Assembly: GCA_025999395.1 (NCBI GenBank)
Contig: AP024682.1
Location: 301,638-365,637 of the forward strand
Origin: Candidatus Parcubacteria bacterium
GTDB lineage: Bacteria > Patescibacteriota > Minisyncoccia > UBA6257 > JAGOQP01
Reading direction: 5' to 3'
Length of the DNA: 64,000 bases
The translations under genes were made by a program, and so were the position numbers. Under the pieces are notes generated by a model. It was given only the letters and a program-made list of their open reading frames with translations, was not told where the DNA came from and did not search any database. Of the stretch, positions 1-64,000 are shown in pieces. Each line of letters begins with the position of its first letter. Within the stretch, counting starts at the first letter, position 1.

Positions 1-13
1 CTGCTGATTTTGG

Positions 14-66
14 CCCCCGCTTAATTTCCAGAAAAGTAAAAATTCTTGAAAAAGCGGGGGTTTTTT
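14..66 (+). terminator. Possible rho-independent terminator of the upstream (off-window) gene
   Basis: cccccgc (14-20) pairs with gcggggg (54-60), followed by a T-run at 61-66. The loop is unusually long (about 33 nt). Confidence 0.3.
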
Positions 67-108
67 ATCTTTCTTGTGATTTTTTGACTTTTATATTAAA
101 ATCGAAGT

Positions 109-453
109 ATGAAGATAACCATCAAAAACACTCAAATTTCTCCTTCACCAGCTTTAGCTGACTACATTCAGAAGAAATTCTCTTCTTTGTCAAAAATTAT
201 TAAGAAAATTGAGGAAAAATTTGTCCCTCATTTGAATATAGAAATAGCTCGAAGTACTAAACATCATCAGAAAGGGAACGTTTACTATGTGGAAATTAAT
301 TTGAAACTTCCCAAAAAAACTTTAAGAATAGAGCAATATGATAATCAGGTGAGAGTAGCGGTTGATAAAGCTAAAAAGAGATTGAAGGTGGCTTTGGAAA
401 GGTATAAGGAGGAGTTAGAGGAAGCTAAGGCAACTTCTTTAAAAGAAGAATAA
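109..453 (+). CDS. hpf: Ribosome hibernation promoting factor / ribosome-associated inhibitor A family protein
   Basis: 114 aa. The N-terminus MKITIKNTQISPSPALADYIQKKF matches the HPF/RaiA sigma-54 modulation protein pattern (MxIxIxGKNIELTxALREYVEKKL). Confidence 0.7.
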   Translation: MKITIKNTQISPSPALADYIQKKFSSLSKIIKKIEEKFVPHLNIEIARSTKHHQKGNVYYVEINLKLPKKTLRIEQYDNQVRVAVDKAKKRLKVALERYKEELEEAKATSLKEE

Positions 454-501
454 TAAATTTAATCCTTTTGAAATTATTTTTTTAGATTTCTTTACTTTTC
501 T

Positions 502-3126
502 ATGTCTTTATTCGACAGAGTCTTTTCTCCTTTAAAAAAATATCGCTCTTGGGTAAAGAAGATAAATGATTTAGAAAAAGAGGTTAGTTTCCTTTCTGAT
601 GAAGAATTAAAGAAGAAAAGTCTTGATTTAAAAGAAAAAATTCAACTTAAAAAAGTTTCTTTAGAAGAAGCTCTTCCTCAAGCTTTTGCTTTGGTAAGAG
701 AAGCAGCTAAAAGAACTCTTGGTCAAAGGCATTATGATGTTCAATTAATGGGAGGGATTGCTTTGTTTGAGGGAAAAATTGCTGAAATGGCAACGGGTGA
801 GGGAAAAACTTTAGCGGCCACCGCTCCCGCTTATCTTTATGGACTAACAGGGAAAGGAGTTCATGTTGTAACGGTCAATGATTATTTGGCTCAAAGAGAC
901 GCGGTTTGGATGGGGCAAATTTATAATTTTTTAGGGCTAACGGTTGGCTGTTTGAGTCATGACGCGGCTTATCTTTACGATGCAGACTATAAAAATCAGC
1001 AACTAGACAAAGAAAGAGACACCAAAGGAAGTTTTGAAGTAGTTCATGAATTTTTGCGACCCGTTTCTCGAAAAGAAGCTTATTTAGCAGATGTTCTTTA
1101 CGGAACCAATCATGAATTTGGTTTTGACTATTTGAGAGATAATTTAGCTTATCACACCGCCGATCAAGTTCAGCGGCGCCTCAGCCAAGAAGAAAAGCCC
1201 TTCTTTTACGCCATTATTGATGAAGTAGATAGCATTCTTATCGATGAAGCGCGTACTCCCTTGATTATTTCTGCTCCTGATACCCAAGCGGCTGATTACT
1301 ACAAGGTTTTTGCCAAAGTAGTTAGTTTTTTGAAGAAAGATGAAGATTATTTGGTGGATGAGAAAAATCATTTTGTTCAAATCACTGAGGCCGGCATTTC
1401 GAAGGTGGAGAAAATGCTGAATCTAAAAGATCTTTACGGTCCTCAAAATATTAAACTAGTTCATTACTTAGAGGAATCTTTAAAGGCTAAAGCGCTTTTT
1501 TTTAGGGATAAACATTACATTGTCAAAAATGGGGAGGTGGTGATAGTTGATGAATTTACTGGTCGGCTAATGTATGGCCGACGCTATTCGGGTGGTCTTC
1601 ATCAAGCCCTAGAGGCAAAAGAAGGAGTAAAAATTCAGGAAGAGTCAAAAACCTTTGCTCAAATCACTATTCAAAACTACTTTAGGCTTTATCAAAAGAT
1701 TGCCGGAATGACTGGAACGGCTCTTACTTCTAAAGAGGAATTTGAGAAAGTTTATGGTTTAGAAGTAGTAGTAATTCCTCCTAATAAACCTTTAATAAGA
1801 AAAGATCATCCCGATTTTATTTTCAAAACTAAAGAGATAAAGTATCGCCAAATAGTAGAAGAAGTAAAAAAGAGAGTTAAAAAAGGGCAGCCAGTTCTTG
1901 TGGGGACTACTTCAATTGAGGAAAACGAAACTCTTTCTTTATATTTTTCTCGAGCAGGGATTAAGCATCAAGTTTTGAATGCTAAGAATCACGAAAAGGA
2001 AGCTGAAATTATTGCTCAAGCGGGAAGAAAGGGAGCGGTGACTTTGGCTACCAATATGGCGGGAAGGGGAGTGGATATTATTTTAGGCGGCAACCCCCCT
2101 GATCCTAAAGAAGCTGAAGAAGTAAGGAAAGCAGGAGGATTGTTTGTATTGGGAACTAACCGTCACGAAGCTCGAAGAATTGACAATCAACTTCGCGGAC
2201 GAGCCGGCAGACAAGGAGATCCGGGAGAAACTCAATTTTTTCTTTCTTTGGAGGATGATTTATTAAGAATTTTTGGGGGAGAAAGAATTCAGCGGCTGAT
2301 GAGCAATTTTAATTTTCCAGAGGATCAGCCGATTCAATCCTCTTTAATTTCTAAAGTTGTTGATGAAGCCCAGAAAAAAGTAGAAGGGATTAATTTTGAT
2401 ATTCGTAAACATCTTTTTGAATTCGATACGGTTTTAAACAAGCAAAGACAAACTATTTATCGCCGTCGGCAGAATCTTTTAGAAAGAATAGAAAAAGGAG
2501 AAACAATTCAGATTGTAAAGGAGTTTATTGGAGATGTGCTGTTTAAAATAATTTCCGAAGAAGACTTTTCTTTTGAAACTAAAGAGGAAGATTTTTCTAA
2601 GGAGCCTCAAGAATCTCGGCCGGACCTTTCTCAAAAAGTTCAAAACTTTCTCTTGTCTTTGGGATTAGTTGAAGAAAAGGCCGAGCCTTTTAAAGAAGAT
2701 GAGTTAGAAAAAATAATAAGCGAAAAAATTTTTCCTGATTCTTTAGAAAAATCAATAGAAGCAAAAGTTTTGGCGGATAATCAGGCAGGATTAAAGATTT
2801 TATCGGCTTTGGATTTTCTCTGGATTGATCACTTAGAAAATTTAGAAGCGCTTTTAGAGGGAGTAAAAATTAGAGCTTATGGACAAAAAGATCCATTAGT
2901 AGAGTATAAAAGAGAAGCTTTTGAAATGTTTAAGGATTTGATTTTTAATTCGGAAATGATTGCTTTAACAAATATTTTTAAAAATGATAAAAAAGTAGAA
3001 GCAAACTTAAATAAAAAAGATTTTTCATTAAACAAAGATATCAACAAAAATTTTAAAAAAGTAGGTAGAAATGAATTATGCCCTTGTGGCTCCGGTAAAA
3101 AATTTAAAAAGTGTCACGGAACATAG
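502..3126 (+). CDS. secA: Preprotein translocase ATPase SecA
   Basis: 874 aa. Has the Walker A motif MATGEGKTL, DEAD-like motor motifs, and a C-terminal zinc-binding tail CPCGSGKKFKKCHG typical of SecA. Confidence 0.95.
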   Translation: MSLFDRVFSPLKKYRSWVKKINDLEKEVSFLSDEELKKKSLDLKEKIQLKKVSLEEALPQAFALVREAAKRTLGQRHYDVQLMGGIALFEGKIAEMATGEGKTLAATAPAYLYGLTGKGVHVVTVNDYLAQRDAVWMGQIYNFLGLTVGCLSHDAAYLYDADYKNQQLDKERDTKGSFEVVHEFLRPVSRKEAYLADVLYGTNHEFGFDYLRDNLAYHTADQVQRRLSQEEKPFFYAIIDEVDSILIDEARTPLIISAPDTQAADYYKVFAKVVSFLKKDEDYLVDEKNHFVQITEAGISKVEKMLNLKDLYGPQNIKLVHYLEESLKAKALFFRDKHYIVKNGEVVIVDEFTGRLMYGRRYSGGLHQALEAKEGVKIQEESKTFAQITIQNYFRLYQKIAGMTGTALTSKEEFEKVYGLEVVVIPPNKPLIRKDHPDFIFKTKEIKYRQIVEEVKKRVKKGQPVLVGTTSIEENETLSLYFSRAGIKHQVLNAKNHEKEAEIIAQAGRKGAVTLATNMAGRGVDIILGGNPPDPKEAEEVRKAGGLFVLGTNRHEARRIDNQLRGRAGRQGDPGETQFFLSLEDDLLRIFGGERIQRLMSNFNFPEDQPIQSSLISKVVDEAQKKVEGINFDIRKHLFEFDTVLNKQRQTIYRRRQNLLERIEKGETIQIVKEFIGDVLFKIISEEDFSFETKEEDFSKEPQESRPDLSQKVQNFLLSLGLVEEKAEPFKEDELEKIISEKIFPDSLEKSIEAKVLADNQAGLKILSALDFLWIDHLENLEALLEGVKIRAYGQKDPLVEYKREAFEMFKDLIFNSEMIALTNIFKNDKKVEANLNKKDFSLNKDINKNFKKVGRNELCPCGSGKKFKKCHGT

Positions 3127-3227
3127 GGATAAAGCAATAATGAAAATTATAATAGTTGGATATTCAAAATTTAGAAAAAATTACCGTTTTTAAATTTAAA
3201 AGGTTTTGTTAATTTTAATTAATCTTT

Positions 3228-4031
3228 TTATGGCTTAATAACACATTCTCCTGTTCCAGAAGCAATCGAACCACAAAGACGATTAGTGGGTGAGATTATT
3301 AAGGAGGAATATAAAGTTCCTGTAGCATTTACACAGGTTCCAGTAGGTGTTCTATAACTTTGGTAAGAACGATTAGCCATTAAAGAAGAGCCAGAATCAT
3401 TATAAACACATGAAGGATAATTATTATAATCTCTTCCCCCTCTCCAGAAAGCTTTTTGATTATGATTTAAAGAAAGACAGTAATAGTAAGAAGGAACTCC
3501 AGCATTATTTCCTGTATAACCTTCTGTTGCGCTAAGTGTTGGCATAGTATAGAAGCCGTTATTTGGAAGATAAACAGTTCCAGAACAATTAGTTGAGGAA
3601 TAATACCATGTAGAAGAAGCTCTTCCTTGAAAGGTGCTGCAATCTCCGGTTATCATATGCTTTTTTTGAAAGTTATTGATATATATTGTGCTATCACAAA
3701 AATTATCTGTTCCGGAGTCATAAAGAAGAACATTATTGGTTGGCATATAATCATATGAATTTCTTTCTCCGAAAATAACAATGGCGATTGTATTTAAAGT
3801 TTGTCCTCCAGCATTAATTCTGCCCCAAAAATCATAAATTCCAAGTACTCCTCCTATTCCTCCAAACTTTCCTACTAGCGTTGTTCCATCTGATTGGTAT
3901 ACATTTAATCGTTTATCGTAAATTGTATAAGAGAAAACTAGATGAGAAAAGAAAATAAAGGTTAAAATAAGGAAAAATAAAAAAATATATCTGATTTTTT
4001 TATTATCTATAAACTTTTTTTTAAATAACAT
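3228..4031 (-). CDS. Secreted/membrane-anchored Cys-rich protein; paralog of the C-terminal domain of the adjacent pilin-like protein
   Basis: Has an N-terminal hydrophobic anchor. Residues about 40-267 align with the C-terminal ~250 aa of ORF 4040..5965, for example LNVYQSDG, KHMITGDCSTFQGRASSTWYYS, YCLSLNHNQKAFWRGG and the ending NRLCGSIASGTGECVIKP. Confidence 0.6.
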   Translation of the reverse strand: MLFKKKFIDNKKIRYIFLFFLILTFIFFSHLVFSYTIYDKRLNVYQSDGTTLVGKFGGIGGVLGIYDFWGRINAGGQTLNTIAIVIFGERNSYDYMPTNNVLLYDSGTDNFCDSTIYINNFQKKHMITGDCSTFQGRASSTWYYSSTNCSGTVYLPNNGFYTMPTLSATEGYTGNNAGVPSYYYCLSLNHNQKAFWRGGRDYNNYPSCVYNDSGSSLMANRSYQSYRTPTGTCVNATGTLYSSLIISPTNRLCGSIASGTGECVIKP

Positions 4032-4039
4032 AAAATATT

Positions 4040-5965
4040 TTAAGGCTTAATAACACACTCTCCTGTGCCAGAAGCAATTGAGCCACAAAGGCGATTAGTG
4101 GGCGAGATTATTATTCCATTATATAAAGTTCCGGTAGCATTAATACAGGTTCCAGTGGGGGTTCTATAACTTTGATAAGAACGATTAGCCATTAAAGAAC
4201 CTCCATAATCGTTATAGAAACATGAAGGTGTATCTTGATAACGATATTCTCCTGGTGGATTACAGTATTTAAGATATGTACTATAACCGCCTCTCCAGAA
4301 AGCTTTTTGATTATGATTTAAAGAAAGACAGTATAAATAGTAGTTGTTTGCGTTATTGTTTATATCTGTACAAACATCATCTCCCCACCCTTCCCAGCCA
4401 CTATTAACTGCCATTTGGAATAAACTATTAATATAAACTGAACCGGTACAATTTGTTCCTGAATAATACCATGTAGAAGAAGCTCTTCCTTGAAAAGTGC
4501 TACAATCTCCGGTTATCATATGCTTTATTTGATTAGTTGATGAGGAAAGGTAGACGGTAAAATCACAAAGATTATCTACTACTCCACTGTAAATAAGAGC
4601 TTGATTAGTTGGCATCCCATTAGAAGAATCCCTTGTTGAATAAACAGCTCGGGCTTGTTGAGAGTTTCCAGCAGCAGTAAAATCATAAAGAATTGGTCTT
4701 CCTAGATCAATTAACTGTCCCACCAAATTTAATCCATCTGACTGATAAACATTTAAAATTCCTTCACCTACTGAATTATCAACATATCCTTTTGTTGCTA
4801 CATCGCTACTGGCAGTTGGAGAGGCGACATTGGTGATTTTGTAAGTAGGAGTTGCTCCCGAAAGCTTGATGTTGCCTGCTACCTCTAGCTTTTCTCCCGG
4901 TGTTCCTGTTCCAATGCCGACATTACCCGAGGCATCAATTTTTATTCCTCTTGCTGAACTACTCCATTGGCCGATCATAAGACTACCAGTATTTGATCCT
5001 CCCGATCCATAATAAATAAGACCAATATCTCCTGCTGATGACATTGGATTATATCCACCACTACCCAATTCAGCAATTGAAAATATTCTTGCCCCCCCAT
5101 CATCTCTTAAAAGAAGACCAATTTCGTTGGCATTTGAAGTATAAATATCTAATTTTGTTCCTCCTGCTGGAGTTGCTACTCCAATCCCAACATTGCCACT
5201 AACAATTAATCCGTTGGAGGGGGCGGTGTTAACTCCAGCATAACTTCCAATGGCTACTCCGCCGGCAACATCAAGTTTGTTTAAAAGAGTAGTCACACCA
5301 ATACCAACATTTCCAGAGAAGGAAGCATTCTTCCAGCGGTTCGAGGTTCCCACAGAGTAGGTATTGTCAACTCCGGGAATTAAATCAGAATCAAAGGTGG
5401 CTGCAGAAACACGAGAAACAGCAGAGCGCAAAGAACGGCGAATAGTGCTTCCCTCCACTTTATTAGCGGCTGACATTGCTAAATCGATTTGAACAATATC
5501 TTTGCCGGGGTATTGGGTAAGTTTCTTAAATTCAAGAGAATCAATAACAACTTTATCGCTGGTAATGGATTGAGGAGTACCACTGGCTCCTTCTTTTACA
5601 TAAATTCTGCCATTTTCCAAATAAATAGTAGTGGGATCAACGGCGCTATCTTTCATTCTTAGAGTTAAAGAGGTGGTTGGTGTGCCGGGAGTTATATCTA
5701 CCAAACTTGAGTTTCTAATAAGCCTTTGAATAGTTTGCATAGCAAAATTAAGCTGTCCTGAAATTTCTACTTGAGCGCTTTGTTCGGTTTGCACTTTGGT
5801 GACGCTTAAGAAAATGCCGGTAGCAACTGAGGCAACAATTCCCAAAATTCCTACATAAATAAGCATCTCCATCAAGGAAAATCCCTGATTGTTTTTGAAA
5901 AAACAAGAAGCAGAGGTTTTTTTCATGTTTTTAAAACCTTCTTTTTTAATTACATTGGGAGACAC
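4040..5965 (-). CDS. Large type IV pilin-like protein with Gly-rich fibre-like repeats and a Cys-rich C-terminal (putative adhesin/lectin-like) domain
   Basis: Has a class III signal: MKKTSASCFFKNNQG then FSLMEMLIYVGILGIVA, with Glu at +5 (the prepilin peptidase motif). The likely true start is the Met at about 5926. Repeated GNVGIGV...KLDV units resemble tail-fibre/glycoprotein repeats. The C-terminal domain is duplicated in 3228..4031. Confidence 0.65.
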   Translation of the reverse strand: MSPNVIKKEGFKNMKKTSASCFFKNNQGFSLMEMLIYVGILGIVASVATGIFLSVTKVQTEQSAQVEISGQLNFAMQTIQRLIRNSSLVDITPGTPTTSLTLRMKDSAVDPTTIYLENGRIYVKEGASGTPQSITSDKVVIDSLEFKKLTQYPGKDIVQIDLAMSAANKVEGSTIRRSLRSAVSRVSAATFDSDLIPGVDNTYSVGTSNRWKNASFSGNVGIGVTTLLNKLDVAGGVAIGSYAGVNTAPSNGLIVSGNVGIGVATPAGGTKLDIYTSNANEIGLLLRDDGGARIFSIAELGSGGYNPMSSAGDIGLIYYGSGGSNTGSLMIGQWSSSARGIKIDASGNVGIGTGTPGEKLEVAGNIKLSGATPTYKITNVASPTASSDVATKGYVDNSVGEGILNVYQSDGLNLVGQLIDLGRPILYDFTAAGNSQQARAVYSTRDSSNGMPTNQALIYSGVVDNLCDFTVYLSSSTNQIKHMITGDCSTFQGRASSTWYYSGTNCTGSVYINSLFQMAVNSGWEGWGDDVCTDINNNANNYYLYCLSLNHNQKAFWRGGYSTYLKYCNPPGEYRYQDTPSCFYNDYGGSLMANRSYQSYRTPTGTCINATGTLYNGIIISPTNRLCGSIASGTGECVIKP

Positions 5966-6039
5966 AACTTTTCTTTATTAATTTTACCAGCTTTAAAAAT
6001 AAAAACAAAGCAAGGTGTGGATAAACAAGAGAGAAGGAA

Positions 6040-6723
6040 TCAGAAGGATTTTAAAAGAATTACCTTGCCAATTATTTCTTTTTTGTCTATTAATCCAAAG
6101 CGAGTGGAATCCAGAGAACCTTCAATTTTATTTCCTAAAATTAAGTAGGTATTTTCTGGAATCACTGGATAATCTCTCAGATAAAGCTTTAAGATGGCTG
6201 ATCTTTCTTTAGGAATAAAATAAGGGATTTGTTGAGCGTTAGTTAAAATTTGATCGTTAACAAGGATTTGATAACCATCCTCTTCTTCTTTTAGTTGCCA
6301 TTTATCGTTGGGAAGAGCTTTTACAATTTTAATTAACCTTTGACCGTTAGGGTGCTGGTAAATAATTATATCGTTTCTTTGGACTGGGTGACATTGGTAA
6401 TAATTTTCAAGAACTTTTATTTTTTCTCCGCTTTCTACAATTCCTGACATTGAATCTCCTATTACTTCTTCTAAAAGAGTTTTAATTTGGCAATCTTTTT
6501 CTAAGGGGGCCTGATTTTTCTCTTCTGAATTGAAATTTTCTTTGGCGACTGAGGCAGATTTATTTTCGACTAATTTATCGGAGTTATCTTGGAAAGAAAT
6601 TTTATTGTCAGAAAAGGCGTCATCTTTTTGGCTAACTTTTAGAGAGAGGAAAAATAAGCCAAATAAGGCAATTAAAATCAAGGTCAAACTTCCTACTAAA
6701 ATCAGAATTGTCTTCAATTTCAT
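6040..6723 (-). CDS. lepB: Signal peptidase I
   Basis: Has an N-terminal TM segment. Shows the S26 boxes: GDSM (Ser box), IKIVKALPNDK (Lys box) and GNKIEGSLDSTRFG (E box, GDNxxxSxDSR-like). Confidence 0.8.
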   Translation of the reverse strand: MKLKTILILVGSLTLILIALFGLFFLSLKVSQKDDAFSDNKISFQDNSDKLVENKSASVAKENFNSEEKNQAPLEKDCQIKTLLEEVIGDSMSGIVESGEKIKVLENYYQCHPVQRNDIIIYQHPNGQRLIKIVKALPNDKWQLKEEEDGYQILVNDQILTNAQQIPYFIPKERSAILKLYLRDYPVIPENTYLILGNKIEGSLDSTRFGLIDKKEIIGKVILLKSF

Positions 6724-6803
6724 ATTTATTTTATAAGCTTGCGATAAGCGATTATTGTCATTATACTCTGAAAAAGAAGAGAGAGGTAGTTTTTATTTAT
6801 CTT

Positions 6804-8681
6804 ATGGATATTCGAAATTTTTGTATTATTGCTCATATCGATCACGGTAAGTCCACTTTAGCTGATCGCTTGTTAGAAATCACAAACACAGTTGATAAAA
6901 GACAGATGAAGTCTCAGTATTTAGATCAGTTGGAGCTAGAAAGAGAAAGAGGGATTACTATAAAGATGGCTCCCGTAAGAATGAAATATTTTTTTCGGGG
7001 GCAGGAGTATTGTTTAAATTTGATAGATACCCCTGGTCATCCTGATTTTGGATATGAGGTTTCTCGGGCTTTAGCGGCAGTAGAAGGAGCAATCCTTTTG
7101 GTTGATGCTACTCAAGGAATTCAAGCACAGACTCTTTCTAACTTTTATGCAGCTCAAAAAGCAGGCTTAAAAATTATTGGAGCGGTAAATAAGATTGATT
7201 TGGGAAGTTTTGATGTAGAAAAAGCGGTCAAAGAAACCGCTTCTCTTTTAGGAGTAGATGAAAGCGAAATTTCAAGAATTTCAGCTAAAACAGGAGCGGG
7301 AGTAAAGGAATTATTGGAAAGATTAATCGAAGAAGTTCCTCCCCCCCAGATTCAAAATCATCAGCAAATTTCTCGAGCTTTAATTTTCGATTCCTTTTAT
7401 GATAATCATAAAGGGATTGTTGCTACGGTAAGAGTTTTTGAGGGAAGTTTTAAAGCTAATCAGGAAGTTTTTTTGATCGCCGCTAAGGAAAAATTTAAGA
7501 TCAAGGAGGTGGGTTATTTTACTCCTCATCTTTCAGCTACCGACTCTTTGTCGGAGGGAGAAATTGGTTATTTAGTAACTGGTATAAGAGATCCTCATCA
7601 AGTAAAAATTGGAGATACCGTTATTTCGCTGAAAGCGAAATTGCAGACAAATAAAATTGGTGTTAGTGCTAATCAACATTTTGATTCACATCAGGCTGCA
7701 CTCTGGGCCCTGCCAGGTTATCGAGAACCCAAGCCAGTAGTTTTTGTTTCTTTTTATCCTGATAATCCTGACGAATACGAAAACTTAAAGAAGTCTTTGG
7801 AACGCCTTAAACTAAATGATTCTTCTTTTACTTTTGAACCGGACGCTAACGAAGTTTTGGGAAGGGGATTTAAAGGAGGATTTTTGGGGAAGCTTCATTT
7901 TGAAATTGTTCTCCAACGTTTGGAAAGAGAATTTGGAGTGAAAACAGTTACTTCTTTTCCTTCAGTGGCTTATAAAGTTAAATTACCCCCAGCTTCTTTA
8001 AAAAAGGATAATCTATCTAGGTTAGAAAAAGATGAAGAAGGTTTTTTGATTATTCGCAATCCCAAAGACTTGCCCGATAACTTTTTAGAGATTTGGGAGC
8101 CGATGATTAGGGTAGAAATTATTGCTCCTCATCATTTATTAGGAAGTCTTCTTCAATTAAAAGAAGCTTTTCGTTGGCAAGAAGTAAATACTAAGTTGAT
8201 AGGAGAAAAGGTTATTATCGAAACAAAAATGCCTTTGGCAGAATTAATTTCTGACTTCGATGATAGGTTAAAGTCGGTTTCGGGTGGGTTTGCTTCTTTT
8301 AGTTATCAAGAAGAAGGTTACCAAAAATCAGATCTGGCGAAATTAGAGATTCTGGTGGCTGGTGAAGTGGTCCCCGGGCTTTCTCGAATTTTACCTAAAG
8401 AAACTCTGGAAAAAGAAGCGCGAAAAATGGTTTTGCGTCTTAAAGAAATACTTCCTCGTCAGCAATTTAGCCAAGCTCTTCAAGCAAAAGCACAAGGAAG
8501 AATTATTGCTCGAGAAACTATCCCCGCTTTAAAAAAAGATGTGACTGGTTATCTTTACGGAGGTGATCGAACTCGGAAGATGAAGCTTTGGAAAAAACAA
8601 AAGGAAGGGAAAAAGAAGCTTTTGTCTTTGGCGCGGGTAAGAATTTCTCCTCAAGACTTTAAAAAGATTTTGTCTAAATAG
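6804..8681 (+). CDS. lepA: Translation elongation factor 4 (LepA)
   Basis: Starts NFCIIAHIDHGKSTLADRLL (G1 motif) and continues with DTPGHPDF. About 625 aa. The annotated ORF starts at 6708, but the conserved start is the Met at 6804. Sits in the classic lepA/lepB neighbourhood. Confidence 0.9.
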   Translation: MDIRNFCIIAHIDHGKSTLADRLLEITNTVDKRQMKSQYLDQLELERERGITIKMAPVRMKYFFRGQEYCLNLIDTPGHPDFGYEVSRALAAVEGAILLVDATQGIQAQTLSNFYAAQKAGLKIIGAVNKIDLGSFDVEKAVKETASLLGVDESEISRISAKTGAGVKELLERLIEEVPPPQIQNHQQISRALIFDSFYDNHKGIVATVRVFEGSFKANQEVFLIAAKEKFKIKEVGYFTPHLSATDSLSEGEIGYLVTGIRDPHQVKIGDTVISLKAKLQTNKIGVSANQHFDSHQAALWALPGYREPKPVVFVSFYPDNPDEYENLKKSLERLKLNDSSFTFEPDANEVLGRGFKGGFLGKLHFEIVLQRLEREFGVKTVTSFPSVAYKVKLPPASLKKDNLSRLEKDEEGFLIIRNPKDLPDNFLEIWEPMIRVEIIAPHHLLGSLLQLKEAFRWQEVNTKLIGEKVIIETKMPLAELISDFDDRLKSVSGGFASFSYQEEGYQKSDLAKLEILVAGEVVPGLSRILPKETLEKEARKMVLRLKEILPRQQFSQALQAKAQGRIIARETIPALKKDVTGYLYGGDRTRKMKLWKKQKEGKKKLLSLARVRISPQDFKKILSK

Positions 8682-8734
8682 ATTAAGGGGTTATTTTCTT
8701 TTGGAGAAAAATTATTTGGAGTATAATAAAAACA

Positions 8735-9007
8735 ATGACTAGTTTTAAGAAATTGATTTTAGTGGTTTTTTTGGGGCTGATGGTAGCGGGATTAATGACG
8801 AGTGCTTTTTTATTAACCAAAAAAGTAAAAGAGTTCTCAAAAACTTACAAAGATCTTTCCGCTCAGATTAATAATTTAGCGGAAGAAAATTTGATTATTG
8901 AAAGGGATATAAAGTACTATCTTAACCCGCGCAATTTGGAAAAGAAGTTAAGAGAAAAGTTTAATTATAAGCATCCTTCAGAAAAAATGATTATTGTTGT
9001 GCCTTAA
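8735..9007 (+). CDS. ftsB: Septum formation initiator (FtsB/DivIC-like) protein
   Basis: 90 aa with a single N-terminal TM segment and then a coiled coil. The C-terminal NPRNLEKKLREKFNYKHPSEKMIIV resembles the FtsB DPxYIEExAR..PGE motif. Confidence 0.6.
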   Translation: MTSFKKLILVVFLGLMVAGLMTSAFLLTKKVKEFSKTYKDLSAQINNLAEENLIIERDIKYYLNPRNLEKKLREKFNYKHPSEKMIIVVP

Positions 9008-9088
9008 ATTTAAAAATCTAATGTTGAGTATTATTAGCAACAAAAACAACAAAATTTATTTTGATTTAAAATTAAATTACTTTTTAAA

Positions 9089-9673
9089 ATGAAGTTTGAA
9101 TTATCTGAATTTTTAAAAAACAAAAAAGTTATCGGGTTAGCGTTGGGATTAGGTGGAATTTTAATTGTTTTTTTAATAGTTTTTACTTTTGGTTTGTGGC
9201 CGGTAGCCTTTGTAAATGGAGCGCCAATTTTTGCTTTTCAGTATCAAAAAGCTACTGACTTAGCCTTTAATTATTTTGCAAACTATTCTTCCAATGACCA
9301 AAGTAAAGAGAAATTAAAGGAAGGTTCAAGGGCAATTGCTTTGGAAGGCTTAATCGACGAAATTCTAATCGATAAAAAATTAAAATCAGAAATGAAAAAG
9401 AGTGAATTGGAAGAAAAAATAGAAAATCACATAAAGCCATTTTTAGATGATCAAGAGGCTCGTCGCTTGCTTTCCAAGCTGATTCGGTTGCCTGAAAAAG
9501 ATATCATTCGCTACTTTCTAAGAATTCAGGCCAAGAATCAAATTTTGGATAGCCGACTAAGATTAGAAAAAAAAGATTTGATCTCTTGGTTGATTGAAGA
9601 AAGAAAAAAGGCAAAAGTAATTATTCTTGTCCCCGGAATCAAATGGACCGAAGAGGGAGTAAAATTAATTTAA
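9089..9673 (+). CDS. Hypothetical membrane-anchored protein, possibly a SurA N-terminal-like chaperone domain
   Basis: N-terminal TM segment followed by a Lys/Glu-rich helical domain. The assignment is weak. Confidence 0.3.
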   Translation: MKFELSEFLKNKKVIGLALGLGGILIVFLIVFTFGLWPVAFVNGAPIFAFQYQKATDLAFNYFANYSSNDQSKEKLKEGSRAIALEGLIDEILIDKKLKSEMKKSELEEKIENHIKPFLDDQEARRLLSKLIRLPEKDIIRYFLRIQAKNQILDSRLRLEKKDLISWLIEERKKAKVIILVPGIKWTEEGVKLI

Positions 9674-9723
9674 TTTATTTTTTAAATTTAGATTTTTTAA
9701 AAAAGTTTTAAAAGGATAGGAAG

Positions 9724-9794
9724 AGCGAGTGAGGGGAATCGAACCCCCGCCTGTTCCTTGGGAAGGAACTGTTCTACCACTAAACTACACTCGC
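9724..9794 (-). tRNA. tRNA-Gly (anticodon CCC)
   Basis: A manual cloverleaf works on the minus strand. Acceptor GCGAGTG/CACTCGC, D-stem GTTT/GAAC, anticodon stem GTTCC/GGAAC with loop TTCCCAA, and T-loop TTCGATT. No encoded CCA. Confidence 0.8.
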
Positions 9795-9821
9795 GCATTA
9801 GATCATAGGATAGTTTAGTTT

Positions 9822-10988
9822 ATGAAGTTTATAAGTCAAATTAAAAAAGAAACAATTAAGGGGAAAACAGCTCTTCTTCTCTTGGATTTAAATATCGAAA
9901 AAAGCGAATGGAAAAACTCTCTCCGGCTGGAAAGAGCAATTAGAGCTATTGATTTTCTTTTAAAAAAAGAAGCTCGAGTAGTGGTTTTGTCTTTTAAAGG
10001 AAGGCCGGATTTGAAGTTGGTTAAAAATAAAGATTATCGCGCTTCCTTTAGTCTTTTTTCAATTGCTCAAGAGATCTCGAAAAGATTAAGAACTTCTTTT
10101 GATTTTGTTGATGATTTTAATTTTAAAAATTGGAAGGAAAAAGTTAAAAAGTCATCTCGGTCATTAATTTTTTTGGAGAATTTAAGATTTTTTAAAGAAG
10201 AAAGAGAAAATTCCTTATCTTTTGGAAAACTTTTAGCGAGTTTGGGAGATTTTTATGTAAATGATGCTTTCTCAGTTTGTCATCGCCAACAAGCTTCGAT
10301 AACGAGAATTCCCAAATTTGTGCCTGCTTATGGAGGTATGGGAATGGAGATAGAACTAAATTCTTTAAAAAGAATTTTTCAAAATCCTCTAAGGCCCGTA
10401 ACTTTGATTGTTGGGGGAGCTAAAGTAGATGATAAGATGAGGGTTATAGAAAATCTTTATCCCAAAGTTGATTCTATTCTTTGTGGGGGAGGAGTGGCCA
10501 ATACTTTGCTGTTTTTTCAAAATCTTCCCGTGGGTTCTTCTTTGGTGGAAAAGGATTTATCTTTCAGAGATTTTTATTTTCGGTTTAAAGAGAAAATAGT
10601 TCTTCCGGTTGATTTTCTTTGGGAAAGGGGAGCAATTTTTGATATTGGTCCCAAAACGATAAAGAAATTTTCTTCTATTATTGATGACTCAAAAACAATT
10701 ATTTGGAGTGGACCGATGGGATTTTTTGAAAAGAAAAATTTTGCTGCTGGGACAAAGGCTTTGGTAAAAAAGATTTTGAAAAGCAAAGCTTTTTGTGTAA
10801 TTGGCGGAGAGCAAACCACCTCTGCTTTTTTAAAGTTTTCAAAAACTGCTTCTAAAAAGATTTCTCGAAATCCTTTTTATTTTAGAAAAAATATCTTTTT
10901 ATCCAGTGGGGGAGGAGCAATGCTTTACTATTTATCATCAGAAAAACTTCCGGGTTTAGTGGCTTTAGAAAATTCTTCTCGCCGTTAG
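9822..10988 (+). CDS. pgk: Phosphoglycerate kinase
   Basis: 388 aa. Has the GGAKVDDK hinge motif and SGPMGFFE near the C-terminus, in a PGK-like arrangement. Confidence 0.85.
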   Translation: MKFISQIKKETIKGKTALLLLDLNIEKSEWKNSLRLERAIRAIDFLLKKEARVVVLSFKGRPDLKLVKNKDYRASFSLFSIAQEISKRLRTSFDFVDDFNFKNWKEKVKKSSRSLIFLENLRFFKEERENSLSFGKLLASLGDFYVNDAFSVCHRQQASITRIPKFVPAYGGMGMEIELNSLKRIFQNPLRPVTLIVGGAKVDDKMRVIENLYPKVDSILCGGGVANTLLFFQNLPVGSSLVEKDLSFRDFYFRFKEKIVLPVDFLWERGAIFDIGPKTIKKFSSIIDDSKTIIWSGPMGFFEKKNFAAGTKALVKKILKSKAFCVIGGEQTTSAFLKFSKTASKKISRNPFYFRKNIFLSSGGGAMLYYLSSEKLPGLVALENSSRR

Positions 10989-11058
10989 AGTTTTTAGTTT
11001 TTATTTAAGTTCTTATTTAAGTTCTCAATTTTAAAATAAATTTCAAAAATTTAAATCA

Positions 11059-11499
11059 ATGAAAAATTTTTCTTCTGATAAAAAAATCGTAATTTATACC
11101 GATGGTGGCTCGCGGGGGAATCCGGGCCCTTCCGCTTTAGGGGTTTATTTTAAAGATTTCGAAAAGAAGTATTCTTTTTATTTGGGAGAAGGAACTAATA
11201 ATCAAGCAGAGTACAAGGCAATTATATTTGCTTTAAAAAAGGCTAAGCAATTAATAGGAAAAGAAAAAGCCAAAAAAACTTTGGTAGAAATCAGAGCTGA
11301 TAGTCAACTGGTGGTTAATCAACTCAATGGTGTTTTTAAGTTAAAGGAAAAGGAACTCTGGCCTCTTTTCATAGAAATTTGGAATTTAAAGCAAGATTTT
11401 TTGGGTGTTGAATTCAAATTTGTACCTCGTCAGGAAAATAAAGTGGCTGATTTTTTGGTTAATCAGGCTCTAAACATTGAAGCTCAGAAATTATTTTAA
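11059..11499 (+). CDS. rnhA: Ribonuclease HI
   Basis: 146 aa. Has IYTDGGSRGNPGPSALG (the DEDD catalytic Asp/Glu region) and a C-terminal DFLVNQA. Confidence 0.85.
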   Translation: MKNFSSDKKIVIYTDGGSRGNPGPSALGVYFKDFEKKYSFYLGEGTNNQAEYKAIIFALKKAKQLIGKEKAKKTLVEIRADSQLVVNQLNGVFKLKEKELWPLFIEIWNLKQDFLGVEFKFVPRQENKVADFLVNQALNIEAQKLF

Positions 11500-11514
11500 C
11501 AGTCGATTGATAGT

Positions 11515-11543
11515 TGACAAAAATTTTATTTAGTTTCAAAATA
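11515..11543 (+). promoter_or_regulatory. Putative sigma70-type promoter for rnpB
   Basis: TTGACA at 11515-11520, a 17-nt spacer, then a weak -10 caaaat about 10 nt upstream of the RNase P RNA 5' end. Confidence 0.3.
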
Positions 11544-11554
11544 TTTAAAAGGTA

Positions 11555-11915
11555 GAGATAAGCGGGTAGTTGCTCTAATCCTTTTGGATTAGAGAGGAAA
11601 GTCCGGACACCCTACCTTGATTTTTCAAGGTACAAACGCCTCCGCTAACAGCGGACCGCCGAAAGGCGAGAGGTGCGAACAGAGACGTCGAAAACAGCAA
11701 TGTTTTCGACATCCAAAGATTTTTCTTTGGATGAGTCCTGATGGTAACATCAGGGGTGAAACGGCTAAATCCTGGCGGGGTGCAAGACCGTGCCTTTTCT
11801 GCAGTTTTTGCAGAAAAGGAGAGTCGCTTGAGCCTGAGAGCAATCGATGGCCCAGATAAATAACTACCACTCTGATTTTTTCAGAGTACAGAATCCGGCT
11901 TACAGCTTATCTCTA
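11555..11915 (+). ncRNA. rnpB: RNase P RNA (bacterial type)
   Basis: Contains the universally conserved GAGGAAAGTCCGGAC (P4 5' strand) and ACAGAATCCGGCTTA (P4 3' strand). A P1 helix closes the molecule (agagataagc at the 5' end pairs with gcttatctct at the 3' end). Confidence 0.9.
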
Positions 11916-11978
11916 CTTTTTTTATTTTTAAAAGTTGTTTGTTGGTGATTTTTGCTTTATAGTGTATTTTAGAAAAAT

Positions 11979-12410
11979 ATGGGCAAGATTTTTTTAGAGA
12001 AAAAAGAGAAAGATTTTTTCTCTGATTCTTTTTGGAGATTTTTAACTAATTTTTGGACTCTTCTTTTTATGGGGTTTTTAATTTTTGATTTTATTTTTGA
12101 GGGTAAATTTTCTTATTTAGTAGCTGCTTTTTCGGTAATTTATGCCTCTATTTTAAGTGTTTTTGCTGGGACCAAAGAATTTCGTCGCTGGCAAAACGCC
12201 TATCAATCAAAAAATCATCCGGGAGAAATTTTTGTTTTTGTTTGGACGCTAGTTTTAGTATTTTTACTTTTAGCTCCTTGGATTTTTAAGAAGAACTATC
12301 AAATCTCTTCTGAAGTTGTTTCTGTTTATATTATGGTTTTAACGATTTTCGCTTTAACTCAAGGTTCTAAAAAAATTTATTCTCGACAAAAAAACACTCT
12401 TTCGGATTAA
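11979..12410 (+). CDS. Hypothetical integral membrane protein
   Basis: 143 aa with 3-4 hydrophobic helices. No recognisable motif. Confidence 0.4.
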   Translation: MGKIFLEKKEKDFFSDSFWRFLTNFWTLLFMGFLIFDFIFEGKFSYLVAAFSVIYASILSVFAGTKEFRRWQNAYQSKNHPGEIFVFVWTLVLVFLLLAPWIFKKNYQISSEVVSVYIMVLTIFALTQGSKKIYSRQKNTLSD

Positions 12411-12537
12411 GCTTCCAAGATTTTAAGAGTTCTTAATCTTAATTTTTGATTAGAAACCAGAAAGTTATTGGTTTTTGATTGCTTGTATGTTAAAATGAAA
12501 GTATAGCTTTCAATTTGTTTTGAAAAGATTAAAAAAG

Positions 12538-12570
12538 AAAATCCGCCTTCAAAGACGGATTTCCTTTTTT
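12538..12570. terminator. Bidirectional rho-independent terminator
   Basis: aaatccg/cggattt hairpin flanked by an A-run upstream and a T-run downstream. Lies between convergent genes and overlaps the stop of 12569..13195. Confidence 0.6.
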
Positions 12571-13195
12571 ATGAATTAGAGGGGCTAGAAGAAACACCTC
12601 TTTTCTTTCTTAAGAGAAAGAAATAAATTCCCCCAGCTATTAGAAGAACGGCTATTCCGCTACTGATAAACAAAGTGAGGCGATTATTTTTAAATGATTT
12701 TATTAACCCCAAGGCTGCTAATTTTTCGGCAAAGGCGGATGTTTTTGAATTTTCTTCTTGAGAAGACGGTGTTGCTGAGGTAACAGCGGAAAGTTCTTGA
12801 GAAAGTTCTTGGGGTGGGAGAATCGGAGCTTGAGCGGCTAATTCTTCCTGAGACTCAGAAGAAAGGCTAAGATTTTTTAAAGAATAATCAATAGAAACCA
12901 GAGTGGTTTCAATTTTTTCCAAGTGATTATTGAAAACACTCTTTTTCTCTAAAACTACTTTGTCTTGATTGTTTAGTTTGGTCTGCAGTTGCTGAAGAAT
13001 AACCTCTAATCTATCTAATCCTTCTTTTAATCTGGTAGCATCTTGCGGACCGAGAGCATCAGTCGATATCTGAGAGGGGTTAGCTTGAGGAGAATTTATT
13101 TCTTGAGCTTGGACAAAACTGCTTTCTTTTATTAATCCTATTCCTGTCAATAGGAAAATCACCCACAATATTTTTTTTGTCATATTTGACTCCAT
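12569..13195 (-). CDS. Hypothetical secreted coiled-coil protein with a C-terminal TM anchor
   Basis: N-terminal signal peptide, a Gln/Glu/Leu-rich middle section, and a C-terminal hydrophobic segment followed by LLRKKRG. Confidence 0.4.
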   Translation of the reverse strand: MESNMTKKILWVIFLLTGIGLIKESSFVQAQEINSPQANPSQISTDALGPQDATRLKEGLDRLEVILQQLQTKLNNQDKVVLEKKSVFNNHLEKIETTLVSIDYSLKNLSLSSESQEELAAQAPILPPQELSQELSAVTSATPSSQEENSKTSAFAEKLAALGLIKSFKNNRLTLFISSGIAVLLIAGGIYFFLLRKKRGVSSSPSNS

Positions 13196-13403
13196 TTTAC
13201 TGATAAAAATAAGAATCTTAGTTTAAAATGCTTTTAGTAAATGGAGTGCTTTTGTAGAGTGCTAATTTTATAAGAAGTTTTGTAAAAGGTGCTAAAAATA
13301 GCATACAACAAGATTTTTAAATGTAAATAAGGTTTGTTTTTTGCTTTTTTTGAGTTAAAATAAAAAAGATTTAGAAATTAACGCTTTAAAATTTAATTTA
13401 AAA

Positions 13404-14849
13404 ATGGCTAAAAAAAGGATTCAGGAAGGCCTCACCTTTGATGATGTTTTACTTAAGCCTCAATATTCTCAAGTTGATTCTCGTCGTCAAGTTAGTCTAA
13501 AAACAAAAATTTCCCCTCATATCACCCTCAATCTTCCTATCATTTCCGCTAATATGGACACGGTTACTGAATCGGCGATGGCGATTGCAATGGCAAGGGC
13601 GGGAGGATTAGGAATTATTCATCGGTTTTTACCGATTGAAAAGGAGGTGGAAGAAGTTCAAAAAGTTAAAAGAGCGGAAAATTTTGTTGTTGAGGAACCT
13701 TTTGTGGTAGAACCAAACTTTACCTTAAGAAAAGTGAAAGAATTATCGAAAAAGCACGATGTTCAAACTTTTGTAGTAGTTAATAAGGAAAGAAAAGTTT
13801 TGGGAATTTTAACTAAAAGAGATTATTTGTTTGAAAAAGACGAAACTAAATTAGTTAAGGAACTAATGACTCCTCGTTCTCGTTTGATTGTGGCTGATAG
13901 GGGAACTTCTTTAGAAAAAGCTCAGGAAATTTTTAAGAAAAATAAAGTTGAGAAATTGCCGCTGGTGGATAAAAATGATCGCTTACTGGGCTTAATTACC
14001 GCTAAAGATATTTTAAATCATCTTAATTCTTTAGCGGTGAGGGATAAAAAGGGAAGGCTAATGGTAGGAGCGGCAGTAGGGATTAAAGATGACTATTTAG
14101 AAAGAGCTCAAGAGTTAGTAAAAGCAGAAGTGGACTTATTGGTAGTAGATGTAGCTCATGGTCATTTAGATGCTTGCTTGAAGGCAGTTCAAACTCTTAA
14201 AAAAAGATTCCCTCACATTGATTTAATGGCAGGCAATGTGGCTACTAAAGAAGGAGCGCTTGATTTAAAAAGAGCCGGCGCTGATTCGATTAAAGTAGGA
14301 GTAGGCGGTGGCAGTGTTTGTTTGACAAGAATAAAAACTGGTGCTGGTGTTCCTCAATTGAGCGCTGTTTTTGAGACAAAAAAGGGAGCCGGAGAAACTC
14401 CTATTATTTCCGATGGCGGAATTAGAAATTCGGGAGATATTGTAAAAGCATTAGCAGCGGGAGCCAGCGCGGTGATGGTAGGAATGCTTTTGGCGGGTAC
14501 CGATGAATCTCCTGGAGAAGTAATCAACTGGAATGACAAGCGAGTTAAAATTTATCGGGGAATGGCTTCTTTTGGAGCTAAGATGGAAAGAGAAGCCAAG
14601 ATTAAAAGATCTTCTGGTGAGAATTTTTCAATGACTGATTTTGTTTCTGAGGGAGCAGATCAGGTTTTTATCCCTTATCGAGGAAGAGTAGAAGAAATTC
14701 TTTCTCAATTAGCCGGCGGAATTCGCTCGGGTTTTAGTTATTGCGGAGCAAAAGACTTAAAAGAACTTTGGCAGAAAGCGGAGTTTATTAAAATCACCGG
14801 TGCTGGTTTAAGAGAAAGTGGTCTTCACGATGTTTTTCTTGCTAATTAG
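13404..14849 (+). CDS. guaB: Inosine-5'-monophosphate dehydrogenase
   Basis: 481 aa. N-terminus [14 protein letters not shown], tandem CBS domains, catalytic Cys loop [11 protein letters not shown], and the GxGS phosphate-binding region. Confidence 0.95.
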
Positions 14850-14876
14850 TGAGCTTTAATTTTTTAAGGTTTATCA

Positions 14877-15599
14877 ATGAAGACAAGAAGATTTTTTCTT
14901 CCTTTTTCATTATCGGGAAAGAAAGAGTTGTTAGTAGCTGATTGGCCAACCTTTAATCGATTAAAGAATGTTTTAAGAATTGAACCGGGAGAGGAAATTA
15001 ATGTTTTTAATTCTCGGGAAGGAGAATACAGGGCAAGAGTAAATCTGTTATCAAAAGAAAAGATAGTTTTGGAAATCTTGGAAAAAAAAGAAAACAAGAG
15101 CGAGCCGGAAATAAAGGTTAATCTTTTTCAGTCAGTGATAAAGAAAGATAAGTTTGAATGGGTGGTAGAAAAATCAACTGAAGCCGGCGTTTCTTCGATT
15201 ACTCCAATTATTACTCAAAGAACTGTTAAAACTAACCTTAACTTTGAAAGATTAAAAAAAATTGCTCAAGAAGCCACCGAGCAATCGGGTAGAATTTTAG
15301 TTCCTCAAATAAATGAAATTTTAGATTTTGAGGATTTAATGAAGAAGAAAAGTTTATCTTTAAAAAACAATTCTTTTTCTTTTCTTTTGGATTTTTCTGG
15401 TAAGCCGATAAGAGAGGTAATTTCTAAGATTAAAAAATTTGAAGAAGTTAATTTTTTTGTTGGTCCAGAGGGAGGATTTAGCGAGGAAGAAATTGATTTG
15501 GCAAAAAACGAAGGAGTGGAGATCTTAAGTTTTGGTCCGAGAATTTTTAGAAGTGAAACAATAGGAGCAGTGGTAACTGCTTTTATTTTAAATGTTTAG
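14877..15599 (+). CDS. rsmE: 16S rRNA (uracil1498-N3)-methyltransferase RsmE family
   Basis: 240 aa. Has an N-terminal PUA-like region and a C-terminal SPOUT knot region (VGPEGGFSEEE). Confidence 0.75.
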   Translation: MKTRRFFLPFSLSGKKELLVADWPTFNRLKNVLRIEPGEEINVFNSREGEYRARVNLLSKEKIVLEILEKKENKSEPEIKVNLFQSVIKKDKFEWVVEKSTEAGVSSITPIITQRTVKTNLNFERLKKIAQEATEQSGRILVPQINEILDFEDLMKKKSLSLKNNSFSFLLDFSGKPIREVISKIKKFEEVNFFVGPEGGFSEEEIDLAKNEGVEILSFGPRIFRSETIGAVVTAFILNV

Positions 15600-15616
15600 T
15601 ATTTTTTAAAAATTCT

Positions 15617-17107
15617 TTAAGTACCTGATTTACTTTCCAAGTTTTTTTTATTTATTTTTTCTAACTTAGATATTAATAGTTCAATAGCGCTCTTTGGAAA
15701 AAAGTTTTTTATTTTCCCTTTTTCAAAAAAAAGATCTTTTTTTCTTATATTTTGCCAAAAGATGGGTATTGAATATGAAGCTATTTCTTTTGTTTCATAA
15801 CTAATAATTTTTTCTAGATTTTCATTACTTATAAGATGGTTTTTTTTGCTATTTTCTCGAAGTATTTTTTTTATTTTTCTTTTAAATTTATTTAACTGCA
15901 AATTAAATGGTTGGATAAGATTTTGTTCGATAAGGGTATAGAGTGAAGTTCTTCTTACTATTACTCTTGTAAGAGTATCTTGATAGGAATCTATAATCTT
16001 GTAAATTTTTTCCTTGTTTTTTTCTATCCAAAGATAAGAATCTTTAAATCCTTTTATCATCTCGTTTTTAAAACTTTCTGGTTTCCATAATTTTCTATTT
16101 TTTTTAAAGATTCTGTTTTCTAATTTTATTTTACTGTAAGTTCTGTATTTTATTCTCATGAGATCAGTATTTTTAAATAGGATTATTGGATTTGCCAGAC
16201 TTATTATTTTCTTGTTTCCACCAAAAATAGCACTTGTTAACTGTTTACTTTTTCTTTTTTCGATTATTCCGGTAGATTCTAAGCTGTTTTCTATTTTTTT
16301 GTTTTTGTAGAAAGAAAAATTTGTGAATAAACTTTCAAAATCTAAAATGATTGGCTTTTCTTTGGAAGCGATTAAATTTTCCATATGGAAATCAGATCCA
16401 TTAAGTGAGTAAATCAAAGCTAAAATCTGCCCCAGTTGATAATAAAATTTTTTTGCTTGAAGAAAAGAAATGTTTTTATTTTTTGTTTGAATAAATTCTG
16501 AATACCACCCATCTTTTGTTTCTAAACTTTTAGGTATTTTAATTTGGATCTCGTTTTCTTTGTTGAATCTATTTATTATTTCAATAAAACTTTTTGCTTT
16601 TGAAAATTGATGCGGATTATATTTGATTATTTTTTGATTATCGAGAATGAAAAAAATTACTCTTCTCCCTTTTGTGTGTCTATCTGATTGGGTGGGTATT
16701 TTTATATATTTTATTTTTTTGAATTTTACTTTGAAAAAGTCGGAAATTAAATTTTTGTTGTTTAAAAATTTTTCTAACGAATCAAATAAAAAAAGAACGT
16801 CTTCTTCAAGAATTTTTTTTATTAATTTATAAAGTGAGGGAAAATTTTTTAAAAAGGTTTCTTTTTTTGAGAAGATAAAATTCTTAAATCTCTCCCTTGT
16901 ATTTTTTCCTAATATCGAACCTTTCGATTTATCTAAATAAAGTTGCCAACAGAGAGTAGGTAAAATAATTTTTTCTACTTCGTTATTCAGATATTTTTTT
17001 ATTTCTTTGTTGAAAAGATCTTGATTTTCGATTATTCCTCTGAGTAAGACCGAAAAGTGTTTATTAATTATTTTCTGTATCAATTCTTGGTAAAGAATTT
17101 TTATCAT
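15617..17107 (-). CDS. Standalone LanM-type dehydratase-domain (DUF4135-like, lipid-kinase-like) protein
   Basis: 496 aa and very AT-rich. Contains DFHMEN with an Asp 12 residues further on (LDFESLF). This reproduces the D-x-H-x-x-N...D catalytic/activation-loop spacing reported for class II lanthipeptide synthetase dehydratase domains. No LanC cyclase domain is present. Confidence 0.5.
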   Translation of the reverse strand: MIKILYQELIQKIINKHFSVLLRGIIENQDLFNKEIKKYLNNEVEKIILPTLCWQLYLDKSKGSILGKNTRERFKNFIFSKKETFLKNFPSLYKLIKKILEEDVLFLFDSLEKFLNNKNLISDFFKVKFKKIKYIKIPTQSDRHTKGRRVIFFILDNQKIIKYNPHQFSKAKSFIEIINRFNKENEIQIKIPKSLETKDGWYSEFIQTKNKNISFLQAKKFYYQLGQILALIYSLNGSDFHMENLIASKEKPIILDFESLFTNFSFYKNKKIENSLESTGIIEKRKSKQLTSAIFGGNKKIISLANPIILFKNTDLMRIKYRTYSKIKLENRIFKKNRKLWKPESFKNEMIKGFKDSYLWIEKNKEKIYKIIDSYQDTLTRVIVRRTSLYTLIEQNLIQPFNLQLNKFKRKIKKILRENSKKNHLISNENLEKIISYETKEIASYSIPIFWQNIRKKDLFFEKGKIKNFFPKSAIELLISKLEKINKKNLESKSGT

Positions 17108-17131
17108 TTCTTAATCTTTTTGTTGGATTTT

Positions 17132-17296
17132 TTAACTGCAGGTTCCTGTACCACAACATTTGGTTGAGCTAAACGATCCTATTTCTTTCAGGATTTTTTT
17201 ACTGTTTATGTTTATTTGATCAAATCCGGTTGGATGATATCCTTGGAATTTTTTTCCTTTCTTCCAAACTTTAATTGCTTTTTTTATTTTTTTCAT
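17132..17296 (-). CDS. Unannotated 54-aa ORF with a Lys-rich leader and a Ser/Thr/Cys-rich C-terminus: candidate RiPP precursor
   Basis: Manual translation of the minus strand gives MKKIKKAIKVWKKGKKFQGYHPTGFDQININSKKILKEIGSFSSTKCCGTGTCS. The stop lies 24 nt upstream of the dehydratase-like gene on the same strand. The ORF is below the cutoff of the supplied ORF track. Confidence 0.4.
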   Translation of the reverse strand: MKKIKKAIKVWKKGKKFQGYHPTGFDQININSKKILKEIGSFSSTKCCGTGTCS

Positions 17297-17379
17297 TTTG
17301 TTAGAATTGTTAGTGATAAACTATAATTGCAAACTAAATACAAATCTCTGATGATTTTAGTAGTCTTACTGAATTTAGT

Positions 17380-17871
17380 ATGCCAAAAATTTCTAAAATT
17401 TCAAGTTGCTTGAGATTGGTGAAATTAAAAAAAACTATTGTTGATAACAAAAACGACTTAGAGAAATTGGTTAACTTTGTTTATTCTTATTTTACTAAAA
17501 TAGAGAAAAAGAAAATATCTTTAGAAAGGATAAAGGACGGAATTTTAAAAAATTTAAAGAATCATCGTCACGTTTATTTTTTTATTCTTTGGGATAATTA
17601 CCCAATAGGAATGCTTCATCTTTTTTTAGGCGAAAAGTTTACAGATTTGTGCTTAATTTATCTTGAAAAAGAATTTAGAAGAAAGGGTTTAGGATCTTTT
17701 GTTTTTAATCTTTTAAAGAATTTTCTTGAAGAAAATAGATTAACTAAGAAGCCTTTGTGCATTGAAATAAACAAAAATAACAAAGCTTCTCAAAGGTTTT
17801 TTTCTAAAATGGGGGCAAAATTAGAGAGCGTGATTTACTTTTATCAGCTTTCTTCTAAAAATAACATTTAG
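17380..17871 (+). CDS. GNAT family N-acetyltransferase
   Basis: 163 aa. Has an acetyl-CoA binding motif RRKGLGS and a C-terminal FFSKMGAK. Confidence 0.7.
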   Translation: MPKISKISSCLRLVKLKKTIVDNKNDLEKLVNFVYSYFTKIEKKKISLERIKDGILKNLKNHRHVYFFILWDNYPIGMLHLFLGEKFTDLCLIYLEKEFRRKGLGSFVFNLLKNFLEENRLTKKPLCIEINKNNKASQRFFSKMGAKLESVIYFYQLSSKNNI

Positions 17872-17972
17872 ATACCTTTTGGTTATTAGTTGCCATTAGC
17901 TGCTGGCTATCAATTGAATAACTTAAAAAATTACTCTTTGTGTTTGTGGAAGGTAGAAAATGTACTAATTAG

Positions 17973-18043
17973 CTGCGGGGCTAGGATTCGAACCTAGATA
18001 CCAGCGTCCAGAGCGCTGTGTCCTACCATTAGACGACCCCGCA
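17973..18043 (-). tRNA. tRNA-Gln (anticodon CUG)
   Basis: Acceptor UGCGGGG/CCCCGCA with a U1-A72 pair and G73 discriminator, as in bacterial tRNA-Gln. Anticodon stem CAGCG/CGCTG with loop CTCTGGA. T-arm CTAGG-TTCGAAT-CCTAG. Confidence 0.8.
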
Positions 18044-18122
18044 ATTTTTATTTGTTTATCTTATAATCATTTTTTTTGAATTGCAAATTTCTTGGTTTTC
18101 TAAATTTTTGTTATAATCTTAC

Positions 18123-19529
18123 TTGCTTATGAAAGATAGCTTTCCTGAATTAGAAAAGAGAGAACTACCTTCCCCTTTATCTTGGAAAAAAGCGTTAGGG
18201 GTAGGGGTGGTAGTAATGGGAATGGCGGTAGGCACAGGAGAAATAATTCTCTGGCCTCATTTGGTCACAAAACATGGCTTAAACATTCTTTGGATGGCTC
18301 TTTTGGGGATTACTTCTCAATATTTTATCAACAAAGAGGTGGCTCGTTACACTTTAGCAACGGGGGAAAGTTTTTTTACTGCCTCGGCAAGAGTTTTTAA
18401 ATGGCTTGTTCCTTTTTGGTTTTTTTCGGCGATTATTCTTTACATTTGGCCGGGTTGGGCGGCAGCGTTAGGAACAATCTTAAAAGAACTTTTTAATTTT
18501 GGAAGTTATTACTTTTGGTCGCTGATTGTTTTGGGTTTAGTGCTTTTGATTACTTTTTTGGGAAGAGTAGCTTACAATGTTTTGGAAAAAAGCTTAAAAA
18601 TTGTTGTTCCCACCTTTATTTTAATGCTTTTGGTGATTAGCTTTTTTAACTTAAACTGGTCTCTTTTAATGGAAGCCTTAAGAGGCCTTTTTAGTTTTGG
18701 AAGTTTTCCTAAAGAGATTGATATCAATGTTTTGCTGGGAGCTATTGTTTTTACCGGTGCGGGAGGAATGTTGAATCTCTGCGTTTCTTTGTGGTATCGA
18801 GACAAACAATTAGGAATGTGTGCTTACGGAGAAAAAATTACCAATCCGATTTCCGGGAAAACCACTTCTTCTTTGACGAAGGGTTATATTTTTGAAACTA
18901 ATCCTCAAAATTTAGAAAAATGGAGGGGGTGGATGAAGTATGTAAAAGTGGATCAGGGAATTATCTTTTGGCTAACAGGACTGATTGCGCTTTTTCTTTT
19001 GGTGGTCAATGCTTATGCAGTTTTAAAACCGCAAGGAATAGTACCAGAAGGTCTTCAATTGGCGGTGGTTCAAGCTCATATTTTTGGGCAGAAACTAGGA
19101 AAGTTTGGCTTCGATTTGTTTTTAATAATGACTTTTTTGATGCTTTTTTCGGTAATGTGGACAGTGATCGATGCTTTAACTCGGATTATTAGTGATATTC
19201 TTTATACTAATTCCCGAATCGGCCCTTTTTCTCGTTTTTTGAAATTTTTTAGCAATATTCCGCTAAATTTTTTCTACTATGGAATTATTGTTTTGATAGT
19301 AATTGCGGGAGCTCTCTTAATCCCTCTAAAACAACCTTTGGCTTTTTTGGTTCTTTCTGGAGCCTTGGGAGGACTTTCAATGGCGATTTATACACCTCTT
19401 TTGATTTATATTAACAATCGTCTTTTGCCTAAAGAAATTAGACCAGATTGGAAAACTAATTTGGTAATGACAATCATCTCTATTTTTTATATAATCTTTT
19501 CACTAAGAATTATCGAAAGCTATTTTTAG
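18123..19529 (+). CDS. Polytopic membrane transporter of unknown specificity (APC/Nramp-fold-like)
   Basis: 468 aa with about 11-12 hydrophobic helices. No diagnostic motif was seen. Confidence 0.4.
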   Translation: MLMKDSFPELEKRELPSPLSWKKALGVGVVVMGMAVGTGEIILWPHLVTKHGLNILWMALLGITSQYFINKEVARYTLATGESFFTASARVFKWLVPFWFFSAIILYIWPGWAAALGTILKELFNFGSYYFWSLIVLGLVLLITFLGRVAYNVLEKSLKIVVPTFILMLLVISFFNLNWSLLMEALRGLFSFGSFPKEIDINVLLGAIVFTGAGGMLNLCVSLWYRDKQLGMCAYGEKITNPISGKTTSSLTKGYIFETNPQNLEKWRGWMKYVKVDQGIIFWLTGLIALFLLVVNAYAVLKPQGIVPEGLQLAVVQAHIFGQKLGKFGFDLFLIMTFLMLFSVMWTVIDALTRIISDILYTNSRIGPFSRFLKFFSNIPLNFFYYGIIVLIVIAGALLIPLKQPLAFLVLSGALGGLSMAIYTPLLIYINNRLLPKEIRPDWKTNLVMTIISIFYIIFSLRIIESYF

Positions 19530-19588
19530 GTAAATCTTTAAAGGTCGTCCCTTGTCCTTTTATTAAAAAGTAAATTAATAAGAACAGT

Positions 19589-19984
19589 ATGAGTCTAATA
19601 GATTTCCTTTTTGTTTTGGGAAGGATTATTTACGGCGGCTTTTTTATCTATAACGGCATTGCTCACTTTGTTAATCGCAAAGAATTGGTTAATTACGCTT
19701 CCTTTAAGAAAGTAATAGCTCCTAACCTTGCTGTTTTGGTTACAGGTTTGCTTTTGATTTTGGGTGGAGTAGGCATAATCACTGGCGCTTATATTGTTTG
19801 GGCCGTTATTTTTCTTTCTCTTTTTCTTTTCTTTGTTTCTTTAAAGATGCATAACTTCTGGAAAGCTACTAGTCCTGAGGAAAAGATGAGAGAAAAAGTT
19901 AATTTCTTTAAAAACATGGCTCTTTGGGGAGCAGCATTGATGTTACTTTCAATTCCTACTCCTTGGCCGTATTCTTTGTTCTGA
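19589..19984 (+). CDS. DoxX family membrane protein
   Basis: 131 aa with four TM helices, DoxX-like topology and length. Confidence 0.5.
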   Translation: MSLIDFLFVLGRIIYGGFFIYNGIAHFVNRKELVNYASFKKVIAPNLAVLVTGLLLILGGVGIITGAYIVWAVIFLSLFLFFVSLKMHNFWKATSPEEKMREKVNFFKNMALWGAALMLLSIPTPWPYSLF

Positions 19985-20005
19985 TTATTAATTAGTTAAA
20001 AATTT

Positions 20006-20593
20006 ATGTATCAGGCACAAGATTTTAGTTCTCTTTTAGGGTTAAAAGGATTTAGTGATCAAGCTCTCAGTCTTCATTTTTCTCTTTATCAAGGTTATGT
20101 GAATAATGTCAATAAAATTTTGGAAAGACTTGCTTTTCTAAGAAAAGAAAACCAAGCCGATTCTTTGGAATTTGCCGAATTAGCTCGACGCTTGGGGTGG
20201 GAGTTTAATGGAATGAGATTACACGAGTACTATTTTAGTGGTCTTTCCAAGAATCCTTCTTCTCTTAATTCCGATTCGGCTTTAGCGAAAAAAATAGTTC
20301 AGGATTTTGGTAGTTTTCAAGAATGGGAGAAGGATTTTAAATCATTGTCACTAATGCGAGGGATTGGTTGGGTTATTCTTTACTACGATCAGAAAGAGGA
20401 AAGATTAATAAATTTTTGGATTAATGAGCACCAAAGCGGACATCCGGCTGGTTTAAAACCTCTTTTAAACATTGATCTTTTTGAACACGCCTACTTGATC
20501 GATTATGGTACCAAAAAGGCAGATTATCTTCAGGCTTTTTTGGAAGCGGTTGATTGGCAAGTAATTGAAAAAAGGTTTTCTGAAAATAGTTAG
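20006..20593 (+). CDS. sodA: Superoxide dismutase, Fe/Mn family
   Basis: The C-terminus DLFEHAYLIDYGTKKADYLQAFLEAVDW matches the Fe/Mn-SOD signature D-x-W-E-H-A-Y-Y. The N-terminus contains YQGYVNNVN (the HHxKHHxxYVNNLN region). Confidence 0.75.
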   Translation: MYQAQDFSSLLGLKGFSDQALSLHFSLYQGYVNNVNKILERLAFLRKENQADSLEFAELARRLGWEFNGMRLHEYYFSGLSKNPSSLNSDSALAKKIVQDFGSFQEWEKDFKSLSLMRGIGWVILYYDQKEERLINFWINEHQSGHPAGLKPLLNIDLFEHAYLIDYGTKKADYLQAFLEAVDWQVIEKRFSENS

Positions 20594-21489
20594 TTTAAGA
20601 CAAAATCTTCTTTGAGGGGGAGGGGAATAAAACACTTTCTTTCTTTTTTTCCGGCTGGAATAATTTTGGTGATAGCTACTTGATCATCATAAACAGTTGC
20701 TTCGAGAAGTTTGATTCTTTCTCCCCGAAGGAAGGTAAAAACGCCGGGATTAGGATTAAGAGCTCTGATTTTTCTTTCGATTAAAAGAGGATCGTCTTTT
20801 TCTAAATCCACAAAACCATCTTGAGTAGTAAACTTTTTAGTAAAGGTAGCTTTTGAATGATCTTGATTAATTAGCTTTATTTTCTTTTTTAAAAAAAGGG
20901 AAAGGTTTTCTCTTAAGAGTTCTCCTGCGAGTTGAGCTAATTCTTTTTCTAATTCTTCAAAAGACGGACGCCAAGCTTCTTCTTTTTTTAATGTTTCTGA
21001 AGCGATAATTGGTCCGTGGTCTAATTCTTCATCAAGGAGAAAAAGGGTAACTCCAATATTTTTCTCATCTTCTAAAATCATTGTTTGAATAGGCGAAGGT
21101 CCACGATATTTGGGCAAAAGCGAAGGATGAACTCCAATTACTCCCAAGGGAAAGGCTTTTAAAACTTTTGAAGAAATAATTTGAGAGAAGGCAGCCACAA
21201 TTCCCAATTGGATTTCTTTAAAAAGATTTTTTTCTGCAAGTTCTTCCAGTTCTTTTTTTGAAGCGGGTTGAATGATTTTTACTTTTTCTTGTATCTCTTT
21301 TTTTTGAGAGAGAATAAGTTTTTTGGTGGCTGGAGGAGTAATTATTTTTTTGCGCCCAAAGGGTTTGTCGGGGTTACAAATTAAAAGCGAGGGAATCCAC
21401 TTATTTTCGATAAGTTTTTCTAAGACAATTTTGGCAAAATTAGGCGAGCCAAAAAAAGCAAAATTGATTTTTTCTTCATCTTTTTCCAT
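20590..21489 (-). CDS. fmt: Methionyl-tRNA formyltransferase
   Basis: 299 aa. Has FFGSPNFA at the N-terminus, the SLLPKYRGPSPIQ motif, and a C-terminal Fmt domain. Confidence 0.85.
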   Translation of the reverse strand: MEKDEEKINFAFFGSPNFAKIVLEKLIENKWIPSLLICNPDKPFGRKKIITPPATKKLILSQKKEIQEKVKIIQPASKKELEELAEKNLFKEIQLGIVAAFSQIISSKVLKAFPLGVIGVHPSLLPKYRGPSPIQTMILEDEKNIGVTLFLLDEELDHGPIIASETLKKEEAWRPSFEELEKELAQLAGELLRENLSLFLKKKIKLINQDHSKATFTKKFTTQDGFVDLEKDDPLLIERKIRALNPNPGVFTFLRGERIKLLEATVYDDQVAITKIIPAGKKERKCFIPLPLKEDFVLN

Positions 21490-21553
21490 TTAGTGGTTGA
21501 AAGCAATTAATTTATTCTGAGGTTGTTTTCCTTTTAGTTTCATTATATCATCT

Positions 21554-21901
21554 TTGAAAATGAATAAGGAAGAATATCTTAAGCTGTTGAAAAAAAGAGC
21601 TTTTGTCAGTCGAATCTATCGCTCTTATCAATTAGTAGGACTGACTTTAGCTTCTCTGTTGTCTGATAGAAAACATAAAACTCTTTATATTAAGTTGGCC
21701 AAAGAAATAGATAATCAATTGCTTTTGGAGTTGGCGAAAGATATTGCTCAAAGAAATTTAAAAAAACCGGCAGCCTATTTTATGGCGGTTTTAGAAAAGA
21801 AGGGATTGATTCCAAAAGGAGTAAAAAAACCAAAACAAGGAAGAATAAAGCTAAAATATAAAAAATCTTCTCAAGGAAACAAAACAAACAAAAGTAAATA
21901 A
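21554..21901 (+). CDS. Hypothetical Lys-rich protein
   Basis: 115 aa. No recognisable domain. Confidence 0.3.
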   Translation: MKMNKEEYLKLLKKRAFVSRIYRSYQLVGLTLASLLSDRKHKTLYIKLAKEIDNQLLLELAKDIAQRNLKKPAAYFMAVLEKKGLIPKGVKKPKQGRIKLKYKKSSQGNKTNKSK

Positions 21902-21907
21902 AAAATT

Positions 21908-22444
21908 ATGATTAGTGAGGAAAATAAAAAAATTTGGACTCTTTTTAATAAAGATGAGGAAAAAATTTTAAGAAAGAAAGTGAGTGATTTTGATTTTTCC
22001 CGCTATTCGAAGAAAGAAATTGAAGAATTAATTAGATTTTTAAGGAGAATGATGGTGGCTCACAAAGGAATTGGTTTGGCAGCTAATCAGGTAGGCTTAG
22101 ATTTGAGAGTTTTTGTTGCTCAGTTGCCTTCAAGAAAAGGCCAAGGAGGCGGCTATCAAGGTAAGTTTTATGCTATTTTTAATCCTAAAATCGTTTCTTT
22201 GTCTGGAAAAAAGATTAAGGAAGAGGAAGGTTGTTTAAGTGTACCGGGGTTTTGGGGAGAAGTAGAAAGAGCAGAAAAAATAGAGATAGAAGGGTTTGAT
22301 AAAAATCAGCGCCCGATTAGGTTAAAGGCTACTGGGTTACTAGCAAGAATTTTTCAACACGAGATTGATCATTTGGAAGGAAAGCTTTATATCGATAAGG
22401 CAAAAAATCTTTTTTCAATAAATCAAGAGGAAGAAGAAAAATAA
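21908..22444 (+). CDS. def: Peptide deformylase
   Basis: Shows the three PDF motifs: GIGLAANQVG, EGCLSVPG and QHEIDHLEG. Confidence 0.9.
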   Translation: MISEENKKIWTLFNKDEEKILRKKVSDFDFSRYSKKEIEELIRFLRRMMVAHKGIGLAANQVGLDLRVFVAQLPSRKGQGGGYQGKFYAIFNPKIVSLSGKKIKEEEGCLSVPGFWGEVERAEKIEIEGFDKNQRPIRLKATGLLARIFQHEIDHLEGKLYIDKAKNLFSINQEEEEK

Positions 22445-22449
22445 TTTCT

Positions 22450-23046
22450 ATGCGTCTTTTTATTGCTATAGATTTACCCGCTGAAATTAAAGATTCTCTC
22501 TGGCAGCAATTAGCTTATTTAAGGGATTATCTTGAATTTGCTCGCTTTGTTGAAAAAGAAAATCTTCATCTCACCTTGGCTTTTTTAGGAAATCAGCCAG
22601 AAAAATCTTTGAACTTAATTAAAGAAGCAATAAAAGATACCGCTTTAAATTTTACTTCTCAAAAGTTGGTTATTGACAAAATATCTCTTGGGCCCTCTGA
22701 ACTTAAACCTAGAATGATTTGGTTGGGGTTTGATAAAGCTTCTCAAGGTTATTTGGAATCTTTGACTAATCATTTAAGAAAGAATTTAAAAAAAGCTGCT
22801 CTTGATTTTGATGAAAAGGATTTTTCTAGCCATATTACGCTTGCCCGTTTTGATAATCGCTGGCAATTGAAGTTTCAAAAAAAGCTTTCTTTGTCAGAAA
22901 AAAATCGCGAAATTAAAAGGATTAAGGAAGACTTTTCGCCTTTCAAGTTGGAATTTTGGGTTGAAAAAATTACTCTTTTTGAATCAAATTTAACCCCTAC
23001 CGGTCCTCTTTACAAAAAAATTTTTGAATTTGAATTAAAGAAGTGA
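22450..23046 (+). CDS. thpR: RNA 2',3'-cyclic phosphodiesterase (2H phosphoesterase, ThpR/LigT family)
   Basis: Two H-x-T-x motifs: HLTLAF and HITLARF. Confidence 0.8.
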   Translation: MRLFIAIDLPAEIKDSLWQQLAYLRDYLEFARFVEKENLHLTLAFLGNQPEKSLNLIKEAIKDTALNFTSQKLVIDKISLGPSELKPRMIWLGFDKASQGYLESLTNHLRKNLKKAALDFDEKDFSSHITLARFDNRWQLKFQKKLSLSEKNREIKRIKEDFSPFKLEFWVEKITLFESNLTPTGPLYKKIFEFELKK

Positions 23047-23077
23047 TAAAATGGCCAAGTAAAGTTTTTATTATTTA

Positions 23078-24373
23078 TTGAAAGAAATGAATCTGAATTT
23101 TCTTAAAAAATTTAAAATTTCTCGCGATTCTATTTCTTATTTTGTTATTGCTTTGGTAGTGGTTGTTTTGATCGGCGGCTCTTATTGGCTGGGGTTTTTA
23201 AAGGGGATTCGGGAAACAAAAAAAATTGTGGTTGAAGGAGTAACCAATCCTCAAAAAGAGGGGATTGATTTTTCTCTTTTTTGGGAAGCTTGGAATGTTC
23301 TAAAATCCAAGTATGTTTCTCAAGAAAAAGTTAGCGATGATCGTTCTCTTTTGTACGGTTCAATTGCGGGCTTGCTTTCTTCTTTAAAAGATCCCAATAC
23401 TTCATTTTTTTCTCCTGAAGATGCGGAAAAGTTTAGTCAAGATATTAGTGGAGAATTTGGAGGAATTGGAGCGGAAATTGGCTTAAATAAAGACGGTCAG
23501 TTAATTGTTATTACTCCTTTAAAAGGAACCCCTGCTGAAAAAGCGGGGCTAAAACCTCAAGATAAAATTCTTAAAATAAATAATGAGAACACTTTTGGCT
23601 TAAGTGTGGAGGAGGCAGTAAGAAAAATTAGAGGGCCGAAAGGAACGGTGGTAACTTTAACTATTTTTCGTGAAGGGTGGGAAAAGGAGAAAGATTTTTC
23701 TATTACTCGTGACATCATTCAAATTCCTACTCTTGATTTCAAAACTTTGAACTTTGAGGGGAAGGAAGACAAAAAGGGAAAGATTGCTTACATTAAACTT
23801 AATAACTTTTATGAAAAAGCCCCTTCTCTTTTTTATCAAGCAGCTTTAAAGGCAATCTTTTCTCAAGCTGAGGGAATTATTTTGGATTTAAGAAATAACC
23901 CCGGTGGTTATTTGGAAGCAGCGGTCAATATTGGGGGCTGGTTTATTGAAAAAGGAAAAACTATTGTAGTTGAAGAATTTCGAGACAAAAGTCAAAATGA
24001 AACCTTTGTTTCTCGAGGGCCTTCTATTTTTAAAGATGTCCCTACCGTTGTTCTTATTAATAAAGGATCAGCTTCTGCTTCTGAAATTTTGGCTGGGGCC
24101 TTAAAGGAAAATAATGGAGCAATTATTATGGGAGAAAAAAGTTTTGGTAAGGGAACAGTTCAGGAGCTGGTTAATTTAAGTGATCAATCAATGCTTAAAA
24201 TTACCGTTGCTTATTGGCTAACTCCTCAAGGTCATCGGATTGATCAGAATGGTATTGAGCCGGATATAGAATTAAAATCACCTCAGGAGAACGAAAAAGA
24301 AGAATTTGATACTGATTCGTGGATAAAAGAAGCTACTCAAGTTTTAGTTAAAAAGATAAAAGGAGAAAACTAA
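23078..24373 (+). CDS. ctpA: Carboxyl-terminal processing protease (S41 peptidase with PDZ domain)
   Basis: Has an N-terminal TM segment, a PDZ region (GIGAEIG...DKILKINN) and the S41 catalytic region [13 protein letters not shown]...GKGTVQ. Confidence 0.85.
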
Positions 24374-24383
24374 GCTTTCAAAA

Positions 24384-24860
24384 ATGAAGGTTCTCTTGCT
24401 GCAGGACATTAAGGGAGTAGGTAAAAAGGGAGAGATTAAAGATCTAGCTGATGGTTATGTGCGCAATTTTCTGCTACCTAAGAAATTAGCAGTGCTTGCG
24501 ACACCTCAAAAAGAAAAAGAGGAACAACAAAGAAAGGAAAGAGAAGAAAAAGAAAAGTTAAAGAAGCTTCATTTTTTGGAAACTTTCTTGCCCCAGCTGG
24601 CTGCTACTACCTTTTCTTTTAAGGTTAAAGTTGGAAAGAATAAAGAAATTTTTAGCTCGGTTACTAGTCAGCAAATCAAGAAAAAAGTTTTGGATTTTTT
24701 AAATAGCCAAGATAAAGAAGTTGTTTTTCAAGAGGATGAGATTTTTTTGGAAATTAAGCCTTTAAGAGAGATTGGAGAAAAGAAAATCTCCCTTAAAATT
24801 GGCAAGGGAGAAGTTTCTAAAGAAGCAACAGTTAACCTTAAGATAGAGGCTGAAGAGTAA
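24384..24860 (+). CDS. rplI: 50S ribosomal protein L9
   Basis: The N-terminus [36 protein letters not shown] is the canonical L9 N-domain. Confidence 0.9.
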
Positions 24861-24862
24861 AT

Positions 24863-25141
24863 CTATTGAGGAAGAACGCTTACTTGAGTAGCGTAGCGAT
24901 GGTTGCCGTCGAATCTAATTTTCTTCACTCTTTTAAATTGAACCACTCCACTTTTTAGAGCGTAAAGAGTATCATCGGCACCCACTTTAACATTTTTTCC
25001 TGCTAAATAACGAGCTCCTCTTTGACGGACGAGAATTTCTCCACTTTTTACTAATTGGCCGTGCTGCCTTTTAATGCCTAACCGTTTAGCCTCTGAATCG
25101 CGACCTAATTTAGTTGAACCTAATTGCTTAGTATGAGCCAT
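24863..25141 (-). CDS. rpmA: 50S ribosomal protein L27
   Basis: [16 protein letters not shown]...[21 protein letters not shown] is the L27 signature. Confidence 0.9.
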
Positions 25142-25249
25142 AAGAAGATGTTTTTAATAAGTTAGATTTTAAAAGATTTGAAGTGCGCTTTATTATATCT
25201 TATAATGATAACCTGTGTCAATAATTTTTAAGAATCAAGGCAAATTTTT

Positions 25250-25948
25250 ATGGAAAGTAAAAAATTGGTTTTTGATATTGAAACGGCCGGTAAGGAATTT
25301 GAGTCACTGGATGTGATTTCTCAAGACTTTATGCTAAAGTATGCGGAAAGCGATGAGGAAGAGGAAAGAGTAAAGGAGGGGACAAGCTTTTATCCTTTAA
25401 CCGGGGAGGTGGTAGCAATTGGAGTGCTTAATCCAGATTCTGGACAAGGAGCGGTTTTTGTTCAAAGTGAAGATAAAAATCTTCCCTCGATCTTAGAAGA
25501 GGGAATTTCTTTAGAAAAAGGAAGCGAAAAGGAAATTTTGGAAAAATTTTGGGAAGTAGCAAAGTTTTATAATGTTTTTATTTCTTTTAATGGAAGAAGA
25601 TTTGATATTCCTTTTTTAATGATTCGCTCAGCAATTTTAGGAGTTAAACCTTCAAAAAATCTTTTAGCTAATCGATATCTTTCCAGCCAGCCTCAAGAAG
25701 CTAAACATATTGATTTGTTTGATCAACTTTCCTTTTATGGGGCTAGCCGCAAAAATTTTCCTCTTCATATGTGGACTAAAGCTTTTGGGATTAAAAGTCC
25801 CAAAGAAGATGGAATTAGCGGGAATGATATCACCGCTCTTTATCGAGAAGGGAAAATTTTAGAGATTGCCAAATACAATTTAGAAGATTTAAAATCAACT
25901 GCTGAATTGTATCGTTTTTGGGAAAAATATTTGAATTTTAATAATTAA
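25250..25948 (+). CDS. Predicted RNase H-like fold 3'-5' exonuclease (PolB-exo/YprB-like)
   Basis: The N-terminal LVFDIETAG is an Exo I-type DxE motif. No other domain was recognised. Confidence 0.4.
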   Translation: MESKKLVFDIETAGKEFESLDVISQDFMLKYAESDEEEERVKEGTSFYPLTGEVVAIGVLNPDSGQGAVFVQSEDKNLPSILEEGISLEKGSEKEILEKFWEVAKFYNVFISFNGRRFDIPFLMIRSAILGVKPSKNLLANRYLSSQPQEAKHIDLFDQLSFYGASRKNFPLHMWTKAFGIKSPKEDGISGNDITALYREGKILEIAKYNLEDLKSTAELYRFWEKYLNFNN

Positions 25949-25958
25949 TTATAAATCT

Positions 25959-26714
25959 ATGAGTTTATTTTTTTACTCTGTAGGGAGTGTTTTTTTAGTA
26001 AGCCTTATTTCCTTGATAGGGATTTTTACTCTTTATACCAACGAAGAGAAGTTGAGAAAAATTATTACTTTTCTTGTAAGTCTAGCAGCGGGGGGATTAC
26101 TGGGGGATACTTTTATCCATCTTATTCCTCAATCTTTTGAAAGATTAGATGGCGAACTTACTGTTCCAGCTTTAGTGTTGGTGGGAATTCTTTTGTTTTT
26201 TATTTTAGAAAAATTTATTCGTTGGCGTCATTGTCATATTAAAACTTCAGAAAATCATCTTCATCCGGTAGCTTTTATGAATATTGTGGGAGATAGCGTC
26301 CACAATTTTGCTGATGGGGTAGCTATTGGTGCTAGTTTCCTAGTTAGTTTGCCGGTAGGAGTTGCTACTACTTTAGCGGTAATTTTACACGAAATTCCTC
26401 AGGAGATGGGAGATTTTGGGATTTTGATTAAGTGGGGACTTTCTGCTAAAAAAGCTCTCTTTTTTAATTTTCTTACTGCTTTAACCTCCTTGGTGGGAGT
26501 AGGGTTGGTTTTTATGATAGGAGATTTGTCTAAATATCTTTCCTTAATTCTTTTGCCGGTGATTGCTGGAGGCTTTCTTTATATTGCTGGCTCCGATTTA
26601 ATTCCGGAACTTCACAATAATAAATGCGAAACTCACCTTTTTGAGTCTTTGGTTCAGTTAGCCGGCATTGTTTTAGGCTTGGTTTTAATGGCGCTTCTTT
26701 CTTTAATGGAATAA
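25959..26714 (+). CDS. zupT: ZIP family metal (zinc) transporter
   Basis: The HEIPQEMGDFGIL motif matches the ZIP signature HEIPHELGDF. Multiple TM helices. Confidence 0.8.
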   Translation: MSLFFYSVGSVFLVSLISLIGIFTLYTNEEKLRKIITFLVSLAAGGLLGDTFIHLIPQSFERLDGELTVPALVLVGILLFFILEKFIRWRHCHIKTSENHLHPVAFMNIVGDSVHNFADGVAIGASFLVSLPVGVATTLAVILHEIPQEMGDFGILIKWGLSAKKALFFNFLTALTSLVGVGLVFMIGDLSKYLSLILLPVIAGGFLYIAGSDLIPELHNNKCETHLFESLVQLAGIVLGLVLMALLSLME

Positions 26715-26754
26715 GAAAGAAATTTTAAAGGTTTGTTTTTTTAGTTTCAAAAAT

Positions 26755-27360
26755 CTAAAGGAATTGCTTAATCACTTGAAAATCTTTTTTTAACTCTTCT
26801 TTAACATTATTGTTATAAACGGCAACGGCTGGGTGATAAAGAGGAATAATTTTTACCGCATGCCCTAATAAAGGATTAGCCGAAAAAACCTTTCCTTTAA
26901 TTTGGCTAATTGGCTTAATTTCATTTTTAAGGCCAAACTTTTCTAAGATGTAAGCAGTGGAAAATCTTCCTAAAGTAACGATTACTTGAGGTTGAATTAT
27001 TTCTATTTGTCTATCAAGAAAAGGAGCATAAACCTTTATTTCTTCCGGTAAAGGATCGCGGTTTTCTGGCGGGCGATCCTTCAGGATGTTAGTAATGTAA
27101 ACTTCGCTTCGAGGAAGGCCAATACTTGCTAAGAGTTCATCTAAAATTTTGCCGGCAGCTCCGCAGAAAGGAATACCGCTTTCAGCCTCATTTCTTCCAG
27201 GGGCTTCGCCAATAAACATTATTTTGGCATCGTGATTGCCTTGGCCGATAACGGGATAATAGTTATTGGCTACTCTGTAAGAATAAAGAGGGGAGCTTTT
27301 TAAATTAAGCACTTCATCTCTGATTTGCTTAAGAAGTTCCTCTTTTTTTTGCTTATCCAT
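26755..27360 (-). CDS. Uracil-DNA glycosylase, family 4
   Basis: The GEAPGRNEAESGIPFCGAAGKILD motif is typical of family 4 UDGs. Confidence 0.8.
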   Translation of the reverse strand: MDKQKKEELLKQIRDEVLNLKSSPLYSYRVANNYYPVIGQGNHDAKIMFIGEAPGRNEAESGIPFCGAAGKILDELLASIGLPRSEVYITNILKDRPPENRDPLPEEIKVYAPFLDRQIEIIQPQVIVTLGRFSTAYILEKFGLKNEIKPISQIKGKVFSANPLLGHAVKIIPLYHPAVAVYNNNVKEELKKDFQVIKQFL

Positions 27361-27541
27361 TTTTATTAAGAATACAAAAAAGATTTCTCTTTGACAATTT
27401 AGCTTTGGTATTGAGGATTTCTTTATTTGACTTTTTCGAAATAAGGTTTATAGTTAAAAGGTGCTCTTTGGGTTCTTTAAAAATTAAAAAGAAGGTCCTT
27501 CCTAAAGTAGCGTTCAATAGTAAAAAAATATTGTAGTTGTC

Positions 27542-27829
27542 ATGGCTAAGAAATTGTATGTAGGAAACTTATCCTACAAAACTACAGGCGATCAGTTATC
27601 AGAAATGTTTTCTGAGGCTGGAGAAGTTTCTTCGGCTAATGTCATTGTTGACAAAATGTCCGGCCGTTCTCGCGGATTTGGTTTTGTCGAAATGGCTAAT
27701 GATGAAGAAGCAGACAAAGCTATCGAGATGTTTAACGGAAAAGAAGTAGACGGAAGAAGATTGGTGGTTAACGAAGCCCGACCTCTCAAAGAAAGAGGAA
27801 GTGGCTTTTCAAGGAATCGAAGAAGATAG
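27542..27829 (+). CDS. RNA-binding protein (RRM domain)
   Basis: RNP2 LYVGNL and RNP1 RGFGFVEM. Has a Gly/Arg-rich tail. Confidence 0.85.
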   Translation: MAKKLYVGNLSYKTTGDQLSEMFSEAGEVSSANVIVDKMSGRSRGFGFVEMANDEEADKAIEMFNGKEVDGRRLVVNEARPLKERGSGFSRNRRR

Positions 27830-27850
27830 TTTTGATAATCAGCCTTAAAA

Positions 27851-27880
27851 GCGTCCCTCTTTAAAAAGGGGCGCTTTTTG
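27851..27880 (+). terminator. Rho-independent terminator after the RRM protein gene
   Basis: gcgtccc/ggggcgc hairpin with one G-U pair, followed by TTTTT. Confidence 0.6.
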
Positions 27881-27893
27881 TTTAAGGGCTTTT

Positions 27894-28691
27894 TTGTTTT
27901 TTCTTTGCTTGGTTGTTATTTCTTTTGTTTTTATTTATACTAAAGCTTGTTTTAAAATTATGTCTTTTTCTTCAAATAAAAAATTTATTTCTGGTGAGGA
28001 TTTTAAATTGAGTCGTTCGAAACTGGAACTTTTTCTTCAGTGTCGACGCTGTTTTTATTTGGATAGGCGACTGAATATTGCTCAGCCAGCCTCAGCCCCT
28101 TTTACCCTTAATTCTGCAGTTGATTTTCTTTTAAAGAAAGAATTTGATATTTATCGTCAAAAGAAAGAGCCTCACCCCTTAATGAAGAAGCATAAAATAA
28201 AAGCCATTCCTTTTTGGCATCCGGAGATTGATGAGTGGAGAAATAACTTTAAAGGGATTTCCTTTTATCATTCTCCTACAAAAATAATTCTTCAGGGGGC
28301 GATTGATGATGTTTGGCAAAACGAAAAAGGGGAGTTAATTATTGTTGATTATAAAGCAACTAGCATTAATGGCGAAGTGTCTTTAGATTCTTCTTGGAAA
28401 GAATCTTACAAAAGACAGATAGAAATCTATCAATGGCTTTTTAAAATGAATGGTTTCAATGTTTCTCGGATGGGTTATTTTGTTTATGCTAATGGTAAGA
28501 AAGATGTGGCGGGTTTTGGAGAAAAACTCGAGTTTGATGTTCGGATTCTACCTTACGAAGGCAATTCTTTTTGGGTAGAGGAAGCTCTTTTTGAAGCGAG
28601 AAAATGCTTGGAGGATGAAAAAATTCCTCCCTTTAACGAGAAATGTCCTTTTTGTCTTTATTCTCAAAAAATTAAGGAAATCGAAAATTAA
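27894..28691 (+). CDS. PD-(D/E)xK nuclease superfamily protein with a Cys cluster (Cas4/RecB-nuclease-like fold)
   Basis: CRRC near the N-terminus, DDV...IIVDYK (the D..D/ExK core), and a C-terminal CPFC. The true start may be the Met at about 27960. Confidence 0.5.
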   Translation: MFFLCLVVISFVFIYTKACFKIMSFSSNKKFISGEDFKLSRSKLELFLQCRRCFYLDRRLNIAQPASAPFTLNSAVDFLLKKEFDIYRQKKEPHPLMKKHKIKAIPFWHPEIDEWRNNFKGISFYHSPTKIILQGAIDDVWQNEKGELIIVDYKATSINGEVSLDSSWKESYKRQIEIYQWLFKMNGFNVSRMGYFVYANGKKDVAGFGEKLEFDVRILPYEGNSFWVEEALFEARKCLEDEKIPPFNEKCPFCLYSQKIKEIEN

Positions 28692-28716
28692 AATTTTTTA
28701 AAAATTTCGAAGGCTT

Positions 28717-29139
28717 ATGAGGTGGTTTCTTTATGCGATTTTTTCTTCATTATTTGCGGCATTAGTGGCTATTTTTGGGAAGTTGGGATTAAAGAATACT
28801 GACTCGGTGCTTGCGACTACGATCCGAGGAGTAATTATGGCGATTTTTCTTTTAGTGACGAGTTTTTTTCTGAAGAAATTTAGTTTAAATAATTTTAACT
28901 CACTTTCCTGGAAGGATTGGGTTTTAATTGTGGCTGCGGGTTTAGCAGGAGCGCTTTCTTGGATTTTTTACTTTTTAGCTTTAAAAGAAGGAATGGCTTC
29001 TAAAGTCGCAGCGATCGATCGAACTAGTATTATCTTTGTAATTATTCTTTCAGTATTAATCTTAGGGGAAAAAATTAGCTGGAAAGCCTTTCTGGGGGCA
29101 ATTTTAATGGCGGCAGGAGCAATTATGGTTATTCTTTGA
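28717..29139 (+). CDS. EamA-like (DMT superfamily) small membrane transporter
   Basis: 140 aa with four TM helices. The Gly-rich C-terminal helix is typical of the EamA half-domain. Confidence 0.5.
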   Translation: MRWFLYAIFSSLFAALVAIFGKLGLKNTDSVLATTIRGVIMAIFLLVTSFFLKKFSLNNFNSLSWKDWVLIVAAGLAGALSWIFYFLALKEGMASKVAAIDRTSIIFVIILSVLILGEKISWKAFLGAILMAAGAIMVIL

Positions 29140-29620
29140 TTTTTCTAAATTCTATTAAATCTCCCTTTTTGAGATTTAATTTTTTAATTGTGCCGGCTTT
29201 TACTTCTAAGACTTTATCGACTTTTTCTTTGGGGTAAACAATTTGAGGGGAAAGAAAACGACTGGGCGGAGGAATGTTTTCTGCTAAATCAACGATTTGA
29301 TTTTGATTTATCCAGATAAAGTCTAAAGCGAATTTCATATCTTTCATCCAAAAGAAGGGAATTTGAGGTCTTTCGAAAACAAATATCATTCCTTGATTTT
29401 CTGAAAGCTCCTCTCTTTGAGAAAGCCCCTTTTCTTTTTTAAGAGAAGAAACTGCTGCCTCGGCTTGAATAGTTTTATCTTTAAAGATAACTTCGATAAT
29501 TTCCCCATCTTTTAGAGGATAAAGGAAATTTAAGCTGGGGGTTGAATGAGAGCCTTTAAAAATAAAGATGATTGGCCAACTAACTAATAAAAAGAAGGCT
29601 AAAATTAATATCTTGGTCAT
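29129..29620 (-). CDS. DUF192 domain protein
   Basis: Signal anchor plus MKDMKFALDFIWIN, characteristic of DUF192/COG1430. Confidence 0.5.
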   Translation of the reverse strand: MTKILILAFFLLVSWPIIFIFKGSHSTPSLNFLYPLKDGEIIEVIFKDKTIQAEAAVSSLKKEKGLSQREELSENQGMIFVFERPQIPFFWMKDMKFALDFIWINQNQIVDLAENIPPPSRFLSPQIVYPKEKVDKVLEVKAGTIKKLNLKKGDLIEFRKIKE

Positions 29621-29709
29621 TTTATTTTTGGTTAATGAATTATCCGCAGTTAATTTTAACAGAGTTGTTTATTATGATAAAATAAGATTAGAAAAATTTC
29701 ACTTTAACT

Positions 29710-29859
29710 ATGAGAAATTATTCAAAAGTAGGTAATCGTGTAGGAAAACCAGCTTACCGTACTCCAGCTTATTTTCGTCTTCTTCAAAATTTTAAAGTAA
29801 GAAAGTTAAAGGTTAGATTTTTGGAAGGAAGGAATTTTAAAAAGAAAAAATCTTCCTAA
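29710..29859 (+). CDS. Possible small basic protein (49 aa), unannotated
   Basis: Manual translation gives MRNYSKVGNRVGKPAYRTPAYFRLLQNFKVRKLKVRFLEGRNFKKKKSS. It sits in a 280-nt intergenic gap. Whether it is coding is uncertain. Confidence 0.2.
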   Translation: MRNYSKVGNRVGKPAYRTPAYFRLLQNFKVRKLKVRFLEGRNFKKKKSS

Positions 29860-29901
29860 ATTTTTATTTGAAAATTTAAATTAACTTTAGAAATCAAGAC
29901 T

Positions 29902-30345
29902 ATGAAATTTTTTATTTTCTTTGTTGGTTTGGTGGTGATTTTAGGGTTAATTTTTTGGAAACTAGTTAATCAACCCAATAATATTAGCGAGCAAAACCTC
30001 AATTTAGGAATAAAAGGACTTTCGGTGGTAGAGCTTAAGGCAGGAGAGGGAGAGGTGGCTCAAAAAGGAGATCGAGTTAGCGTTCACTATGTAGGTAAGT
30101 TAGCTAGTGACGGAAAGGAGTTTGATAACTCTTATAAAAGAGGAACTCCTTTCTCTTTTGTTTTAGGCTCTGGAGAGGTAATAAAGGGCTGGGAAGAAGG
30201 GATTGTCGGAATGAAGGTGGGAGGGAAAAGAAAATTAACTATTGCTCCGGATTTAGCTTATGGTGAAAGAGGATTTCCTCAAGCTGGTATTCCTCCTCAA
30301 GCAACTTTAATTTTCGAAGTAGAGTTGTTAAGGGTGGAAAAGTAA
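29902..30345 (+). CDS. FKBP-type peptidyl-prolyl cis-trans isomerase
   Basis: VHYVGKLASDGKEFDNSYKRGTPFSFVLGSGEVIKGWEEGIVGMKVGGKRKLTIAPDLAYG is the FKBP fold signature. Has an N-terminal signal anchor. Confidence 0.9.
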   Translation: MKFFIFFVGLVVILGLIFWKLVNQPNNISEQNLNLGIKGLSVVELKAGEGEVAQKGDRVSVHYVGKLASDGKEFDNSYKRGTPFSFVLGSGEVIKGWEEGIVGMKVGGKRKLTIAPDLAYGERGFPQAGIPPQATLIFEVELLRVEK

Positions 30346-30350
30346 TTTTT

Positions 30351-31217
30351 ATGGCTAAAAGAGCTTTAAAGAATAATGTAAAAATCGGAGCTCATGTCTC
30401 TGTAAGTGGAGGATTTTTAATGGCTTTGGAAAGAGCTAAAGAAATGGGAGCTAACTGTATTCAGATTTTTGGAGCTTCTCCAGTGCGCTGGCAAGCTCTC
30501 TTGCCTTCCCTAAAAGAAGCAAAGGAATTTAAATCTTTAGCTCAAAAGTTGGAAATTCGTCCCATTTTTCTTCACGCTCCTTACTTAATTAATTTAGCAA
30601 GTGCTAATGAGAGATTAGCCAAAATTTCTACTCAGCTGTTAAAAAGGCATTTGGAAATCGCTAACTTTTTAGGAACTCAAGGAGTAATTTTTCATATTGG
30701 TTCCAAAGGTCAAAGGCCTCAAGCAGAAGCGGAGGAATTAGTGGCAAAAAACATTAAAGAGATTTTTTCTTTGGTAAAGGAAGGGTTTTTGTTGATAGAA
30801 AATAGCGCGGGAGCGGGAAATTTAGTGGGAGATACTTTAGAAGAAATAGGAAGAGTTATAGAAAAAGTAGCTAATCCTCGTTTGGGTTTTTGTTATGATA
30901 CTGCTCATGGATTTGAGGCGGGAGTTCTGGTTGATTTTTCCAATGATTCTTTAGATTCTTTTGTTGAAAAAGTAGAAAAATTAATTGGCTTAGAAAGATG
31001 GCTGGCGATTCATGCCAACGACAGCGCTACTGCTGCTTTTTCTAATAAAGATCGGCACGAAAATATCGGTCAAGGTTATTTAGGAAAAGAAGCTTTTTAT
31101 AAGATGCTTCATCATCCCGAATTTAGAAAAAGGCCTTTTATTTTGGAGGTGCCGGGCTTTGATGATCAAGGACCAGACAAGGAAAACATCGATATTTTAA
31201 AGAGTTTAGCTTATTAA
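30351..31217 (+). CDS. nfo: Endonuclease IV (apurinic/apyrimidinic endonuclease)
   Basis: AHVSVSGG, HAPYLINLAS, and His/Asp/Glu metal ligands spaced as in the Nfo TIM barrel. Confidence 0.85.
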   Translation: MAKRALKNNVKIGAHVSVSGGFLMALERAKEMGANCIQIFGASPVRWQALLPSLKEAKEFKSLAQKLEIRPIFLHAPYLINLASANERLAKISTQLLKRHLEIANFLGTQGVIFHIGSKGQRPQAEAEELVAKNIKEIFSLVKEGFLLIENSAGAGNLVGDTLEEIGRVIEKVANPRLGFCYDTAHGFEAGVLVDFSNDSLDSFVEKVEKLIGLERWLAIHANDSATAAFSNKDRHENIGQGYLGKEAFYKMLHHPEFRKRPFILEVPGFDDQGPDKENIDILKSLAY

Positions 31218-31252
31218 TTTGCTTGAGTTTATTTTTAATTTAAAAGCGGGGT

Positions 31253-31660
31253 ATGTATAAAATCCTTCCTCATACGGCTGATGTAAGGATTTTAGTCTCC
31301 TCTTCAAAAGTTGAGGGACTTTTTAAAGAAGCTTTGAAGGGGTTAGCAGAAATTCTTTCTCCTTTTTGGAAAGAAAGAAAAAGAAAAAAAATTCTTGGAA
31401 AAATTAAGATTTCTTCTTTAAATGAAACGACTCTTTTGATTGATTTTCTTTCAGAGGTTCTTTTAAATTCCTACGCTAAGAAAGCAGTTTTTAAAAAAGT
31501 TGATTTTAAGGAATTTAGAAATAATTTTTTGGAAGCAGAAATTGAAGGTTGGCTGGTGGATGGTTTTAGAAAAGATATTAAAGCCATCACTTATCATGAA
31601 GCCAAAATTAGCCGAGATAAAAAAGGGAGATTTGAAACGGTTATCGTTTGTGATATATAG
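31253..31660 (+). CDS. Archease
   Basis: 135 aa. N-terminal ILPHTADV and C-terminal KAITYHEAKI. Sits immediately upstream of rtcB, the conserved pairing. Confidence 0.8.
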   Translation: MYKILPHTADVRILVSSSKVEGLFKEALKGLAEILSPFWKERKRKKILGKIKISSLNETTLLIDFLSEVLLNSYAKKAVFKKVDFKEFRNNFLEAEIEGWLVDGFRKDIKAITYHEAKISRDKKGRFETVIVCDI

Positions 31661-31689
31661 AAAATATAATTAAAGTTTTTGAATGATTT

Positions 31690-33135
31690 ATGGACTTGAA
31701 GTTTTTAGAAAAAATTTCTGATTATATTTGGGAAATTCCTCAAAGCTTTTCTCCTCGAATGCTGGTGCCGGCAAGGGTTTTTGCTAATCGGCCAATGTTG
31801 GAAAAAATTTCCTCGGATCGTTCTTTAGATCAATTGGTAAATGTAGCAACTTTGCCGGGAATAAAAAAGTATGCTTTAGCAATGCCGGATGCTCATGAAG
31901 GTTATGGGTTTCCGGTAGGAGGGGTGGCGGCTATTTCTTATTCTGAGGGAGTAATTTCTCCAGGAGGAATCGGTTATGATATTAATTGCGGAGTGCGTTT
32001 ACTTTTAACACCGCTGGATTTTTCGCAGGTAAAAAATAGTTTAGAGCGTCTCGCAAAAGAGCTTTACAAAAATATTCCTTCAGGAGTAGGAAGAGGAGGA
32101 AAGATAAAATTATCCAAAAAAGAATTCGATGAAGTTTTAAATGAGGGAGTTCCCAAAGTGATTAAATGGGGCTACGGTTTAGAAAGTGATCTTGATTTTA
32201 TTGAGTCTCGAGGTTTTCTTAAGGAGGCCGAGGCTTTCTGCGTCTCTGAAGTGGCGAAAAGAAGAGGTTTTGATCAATTAGGAACCATGGGAGCAGGAAA
32301 TCATTTTGTAGAGGTGGGCAGAGTAGAAAAAATTTTTGATAAAGAAAAAGCTCGAATTTTTGGTTTAAAAGAAGATCAGGTGACTATTTTAATTCATACG
32401 GGTTCGCGAGGATTAGGTCATCAAGTGGCCACTGATTATATTCGGGAAATGATTAGAGTTTTGGAAAAATATAAAATTAATCTCAACGATTTGGAATTAG
32501 CTTGTGCTCCCTTTAATTCTCCAGAGGGAAAAAACTACTTTAAGGCAATGTCAGCAGCGGCTAACTTTGCTTGGTCTAACCGGCAAGTAATCACTCATTT
32601 AGTAAGAAATGTATTGGTTGAAATGTTTGATTTAGATTACGAAGAAGTAAAAATTCTTTATGATGTTGCTCACAATATTGCTAAAATTGAGGAGTACTCA
32701 TTAGAAAACGAAAAAAAGGAAAAGTTTATTATTCACCGCAAAGGAGCTACTCGAGCTTTTGGTCCGGGCAATAAAGAGATTCCTTCTTTTTACCAAGAAA
32801 CTGGTCAGCCAGTAATTATTCCGGGAAGCATGGGAACCGCCTCCTATGTTTTAGCGGGAACAAAAAAGTCAGAAGAAGTTTCTTTTGGCTCAACTTGCCA
32901 TGGAGCTGGCCGAATGATGTCTCGGCACGCTGCTAAAAAAACAGTTTCCGGAAAAAAAATTAAAGACGAGCTAAGGAAAGAGGGGATTTTTTTAGAAGCC
33001 GGATCTTTATCGGGAATCGCCGAAGAAGCTCCCTTAGCTTATAAAGATGTTGATCAAGTAGTGGAGGTAGTAGAAAAGGTGGGCATTGCTTTAAGGGTAG
33101 CAAGGTTAAAACCAATAGCGGTAGTCAAAGGTTAA
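31690..33135 (+). CDS. rtcB: RNA-splicing ligase RtcB
   Basis: 481 aa. Has GYDINCGVR, GAGNHFVEV, HNIAKIEEY and CHGAGR motifs. Confidence 0.9.
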   Translation: MDLKFLEKISDYIWEIPQSFSPRMLVPARVFANRPMLEKISSDRSLDQLVNVATLPGIKKYALAMPDAHEGYGFPVGGVAAISYSEGVISPGGIGYDINCGVRLLLTPLDFSQVKNSLERLAKELYKNIPSGVGRGGKIKLSKKEFDEVLNEGVPKVIKWGYGLESDLDFIESRGFLKEAEAFCVSEVAKRRGFDQLGTMGAGNHFVEVGRVEKIFDKEKARIFGLKEDQVTILIHTGSRGLGHQVATDYIREMIRVLEKYKINLNDLELACAPFNSPEGKNYFKAMSAAANFAWSNRQVITHLVRNVLVEMFDLDYEEVKILYDVAHNIAKIEEYSLENEKKEKFIIHRKGATRAFGPGNKEIPSFYQETGQPVIIPGSMGTASYVLAGTKKSEEVSFGSTCHGAGRMMSRHAAKKTVSGKKIKDELRKEGIFLEAGSLSGIAEEAPLAYKDVDQVVEVVEKVGIALRVARLKPIAVVKG

Positions 33136-33326
33136 GAGAGAGTTGAAAAAAAGGTAAAATTTTGCTTGGATTTAAAGGGAGTTTCTCTAATTTTCTTCTT
33201 TTTGAGAAATCAATTTTATGATGGTCTATGAACAAAAAGAAGAAGATTGTAAGAAAAAAACACGCTAAAAAGGCTGGCAAGACAATTAGGTCTTTGCGCT
33301 ATCGATGATTAATATTTGTTTTTTAA

Positions 33327-34022
33327 ATGAAAATTAAAGCCACTTCAAAAACAAAACCGTTGGCTATCTTTGACATTGATGGAACTATTTTTAGAAGTTC
33401 TCTAACAGTAGAATTAACTTGGGCGTTAGTAGATTACGGAATTTTTCCTCCTATTGTAAAAAAAGAAATAGAACACTACTATTTGCGTTGGGTTAATCGA
33501 AAAGGAAGTTATGAAGATTATATTAATCAAGTAGTTAAAACCTTTAATAAAAGAATCGAAGGCTGTTTGGTGAAGGATGTTTGTAAGGTTAGCGAGATTG
33601 TTATTAAAGAGCAAAAAGATAAAGTCTATCGATTTAGTCGAGATTTAATTCAGCGTCTAAAGAAGACTCACATTTTAGTAGCTCTCTCAGGTTCTCCTTT
33701 GGAGATTGTGAAAATTTTTGCCAAAAAATGGGGTTTTCAGATATATTTCGGTACTTATTATTTCTCTTCGCAGGGAAAATACAGCGGAGAGATCAAGCCT
33801 ATTCTTAATGATAAGGGAAAGATTATTCTTGATTTAAAAGAAAAAATGGGCTGGAGTTTAAAAAAATCAATTGGGGTGGGAGATACTGAAACTGATGCTA
33901 AATTTTTAGAATTAGTTGAGAAACCGATTTGTTTTAATCCTAACCAAAAGCTTTACAATTTAGCTAAAAAGTTTGGCTGGCAAGTGGTGGTAGAAAGAAA
34001 AGATGTCATTTATTATTTGTAG
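33327..34022 (+). CDS. HAD-superfamily hydrolase (subfamily IB-like)
   Basis: Motif I IFDIDGTIF and a C-terminal GDTETD (motif IV). Confidence 0.7.
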   Translation: MKIKATSKTKPLAIFDIDGTIFRSSLTVELTWALVDYGIFPPIVKKEIEHYYLRWVNRKGSYEDYINQVVKTFNKRIEGCLVKDVCKVSEIVIKEQKDKVYRFSRDLIQRLKKTHILVALSGSPLEIVKIFAKKWGFQIYFGTYYFSSQGKYSGEIKPILNDKGKIILDLKEKMGWSLKKSIGVGDTETDAKFLELVEKPICFNPNQKLYNLAKKFGWQVVVERKDVIYYL

Positions 34023-34038
34023 TTAGACTATCTTTATT

Positions 34039-35883
34039 TTGAGTATGTGTGGGATTGTTGGTTATGTTGGTAAAAGAGAAGCTCTGCCCATTCTTCTTGA
34101 TGGAATTAAAAATCTTGAATATCGAGGTTATGATTCGGCTGGCATTTTAGTTGTTGATTCTAAAGGAAAACTTTCTTTAGCTAAAAGCGTCGGGAAAATT
34201 TCTAATCTTGAGAAAAAAATAACCAACCAAAATTTTTCTGGTTCTTGGGGGATAGTTCACTCGCGCTGGGCAACTCATGGAGGAGTAACAGAGGCTAATG
34301 CTCACCCTCATTGTGATTGTTCTAAAAATATTTGGTTGGTTCACAATGGTATTATAGAAAACTTCCAAGAGTTGAAGGAAGCTTTATTAAAAAGGGGTCA
34401 TCACTTTCGCTCTCAAACGGATACCGAGGTAATTGCTCACTTAATTGAAGAAATAAAAAAAGAAAAAGGCCTTTCTCTAAAAGAAGCGGTGCCTTTGGCT
34501 TTGAAAAAGATTCAAGGAACTTACGGTTTAGTAATTTTGGATAGAAGAGAGCCTCATCTTTTGGTGGCGGCTCGTAATTTTAGCCCCTTGCTTATTGGTG
34601 TTGGAAATCAGGAAAATATTGTTGCCTCAGATGTAGCAGCCATTCTTTCTCATACTCGAAAAGTAGTTTACTTGAATGATAGAGAATACGCTCTTATTAC
34701 TCCTCAGGATTTTGAAATTTTTAATTTAGATAGTCAGCCTATTTCTTGGAGAGTTCAGGAAATTGATTGGGATTTAAAGGCGGCTAAAAAGGAAGGCTTT
34801 CCTCATTTTATGCTAAAGGAGATTTTTTCTCAGCCTCAATCTTTAGAAGATTCTTTAAGGGGAAGGCTTTTAATTGAAGAAGGAAATGCTAAGTTGGGAG
34901 GATTAGAAAGAATCAAAGAAACCTTAAGAAAGATAAATCGTCTTTATTTAGTTGGTTGTGGAACTGCTTACTTTGCTGCTAAGGTAGGGGAATATATGCT
35001 AGAAGAATATGCTCAAATTCCTACCAAAGCAGAAATTGGTTCTGAGTTTAGATACAAAAAACCCGTTTTTTTAAAAGGTGATGCTTTGGTAGCAATTTCT
35101 CAATCAGGGGAAACCGCTGATACTTTAGCAGCGGTAAGAGAGGCTAAAGAAAAAGGCGTGCTTACCTTAGGAATTGTTAATGTGGTAGGATCCTCAATTG
35201 CTCGTCAAACAGACGCAGGAGTTTATCAACACATTGGCCCAGAGATTAGTGTAGCTTCTACTAAAGCTTTTACTTCTCAGATAGCTATTTTGGCACTGCT
35301 AACTCTTTTTTTAGGAAGACAAAGAAATCTTTCTTTGGTAATGGGTAAAAGAATTGCTCAAGAATTATCGAAAATTCCTTCTTTAGTGAAAAAAGTTTTA
35401 AGCCAAGCTGATTTAATAAAAAATTTAGCTAATAAATATGCTGGCTATAAGAACTTTCTTTTTTTAGGGAGAAAATACAATTTTCCTGTGGCTTGTGAGG
35501 GAGCTTTAAAATTAAAAGAAATTTCTTATGTTCATGCTGAAGGTATCGGATCAGGAGAGATGAAACACGGAACCATTGCTATGATTGATAAAAATTTCCC
35601 TTCAATTGTTCTTGCTTTTCAAGATTCAGTTTATGAAAAAAATCTTTCTAATATTCAGGAAATTAAAGCTCGTCAAGGAAAGGTAATAGCCTTAGCTACT
35701 CAAGGCGACAAAAAAATAAAGAAAATAGCTGACGATGTTATTTATTTACCTAAAACTTTAGAGATGTTAATGCCTATTTTAGCCGTTATTCCTCTTCAGT
35801 TGTTTGCTTATTATTTTGCTGTTTTAAAAGGTCTGGACGTTGATCATCCAAGAAATTTAGCTAAATCAGTTACTGTAGAATAA
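34039..35883 (+). CDS. glmS: Glutamine--fructose-6-phosphate aminotransferase
   Basis: N-terminal nucleophile MCGIVGY, two SIS domains, and a C-terminal end VTVE. Confidence 0.95.
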   Translation: MSMCGIVGYVGKREALPILLDGIKNLEYRGYDSAGILVVDSKGKLSLAKSVGKISNLEKKITNQNFSGSWGIVHSRWATHGGVTEANAHPHCDCSKNIWLVHNGIIENFQELKEALLKRGHHFRSQTDTEVIAHLIEEIKKEKGLSLKEAVPLALKKIQGTYGLVILDRREPHLLVAARNFSPLLIGVGNQENIVASDVAAILSHTRKVVYLNDREYALITPQDFEIFNLDSQPISWRVQEIDWDLKAAKKEGFPHFMLKEIFSQPQSLEDSLRGRLLIEEGNAKLGGLERIKETLRKINRLYLVGCGTAYFAAKVGEYMLEEYAQIPTKAEIGSEFRYKKPVFLKGDALVAISQSGETADTLAAVREAKEKGVLTLGIVNVVGSSIARQTDAGVYQHIGPEISVASTKAFTSQIAILALLTLFLGRQRNLSLVMGKRIAQELSKIPSLVKKVLSQADLIKNLANKYAGYKNFLFLGRKYNFPVACEGALKLKEISYVHAEGIGSGEMKHGTIAMIDKNFPSIVLAFQDSVYEKNLSNIQEIKARQGKVIALATQGDKKIKKIADDVIYLPKTLEMLMPILAVIPLQLFAYYFAVLKGLDVDHPRNLAKSVTVE

Positions 35884-35896
35884 TTAATTTTTTCTT

Positions 35897-36568
35897 ATGC
35901 TTTATATTGTTTCTACTCCCATTGGTAATTTAAAAGATATTTCTCAGCGCGCTTTGGAAGTTTTGGAAAAAGTAAAGGTTATTATTGCCGAAAGCCCTTC
36001 GGATTCCTTGGTTTTATTAAGAGCTTATAATCTTTTGGGTAAGAAAATTATCAAATATAACGACAAAAACAAACATCGAATAACGGAAAGAATTTTAGAA
36101 ATTTTATCGAAAGAAGATGCAGCTTATATTACTTCGGCTGGTACTCCTACGATTAGTGATCCGGGAGCAGATTTAGTAAGAGCGGCTCGAGAAAAAAAGA
36201 TAGAAATCAGAATAATTCCCGGTCCCTCAGCCTTAATAAGTGCCTTGGCGGCTTCAGGAATTAGAGCTAGAGAATTTACTTTTGTGAGCTTTTGCCCTCG
36301 AAAAAAAGGGCAATTGAAAAATTTCTTTACTCGTTTTCAAGAACAAGAAAGTGTTTTGGTTTTTTTTGAATCTCCTTTTCGGATTCTTAAAACTCTGGAG
36401 GTTTTAAAAGAAGTAGCTCCTTCTTGTTATTTATGTGTTGCCAAAGAAATGACAAAAATTTTTGAAAATTATTTTTGTGGCTCTCCCGAAGAAGTTTTAG
36501 CTCAAATTAATCAATCTCCTAAAAATTTAAAGGGGGAATTTAGTGTAGTAGTTGATTTTAGAAAATAA
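35897..36568 (+). CDS. rsmI: 16S rRNA (cytidine1402-2'-O)-methyltransferase
   Basis: LYIVSTPIGNLKDISQRALEVL and the tetrapyrrole-methylase-like fold pattern. Confidence 0.85.
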   Translation: MLYIVSTPIGNLKDISQRALEVLEKVKVIIAESPSDSLVLLRAYNLLGKKIIKYNDKNKHRITERILEILSKEDAAYITSAGTPTISDPGADLVRAAREKKIEIRIIPGPSALISALAASGIRAREFTFVSFCPRKKGQLKNFFTRFQEQESVLVFFESPFRILKTLEVLKEVAPSCYLCVAKEMTKIFENYFCGSPEEVLAQINQSPKNLKGEFSVVVDFRK

Positions 36569-37621
36569 GCATTCCATCTCCAAACGAAAAGAAGCGAAAT
36601 CTTTCTTTGATGGCAATTTGATAAAGTTTAAGTAAATTTTTCCTTCCTACTAAAGCCGCTACTAACATTAGAAGGCTAGAACGAGGAAGATGAAAATTAG
36701 TGATTAAACCATCAATAAATTTAAAACGATAGCCTTCTTTAATAAAAAGTCGACTGTAACCGTGAGTTTTTATAATTTTTTCCCCAGTAGCGGCACTTTC
36801 TAAAGCTCGAACAACTGTAGTTCCCACAGCGATAATGGGCTTTTGTTCTTTTTTAGCTTGATTAAGAAATTGAGCGGTTTTTTTATCAATTTCATACCAT
36901 TCTGGGTGAAGTTGGTTTTTCTTGAGATTTTCTTCGCTTAAGGGAGCAAAGGTCCCCAGTCCAACATGTAAAGTAAGATAAGCTATTTTGTGGCCTGATT
37001 TTTTTAATTTTTTTAAAAGTCTTTTTGTGAAATGAAGAGAAGCGGTGGGAGCAGCTACAGATCCGATTTTTTGAGCAAAGACTGTTTGATATTTTTCTCT
37101 AAGTTCTTTTTCGGAAAGGGGAGGGTTTTTTTATTATAAGGAGGTAGAGGAGTATGGCCGTATTTTTCTAAGATTTTTAAAATATCCAAGGAGGAACGAG
37201 AATTAATTCTCAGAGAGTAGATCTTTTCTTTTTGACTAATAACAGTAAAAGAAATTTTGGAGTTTAAAAAAAGTTTGGTGCCTATTTTTAGCTTTTTGTT
37301 GGCTAAGGCTTCTATTTTTTTTACCCGGTTTTATCTTTTTTGAGGTAAAGAAGAGCTACTCTCCCTCCCGTTTCTTTTTTTAAGAAAAAGTCGGGCAGGA
37401 ATAACTTTAGTTTTATTGAAAAACCAACACTGAATTGAGGAGGGAGATATTTATTTAAATTTTTTAAAAGTGGTCTAAAAAAACATTTCTACCTTCTTGA
37501 GGAGATTTTTTTATCTTTTTTTGTAAACAAGAAGCCGTGCTTGATCGCGAGGGCGGCTGGGCTCTTGAGCAATCAATTCTTTGGGAAGAAAATAGTCATA
37601 CTTCTTTAAAATTTTTTTCAA
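36558..37621 (-). pseudogene. queA: S-adenosylmethionine:tRNA ribosyltransferase-isomerase QueA, disrupted by multiple frameshifts
   Basis: The C-terminal 89-aa ORF carries VGTTVVRALES, LITNFHLPRSSLLMLVAA and YRFFSFGDGMLIF. Upstream QueA-like segments (N-terminal [13 protein letters not shown], middle LTLHVGLGTFAPL) occur in other frames, separated by stops at A/T homopolymer runs. Confidence 0.7.
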
Positions 37622-37840
37622 TTTCCATAATTTTTATAAATTTCCTTTCTTTATTTCCTTTCTAATTTTTTCAAGATATTTATTAAAAAAATAAAGATTA
37701 TGAAAAGTAAGAAGAGAAAGGGCGGTTATTTCTTTAGCTTTTAGCAGATGGCAAATATAGCTGCGGCTGTAGTTCTGGCAAAACAAAGCAGTTACAATAT
37801 TTGTCTAAGGGTTTGTTTTCTTTTAAATATTTTCTTTTGT

Positions 37841-38839
37841 TTAAAATCTATTTTTATTTTTTCTCATGGAAAGACCAGCTCCTTTTAAGTTTTCAGGAAT
37901 TTTTCCTACAAAAGCATAGCCATGGCGAGCATAATGAGTGGGGACGATACAATCAAAAGTATCCACTCCTTCTTTAACGGCTAAAAGGATATCTTCTAAA
38001 TGACCAATTCCTAAGAGATGGCGAGGTTTGTTTGAGGGAAGTTCGTTGATGGTAACTTTAAGAATTGCCCTCATTGATTTTTTATCAATCCCAAATTCTC
38101 CGCCGATTCCAAAGCCATCAAAATCTAGCGAACCAATAAAGTTAGCGCTTGTTTTTCTCAAGTCTTTATATTTTCCTCCCTGAACAATACCAAAAAGAGC
38201 TTGGTTGGTTTTTTTGGTTTTTAAAGCAAATTTTTGCCCAAGTGTGAGTTCTCTCTAAGGCTTTTTGATTGTAATAATAATCCGCCAAGGGAGAAGGACA
38301 TTCATCAAAAGCAAAAATAATATCGGCGCCTAGTTTTTCTTGAATTCTTATTGATTCTTGAGGGCCAATGAAAATTTCTTTTCCATCTAAGGGTGATTGA
38401 AAATAAACTCCTTGATTTGTAATTTTAATTTTTTTGAGGTTTGTGAAAAACAGTGATTTTTTGGAGAGAAGATTTATGAGAGGGAATTTTGATTTTTTAA
38501 GCACCTTTCCCGTTTCATAATCTCTTCCAAAACCAAAACTAAAAACTTGAAAGCCAGCAGAATCAGTCATTAAAGGTTTGGGCCAGTTCATAAATTTGTG
38601 CAGCCCGCCGTTTTTTTTTGATAATTTCTTCTCCCGGCTTTAGATGAAGATGAAAAGTGTTAGCAATAAGAATTTGAGTACCTGTTTCTCGGACTCTTAA
38701 GCTGTCTAAGGTTTTTACTGTGGCTTGAGTGGCTACGGGAACAAAAGCTGGAGTTTCTACTTCTCCGTGAGGAGTTTTAATAACTCCTAATCGAGCAGAA
38801 GAATTTTTTGACTTTTTTTAGTACTCGAAAGCTAATCAT
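37841..38839 (-). pseudogene. tgt: Queuine tRNA-ribosyltransferase Tgt, split by at least two frameshifts/stops
   Basis: N-terminal segment (about 38839-38610) RLGVIKTPHGEVETPAFVPVATQATVK. Middle ORF MTDSAGFQVFS...FAFDECP. C-terminal ORF HLLGIGHLEDILLAVKEGVDTFDCIVPT. The three pieces lie in different frames, with a poly-A run at the first break. Confidence 0.7.
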
Positions 38840-38917
38840 AAAGATGTTTTTTTATTAAAAATCAATTATAATGAGGATTATCTTAAATGCCAAGTTTTAG
38901 AATTAAAAAATTTTAAC

Positions 38918-39473
38918 ATGACGCGCCAAGAAGCCTTAAAAATTTTAGACGAGTGGGTAAAAAATCCCAATCTTAAAAAAACATATGCTGGCAGTTGCCA
39001 ATGCTATGGCTTATTATGCAAAAAAGTTTAACGAGGATGTAGAAAAATGGTACGTTACAGGATTGCTTCATGATTTGGATTATGAAAAATATCCCCATCC
39101 TCAAGAAGGCGGTCATCCTTACAAGGCGATTGAGTTTTTGAAAGACAAATTAGATGAAGAGTCTTTGAAAGCTATTTTAGCTCACGCTTCTTACACTGGA
39201 GCACCGCGGGAGAGTTTGATGGCAAAAACGCTTTTTGCGGTTGATGAGTTGGTTGGATTTATTGTGGCAGTAGCTTTAATCAAACCTGATAAATCTTTAA
39301 ACTCGGTTGATGTCGAGTCGGTTAAAAAAAGATTTAAGGAAAAAAGATTTGCGGCTGGAGTAAATCGCGAAGAAATTTTTCAGGGAGCGGCGGAATTAGG
39401 AATAGGATTGGAAGAACACATTCAAAATGTAATCAATTCAATGAAAGAAATTTCTAATCAGTTAGGGATTTAG
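38918..39473 (+). CDS. HD-domain phosphohydrolase (YqeK/HDIG-like) with an N-terminal frameshift at an A7 run
   Basis: The intact ORF 38985..39473 carries the HDLDY motif. The expected N-terminus MTRQEALKILDEWVKNPNLKK is in a different frame, starting at 38918 and joined across cttaaaaaaacat. Confidence 0.6.
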
Positions 39474-41425
39474 CGCTTGGATTTTTTTAATTTTTCGATT
39501 AATTCTTTGATTTCAACTACTTTTTCAAATTGAAGATTTCTTTGAGCTAGTTCTAATCTTTGCTTAAGCTCTCGCAGGTAATCTTTTTTGAATTCCTCTT
39601 GAATAGTGAGTTTAGAAACGGCTTCTTTTTTCTTTAAGGGGAGAGTGCTAATAATTTCTTTGATAATTGGCTGAGGATTTTTGTGATGTTTTTGATTATA
39701 TTTTTCTTGAATAGCTCTTCTTCTTTCCATTTCTTTTATAGCTTCTTTCATAGATTTAGTTATTTTATCAGCGTACATAATTACCTTACCATGCAAACTT
39801 CGAGCCGCTCGGCCCGCTACTTGAATAAATGATGTTTTATCCCTTAAAAATCCCTCTTTATCAGCATCTAAAATTGCTACCAAAGACACTTCTGGCAAAT
39901 CTAAACCTTCTCTAAGTAAATTTACTCCTACCAAAACATCATATTTTCCTTGTCTTAGATCAAAAAGAATTTGCGGTCTTTCTAAGGTATCGATTTCTGA
40001 ATGAAGAAAAGCCGCTTTTATCTTTTTGTCTTTAAGATATTGAGCCAAAGTTTCAGAAAGTTTTTTGGTAAGAACGGTTACTAATACTCTTTCTTTGTTT
40101 TTAATTCTTTGAAGGATTTCTTTAACGAGATCGGGTATTTGGTTTTTAGTTTTTCTTACTTCTACCTCTGGATCTAAGATAAAAGTGGGTCTAACAATTT
40201 GCTCTACCACTAAATCTGATTTCTTTATTTCGTACTCGGCTGGAGTAGCTGAAGAAAAAAGACATTGAGCTTGGGAAGTTTTTTCAAGAAATTCCTGAAA
40301 AGTAAGGGGTCGATTATCTAAAGCGGAAGGAAGTCGAAAGCCGTGTTCAATCAGAGCTTTTTTTCTCGATTTATCTCCTTCAACCATTCCTCTTAATTGA
40401 GGAATGGTAATGTGGGATTCGTCGATTACTAAAAGAAAGTCTGAAGGAAAATAATCGATTAAAGTAAAGGGAGGACTATTTGGTTGTCGGCCATCAAAAT
40501 AACGAGAATAGTTTTCTATTCCTTTACACCAGCCCACCTCAGCAATTAGAGCTAAGTCATAAAGAGTTCTTCTTTTTAATCGCTCAGCCTCTAAAAATTT
40601 CTTTTGTTTTTGAAGATTTTGGATTTGTTCTTCCAGCTCTAACTTTATATTGGAAATAGCGATTTCTCTAACACTTTCTTCGGAAAGCCAAAATTTAGCC
40701 GGGAAAAGATCAATTTCTTTAACTTCTTTGCTTTTTCCCCAAGGAGCTTCCATTTCAATGATTTTTTTAACTTGATCATTGGTAATTTGAACTCGGTAAA
40801 TTAAATCTTTTCCTGAGGGCCAGACATCGATAAACTCTGCTCGCTGACGAAATTTTCCTCGCCAAAAATCGTACTCATTTCTTTCAAATTGAAGTGCTAA
40901 TAATTTTTTTAAGAATTCTCTTTTGGAGATTTTTTGATTAAGTTTAATTTTTAAGGAGAGATTTTGGTAAGTTTGAGGGGAGCCTAAATTGTAAATACAG
41001 GAAACCGAAGCCACAATAATAGTGTTTCGATTTTTTAAAACAGATTGGACAGCAGCGTGCCTAAGCTTTTCGATTTCTTCATTGATTTGAGCTTCTTTTT
41101 CAATATAAGTATCTGAAGCGGGCAAATAAGCTTCTGGTTGATAGTAATCGTAATAGGAAACGAAGTAGTGAACATAATCTTGAGGAAACAATTCTTTAAA
41201 CTCTTCGTAAAGTTGAGCGGCTAAGGTTTTATTATGAGAAATCACCAAAGTTGGCTTGTTTAAAGCTTGAATTACATTAGCAATGGTAAAAGTTTTACCA
41301 CTGCCGGTTACTCCTAGCAGCGTTTGAAATTTATTTCCCTTTTTGAATCCTTTTACAAGTTTTTGGATAGCCTGAGGCTGATCTCCGCTAGGTTTTAATC
41401 TTTTTGAAAGATGGAAGACTGACAT
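39470..41425 (-). CDS. uvrB: Excinuclease ABC subunit B
   Basis: 651 aa. Has GVTGSGKTF (Walker A), helicase motifs, and a C-terminal UVR domain. Confidence 0.95.
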   Translation of the reverse strand: MSVFHLSKRLKPSGDQPQAIQKLVKGFKKGNKFQTLLGVTGSGKTFTIANVIQALNKPTLVISHNKTLAAQLYEEFKELFPQDYVHYFVSYYDYYQPEAYLPASDTYIEKEAQINEEIEKLRHAAVQSVLKNRNTIIVASVSCIYNLGSPQTYQNLSLKIKLNQKISKREFLKKLLALQFERNEYDFWRGKFRQRAEFIDVWPSGKDLIYRVQITNDQVKKIIEMEAPWGKSKEVKEIDLFPAKFWLSEESVREIAISNIKLELEEQIQNLQKQKKFLEAERLKRRTLYDLALIAEVGWCKGIENYSRYFDGRQPNSPPFTLIDYFPSDFLLVIDESHITIPQLRGMVEGDKSRKKALIEHGFRLPSALDNRPLTFQEFLEKTSQAQCLFSSATPAEYEIKKSDLVVEQIVRPTFILDPEVEVRKTKNQIPDLVKEILQRIKNKERVLVTVLTKKLSETLAQYLKDKKIKAAFLHSEIDTLERPQILFDLRQGKYDVLVGVNLLREGLDLPEVSLVAILDADKEGFLRDKTSFIQVAGRAARSLHGKVIMYADKITKSMKEAIKEMERRRAIQEKYNQKHHKNPQPIIKEIISTLPLKKKEAVSKLTIQEEFKKDYLRELKQRLELAQRNLQFEKVVEIKELIEKLKKSKR

Positions 41426-41426
41426 T

Positions 41427-42521
41427 TTATTCTTCTAAAATTTCTTTTTTTCTTTTAAGACGATGATAACTTATAGCAAAACGATGAGCTTCGTCTCTTA
41501 TTTGAAGAAGGACGCTTTTAATATTAAAAGGAATTTCTTTTAAATCCAAGCGATTTCGAGAATAAGGGGAATAAAGAAAGCCTTCGCTTTTTATCCTTTG
41601 GAAAGATCCTTCTTTTTTTGAAAGGTTTAATTTAGCTAAAGCAATGACGGGTATTTCTAGGTTCTTTAGCAAAGCCAATTGTGACTTTCCTCCGTCAATT
41701 ATAATTAAATCAGGGTAAGGCCATTCTTTGTGTTTGAGGCGTCTTTCAATAATTTCTTTGAGAGAAGCGGGATCATTTATTCCCTTCACCCTTTTTATTT
41801 GGAAGCGGCGATAGTATTTTTTAAAGGGTTTTTTGCCAATAAAAGTAACCATTGAACCAACCGTTAATTTTCCTTGAGTATGAGAAACATCAAAACATTC
41901 AAGATGAGGAGAAGGCGAGATCGGCTCATTATAAAGTCTTAAAAAAACCTTTATTCCTTTAATAACTTGAGGATAGGTTTTAGTTTTTTTAAGATGAGCA
42001 TTACAAAACCCTAAGTGGTACTCGAGACACGGAGTTGAGGGTTTATTTTTACAAGTGCGGTAAGGGAAAATTTTTCTTAGGAGTTTTAAAAATTGTTTAA
42101 TTGCTTTGACTTGAGGAAAGGGGCCTTCTAAATCAGCCATTACTTTTTTTGTTTGATGAATTAAAGAAAGACGGGGTAGCTCTTCTTGGCTAAAAGCTAC
42201 ATACAAAAAATCTTTATCGTCTTTTAATTCGATATTGTATTTGGGTTGATATTTTTTTACTAATTTTCTTTCTAAAATTAAAGCTTCTGCCTCAGAATTA
42301 GTTTCTATGAATTCCAAGTCAGCTATTTTTTTGTAATTTATTAAAGTTCCTTGAAGAAAGTTGCTTTTTTGGAAATTTGATTGTCGAAAATGAGAAAGAA
42401 CTCTTTTTTTTAAGTTAGCCGACTTGCCAATATAAATAATTTCCCCTTTTTTATCTTGAAAAAGATAAACTCCGGGATTTTGAGGAAGCTTGTTGATTTT
42501 TTCTTTTAATTCTTTTTTCAT
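41427..42521 (-). CDS. uvrC: Excinuclease ABC subunit C, compact form (GIY-YIG plus RNase H-like endonuclease domain)
   Basis: N-terminal GIY-YIG (GVYLF...IYIGKS), then DVSHTQG and RDEAHRFAISYHR. At 364 aa it appears to lack the (HhH)2 domain and the central UvrB-binding region of canonical UvrC proteins (about 600 aa). Confidence 0.75.
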   Translation of the reverse strand: MKKELKEKINKLPQNPGVYLFQDKKGEIIYIGKSANLKKRVLSHFRQSNFQKSNFLQGTLINYKKIADLEFIETNSEAEALILERKLVKKYQPKYNIELKDDKDFLYVAFSQEELPRLSLIHQTKKVMADLEGPFPQVKAIKQFLKLLRKIFPYRTCKNKPSTPCLEYHLGFCNAHLKKTKTYPQVIKGIKVFLRLYNEPISPSPHLECFDVSHTQGKLTVGSMVTFIGKKPFKKYYRRFQIKRVKGINDPASLKEIIERRLKHKEWPYPDLIIIDGGKSQLALLKNLEIPVIALAKLNLSKKEGSFQRIKSEGFLYSPYSRNRLDLKEIPFNIKSVLLQIRDEAHRFAISYHRLKRKKEILEE

Positions 42522-42574
42522 ATATACTAACTAAATTATAGAATATTTTAATTGGTTGCTTAATTAAGATTTTT

Positions 42575-45493
42575 ATGAACAAATCATTGGAATCAAAAGA
42601 TTTTATCGAAATCAGAGGGGCGCGGGTTCATAACTTAAAAAATGTTAACCTTCTTTTGCCCAAAAATAAACTTATTGTTATTTGCGGAGTTTCTGGTTCG
42701 GGGAAGTCTTCGTTAGCTTTTGATACTCTTTATGAGGAGGGGCAAAGAAGGTATTTAGAAAGCTTATCTTCTTATGTGCGTCAGTTTTTAGGGGGTTTCA
42801 AAAAGCCGGAGGTGGATAAAATTGTTGGTCTTTCTCCTACTATTGCCATTAATCAGAAAAGCGTCTCTTCTAATCCGCGCTCGACGGTAGGAACAATTAC
42901 CGAAATTTACGATCATTTACGCCTTCTTTTTGCCAGAGTCGGGGTTCCTTATTGTCCTTTTGATAACTTGCCAATCGTTGCTCAAACTCCTCAAGAAATT
43001 GCCCAAAAGATTATCGATTTAGCGAATTTAGGAGAAGTAATTTTGTTGGCACCGGTGATTGTTGGTAAAAAGGGTCAACATCAGGCAGTCTTTGAGGAAA
43101 TAAGAAGAGGGGGCTATCTTCAGGTAAGGGTAGATGGATACTTTTACTCTGTAGACGAAGCCAAAGAGCTTTCTTTAGAAAAAAATAAAAAGCATACTAT
43201 TGAAGTGGTAGTGGGCAGGTTTTTTACCGGTGTTAAAGTAAATATCGAGAAAAATCTCTCGCGTTTAGAAAAAAAGGCCTTAAAAAATAAGAAAAGAAAG
43301 ATTGAAAGTTTAATCAAAGAAGAAAAACTGGAGATTTTAGAAGCAGTTCGTAAAGGTTTAATGATAGGTTCGGGGAATATTGTTGCTTTATTTAAAAATA
43401 AAGAAATTTCTTTTTCAGAAAATTATGCTTGTCAGAAATGCGGTTTTTCTCTTCCCAAAATTGAGCCCCGAACCTTTTCTTTTAATAGTCCTTTTGGGGC
43501 TTGTTCGGCTTGCCAAGGATTAGGGACAAAATTGGAGATTGATTTAAACTTAATTATTAATCCGGAAATTTCACTAGAAGCGGGAGCCATAAAACCTTGG
43601 TTTTTCTTAAGTCGGGTTGCGAAAAGAGCTTTAGGGGTCAATTGGCAGCGTTTTGTTACTTTAAATATTTTAGAAGATTTAGGAATTTCTCCGCGAACAC
43701 CTTTTGGAAAACTTCCTTTAGAAGTTCAGCAGAAGATTCTTTATGGTGATAAAAATAACTACATCTACTTAAAAGATGGTGATTGGGAGGGAAAAACTTT
43801 GTTTGAAGGAATTATTCCTCGTTTGGAGCGGCTGTATTATGAAACCGATTCCGATTTTATTCGCAGCGAGCTTTCCAAATATATGACCGAAAAAGTATGC
43901 ACTGTTTGTGAGGGTTCGCGTTTAAGAAAAGAGGCTTTAGCGGTAAAAATAGCCTCTCAGAATATTTTTCAAATTTCTTTGATGCCAATCTCTGACTTAA
44001 TTAAGTTTTTTGAAAATAAAGTTTATCAAGGAATGTCGGAAAGCCAAAAAGAAGTTGCTGAACCAATTGTGAAGGAAATTTTAAGTAAGGCTAATTTTTT
44101 AAAAGATGTTGGACTTGAATATATTAATTTAGCTCGTTCAGCCAGCAGTTTATCAGTAGGAGAAAATCAAAGGATTCGTTTGGCTACTCAATTGGGTTCC
44201 GGACTTTCGGGAGTAATTTATGTCTTGGATGAACCTACGATTGGACTTCATGCTCGAGACACAGAAAGATTAATAAAAACTCTTAAGGAATTAAGAGATC
44301 TCCAAAATACCGTGATTGTGGTTGAACATGATCAAAAAGTAATTGAAAACGCGGATTGGGTAGTGGAAATTGGTCCGGAAGCTGGAGAAAACGGAGGAAG
44401 AATTGTTTTTCAGGGAACTCCTCTTCAGTTAAAAAAATCAAAAACTTTAACCGGAGTTTACTTTTCAGGTAAGAAAAAAGTTAGTTCTAACCTTACTAAA
44501 GTCTCTCATGCCTCGGGGGTAATAAAACTTTGGGGAGCTTCTCAATTTAATTTAAAAAATGTGAATCTGAAAGTTCCTTTGGGAAAGTTTGTTTGTGTTG
44601 CCGGAGTTTCGGGTTCGGGAAAAAGTACTTTAGTTTTAGAAGTTTTAGCCAAAGCTTTAGAAAAAGAAGTTTTAAAGGCAAATATTTCTGTTTCTAATTA
44701 TCGAAAATTGGAGATTGAAGGAAAATTAGATAAAGTTATTGTAGTTGATCAAAGTCCAATCGGAAGAACCCCGCGCTCGAATCCGGCTACTTACACCGGT
44801 ATCTTTACTCCGATTCGTCAATTTTTTGCTCGCTTACAGGAATCTCAAATTAGAGGTTACAGCCCCTCTTACTTTAGTTTTAATGTGAAGCCGGGAAGAT
44901 GCGAAGCTTGTAAAGGAGAAGGCTTTAAAAAAGTAGAAATGTATTTTTTGCCGGATATGTATGTGGAATGCGAAGTTTGTAAAGGGACTAGATTTTCTCC
45001 CGAGGTCTTGGAGGTTAAGTTTAAAGATAAAAATATTGCTGAAGTTTTAAATTTGAGTATTAAAGAAGCCTTAGATTTTTTTGCTCATTTTCCCCCAATC
45101 GCTGATAAATTAAGAGTTCTGGATGAAATTGGTTTAGGTTATATGAAATTAGGTCAGCCGGCTACTACTTTATCGGGGGGAGAGGCTCAAAGAGTTAAGC
45201 TTTCTCAAGAATTAGCCAGAAGAGATACGGGAAAAACTCTTTACATTCTTGATGAGCCAACGGTTGGCCTTCATTTTGAAGATGTAAGAAAACTTCTCTA
45301 TCTTTTGCGTTCTTTGGTTTTAAAAGGCAACACCGTTTTAGTTATCGAACATAATCTTGATGTTTTAAAAGAAGCTGACTGGATCATAGAACTAGGGCCA
45401 GAGGGAGGGGAAAGAGGGGGAAAAATTATTTTTGAAGGGACACCCGAGGAAATGAAAAAGAAAAAAACCGTGACCGGACGATTTTTGCAATAA
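42575..45493 (+). CDS. uvrA: Excinuclease ABC subunit A
   Basis: 972 aa. Two ABC ATPase modules (GVSGSGKSSL and GVSGSGKSTL), zinc-finger Cys pairs, and LSGGE signature motifs. Confidence 0.95.
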   Translation: MNKSLESKDFIEIRGARVHNLKNVNLLLPKNKLIVICGVSGSGKSSLAFDTLYEEGQRRYLESLSSYVRQFLGGFKKPEVDKIVGLSPTIAINQKSVSSNPRSTVGTITEIYDHLRLLFARVGVPYCPFDNLPIVAQTPQEIAQKIIDLANLGEVILLAPVIVGKKGQHQAVFEEIRRGGYLQVRVDGYFYSVDEAKELSLEKNKKHTIEVVVGRFFTGVKVNIEKNLSRLEKKALKNKKRKIESLIKEEKLEILEAVRKGLMIGSGNIVALFKNKEISFSENYACQKCGFSLPKIEPRTFSFNSPFGACSACQGLGTKLEIDLNLIINPEISLEAGAIKPWFFLSRVAKRALGVNWQRFVTLNILEDLGISPRTPFGKLPLEVQQKILYGDKNNYIYLKDGDWEGKTLFEGIIPRLERLYYETDSDFIRSELSKYMTEKVCTVCEGSRLRKEALAVKIASQNIFQISLMPISDLIKFFENKVYQGMSESQKEVAEPIVKEILSKANFLKDVGLEYINLARSASSLSVGENQRIRLATQLGSGLSGVIYVLDEPTIGLHARDTERLIKTLKELRDLQNTVIVVEHDQKVIENADWVVEIGPEAGENGGRIVFQGTPLQLKKSKTLTGVYFSGKKKVSSNLTKVSHASGVIKLWGASQFNLKNVNLKVPLGKFVCVAGVSGSGKSTLVLEVLAKALEKEVLKANISVSNYRKLEIEGKLDKVIVVDQSPIGRTPRSNPATYTGIFTPIRQFFARLQESQIRGYSPSYFSFNVKPGRCEACKGEGFKKVEMYFLPDMYVECEVCKGTRFSPEVLEVKFKDKNIAEVLNLSIKEALDFFAHFPPIADKLRVLDEIGLGYMKLGQPATTLSGGEAQRVKLSQELARRDTGKTLYILDEPTVGLHFEDVRKLLYLLRSLVLKGNTVLVIEHNLDVLKEADWIIELGPEGGERGGKIIFEGTPEEMKKKKTVTGRFLQ

Positions 45494-45497
45494 TTTT

Positions 45498-46202
45498 TTA
45501 GCGAGTGTGATGAAAGACATCGATAATTAGTCTTTCATCGGGTTTAATTTCTTCTTTGATGCTTTTAATAATAACCTCAGCCACCTCTTCGGCTGAATGA
45601 AAAGCCTTTCTTTCTCCAAAGAGCTTTCTAAACATTTGAGTATCGGTGGAGCCTGGGGTAATAGTAAAAACTTTGATTCCATAGTCAGAAAGTTCTTGAC
45701 TAAGAGATTGAGAGAAATTAATCAACGCAGCTTTAGTGAGAGAATAAAGAGAAAGTTCTCCAATACCCAAAACTCCTGCACCGGAAGCAATATTGATAAT
45801 CATTCCTCCCTTCGGATTAGCAGTCATTTCTTTTAGCACTTCTTTAGTAACTGTTAAAGTTCCTTTAATATTAACATCGATAAGAAAATCCCAATCTTTT
45901 TTAGTGGTTTGAATGAATTTTTTTCTTTGAGCAACGGCAGCGTTATTAATAAGAACATCTATTCTTTGAAATTTAGAGAGGGTAGCTGAAACCGCCTTGG
46001 CTACTTCTTGAGCTTTACAAATGTCACCTTTGATAATTAGGGCGTTTTCGTTGGCGGCAATCTTTTTTATTTCTTCATCTTTAGGAATTTCTAAGGAATA
46101 GATGGTAACTTTAGCTCCTTCTAAAAGAAGTTTTTTAGCAGTAGCAAGACCAATTCCCGAAGAGCCGCCAGTGAGAAAGACTACTTTGTTTTTTAAGTTC
46201 AT
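45498..46202 (-). CDS. Short-chain dehydrogenase/reductase (SDR) family oxidoreductase
   Basis: TGGSSGIG Rossmann motif, NNAA, and the catalytic S...YxxxK pattern. Confidence 0.8.
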   Translation of the reverse strand: MNLKNKVVFLTGGSSGIGLATAKKLLLEGAKVTIYSLEIPKDEEIKKIAANENALIIKGDICKAQEVAKAVSATLSKFQRIDVLINNAAVAQRKKFIQTTKKDWDFLIDVNIKGTLTVTKEVLKEMTANPKGGMIINIASGAGVLGIGELSLYSLTKAALINFSQSLSQELSDYGIKVFTITPGSTDTQMFRKLFGERKAFHSAEEVAEVIIKSIKEEIKPDERLIIDVFHHTR

Positions 46203-46283
46203 ATCATCAAAGGATCAGGTTTTTGTAGCCAAGGACACTTAAATATAGTATAATGAAAAAAATAAAAAATTAAAGTTCCTAAA

Positions 46284-47324
46284 ATGAATTCTTGGATTTT
46301 CTTTGTTTTTCTTATTTTACAAGCTATTTTTTTAGTGGCTTTTTATTTTCTTTTCAAAAAAAGTTTTAAAAAGGAGGAAAATAACGCGCCTCTTTTAATG
46401 CTTCAAAATCAAATCAACGAGCTTTCAAAGATTATTGATTTAAAATTAGGTGAATCCTATAAAGCAGTTCAACATCAGTTTTCTGAAAGCGCTAAAATTA
46501 TTCGAGATGTTACCGAACGCTTAACCCGATTGGATGAAACTAATAAGCAGGTAATTAGTATTACTGATCAGCTGAAAAGTTTACAGGATATTTTAAAAAA
46601 TCCTAAACAACGAGGAGTGTTGGGGGAGTATTATTTAGAAACAGTTCTAAAAAATGTCTTGCCTCCTCATGTTTATCAAATGCAGTATGAGTTTGCTAAT
46701 GGAGACACAGTGGATGCAGTGGTTTTTGTTAAAGACAAAATTATTCCCATCGATTCCAAGTTTAGTTTGGAAAATTATAACCGTGCTCTGGAGGCTCAAT
46801 CGGAAGAAGAGCGGAAGAGATATGAGAATGCTTTTTCTCAAGATTTAAAAAATCGAATTGATGAAACCGCCAAGTATGTTCGCCCTGAAGAAGGAACGAT
46901 GGATTTTGCTTTTATGTTTATTCCTTCAGAGGCAGTTTTCTATGACTTATTAATTAACAAAGTTGGGGTAATTCAATCCAATACTCGGGATTTAATTAGT
47001 TACGCCGCTGCTGAAAAGAAAGTTATTATTGTTTCTCCCACTACCTTTTTGGCTTATCTTCAAACGGTTTTACAAGGATTAAGAGCTTTACAAATAGAAG
47101 AATCAGCTAAAGAAATAAAAAAAAGAGTGATTGATTTAGGAAAACATCTTCTGAATTACGAAAATTATTTTCGTAAGATTGGTAATCACTTAGCAACAAC
47201 GGTAAATGCTTATAATTCAGCCTATAAAGAATTGGGAAAAATAGATAAGGATATTGTAAAAATTTCGGGTAAATCTCCTGAAATTGAAGTAGAAGAAATA
47301 GAAGGACCAAGGCTCGAGGATTAA
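46284..47324 (+). CDS. rmuC: DNA recombination protein RmuC
   Basis: N-terminal TM segment, a long coiled coil, and a C-terminal RmuC-like region (DAVVFVKDKIIPIDSKF). Confidence 0.7.
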   Translation: MNSWIFFVFLILQAIFLVAFYFLFKKSFKKEENNAPLLMLQNQINELSKIIDLKLGESYKAVQHQFSESAKIIRDVTERLTRLDETNKQVISITDQLKSLQDILKNPKQRGVLGEYYLETVLKNVLPPHVYQMQYEFANGDTVDAVVFVKDKIIPIDSKFSLENYNRALEAQSEEERKRYENAFSQDLKNRIDETAKYVRPEEGTMDFAFMFIPSEAVFYDLLINKVGVIQSNTRDLISYAAAEKKVIIVSPTTFLAYLQTVLQGLRALQIEESAKEIKKRVIDLGKHLLNYENYFRKIGNHLATTVNAYNSAYKELGKIDKDIVKISGKSPEIEVEEIEGPRLED

Positions 47325-47349
47325 GAAAAAAAAGATTAATTGAAGTTTT

Positions 47350-47439
47350 TTGTCAAGTATTTTTACGATCGTCAAATCCTTGACAAAGAAAAGCAAATTT
47401 AATATTTCTTCTTGACAGAAGCTTTTCTTTAAATAGAAT
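47350..47439 (+). promoter_or_regulatory. groESL upstream regulatory region: inverted repeat plus tandem TTGACA promoters, with no canonical CIRCE
   Basis: IR ttgtcaag (47350-57) / cttgacaa (47379-86). A second CTTGACA at 47411-17 is followed 16 nt later by TAGAAT (47434-39). The CIRCE consensus TTAGCACTC-N9-GAGTGCTAA is absent. Confidence 0.35.
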
Positions 47440-47533
47440 TCTTTTAAGAAAAAATAAGAGAAAAGGAAAATGGTCGATTTTCCATTTTTTTTGTGATTCT
47501 GAAAATTTAGAAGTAATCTTTTATCAAAGAACT

Positions 47534-47824
47534 ATGAATCTAAAACCACTTTCTAATCATATTGTCATTCAACCTTTAGAGGAAGAAAAAATTACTAAAG
47601 CCGGAATAGTTCTTCCGGAAAGCGCAGAAGAAAAACCTTTCAAAGGTAAAATTGTTGCTGTTGGTCCGGGAAAAAAGAACGAAAAAGGAGAATTAATTCC
47701 TCTCTCAGTTAAGGTAGGGGATCTGGTGCTTTTTAAGAAATATGGTCCTGATGAAATAGAGATCGATGGACAAAAGTATCTGATCGGAGACGAAGATGAT
47801 GTTTTAGCAATTATAGAGGAATAA
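47534..47824 (+). CDS. groES: Co-chaperonin GroES
   Basis: 96 aa. IKPLSNHIVIQPLEEEKITKAGIVLPESA is the Hsp10 mobile loop region. Confidence 0.95.
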   Translation: MNLKPLSNHIVIQPLEEEKITKAGIVLPESAEEKPFKGKIVAVGPGKKNEKGELIPLSVKVGDLVLFKKYGPDEIEIDGQKYLIGDEDDVLAIIEE

Positions 47825-49519
<1,695 letters not shown>

Positions 49520-49550
49520 GCCTTTAATTTATTAGTGGAAAAAATTGAGA

Positions 49551-49580
49551 CGACCTGCTATAATAAAGCAGGTCGTTTTT
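49551..49580 (+). terminator. Rho-independent terminator after groEL
   Basis: acgacctgc/gcaggtcgt hairpin followed by a T-run. Confidence 0.7.
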
Positions 49581-49616
49581 GTATGGTTTTTTTAAAATTA
49601 ATTAATTTTTAGGAAT

Positions 49617-50183
49617 ATGAATATTTTGGGTTTTCTGAGTTCAAATTTTATCTGGATTATTTTGGTTTTGGTGGTTGGCTGGCTGATTTTAACTTATAAC
49701 TCTTTGGTGAGAACCAGAAATCGGGTAAGAGAGGGGTGGTCGGATATTGAGGTTCAGCTTAAAAGAAGACATGATTTGATCCCTAATCTGGTAAATACAG
49801 TTAAGGGCTATATGGCTCATGAAAGAACTGTTTTTGAAAATGTAACTCAAGCTCGAGCCAGAGCGTTAGGAGCGCAAAATAAACAAGAGAGAGCAGAAGC
49901 AGAAGGAGAGCTTTCTAATACTTTGAAAACTCTTTTTGCAGTTGCTGAAAACTATCCCGAACTTAAAGCCAACGCCAATTTCTTAGATCTTCAAAGAGAA
50001 ATTGCTGATACCGAAAACAAGATTCAAGCCGCTCGTCGTTTTTACAACAGTATGGTTTTGGAGCTTAACACTAAAATTCAAGTTTTTCCCACTAACTTAA
50101 TTGCTCGGCTTTTAGGATTTAAGGAAGAAGAATTCTTTAAAGCGGAAGAAGAGGAAAAAGAAAATGTAAAAGTTGAGTTTTAA
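49617..50183 (+). CDS. lemA: LemA family protein
   Basis: N-terminal TM segment and the LemA signature [33 protein letters not shown]. Confidence 0.85.
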
Positions 50184-50204
50184 TTTTTTAATTATCCTTT
50201 TACT

Positions 50205-50498
50205 ATGAATACTAGCCTTAACAATTTCTTGACTTTGTTAGAGCAAAATACTTTGCTGTTCTATCTTTTTTTGGCTTGGAGTCTTTTTTGGAAAGGAATT
50301 GCGTTATGGAAAGCCGCCCGCAATAATCATCGCTACTGGTTTTTGGCTTTGCTGATTTTGAATTTTGGAGGGGTTTTGGAGATTCTTTATGTTTTTGTTT
50401 TCAGTAAAGGAAAAAAGGAGGATCAGCAAAAAGTTAGTCAAGAGGTAGAGCACTCGGAAGAAAAATCAGAAGAGAAAGACGATTCTTCGTCTCAGTAA
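50205..50498 (+). CDS. Small hypothetical membrane protein with an acidic tail
   Basis: Two TM helices and an acidic C-terminal tail (EEKSEEKDDSSSQ). Confidence 0.4.
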   Translation: MNTSLNNFLTLLEQNTLLFYLFLAWSLFWKGIALWKAARNNHRYWFLALLILNFGGVLEILYVFVFSKGKKEDQQKVSQEVEHSEEKSEEKDDSSSQ

Positions 50499-50549
50499 GG
50501 AGAAAATTAAAAGAAAAGTTAAAATTAACTCGCCTTCGAATTAGTTCTT

Positions 50550-51446
50550 ATGACTAACAATCTTTATAGTTTTCGAGACGCTAACATTAGAAAGACTTGG
50601 CTGATTTTTTCTTTGTTTTTGTTAGTCATTATTGGATTGGGATGGTTTTTTTCTTATTTCTACAACGATCCTCAAATCCTTTACTTTGCGGTAGCTTTTA
50701 GTCTTTTTTTCAATCTTTTAGCTTACTGGAAATCTGATAAGGTAGCCTTAGCGATTGCGAAAGCAAAAGAAGCGGATAAAAATAATTTTTTAGAAATTTA
50801 CAGAATTGTTGAAAATCTTTCTATCACCGCTGGAATTCCAACCCCTAAAATTTATATTATCGAAGATCCTTCACCGAATGCTTTTGCTACCGGTAGAAAT
50901 CCTCAAAATGCTGCTATTGCTTTAACTACCGGATTAATTGAAAGATTAAACCGGAGCGAAATTGAAGGAGTGGTGGCTCATGAGCTTTCTCATATTAGAA
51001 ACTACGATATTTTACTTTCAACGGTTGTGGTAGTGTTGGTGGGTATTATTTCTTTACTGGCAGACTTTTTTATTAGGCTTACTTGGTTTAGGAAAAACGA
51101 TGATAGGGAAAGAAATCCTCTTCTTATGATGATAGGATTAATTTTTGCTATATTAGCTCCTTTAATTGGCACCCTTATTCAGTTGGCTATTTCTCGGAAG
51201 CGAGAATTTTTAGCAGATGCCTCGGGCGCTCTTTTAACTCGTTACCCGGAAGGATTAGCTAGCGCCTTGGAAAAAATTGCTTCTGCTCCTCCTTTGCGAA
51301 GAGCTTATAACGCGACTGCTCATCTTTTTATTGCCAATCCTTTTAAAGCAGATGCAGAAAAGAAAGAAAAAATTCCTTTGCTGGTAAGATTGTTTTCTAC
51401 TCATCCTCCTATTCAGGAAAGGATAAGAATACTAAGAGAAATGTAA
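50550..51446 (+). CDS. htpX: Zinc metalloprotease HtpX (M48 family)
   Basis: HELSHIRN (the HExxH motif), four TM helices, and a downstream Glu ligand region (REFLADASGA). Confidence 0.85.
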   Translation: MTNNLYSFRDANIRKTWLIFSLFLLVIIGLGWFFSYFYNDPQILYFAVAFSLFFNLLAYWKSDKVALAIAKAKEADKNNFLEIYRIVENLSITAGIPTPKIYIIEDPSPNAFATGRNPQNAAIALTTGLIERLNRSEIEGVVAHELSHIRNYDILLSTVVVVLVGIISLLADFFIRLTWFRKNDDRERNPLLMMIGLIFAILAPLIGTLIQLAISRKREFLADASGALLTRYPEGLASALEKIASAPPLRRAYNATAHLFIANPFKADAEKKEKIPLLVRLFSTHPPIQERIRILREM

Positions 51447-51470
51447 AAAAAAATTAAAGGTTTTTAAAAT

Positions 51471-51506
51471 AAAAAACCCATCGAAAAAAGATGGGTTTTT
51501 GTTTTT
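51471..51506. terminator. Bidirectional rho-independent terminator
   Basis: cccatc/gatggg hairpin with a flanking A-run and T-run. Lies between convergent htpX and 51528..51923. Confidence 0.65.
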
Positions 51507-51527
51507 GTGGGGAAACTTTATTTTCTA

Positions 51528-51923
51528 TTATATTTTGAGATTGTTTTCTACAAATTTTCCAATAATGGGCAAGGGCTTTTCCTCTCCTTTAAGAGCGTGA
51601 ATAACACCGATAATCCAAATGACGAAAAGGATTAATTGAAGAGGAAAGAAAAGTAGCCAACCAATGATAGGAACAAAAGTCCCAAAAACGCTAACCAAAA
51701 TAGCGGCGATTAGAAATCCTAACCCCTGTCTTACATGATATCTGACAAAAGGATCATTTTTGTCTTCGGTAAGGAGGGGGACAAAAAAGAGTAGGTAGGC
51801 CACTACTGCCATTAGCTTATTTTTTTCTTCTTTTTTCTGAGATTCTGGGGGTTGATTTTCTTTTTCGGTTGCTTCTGCCTTTAACTCTTCTTGGTGTTGG
51901 TGATTATGTTCTTTGTGATTCAT
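51528..51923 (-). CDS. DUF4870-like small membrane protein with a His/Glu-rich N-terminus
   Basis: N-terminal MNHKEHNHQHQEE, then three TM helices with YHVRQGLGF, typical of the DUF4870 family. Confidence 0.5.
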   Translation of the reverse strand: MNHKEHNHQHQEELKAEATEKENQPPESQKKEEKNKLMAVVAYLLFFVPLLTEDKNDPFVRYHVRQGLGFLIAAILVSVFGTFVPIIGWLLFFPLQLILFVIWIIGVIHALKGEEKPLPIIGKFVENNLKI

Positions 51924-51957
51924 ATTTTTAATTTTATCTTTTAATTTCGACTTTTAT

Positions 51958-51986
51958 TTGAATATTTTGACTTTATTGAGTATAAT
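51958..51986 (+). promoter_or_regulatory. Strong sigma70-like promoter upstream of the GIY-YIG gene and tRNA-Ser
   Basis: TTGAAT (51958-63), a 17-nt spacer, then TATAAT (51981-86). Confidence 0.5.
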
Positions 51987-52087
51987 CTTTTTGATTTTTT
52001 TTTACAATAGAGAGCGGCTGTTTTGGAGAGTTCTCATGGTGGTCTAGCCCCGAAGGGGACCCTTCGGGTTGCGCGTTATTGTGAAGA

Positions 52088-52361
52088 ATGAGGTATTTTC
52101 GTTTATTTTCTTAAAAGTGAAAGTACTGGAAGATTTTACATAGGATGTACGCGGGATATTGATAAAAGATTGAGATATCATAATAGTGGTAAAAATAAAT
52201 CAACCAAACCATACAGGCCTTGGAAGTTAATCTACTTTGAGAGTTATGATAGTATAAAAGATGCTTATAGGAGAGAGTGGTATTTAAAACATTCTAAGGG
52301 GTATTTAGAAAAAAAGGTTTATAATAAAAAAATATGGAGGAGGGTTCGCATAGTGGTCTAG
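52088..52361 (+). CDS. GIY-YIG nuclease family protein (YhbQ-like), interrupted by a +1 frameshift in a T-run
   Basis: ATG at 52088 reads MRYF, then shifts at tattttcg. The continuation reads VYFLKSESTGRFYIGCTRDIDKRLRYHNSGK...RPWKLIYFESY, the classic GIY...YIG...R...N pattern. The 3' end runs into the tRNA-Ser 5' end. Confidence 0.55.
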
Positions 52362-52428
52362 TGCGCGGCTCTGGAGAAGCCGTAGGTCCGAAAGGGCCTC
52401 GTGGGTTCGAATCCCACCCCCTCCGCCA
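52336..52428 (+). tRNA. tRNA-Ser (anticodon GGA), class II with a long variable arm
   Basis: Anticodon stem CGGCT/AGCCG with loop CTGGAGA. Variable arm TAGGTCCGAAAGGGCCTCG. T-arm GTGGG-TTCGAAT-CCCAC. 3' GCCA is encoded. There is one A-C mismatch in the acceptor stem as drawn, so the exact 5' end is uncertain. Confidence 0.7.
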
Positions 52429-52441
52429 GTTGGAAAAAGAA

Positions 52442-52540
52442 GGTTGCTGGCTCGCCCTCTGCGAGGGCTCGCCAGCCGATTTTAGGCGCAAAATTGAATT
52501 TTTTGTCTTTCAAAATAAAGTTCGAGCCGACATTTTTTAG
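52442..52540 (+). repeat. Island-flanking direct repeat, copy 1 (att-like)
   Basis: About 75% identical to 63051-63160 in the same orientation (shared ttgctggct, ctctgcgaggg, and aattttttgtcttt...ttcga.c.gacattttt). An inverted partial copy lies at 53887-53957. Confidence 0.6.
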
Positions 52541-53834
52541 AAATTCCCGGATTTGATAATTGTCGCCCTGCGACAATAGAATTTTGGCTTGTTTCTGCCT
52601 CAAAAATCATTTCTTTCATCGGTTCGAGCCAATTATTTCCCGATTGTTCAAAATCTCTGATTTTCTGCTCAATATCCAGTTTTTCGTTGAGCAGTTTTTG
52701 TTTCTTGGCTTGGTATTCTCCAAGTGTCAAAGCTCCTGCCGGCGATATAGAGGTCTAACAGTTTTTCAATTTTCTGCTCAACTCTCTGCCTTTTGCTCGC
52801 TGGAGATTTTGAACAATAATTTCGCTTTCTCTTTTCAGCTTGCTCTTTTTCTTTGTCTAACTCCAAAATCATATTTTCCGCCCACTCATCAGGCAAAGAA
52901 ACCTTTTTGAATAAAATCTCTTCATCTGCTCAACAAGGTTTTCTTCCCTTAAATACCTTTCATCGCATTTTTGCTTTTTCTTGGTGCACCGGTAGTAGTT
53001 ATGCCCTTTTTGCTTTTCAGCGGTTATCATACAGCCGCAATTTCCGCAACGCATAAAGCCGGAAAAAGCAAATTCATGCTTTCTTTTTCTCTTTTTCTTG
53101 CCTCGGTTATTCATTACTTGCTGGACAGAATCAAAAAGTTTCTTGGAAATAATTGGCTCGTGAGCTTCCCTGATAAACTTCTCCGTTAAACTTAAAAACT
53201 CCGTAGTAGAAATGATTTTTGAGCATTCGCTGGACACAGGAAACAGAGAGCGGTTTGTTGCGGTAGCTTGTTATTCCGCTGTCCGCCAAAAACTGCTTTA
53301 TGGCTTTTAGGGTATAGTCGCCGGTGGCGTAAAGCTCAAACGCTTTTCTGATAAACGGTGCTTTGCCTTTGTCCAAATCTATTTCTTTTGTCATGGTGAT
53401 TATTAAGATAGCCAAGCGGAGCAAAGCCTGGCCAAATTCCTTTTCGCAGTTTTTAGCGGTGTCCTCGCTTGATGTTTTCTGAAAGGTTGTCAACATAATA
53501 CTTGCTTTGCCCAAAAGCGATGGAGAGCATAAATTTTCCCTGCGGCGTGTTTTCAAACCTGAAAGTCGGAAATTTCAAATCTAAAATTTTTCCTGTGTCC
53601 AGCAGATAAATGATTTTCCCGCCGTCAACAGAATTTCTTGCTAACCTGTCCGGGTGCCAAGCCAAAATTCCGCTGGCTTCGCCGAGCGCAAATCCGGTCT
53701 AACATTTCTCCGAAAACTTTTCGGCCAGGTTCCTTGGCGGCAAATTCTTTTAGCTCAGCAAGCTGAGCTTCAATAGACAAAACCTGCTTTTCTTCTGAAT
53801 CTGTTGATTTTCTGCAATAGATAAAGTATTTCAT
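52482..53834 (-). pseudogene. Large serine recombinase, decayed copy (multiple frameshifts)
   Basis: Five overlapping minus-strand ORF fragments align in order to the intact recombinase at 55945..57537. Matching segments include MKYFIYCRKSTDSEEKQ, AWHPDRLARNSVDGG...FGQSKYY..NLSENIKRGHR, HEPII.KKLFD.VQ and MRCGNCGC...GHNYYRCTK. Confidence 0.8.
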
Positions 53835-53858
53835 AATCCCTCTTTGGTTAAAAATTTA

Positions 53859-54152
53859 GAAAAGCCCGCTTCTGGCGTCCCGCTTTGCGGAACAAAGACA
53901 AAAAATTCAATTTTGCGCCTAAAATCGGCTGGCGAGCCCTCGCAGAGGGCGAGCCAGCAACCTCTTTTTCTGACTGGCGATGTGTATTGGAAAAAATCCG
54001 AACTGATTTTATTAACGGGCTCGGCTGGCGGAAGGCAAAGACCGACCCCACTTTCCGCCCGCCTCGCCCTGAACCGGAAGCGAAAAGGCAAACCGCCAAA
54101 GAACCTGAAAAAATGTCGGCTCGAACTTTATTTTAGTCAGAAGCGGGCTTTT
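53859..54152. mobile_element. MITE-like non-coding element (~294 bp) with 16-bp terminal inverted repeats
   Basis: TIRs gaaaagcccgcttctg (53859-74) and cagaagcgggcttttc (54137-52). The interior shares blocks with the repeats at 52442-52540 (inverted) and 55900-56040. Confidence 0.5.
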
Positions 54153-54231
54153 CTTTACTGAATTGAAATTTTTTGATATCATATATTTGAAATCACCCTT
54201 TATGGTTTAATGATATCAAAGTTTTGAAACT

Positions 54232-54429
54232 ATGGCAACAATAGGCGAAAATATCAAAAAATACCGCAACAAACTTGGCTTAACGCAGGACGATTTGGTG
54301 AGAAAGTCTGGTGTAAAACACACTACCCTTACCAAAATAGAGGGCGATTTTGTTAAAAAACCGAGCGTTCAAATTATGGCCAAAATTGCCAAAGCATTAG
54401 GCGTTTCGGTTGAGGATTTATTGAAATAA
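54232..54429 (+). CDS. XRE-family helix-turn-helix transcriptional regulator
   Basis: 65 aa. IKKYRNKLGLTQDDLVRKSGVKHTTLTKIE is a Cro/CI-type HTH. Confidence 0.8.
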   Translation: MATIGENIKKYRNKLGLTQDDLVRKSGVKHTTLTKIEGDFVKKPSVQIMAKIAKALGVSVEDLLK

Positions 54430-54430
54430 T

Positions 54431-54793
54431 ATGGAACTGATTTTTCATGAAATTTTTAGAGCACTTGGCTACCTGTTAATCGCAGGTGTTGTGTTGTTTG
54501 CTTGGAAGACAGCACGCGACAACTCAAAAGACGGAAAACTTAAAGAAGTTTTATGGAAAGGACTTTTGTGGTGTGCTGGGATTGCTTTATTCGCGAGCTT
54601 CACTTTAGGAAATCCCTCTTGTATAGAACAATCTGATCCAGTATATGGCGGTTGCGAACAATATGCTGATGATGGTTTTGAGCCAACCACCGAACAAAGA
54701 GTCGCAAATTTTGCTTACTTCATGACGCTGTTATATATTCCTGTCGTTTTTGGTGCTTTCAGTGGTAATAAATTAACAACGAACAAAGAATAA
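54431..54793 (+). CDS. Hypothetical membrane protein (island cargo)
   Basis: 120 aa, three predicted TM helices and Cys residues. The start is 2 nt after the HTH gene stop. Confidence 0.35.
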   Translation: MELIFHEIFRALGYLLIAGVVLFAWKTARDNSKDGKLKEVLWKGLLWCAGIALFASFTLGNPSCIEQSDPVYGGCEQYADDGFEPTTEQRVANFAYFMTLLYIPVVFGAFSGNKLTTNKE

Positions 54794-54794
54794 T

Positions 54795-55505
54795 ATGGAA
54801 ATATTTCGTTTTATATTTTCAATTATTTTCGCCCCAATCAGATGGTTGGCAAATTTATTTACTCAACGAAAGGACAACATTTTAGAGTGGCATTTTAATT
54901 ATGGCCCCTCGTTTATAAAAATTGAAACAAAATACAAAGAGCAATTTTTACCCGATGACTTATTGATCGCTGGTTATATCCTATTTTTAGCCCGATATTT
55001 TTTCATCTGCGATGATAGACAAATAGAGGTTGTTAGAAAGTTTCTTTTAAACGAAATCGAAAAATCAAAATCTAATGAGATTACACTAAAGTTGTATGAG
55101 GCCGTTTTTCAAACCTTAAATCAAATGGAAAAAGATGCAACGCTTGGCTTATTCAAAATCTATAATAGATTTTTACCAATGCCACCCCTAACTTTTTCAG
55201 AAGATGAAGAACCGCGTCATTCGTTGGCAAAATATAGTTTCTTAGTTTTTGAGCGTTCCGGCGGCAATGGCTTTGGTCATATCTTCTATATGTCTGCCGG
55301 ACCCGATATTATTTTGCTTCCGCTTACGGTCGGAATTCTATACGAATATGTAGTGAACAAATTGCGAAACAAGGATAAAAAAGAAAAACTAGATAATTCA
55401 ATCATTGATTTATTAAAAGGCCATTCAGCAGTAGATTGTCGCTCTATAGCAGGTCAAACAGAATTGCCAAATGAGGTTATTATTAAAAATAATTTAAACT
55501 ACTAA
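54795..55505 (+). CDS. Hypothetical protein (island cargo)
   Basis: 236 aa with no recognisable motif. Sits in a tightly packed operon. Confidence 0.35.
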   Translation: MEIFRFIFSIIFAPIRWLANLFTQRKDNILEWHFNYGPSFIKIETKYKEQFLPDDLLIAGYILFLARYFFICDDRQIEVVRKFLLNEIEKSKSNEITLKLYEAVFQTLNQMEKDATLGLFKIYNRFLPMPPLTFSEDEEPRHSLAKYSFLVFERSGGNGFGHIFYMSAGPDIILLPLTVGILYEYVVNKLRNKDKKEKLDNSIIDLLKGHSAVDCRSIAGQTELPNEVIIKNNLNY

Positions 55506-55506
55506 T

Positions 55507-55854
55507 ATGGGAATTGTAATTTTTATTATCGGTTTAGTTTTCGGGCTTTTCGCATTTAGCCAAATTATTTATCCGCTTTTCTCGGCTTGGCCTAGAGCGA
55601 AAAAATTAGAGCGCGAAGGAAAATTGAAAAGACCAATTCCGATTTCTACATTTCTAATTGCACCAATTATTTGGGGCGTCCTTATGTGGGCTTCTGTTTT
55701 GGTCATCGGAAAATTTTGGCCTGAAAACTTAAACACTTATTACATAAGTTTGGTGATAATTTTGTTTGTGGTAATTATTCAGATTCCAAAGCAAAACCGA
55801 GATTTAGAAGCGGATTTCAAAGATTCTTGGAAACAGTATTTGAAAGAAGAATAA
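55507..55854 (+). CDS. Hypothetical membrane protein (island cargo)
   Basis: 115 aa with three TM helices. The start is 2 nt after the upstream stop. Confidence 0.35.
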   Translation: MGIVIFIIGLVFGLFAFSQIIYPLFSAWPRAKKLEREGKLKRPIPISTFLIAPIIWGVLMWASVLVIGKFWPENLNTYYISLVIILFVVIIQIPKQNRDLEADFKDSWKQYLKEE

Positions 55855-55944
55855 AAGAATTTGTCGCCAAAGAACAAAATCTGTAAGATTTTGTTAGTGG
55901 GCTACGCCCGCGAAAAACTTGAAATCGTCCTTTTCGCTTCCGCT

Positions 55945-57537
55945 TCAGGGCGAGGCGGGCGGAAGGGGGGTTCGGGGGGAATTCCGCCCGCCGAGCCAAT
56001 CGGTCGCGAAATCGGTTCGGATTTTTTCAAATGCACACCGCCAATATTCAATTTCAGAGTTTTTGAAGGTTCTTGCCTCGCCCTCGCTTCGCTCGGGCTC
56101 GGCAAAAGCAACGATTTTATACGGATTTTTGAAATCAAAAAACAATTTCTGCCCGCTCAAAAGAAAGTTCGAACCAATCTTTTTTAGAAAATCCCGGCTT
56201 TGCTCAGGATTTTCTTGCAAAGTGACAATTTCGGCTTGTTTTACGGAGTTTATGAATTTGGCGGCGAGTTCGAACCGATTATTGCCTTTTTGCTCAAAAG
56301 CCTTCAGTTTGTCTTTCAAAAGTTGTTTTTGATTGACGAGTTTGTTTTTGGCCTCTCTGTATTCATCCAAAGACAAAGCGTTTTCAAGATAAGCGTTCAT
56401 CAGCTTGTCTAACTTTTCGTCAATTGCTTTTATTTCGTTTTCTATCTTTTGAGCAAAAAAGCACGATGATTGGGCTTTTTGTTCTTTTTCTTTTTCAAGT
56501 TCTTTTATCATCCAATCAGCCCAATCATCGGGCAAAGAAACTTTTTGAATCTCCTTTTTGATTTGCTCGGCGATTATTTCTTCGCGAACATATCTTTGAG
56601 AACAAGGGATTTTCCTTTTGGTGCAACGCAAATAATTGTGTCCTTTCTGTGTCTCGGTGGTGATAAAGCAACCGCATTTTCCGCAACGGAACATTCCTCT
56701 GTAAATGTATGGCTTTAATTCTCTTGTCTTTGGTTTGCTTTTTTGTCTCATCACTTCCTGAACTTGGTCAAAAAGTTTCTTTGCGATAATCGGTTCGTGC
56801 TTTCCTTCGTAATATTCGCCGTTGTATCTCATCACTCCGTAGTAAAAAGGATTTTGAAGAAGGTATTGATAATTTGAAACAGAAAGTAATTTACCTTTTC
56901 TTCCTCTCAATCCCAGATTGTTGACAATCTTTCGGATCTCTTTAAGAGCGTATTTGCCGGTGGCGTAAAGCTTAAAGGCTTTTTTGATAAGAGGAGCTTT
57001 TTCTTTGTCTATATAGATTTGTTTTGTCTTGGGGTCGTTGAAGTAGCCAAGAGGCGCCATTTGAGGCCATAGACCTTGTTTTAGTTTTTGGCGATGTCCC
57101 CGCTTTATATTTTCCGAAAGATTGTCAATATAGTATTTTGACTGCCCAAAAGCGATAGACAACATAAACTTTCCTTGAGGCGTGTTTTCAAACCAAAAAG
57201 TCGGGAATTTTAGCTCTTTGATTACTCCGGTATCAACAAGGTAAATTATTTGTCCGCCGTCAACAGAATTACGAGCGAGACGGTCAGGATGCCAAGCCAA
57301 AATCCCTTCTGCTTCGCCCGCTTCAATTCTCTTTAGCATTTCTGCAAAAACAGGTCTTCCCGGCTTCTTGGCAGTTTGTTTTTCAACGAGAACATCAACG
57401 ATTTCCAGATTTTCTTTTTTCGCTAATTCTTTGAGTTCCGCTATTTGGTCCTGAATACTCCTTACTTGCCGATCTTCTGAATCGGTTGATTTTCGGGCGT
57501 AGATGAAAAATTTTCTTGTTTTGTTGTCTTTTTTCAT
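55945..57537 (-). CDS. Large serine recombinase (resolvase domain, recombinase domain, zinc ribbon and coiled coil)
   Basis: The probable start is MKKDNKTRKFFIYARKSTDSEDRQ, with the catalytic Ser in the YARKST motif. Has WHPDRLARN and the zinc ribbon CGKCGC...GHNYLRCTKRKIPC. The ORF track extends the N-terminus to 57609 and the C-terminus into the flanking repeat. The true C-terminus probably lies before about 56190. Confidence 0.8.
   Translation of the reverse strand: MKKDNKTRKFFIYARKSTDSEDRQVRSIQDQIAELKELAKKENLEIVDVLVEKQTAKKPGRPVFAEMLKRIEAGEAEGILAWHPDRLARNSVDGGQIIYLVDTGVIKELKFPTFWFENTPQGKFMLSIAFGQSKYYIDNLSENIKRGHRQKLKQGLWPQMAPLGYFNDPKTKQIYIDKEKAPLIKKAFKLYATGKYALKEIRKIVNNLGLRGRKGKLLSVSNYQYLLQNPFYYGVMRYNGEYYEGKHEPIIAKKLFDQVQEVMRQKSKPKTRELKPYIYRGMFRCGKCGCFITTETQKGHNYLRCTKRKIPCSQRYVREEIIAEQIKKEIQKVSLPDDWADWMIKELEKEKEQKAQSSCFFAQKIENEIKAIDEKLDKLMNAYLENALSLDEYREAKNKLVNQKQLLKDKLKAFEQKGNNRFELAAKFINSVKQAEIVTLQENPEQSRDFLKKIGSNFLLSGQKLFFDFKNPYKIVAFAEPERSEGEARTFKNSEIEYWRCAFEKIRTDFATDWLGGRNSPRTPLPPASP
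56032..56190. repeat. Imperfect terminal inverted repeat, left, of the recombinase element
   Basis: Matches the reverse complement of 57596-57808 over about 125 bp (caccgccaatattcaatttcagagtttttgaaggttcttgcctcgccctcgcttcgctcgggctcggca...). Both inner ends read accaatcttttttag. Confidence 0.6.
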
Positions 57538-57595
57538 AATCGCTTTTGGACAGTTAGTCCCGCTTCGCGGGACAAATTGCCGCTTTGCGTTCCGC

Positions 57596-57808
57596 CAAAG
57601 GCGGAACAAAAAAGATTGGTTAACCCCGCCCTTTTAACAGGAAGGGCGGGGTGTTCGCCTTCGGCGAACCGAACCTCCAAATTCTGGAGCAAAAATTGTT
57701 TTTTGATTTCAAAAATCCCTATAAAATCGTGGTTTCTGCCGAGCCCGAGCGAAGCGAGGGCGAGGCAAGAACCTTCAAAAACTCTGAAATTGAATATTGG
57801 CGGTGTCT
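57596..57808. repeat. Imperfect terminal inverted repeat, right, of the recombinase element
   Basis: See the partner at 56032-56190. It carries an extra insertion of about 50 bp with two GC-rich hairpins. Confidence 0.6.
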
Positions 57809-58090
57809 TTTGGACAAAATTCGAACCTATTTTGAACAAAATCCTGATGCCGACTTCTGATTGTCGCCCTGCGGGCGACAATCCCGCCCCGCGTTTCCGC
57901 ACGGCGTCCGCTTCGTTTCCGCCGAACAAAACAGAAAAATTTTCTAAACATTTATTTAATCGCGCCCCCGACAAAATTTTTTCTATTAAGGAAAAGAAAA
58001 TTTTTCTGTTTTGACATTCTACTAACGCAGAATTGCGGAAACGCTTCCCACCCCCAGTCCCGCTTCGCGGGACAGCAGGCGGGCTATGGT
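57799..58090. repeat. Perfect 292-bp inverted repeat, left copy, flanking the RM/HEPN cassette
   Basis: The reverse complement is identical to 62758-63049 as read by eye over the full length. It contains the hairpins gattgtcgccctgcgggcgacaatc and gtcccgcttcgcgggac. Confidence 0.85.
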
Positions 58091-58161
58091 ATTTTTTATA
58101 TTCGCCCTTGCCCCACCCGTACCGTGCGCGGGCGGTAGAGTAAAACTCCCTAAAAATAATC

Positions 58162-58195
58162 ATAACCTATTTTGGGATATTCTACAATAGGTTAT
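58162..58195 (+). promoter_or_regulatory. C-box-like operator upstream of the controller gene
   Basis: 10-bp inverted repeat ataacctatt / aataggttat with a 14-nt spacer. It ends 18 nt before the C gene ATG. Confidence 0.4.
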
Positions 58196-58212
58196 ACCAT
58201 AAAAATAAAGAT

Positions 58213-58434
58213 ATGCCAAAGTCAATTTATACAAAAGAGTATAAGAAGATCCTCGCACGGCTTAAAAAAGCCAGGCAGGATGCTGGCTTAAAACAGACAG
58301 AGGTCGCCAAAAAGTTAAATAGGCCTCAGTCTTATATTTCAAAAATAGAAAGAGGAGAAAGAAGAATTGATGTAGCAGAACTAAAAGAGTTAGCAAAGAT
58401 TTATAAAAAAGACATAAATTATTTTATTGAATAA
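58213..58434 (+). CDS. Controller (C) protein-like XRE HTH regulator of the RM system
   Basis: 73 aa with HTH LKQTEVAKKLNRPQSYISKIERGERR. Lies 17 nt upstream of the putative endonuclease gene, the classic C-R arrangement. Confidence 0.7.
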   Translation: MPKSIYTKEYKKILARLKKARQDAGLKQTEVAKKLNRPQSYISKIERGERRIDVAELKELAKIYKKDINYFIE

Positions 58435-58451
58435 AAATTAAATCACACAAT

Positions 58452-59426
58452 ATGGGTAAGTATGAAAGAGAACAAATCGAAGAGGCTGAGAAAATAATTG
58501 TTAAGATTATTAATTCTCAGAAGGTGTCCGATTTAGATAAACAAAATCGGTGGTTTAAACATGCGATCGCTATTGCTGAAAGAATTAAAAAGGATTTTCC
58601 CAATATTAAAAAAGCACAACATTTAGGTAATCGTTATGATAATACGGGAGATATATTATTAATTACCTCTGATAAAAGAGAAATTTTTATTGAAGTTAAA
58701 ATGAGCGACACAAGATTAGGTGTGGGGACTAAAGCAAATGTCAGTCAAGATGCGCTTACAGAAAATTATCTTTTTGTGGGCAAAGTTAAAAGTTGGAGTA
58801 AATTTCGCAAGGAGAAAAAACATAATGAGTGGGTTGATAGTTATTTAGACCTTTTTACTAGATATCCAAAAAAGATTTTAAATATCTCAAATTCCATAAT
58901 TAGAAGAGAGGAGAAAGCAAGGTATTTAAGAGGTTTAAAACAAAAAGGAAGTAGAAAAGCCAAAGAAATTCTCGATAAAATTCACGAGAGAGATAAAAAA
59001 GAAAAAATAGAATATTTGGTTTATCTTAGCAAACAACCGCAAAGAGAAGAAATGATTAAAAGATTTTTTATTTTAATTACATTAGGTATCCATAAAAAAG
59101 AAGAATTACAGGCTCTAATAAAAAAAGATAATTTTTTTCAAGAAATTCAAGATCTTTTGGTGTATTATGGGAATTCTTACAATGATAAAATTATTGTAAG
59201 GCAAGAAAACGCAGGTGAGAAAATTAAAAAAGTTCTCGAAGAGTTTTCAGGTTTTAAAATTATCTTTCCTTCCGGAACTACCCACTGTAAATTAGTAGGA
59301 ATAAAGGGAAAGAAAAATATACCTTTATTACAAATAGTTTTACATTGGAAAAATATTGCTCAAGGAATTAAAACTCCGTGCCTTAATATTTTTGATCTAA
59401 CTCCAAAATTTATTAATCCTTATTAA
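58452..59426 (+). CDS. Putative type II restriction endonuclease (PD-(D/E)xK)
   Basis: GDILLITSDKREIFIEVK gives a D...E-x-K catalytic core. It is convergent with the MTase gene, overlapping it by 4 bp. Confidence 0.5.
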   Translation: MGKYEREQIEEAEKIIVKIINSQKVSDLDKQNRWFKHAIAIAERIKKDFPNIKKAQHLGNRYDNTGDILLITSDKREIFIEVKMSDTRLGVGTKANVSQDALTENYLFVGKVKSWSKFRKEKKHNEWVDSYLDLFTRYPKKILNISNSIIRREEKARYLRGLKQKGSRKAKEILDKIHERDKKEKIEYLVYLSKQPQREEMIKRFFILITLGIHKKEELQALIKKDNFFQEIQDLLVYYGNSYNDKIIVRQENAGEKIKKVLEEFSGFKIIFPSGTTHCKLVGIKGKKNIPLLQIVLHWKNIAQGIKTPCLNIFDLTPKFINPY

Positions 59427-61066
59427 TTTGGGTCAATTGGGAATAATTTCTCTAGCTCAGTTTTAGAGATCTGCGTATTTCCTGTAATACTTCTTACCAC
59501 TTTCAATTTCTCTTCCGAGGAAAGCTGTTTAGCAATATCCTTAAGAGTTAAGTTTGTTTTTGGTAAATTTTTTCCGAAATCCATCTTAAGTTGTTCCTGT
59601 TTAGAGGGAGGAAAAATAACATTGACATGGTTTTCAGCAATAAACTTCATTCCCGAAGGGATAACAGCTGCTTTTAGTGTCGCTGTTTTCACTGAACCTG
59701 TGATTCTATTTACAACAATAGCAGGGCCAATATCAAAATCTTTTCTTTTTACATATTGAGGTTTTGTTTTATCTATAATTGGAAATTTTAGTCCTGTTGG
59801 AGTTATATTATGGGCCCATATTAAAGGGATTCCTTCTTCCGGGTTGTTTGTCAATAAATGCTTATTTTGGTTCCAGACTAATCTGCCAGTTTTTACCTCA
59901 TATCCGAGATCATATAGTGTTAATTTATTTTCGAAGGCTTTTTCTAGAAATTTTGGATTTTCGCTAAATATTAAAATTCCATTTTTTTTGAATAAATAGT
60001 TTCCCTTGTTTCTACCTTTTTTAAGGATAATTAGCATTGTTGATTGTAGCGCCCCGTGGAATATTTTAGGGTCATCTAGAATATGTAAATATTCAATATT
60101 GGAATTCTCTACAATAAATTTTCTTAGTTTTAAAAAGTATGCTCCGTTATTCATAGAAGGGGGAACAACATAAGCTAAATATCCTCCTTCTTTTAACCAT
60201 TTTAATCCCTGACAAATGAACAGGCTAAATATGTTTAATCTACCGTTTATAATACTCCCGAATTTTTTTCTTATATTTTCTGGAGGAGTAAATTCAAAAT
60301 AAGGCGGATTACCAATTACAAAGTCATATTTACCATAATCTTCGTTTAAAAGAGCATCTAGCTGTTTGAGTTTTGCTTCAGGAACTACTTCTTTAGCGAT
60401 CTTTACTAGTTTTTTGTCTATATCCCATCCATAAAGTTGAGGGTTTTTGAAATATTTTTTTGCTGTGATTAAAAATTCTCCTGTTCCACAAGCAGGATCT
60501 AGTATTTTTGGGTTTTTAATGTTGGTTGGTAATTTACTAAGGAGTGCTTCTCTTATTGATCTTGGGGTAAAATATTGCCCTAAAGATTTTCTATATTCTA
60601 TATCTGTTTCTTCCATATACCTAATTGTAGCCTCGGTGAATTCCTCTTTTTCTTTTATTTTTTCTTTTAACTCGCCAAAACTTCTAATTACACTTATTAC
60701 TTTTCCTTGAATTATTAATTCTTTTGTAAAAATCGGTTTTATTTTTGGATTTGCTGGTTGAAGCCGGAAACCATTTTTTTCTCTATAAATCTTTTTGAGT
60801 GTAACTTCATTATCATTTATTAGAGCCACTACCGTTTCTCCATTTTCAGCAATTGGTTGTTTCCTAATTATTACGATATCTCCATCGTAAATTCCTTCGT
60901 CAATCATGCTATCTCCTTGAACCCTTAAAGCGTAATGTTCGCCTGATTTAGATAATTGTGATTTGGGAACCTCAATCATTTCAGGATCTTCTATTGCTTC
61001 AATTGGTTGACCAGCAGCAATAGTGCCAAGTAGTGGAATTTCTACTGTCTCTTTCTTTTCTCCCAC
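59423..61066 (-). CDS. Fusion protein: LexA-like S24 autopeptidase domain plus N6-adenine DNA methyltransferase (gamma-class, TaqI/Eco57I-like)
   Basis: The N-terminal 130 aa read IPLLGTIAAGQP (the Ala-Gly cleavage site), GDSM (Ser nucleophile) and VTLKK (Lys). The C-terminal MTase has QYFTPRSI, ILDPACGTGEFL (motif I) and GNPPYF (motif IV). Confidence 0.8.
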   Translation of the reverse strand: MGEKKETVEIPLLGTIAAGQPIEAIEDPEMIEVPKSQLSKSGEHYALRVQGDSMIDEGIYDGDIVIIRKQPIAENGETVVALINDNEVTLKKIYREKNGFRLQPANPKIKPIFTKELIIQGKVISVIRSFGELKEKIKEKEEFTEATIRYMEETDIEYRKSLGQYFTPRSIREALLSKLPTNIKNPKILDPACGTGEFLITAKKYFKNPQLYGWDIDKKLVKIAKEVVPEAKLKQLDALLNEDYGKYDFVIGNPPYFEFTPPENIRKKFGSIINGRLNIFSLFICQGLKWLKEGGYLAYVVPPSMNNGAYFLKLRKFIVENSNIEYLHILDDPKIFHGALQSTMLIILKKGRNKGNYLFKKNGILIFSENPKFLEKAFENKLTLYDLGYEVKTGRLVWNQNKHLLTNNPEEGIPLIWAHNITPTGLKFPIIDKTKPQYVKRKDFDIGPAIVVNRITGSVKTATLKAAVIPSGMKFIAENHVNVIFPPSKQEQLKMDFGKNLPKTNLTLKDIAKQLSSEEKLKVVRSITGNTQISKTELEKLFPIDPN

Positions 61067-61070
61067 TATT

Positions 61071-61265
61071 TCAATAGACCTGGGTTCGTTTTTTTTCTCT
61101 TTTGATATATCCTTCTTTTTCGAGTCTTAAGAGATGATGATGAATAGTGGATACTGAAGAAAGTCGAAAATGTTTTTTAATTTCTTCTATAGAGGGAGCG
61201 TAACCTCTTTTTTCTTTGAAGGACTTTATAAAATCTAAGACTTGTTTTTGCCGTTTTGTAATCAT
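61071..61265 (-). CDS. LexA-type winged-helix DNA-binding domain, upstream segment of the same LexA-MTase gene, separated by an A8-run frameshift
   Basis: ITKRQKQVLDFIKSFKEKRGYAPSIEEIKKHFRLSSVSTIHHHLLRLEKEGYIKR is the canonical LexA N-domain. Removing one A from the A8 run at about 61085-61092 fuses it in frame with IEIVGEKKETVEIPLLG. Confidence 0.75.
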   Translation of the reverse strand: MITKRQKQVLDFIKSFKEKRGYAPSIEEIKKHFRLSSVSTIHHHLLRLEKEGYIKREKKRTQVY

Positions 61266-61269
61266 AGTA

Positions 61270-61330
61270 TTGACTTTCTATTTATTTTCGATTATACTTT
61301 AAATATAAACAAGACATCTAAAAAAGTCAA
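61270..61330. promoter_or_regulatory. Divergent promoters with a near-palindromic candidate operator
   Basis: Plus strand: TTGACT, 17 nt, TATACT, leading toward the 61357 gene. Minus strand: TTGACT (61330-25), 17 nt, TATATT, leading toward the LexA-MTase gene. A 15-bp near-palindrome TATAcTTTAAAtATA overlaps both -10 elements. Confidence 0.4.
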
Positions 61331-61356
61331 TCAGTCTAATTAATTTATACCCAACC

Positions 61357-61656
61357 ATGGCTACATCAAAACACGATGAAATTGCAAAAAAACTTGCCAA
61401 AAAATTCGGCACAGAATATAAATCTAATGAGGGCATAGATATTGTACTGCCTGATCGCGTTATAGAAGTTGAGACTAAAAAAGACGGAATACGCCAAGGT
61501 ATAAATCAAGTGATAAGATCGTCTAAAGCCAGATATATAGCTGTTAACAAAAAGAATGTACAAAATGCTCTTGACGCCACACAAGGCACCGGAATTGGAG
61601 TAATGAGTGAAACGGGCCATATTATAAAACGCGCCAGCAGAAGCAGGAAGAAGTAA
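61357..61656 (+). CDS. Small PD-(D/E)xK-like (YraN/UPF0102-like) putative endonuclease
   Basis: 99 aa. GIDIVLPDRVIEVETKK fits D-x(n)-E-V-E-x-K. Confidence 0.35.
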   Translation: MATSKHDEIAKKLAKKFGTEYKSNEGIDIVLPDRVIEVETKKDGIRQGINQVIRSSKARYIAVNKKNVQNALDATQGTGIGVMSETGHIIKRASRSRKK

Positions 61657-61681
61657 AAATAAAAGATTTCTAGAAAGTTAT

Positions 61682-62356
61682 ATGGAGGAGATACTTACAA
61701 AAATTAAACAACTAATAGAAGGATTTAGGGATAAATATACAATCAGATTAGAAGAAATTGTTGTTAATGCTGATAAGTTAAAGAAAGCCTGCAGAAGAAT
61801 TGAGCGCTCTTGGAGCGGTTCGTTTGCTGGTTGGCATGGCCGTATGTACTTTCGTGATTTTCAGATTCCATCAATACATGAAAGATTTAGTGGAGAATGG
61901 GGAGGAATACATGGCATACCTGAAGGATGGGAAGAAAAACAGCCTGAAGAAGTACGAGAAAAAATTGAAGAATTAGTTGGTGATGAATTTTCAGCTGATG
62001 ATTTTGAAAAAGAATTAGGGAAGTTAAAAAAAGAGGCAATCCAGCTTAAAGACGAAATAGTAATAACTCTTTCGGTCTTTAATTTTGACACCCACGCTGA
62101 AAAAGAAAAAGAATTATTTTCTCAAATAGAAAATTTTGAATTTGGCAAAACAAAGGGTGAATTTATAAACGATGGGTTGCCAAAAACAATGATGTCAAGA
62201 GATACGGAAGCCTTGCGGCAAGGAATTTGTATCGCTTCGTGGTTGTATTATGAAGGAGTAGCACTTGAAGCTAAGAGTTTTTATGAGGCGATAAATAATT
62301 TTTTCGGATTGGTTAATAAATTAGTAAGGCTACTTGAACAAAAAATCAAAACTTAA
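61682..62356 (+). CDS. Hypothetical protein, likely partner of the downstream HEPN protein
   Basis: 224 aa with no recognisable motif. It overlaps the next ORF by 23 nt, which suggests translational coupling. Confidence 0.35.
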   Translation: MEEILTKIKQLIEGFRDKYTIRLEEIVVNADKLKKACRRIERSWSGSFAGWHGRMYFRDFQIPSIHERFSGEWGGIHGIPEGWEEKQPEEVREKIEELVGDEFSADDFEKELGKLKKEAIQLKDEIVITLSVFNFDTHAEKEKELFSQIENFEFGKTKGEFINDGLPKTMMSRDTEALRQGICIASWLYYEGVALEAKSFYEAINNFFGLVNKLVRLLEQKIKT

Positions 62357-62753
62357 TACTAAAACAATCCATACCATAGATAATCAGTTAAATAATTTGC
62401 ACCAAGAAATATATAATAAATGTTTTGACTTGTATCAAAAGGGGGCATACGCGGAGGCAGTTGAAAAGAGTTTTAAGGTTGTACGAGATAGATTAAGAAA
62501 ATTGACAGGGTATGAGACAGGTTCAGAGGCATTTGGTAAGGGAAAATTACATATTAAGGGTGCTGCTGCTCAAAATGTTGACCAAGATTTTAATGACGCG
62601 GTTAAGTTCTTAACCATGGCAATTGATCGATTCCGCAATGAAAAAAGCCATACCTCAGATGCTAAAATAGATGACCCTGTCCGTGCTTATGAATATTTAA
62701 GACTAAGTAGTCTTGCGATGAATTTACTTGAAGATAGTGAGATTTTGTCGTAG
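62334..62753 (+). CDS. HEPN-like domain protein (TIGR02391-like), putative RNase toxin/abortive-infection component
   Basis: 139 aa. Has RNEKSH (the R-x4-H HEPN motif) near the C-terminus within a predicted helical bundle. Confidence 0.5.
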   Translation: MNKKSKLNTKTIHTIDNQLNNLHQEIYNKCFDLYQKGAYAEAVEKSFKVVRDRLRKLTGYETGSEAFGKGKLHIKGAAAQNVDQDFNDAVKFLTMAIDRFRNEKSHTSDAKIDDPVRAYEYLRLSSLAMNLLEDSEILS

Positions 62754-62757
62754 GCTT

Positions 62758-63049
62758 TACCATAGCCCGCCTGCTGTCCCGCGAAGCGGGACTGGGGGTG
62801 GGAAGCGTTTCCGCAATTCTGCGTTAGTAGAATGTCAAAACAGAAAAATTTTCTTTTCCTTAATAGAAAAAATTTTGTCGGGGGCGCGATTAAATAAATG
62901 TTTAGAAAATTTTTCTGTTTTGTTCGGCGGAAACGAAGCGGACGCCGTGCGGAAACGCGGGGCGGGATTGTCGCCCGCAGGGCGACAATCAGAAGTCGGC
63001 ATCAGGATTTTGTTCAAAATAGGTTCGAATTTTGTCCAAAAGACACCGC
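62758..63049. repeat. Perfect 292-bp inverted repeat, right copy
   Basis: Reverse complement of 57799-58090. Confidence 0.85.
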
Positions 63050-63050
63050 T

Positions 63051-63160
63051 AGTTGCTGGCTTACTCTCTGCGAGGGCGCAAAGAGCGCTCCAGCCAACTT
63101 TGAAGCAGAAATTTAATTTTTTGTCTTTTAAAGTGAAATTCGAACTGACATTTTTAAAAG
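63051..63160 (+). repeat. Island-flanking direct repeat, copy 3 (att-like, diverged)
   Basis: About 75% identical to 52442-52540. It is preceded by aggttcgaat, which resembles a tRNA T-loop remnant. Confidence 0.5.
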
Positions 63161-63216
63161 AGCAGAAATTTTTTAAGAGTAGTGGAAAAGTCAAATCATT
63201 AATTTTAAACAAGCTA

Positions 63217-63999
63217 ATGAATCAAAAAGAATTCACAATCGTTATTTTGGTTGCCGGGGTTATTGTGTTTCTGGGTATAGTTGGTTATTTTGTTTTTACT
63301 AAGAATTTGGAAATGGTTTCGCCTACTAACCCAATAAGTGTTGAATATGTAAATAATCAGTATGGTTTTAAATTTACTTTACCGTCAAGCTGGAAAGGCT
63401 ACTCCATTGTAACATCTAAATGGGAAGGTTATGCTCCAGCTGGCCCAGAGGGCGAGATAATAACTGAAGAAGGCCCCACAATTTCTATTAGACATCCTCA
63501 ATGGACTTCTCAAAATCCTCGACAAGACATTCCAATTATGGTTTTTACCAGTAGCCAATGGAATTCCTTGGAACAAGGTAAATTTCATATCGGTGCAGCG
63601 CCTATCAATCCCACTGAGCTTAGACGGAATTCTAAATATGTATTCGCTCTTCCAGCTCGCTATAATTATGCTTTTCCGGAAGGTTGGGAAGAGGTTGAGC
63701 AGATTTTGCAAAGTTATCCATTGCAAACATTCGAACCAGTGGAAAAGACAAATCTTCCTTCTTTTGAACAAAAGCTTGCTGCCTGCCACGCAATTCCGAA
63801 TAACTCCACTCAGAAAGTTGTGGAAACTACACGGCTTTTTATTAATCTTCCAAAAGATATATATCCTGATAAAGAAGATAATCTTCATTTTAAAACAATC
63901 AGTGGCAATGCTTCGGCAGGTTGGATTTCCAATGGCGGACCTCTCGGAGAAGCATGGGAAGCAACTCCAGACTGTTGGTCCTATTACTATGAATTTGAT
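63217..63999 (+). CDS. Hypothetical secreted/membrane-anchored protein (partial, continues beyond the window)
   Basis: The ATG at 63217 opens a stop-free frame to the window end: MNQKEFTIVILVAGVIVFLGIVGYFVF... It has an N-terminal TM anchor. It is absent from the ORF track because there is no stop inside the window. Confidence 0.5.
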   Translation, partial: MNQKEFTIVILVAGVIVFLGIVGYFVFTKNLEMVSPTNPISVEYVNNQYGFKFTLPSSWKGYSIVTSKWEGYAPAGPEGEIITEEGPTISIRHPQWTSQNPRQDIPIMVFTSSQWNSLEQGKFHIGAAPINPTELRRNSKYVFALPARYNYAFPEGWEEVEQILQSYPLQTFEPVEKTNLPSFEQKLAACHAIPNNSTQKVVETTRLFINLPKDIYPDKEDNLHFKTISGNASAGWISNGGPLGEAWEATPDCWSYYYEFD

Positions 64000-64000
64000 G

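Follow-up and report, generated by a model that had tools for sequence, protein, structure and literature searches.

A predicted type II DNA methyltransferase that carries a full-length LexA repressor at its N-terminus in Patescibacteria

It is textbook knowledge that restriction-modification (RM) systems can be controlled by a controller (C) protein or by a helix-turn-helix (HTH) fused to the methyltransferase (M), and that LexA governs the SOS response. In type I systems, restriction alleviation after DNA damage is brought about by ClpXP degradation of HsdR, and CapH/CapP are known as damage-induced defence regulators. Patescibacteria have tiny genomes with few regulators, and CRISPR is rare among them; for these reasons they probably lean on RM for defence. 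Several methyltransferases, namely M.SsoII, M.Ecl18kI, M.EcoRII, M.MspI and M.ScrFIA, repress their own promoters via an N-terminal HTH (PMC3874152). The tisB/istR, symE, dinJ-yafQ and yafNO toxin-antitoxin (TA) modules are SOS-regulated, and unbalanced type II RM activity itself induces the SOS response (PMC3874152). For the LexA of Patescibacteria, a direct repeat is cited as the motif that it binds (PMC7739468). The searchable full-text literature yielded no account of a LexA-methyltransferase fusion in nature, a body of text that excludes Sanchez-Osuna et al. 2017 (Environ Microbiol, on the SOS response of Patescibacteria).

The window analysed here is the whole 64-kb stretch of a 562-kb genome, and all coordinates are counted from its position 1. 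The RM locus is laid out as a C-box, a C protein and a restriction endonuclease (R) on the plus strand, followed by the convergent lexA::M gene on the minus strand, and it consists of the following features.

58166–58191, plus strand: putative C-box, the inverted repeat CCTATT-N14-AATAGG, conserved upstream of the C gene in an alignment of five loci
58213–58434, plus strand: C protein, 73 aa, HTH_3 (Pfam, E=2.4e-15), 17 nt upstream of R
58452–59426, plus strand: R, putative cognate type II restriction endonuclease, 324 aa, convergent with lexA::M, the two stop codons overlapping by 4 nt
59423–61265, minus strand: lexA::M, LexA (winged HTH plus S24) joined to a gamma-class N6-adenine DNA methyltransferase, 613 aa when repaired
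59426–59914, minus strand: presumed target-recognition domain, the C-terminal remainder of lexA::M
59915–60595, minus strand: methyltransferase catalytic domain (Pfam N6_Mtase, E=9.6e-19; Eco57I, E=1.8e-18; aa 158–384 of the 547-aa ORF)
60299–60313, minus strand: methyltransferase motif IV, GNPPY
60473–60499, minus strand: methyltransferase motif I (AdoMet), DPACGTGEF
60563–60580, minus strand: methyltransferase motif X, GQYFTP
60695–61036, minus strand: Peptidase S24 (LexA C-terminal) domain (Pfam Peptidase_S24, E=7.3e-31, full-length model, aa 11–124 of the 547-aa ORF)
60791–60802, minus strand: general-base Lys of the S24 domain, TLKK
60905–60916, minus strand: Ser nucleophile of the S24 domain, GDSM
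61010–61015, minus strand: Ala-Gly cleavage site of the S24 domain, within TIAAGQP
61071–61265, minus strand: 64-aa ORF in this assembly, coding for the DNA-binding domain of LexA (Pfam LexA_DNA_bind, E=3.9e-20, aa 2–60)
61089–61096, minus strand: A8 homopolymer (T8 on the plus strand), which splits lexA::M by one additional A

Domain annotation with HMMs matched LexA, S24 and N6-methyltransferase profiles alike, bearing out the N-terminal LexA winged HTH, the complete S24 module with its Ala-Gly, Ser and Lys, and the gamma-class N6-adenine methyltransferase that a first-pass annotation had read from the letters. A 95% identical protein, P0002, scores 204 bits against the NCBIfam lexA equivalog TIGR00498 (cutoff 111), covering model positions 4–202 of 203, and the N-terminal 196 aa of the fusion reach the level of that equivalog. 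The top PDB match of the S24 region is the LexA of T. maritima (3k2z, E=1.7e-24). Canonical LexA from E. coli and T. maritima (3K2Z) has its domains in the same order, shares the numbering of Ala84-Gly85, Ser119 and Lys156/157, and has an operator in its own promoter, as predicted for the fusion. Unlike canonical LexA, a two-domain protein of about 200 aa, the repaired product of 613 aa has some 410 further residues, which form the methyltransferase, and its gene is paired tightly with that of a restriction endonuclease. In the methyltransferase part, the motif order X, I, IV and C-terminal region is that of the gamma class (TaqI/Eco57I-like), with matches to M.BseCI (E=5.2e-11) and M.TaqI (E=1.5e-9) in the PDB and to MTase_II (E=5.5e-52) in PADLOC. 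An AF2 model of the full fusion (pLDDT 74, pTM 0.59) is poor in part of S24 and uninformative on inter-domain geometry.

The 324-aa protein has a predicted fold like that of R.HinP1I/R.MspI and an invariant D...ExK motif. By sequence it has no match in Pfam, PADLOC, NCBIfam or PDB, so that its identification comes from the predicted fold, and we regard it as the putative cognate endonuclease. The C protein also gives weak matches to Control_protein in PADLOC. With an endonuclease-fold ORF converging on lexA::M and overlapping its stop, and a C protein with a C-box upstream of that ORF, the earlier suggestion that the methyltransferase belongs to an RM system is supported. On the strength of these sequence features, lexA::M provides the M function in an RM system of type II, with a predicted full-length LexA repressor as its N-terminus. 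The C protein, C-box and downstream R resemble those of C-protein-controlled type II systems; different from these, M would additionally be under LexA-type control, and most of the relatives have no C protein at all, L001, L088, L125 and L148 being loci that do. Palindrome avoidance was considered as a guide to the recognition sequence: ACGT occurs 7 times in the window against 37 expected, and TCGA is not avoided. The genome probably has several RM systems, and this approach was dropped.

The same fusion, which the first-pass annotation had proposed to seek in related genomes, is present as a single ORF in more than 119 relatives (71–95% identical, about 613 aa), and LexA is also found on other classes of methyltransferase. 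Among the best 120 cluster representatives, taken from JGI, ENA, NCBI and Logan, all 119 besides the protein of the window carry LexA_DNA_bind, Peptidase_S24 and N6_Mtase in one ORF of 601–639 aa. Hence the fusion is due neither to chance nor to an artefact of a single contig, and the sequences point to a conserved family rather than a one-off. Ala84-Gly85, Ser119, Lys157, GQYFTP, the glycines of motif I and NPPY are invariant in alignments of 120 and of 40 sequences; Ala-Gly, Ser and Lys are invariant also in 21 distant fusions with an overall identity of 26–60%. In L125, an unfused M that is 76% identical stands beside the same R and C, and its N-terminus aligns to the linker of the fusion. 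Judging from such alignments, LexA is an add-on to a pre-existing RM system. The flanking genes vary between loci with nearly the same fusion. A phage origin was rejected: the fusion protein had no match in a scan of viral contigs.

As assembled, the 64-aa ORF is followed by a 547-aa ORF (61066–59423, minus strand) with the S24 autopeptidase and then the gamma-class methyltransferase, according to the ORF map and Pfam. After removing one A, the 613-aa protein is obtained, and its linker, ...YIKREKNEPRSIEIVGEKK..., fits the family consensus NQPRxIE. L001, the closest relative listed (95% identical in protein and about 91% in DNA), has A7 at the run, which is the sole indel between it and the window in the coding region; in L148 the run is interrupted. 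The single ORF of the 119 relatives and the A7 of L001 agree with the earlier proposal that the two ORFs are parted only by a frameshift in the A8 run and are joined by taking out one A. Since the run is not conserved, a programmed frameshift was rejected, and the extra A is not a designed feature. It is either a homopolymer error of HiFi/metaFlye or a recent mutation. What would follow from a real frameshift, caused by mutation or by homopolymer slippage (phase variation)? The locus would then make a separate 64-aa DNA-binding domain and, by re-initiation at a GTG start codon 4 nt beyond the TGA of the 64-aa ORF, an S24-methyltransferase; with the DNA-binding domain out of frame, the LexA::M circuit would be broken in this window. 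Homopolymer switches are common in RM genes, the intact R gene calls for a working methyltransferase, and with 32 homopolymers of at least 8 nt in the window no other gene is obviously split when the ORF map is read by eye. However, every one of the 119 other representatives is in frame, and the A7 of L001 and the interrupted run of L148 argue that there is no conserved slippery tract. In addition, residual homopolymer indels do occur in HiFi/metaFlye assemblies without short-read polishing, and the source assembly was made from PacBio HiFi reads with metaFlye and without such polishing (PMC9671151, a dataset link drawn from the protein name KatS3mg098). We regard a real frameshift as rather unlikely.

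In related Patescibacteria, methyltransferases of the gamma, beta, alpha and C5 classes are all found joined to LexA modules that are nearly identical. Among GTDB species representatives, 21 of the 21 fused proteins carry LexA_DNA_bind plus S24, and their methyltransferase parts match N6_N4_Mtase (13), C5 DNA_methylase (6) and D12 (4), some matching two. The genes abutting the fusions belong to BsaWI, MvaI/BcnI, Bsp6I, NgoFVII-C, TaqI, AlwI, MutH-like and HNH families in Pfam, and at least eight families of restriction endonuclease are found next to fusions. The LexA module of the window is 72% identical to those on beta-class fusions. In comparison with L120, L129 and L130 its identity is only 44–53%, and that of the M part is 63%. 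Such figures suggest that LexA and M modules have been shuffled between fusions, and that the fusion has evidently arisen or been exchanged repeatedly. Because the LexA module is found on unrelated classes of methyltransferase, the linkage appears to be selected rather than accidental; it is apparently the LexA-M linkage itself that selection keeps. It would seem, then, that these bacteria couple their restriction defence to the signalling of DNA damage.

The region upstream of lexA::M contains a candidate operator between two promoter-like sequences.

61270–61298, plus strand: sigma-70-like promoter TTGACT-17-TATACT, face to face with that of lexA::M, with the operator in its spacer, aimed at a 99-aa ORF (61357–61656)
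61274–61294, plus strand: tandem direct-repeat LexA operator (CTTTCTATTTATTTTCGATTA, 11-nt period), 9–29 nt upstream of the lexA::M start codon and inverted relative to the gene
61302–61330, minus strand: sigma-70-like promoter for lexA::M, TTGACT-17-TATATT, the best promoter-like match in 58050–61700

The operator scores 23.1 bits with the position weight matrix and is the sole site above 13.3 in the 64-kb window, in which no further SOS boxes were found. The same element lies upstream of 56 of the 68 related lexA or lexA::M genes, compared with 2.1% of random windows, and the other 12 loci have no clear operator. Across 594 kb of sequence from related loci, every strong site precedes a lexA-type gene, except for one that precedes R; that R gene is in L110, and R is not generally LexA-controlled. 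The operator is a direct repeat and not a palindrome, as for unfused LexA of Patescibacteria, and it is the same upstream of the unfused Patescibacteria lexA genes L016, L021 and L030. In the window, L148 and L118 it is reversed with respect to the gene. In most loci it falls within the spacer between −35 and −10, whereas in the window it follows closely after the lexA::M promoter match, and the operator-in-spacer arrangement of the plus-strand promoter is the canonical lexA promoter geometry of those other loci. An inversion of the promoter as an event specific to the window, which would have parted the gene from its promoter (a 45-bp segment between 9-nt inverted repeats at 61269–61277 and 61323–61331), was rejected, since L148 and L149, which come from other samples, share the promoter-operator layout with a sense promoter upstream, and the window itself has TTGACT-17-TATATT on the gene strand.

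We infer that lexA::M is autoregulated via the candidate operator at its own promoter. In this respect it would be comparable to the M.SsoII-type enzymes, which have the DNA-binding domain at the N-terminus of M and an operator that overlaps or abuts the M promoter, as predicted here, and the face-to-face promoters of the intergenic region recall those of Ecl18kI. Three features set it apart from the M.SsoII type. Its regulator is an entire LexA, whose winged HTH is of another family and is followed, before the methyltransferase, by S24 with an intact cleavage site, which makes it potentially signal-responsive; its operator is a host-type SOS box; and enzymes of the N6A gamma, N6/N4 beta, Dam-like alpha and C5 kinds all have the LexA fusion.

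We propose that LexA::M represses its own promoter and that cleavage triggered by RecA* raises methylation during DNA damage, a reading that we hold to be somewhat favoured. LexA::M would dimerise via the S24 domain and bind the operator beside its own promoter, thereby fixing how much methyltransferase is made, in the manner of the N-terminal HTH of M.SsoII-type enzymes. When single-stranded DNA appears, for example where the partner endonuclease cuts under-methylated sites or where unmethylated sites arise through repair synthesis and recombination, RecA* would form and stimulate self-cleavage at Ala84-Gly85. The DNA-binding domain would be released, repression lifted and more methyltransferase made, and the stronger transcription from the lexA::M promoter may extend into R, which converges on it. 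On balance, damage would raise M in relation to R, and restriction alleviation would thus have a counterpart in type II systems. It would share with type I alleviation the shift toward modification when damage creates unmodified sites; unlike that process, the proposed route would be transcriptional, via a cleavable repressor fused to M. As with the SOS-regulated TA modules and CapH/CapP, a LexA or damage signal would control a module for defence or of the toxin/antitoxin kind; there the regulator is a protein of its own, whereas lexA::M encodes repressor and antitoxin-like enzyme in a single chain. The coupling of RM to SOS is suggested by the Patescibacteria-type operator together with the invariant cleavage and catalytic residues. 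Counting against the proposal are the reversed orientation of the operator in the window, L148 and L118, the 12 of 68 loci with no clear one, and an R gene that is mostly outside LexA control; nor is conservation of catalytic residues proof of cleavage that depends on RecA. If a separate cellular LexA acts on the same operator, the regulatory logic would change.

How far the LexA part is the cell's own repressor bears on this proposal. The fusion might be the only LexA of the cell, that is, the SOS master repressor, with RM cassettes of any type lodging in frame at the 3′ end of lexA, chiefly to their own benefit. Expression of the cassette would then be guaranteed, its loss would risk the loss of lexA, and methylation would not be meaningfully damage-regulated, although this overlaps in part with damage-induced methylation. 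The lexA-equivalog level of the N-terminal 196 aa and the operator shared with the unfused L016, L021 and L030 fit such a role, and so does the kinship of the LexA modules, which ignores class and family of the methyltransferase as expected of a resident host gene with swapped cassettes. No second LexA gene was found within the 64-kb window, and matches outside Patescibacteria are all unfused; no assembly occurs twice in a census of at least 80 loci, which is, however, biased toward fused queries. On the other hand, the view is confined to 64 kb of a 562-kb genome, flanking genes differ among near-identical fusions as for a mobile cassette, and in other Patescibacteria a canonical LexA of 203 aa is common, so the fusion is not obligatory. 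We consider this mainly selfish arrangement unlikely. A broader view can be entertained tentatively: throughout much of the Patescibacteria (Parcubacteria and relatives) a LexA-methyltransferase fusion may itself be the master repressor of SOS, lexA serving as a docking site for in-frame type II RM cassettes of any class. If so, restriction, modification and the DNA-damage response would be one circuit, in which endonuclease breaks or unmethylated repair DNA feed back via RecA* onto the modification enzyme, and the level of the global SOS repressor would be tied to the resident RM system.

The invariance of the cleavage site and the catalytic dyad could also be expected of a methyltransferase that is a damage-labile antitoxin. 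RecA*-triggered cleavage would leave an N-terminal fragment ending in ...IAA and expose degrons, and with the fragments, S24-M included, degraded, heavy damage or phage infection would favour the endonuclease and lead to suicide resembling abortive infection. TA modules, post-segregational killing by RM systems and SOS-linked toxins offer an analogy (PMC3874152), and the strong LexA operator before R in L110 means that damage would induce R there. Yet L110 stands alone in about 60 loci, cleavage derepresses the promoter too, so that new enzyme is made, and existing methylation lasts until replication; we find this reading very improbable. The same invariance weighs against the view, to which we give the least credence, that the LexA module is a mere M.SsoII-like autoregulator for DNA binding and dimerisation with vestigial self-cleavage and no link to damage. 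The operator at the promoter and the known methyltransferases that repress themselves through an N-terminal HTH (PMC3874152) suit that view, but a vestigial protease would not have retained Ala-Gly, Ser and Lys in 120 close relatives and 21 distant fusions of 26–60% identity. Moreover, a plain HTH suffices for autoregulation, and with a C protein at the same locus that solution was available.

With a cleavage-competent LexA and a modification enzyme in one polypeptide, as proposed for LexA::M, control of SOS and of RM would be linked directly. The fusion may be especially relevant in Patescibacteria, and it bears on how bacteria escape self-restriction during DNA repair. It is also a matter of annotation, for LexA-methyltransferase fusions carry one-sided or hypothetical names in databases: proteins of about 600 aa are called 'transcriptional repressor LexA' at NCBI and 'adenine-specific DNA-methyltransferase' at JGI, and others are hypothetical.

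The gene lexA::M lies on the minus strand of the window and is read as two ORFs:

61265..61071, minus strand: ORF 1, the LexA DNA-binding part, 64 aa (Pfam LexA_DNA_bind, E=3.9e-20)
61066..59423, minus strand: ORF 2, the S24 and methyltransferase part, 547 aa

On the 547-aa ORF, Pfam finds Peptidase_S24 (E=7.3e-31, aa 11-124, with the model covered in full length) followed by N6_Mtase and Eco57I (E about 1e-18, aa 158-384). The nearest solved structure for the S24 part is the LexA of T. maritima (3k2z, E=1.7e-24), and those for the C-terminal part are M.BseCI and M.TaqI. These Pfam and structure matches uphold the LexA HTH, S24 and N6-adenine methyltransferase calls of the first-pass annotation, and all the motifs it named are present (IAAGQP, GDSM, TLKK, GQYFTP, DPACGTGEF and GNPPY). 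Residues 1-196 of P0002, an in-frame relative, score 204 bits on the NCBI lexA equivalog model, the cutoff of which is 111; since the N-terminus reaches this score, some members of the family carry the PGAP name 'transcriptional repressor LexA'. At the level of sequence, the lexA::M protein is a LexA in all but size and is also a gamma-class N6-adenine methyltransferase, and the usual architecture of neither family fits it.

The lexA::M product is a real, conserved protein. When 5.8 billion protein clusters were searched, the window's own product was among the matches (547 aa, KatS3mg098_337, Candidatus Parcubacteria, on a 561,860-bp contig), and the other 119 of the best 120 representatives, which come from JGI, ENA, NCBI and Logan assemblies of Patescibacteria, are 601-639 aa long and 71-95% identical. 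When the same fusion was sought in these relatives, LexA_DNA_bind, Peptidase_S24 and N6_Mtase were found in a single ORF in 119 of 119. Ala84-Gly85, Ser119, Lys157, GQYFTP, the glycines of the AdoMet motif and NPPY are invariant or nearly so in the alignment of the 120 sequences. A separate scan of viral contigs found no relatives of the fusion there.

The earlier claim that the two ORFs are parted by a frameshift within an A8 run (T8 at 61089-61096 on the plus strand) proved correct, and removal of one A yields a 613-aa protein whose linker, REKNEPRSIEI, agrees with the family consensus NQPRxIE. At L001, the locus of the closest relative (95% protein identity), the run is A7 instead of A8, and the two coding regions differ by no other indel. 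A leftover homopolymer error is a plausible cause of A8, because the source dataset, which the protein name suggests to be the Katase hot-spring metagenome, was assembled from PacBio HiFi reads by metaFlye without short-read polishing (PMC9671151). The alternative is that the frameshift is real in the window genome, with the LexA DNA-binding domain uncoupled from S24-M. There are 32 homopolymers of at least 8 nt in the window, and no other obviously split gene was seen by eye in its ORF map; a real mutation is therefore possible. If so, re-initiation at a GTG start located 4 nt past the stop codon of the 64-aa ORF could yield S24-M without the DNA-binding domain. A programmed frameshift site was ruled out, as the A run is interrupted in the related locus L148.

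The lexA::M gene supplies the modification (M) subunit of a type II RM system, the other components of which are:

58166-58191, upstream of the C gene: putative C-box, CCTATT-N14-AATAGG, conserved in five loci
58213-58434, plus strand: C protein, HTH_3, 73 aa, 17 nt upstream of R
58452-59426, plus strand: putative R endonuclease ORF, 324 aa, convergent with lexA::M, the two stop codons sharing 4 nt

The convergent R with a PD-(D/E)XK signature and the C protein upstream bear out the premise of the first-pass annotation that an RM system is present. By sequence, the 73-aa HTH_3 protein is a C protein and CCTATT-N14-AATAGG its putative C-box. The 324-aa ORF has no match in Pfam, PADLOC, NCBIfam or PDB sequences; roughly 200 homologues are detectable, all of them unannotated Patescibacteria proteins. 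Its AlphaFold2 model, built with 41 homologues, is confident (pLDDT 87.5, pTM 0.85), and the signature residues D67...E81-x-K83 are invariant in the family alignment. This ORF is the sole neighbour that the fusion gene has in common across otherwise unrelated contexts (L001-L004 and many of L085-L144). In the related locus L125, the same C, R and M are found at 65%, 66% and 76% identity, M is unfused, and its N-terminus aligns to the linker of the fusion; LexA was therefore joined onto a pre-existing C-R-M system. Members of the M family (at least 69% identical) also adjoin different ORFs of about 300 aa that do not belong to the 324-aa family (L089, L102, L103, L118 and L138).

The fusion is not confined to this class of methyltransferase. 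When 1.84 billion representatives were scanned exhaustively with HMMER, LexA modules with 54-76% identity to that of the window proved to carry C-terminal parts of widely differing length, and the Pfam classes fused to LexA modules comprise gamma N6_Mtase/Eco57I (with TaqI_C or M_Eco57I_C), beta N6_N4_Mtase, alpha D12 (Dam-like) and C5 DNA_methylase. A census of GTDB species representatives was made with the LexA-module alignment as query; among its best 80 loci, nearly all Patescibacteria matches run at least 275 aa beyond S24, and those from other phyla all end at about 200 aa. LexA_DNA_bind and Peptidase_S24 are present in all 21 complete fused proteins, of which 13 match N6_N4_Mtase, six C5 DNA_methylase and four D12, some of them matching two. 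Genes abutting the fusions are mostly convergent, with a gap of -8 to +9 nt for most and 23 nt at the maximum, and include the Pfam endonuclease families BsaWI, MvaI/BcnI, Bsp6I, NgoFVII, TaqI, AlwI, MutH-like and HNH. In a Parcubacteria locus, L006 (4001-5380), an unfused lexA is followed 19 nt on by a methyl-directed type IIM endonuclease of the DpnI family, and the tie between LexA and restriction therefore extends to cases that require no methyltransferase.

The relationships among the LexA modules were judged by pairwise identities rather than by the NJ tree, which lacks support values and in which all methyltransferase classes and some unfused genes are intermixed. The LexA module of the window is 72% identical to modules on beta-class fusions and only 44-53% identical to those of L120, L129 and L130, whose M is of the same family as that of the window (63% identity). 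Methyltransferase class thus does not track LexA-module relationships, so the LexA and M-R modules have separate histories, and either many independent fusions or cassette exchange at lexA took place.

In Patescibacteria, fused and unfused lexA genes alike are preceded by a tandem direct repeat, CTTTCGGT-N4-TTTCGGT, variants of which include TTTCGAT and TTTCTAT. Its period is 11 nt, and it usually occupies the 17-nt spacer between -35-like and -10-like hexamers. Recognition of direct repeats by LexA has evolved in several lineages, as noted, with the Patescibacteria study cited, in a passage of PMC7739468. A weight matrix was trained on about 28 of the 68 lexA-type genes, the metagenome loci from L085 onward being outside the training set. 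Sites of at least 13 bits lie within 130 nt upstream of 56 of the 68 genes, compared with 2.1% of 130-nt windows drawn at random from these loci; those of at least 17 bits, in 594 kb of Patescibacteria loci, occur only before lexA-type genes, plus one before an R gene (L110). The sole strong site in the 64-kb window is at 61274-61294 (23.1 bits), 9-29 nt upstream of the lexA::M start codon and in inverted orientation, and the runner-up (13.3 bits) is intragenic. The two best sigma-70-like matches in 58050-61700 stand face to face, each matching 10 of 12 positions:

61330 to 61302, minus strand: sigma-70-like promoter to lexA::M, TTGACT-17-TATATT, operator just downstream
61270 to 61298, plus strand: sigma-70-like promoter to a 99-aa ORF, TTGACT-17-TATACT, operator in the spacer

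The inverted operator is seen in three loci (window 61270-61330, L148 1100-1200 and L118 2700-2790); the arrangement of the window recurs in L148/L149, which come from other samples and encode an 89% identical protein, and that of L118 is similar. The operator of L001 has the usual direct orientation. As the operator-bearing plus-strand promoter points at the 99-aa, 224-aa and Hypoth_Ymh ORFs (61357-62753), these may also be under LexA control.

Some further features of these upstream regions were observed. In L110, the sole case of an operator before R among the loci examined, a strong operator of 23.2 bits (5724-5744) precedes R by about 120 nt, and the lexA::M operator is degenerate. Of 68 loci, drawn from L001-L054 and L085-L148, 54 (L024, L049 and L148 among them) have a nonamer resembling the DnaA box (TTATCCACA or TGTGGATAA, with one mismatch at most) just upstream of the -35 of the lexA or lexA::M promoter; it occurs in 4.8% of random 130-nt windows, and the window's own lexA::M lacks it. 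Several loci (for example window 61269-61277, L001, L014 and L054) have a conserved heptamer, AAGTCAA, 5-10 nt ahead of the lexA start codon. It is the reverse complement of the TTGACTT at the -35/operator edge and could therefore indicate an antisense promoter or a signal for translation.

The proposed mechanism builds on the architecture of the fusion, its conserved catalytic and cleavage residues, the operator predicted at its promoter, its RM context and its recurrence. We propose that LexA::M would repress its own promoter, and that activated RecA nucleoprotein (RecA*) would set off cleavage at Ala84-Gly85. The derepression would raise methyltransferase output, transcription possibly also running into the convergent R gene, and modification would be favoured while damage, repair synthesis or self-restriction proceeds. 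This is reasonable because the SOS response is induced when type II RM activity is out of balance and several methyltransferases are autoregulated by an N-terminal HTH (PMC3874152). Alternatively, the S24 domain might be vestigial; the invariance of Ala-Gly, Ser and Lys in the 21 fusions, despite an overall identity of only 26-60%, argues against this. Another interpretation might be that the fusion is the cell's only LexA, at which the RM cassette is merely anchored; in other Patescibacteria a canonical LexA of 203 aa is common, and the best 120 relatives of the L016 LexA are all 191-235 aa long. Cleavage might also destabilise M and so promote suicide, rather than favour modification as proposed here.

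The nearest described systems are, among RM systems, the self-repressing methyltransferases of the M.SsoII/Ecl18kI/EcoRII type and those with a C protein, and, among repressors, canonical LexA. The full-text searches brought up no account of a natural fusion between LexA and a methyltransferase. None figures in a 2021 paper on non-canonical LexA proteins by the group behind the work on the Patescibacteria SOS network; an earlier mention in that group's 2017 Patescibacteria paper is possible. That the fusion recurs with several classes of methyltransferase points to RM control and the SOS response being linked in Patescibacteria in a general and testable way.

The cassette looks like part of a genomic island downstream of a tRNA-Ser:

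52339-52428: tRNA-Ser
55945-57609: large serine recombinase, intact, between the arms of a 144-nt inverted repeat (92%)
57800-58091 and 62758-63049: inverted repeat arms, 292 nt, 100% complementary
62334-62753: Hypoth_Ymh/TIGR02391 protein, 139 aa, inside the segment bracketed by the arms

Recombinase-like fragments, degenerate copies of the intact gene, follow the tRNA-Ser (about 52.5-54.2 kb). Recombinase remnants adjoin the same RM cassette in L001 too (3547-4856), which suggests that the cassette is located in a serine-recombinase island or moves along with one. The 292-nt arms bracket a 4,666-nt segment (58092-62757) with C, R, lexA::M and three small ORFs, which could be invertible or mobile, or an assembly effect. 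The 99-aa and 224-aa ORFs in this segment (61357-62356) have no family match, and one stretch of the former (IDIV...EVETK) resembles D...ExK.

RNase P RNA (class A), tRNA-Gly and tRNA-Gln, located by Rfam and ARAGORN at 11554-11918, 9723-9794 and 17972-18043, are ordinary chromosomal context. ACGT is strongly avoided in the window (7 observed against 37 expected, ratio 0.19); CTAG (0.42), TGCA (0.48), GTAC (0.59) and GATC (0.60) likewise fall short of expectation, and TCGA is as frequent as expected. This avoidance of palindromes probably reflects the RM systems of the window genome.
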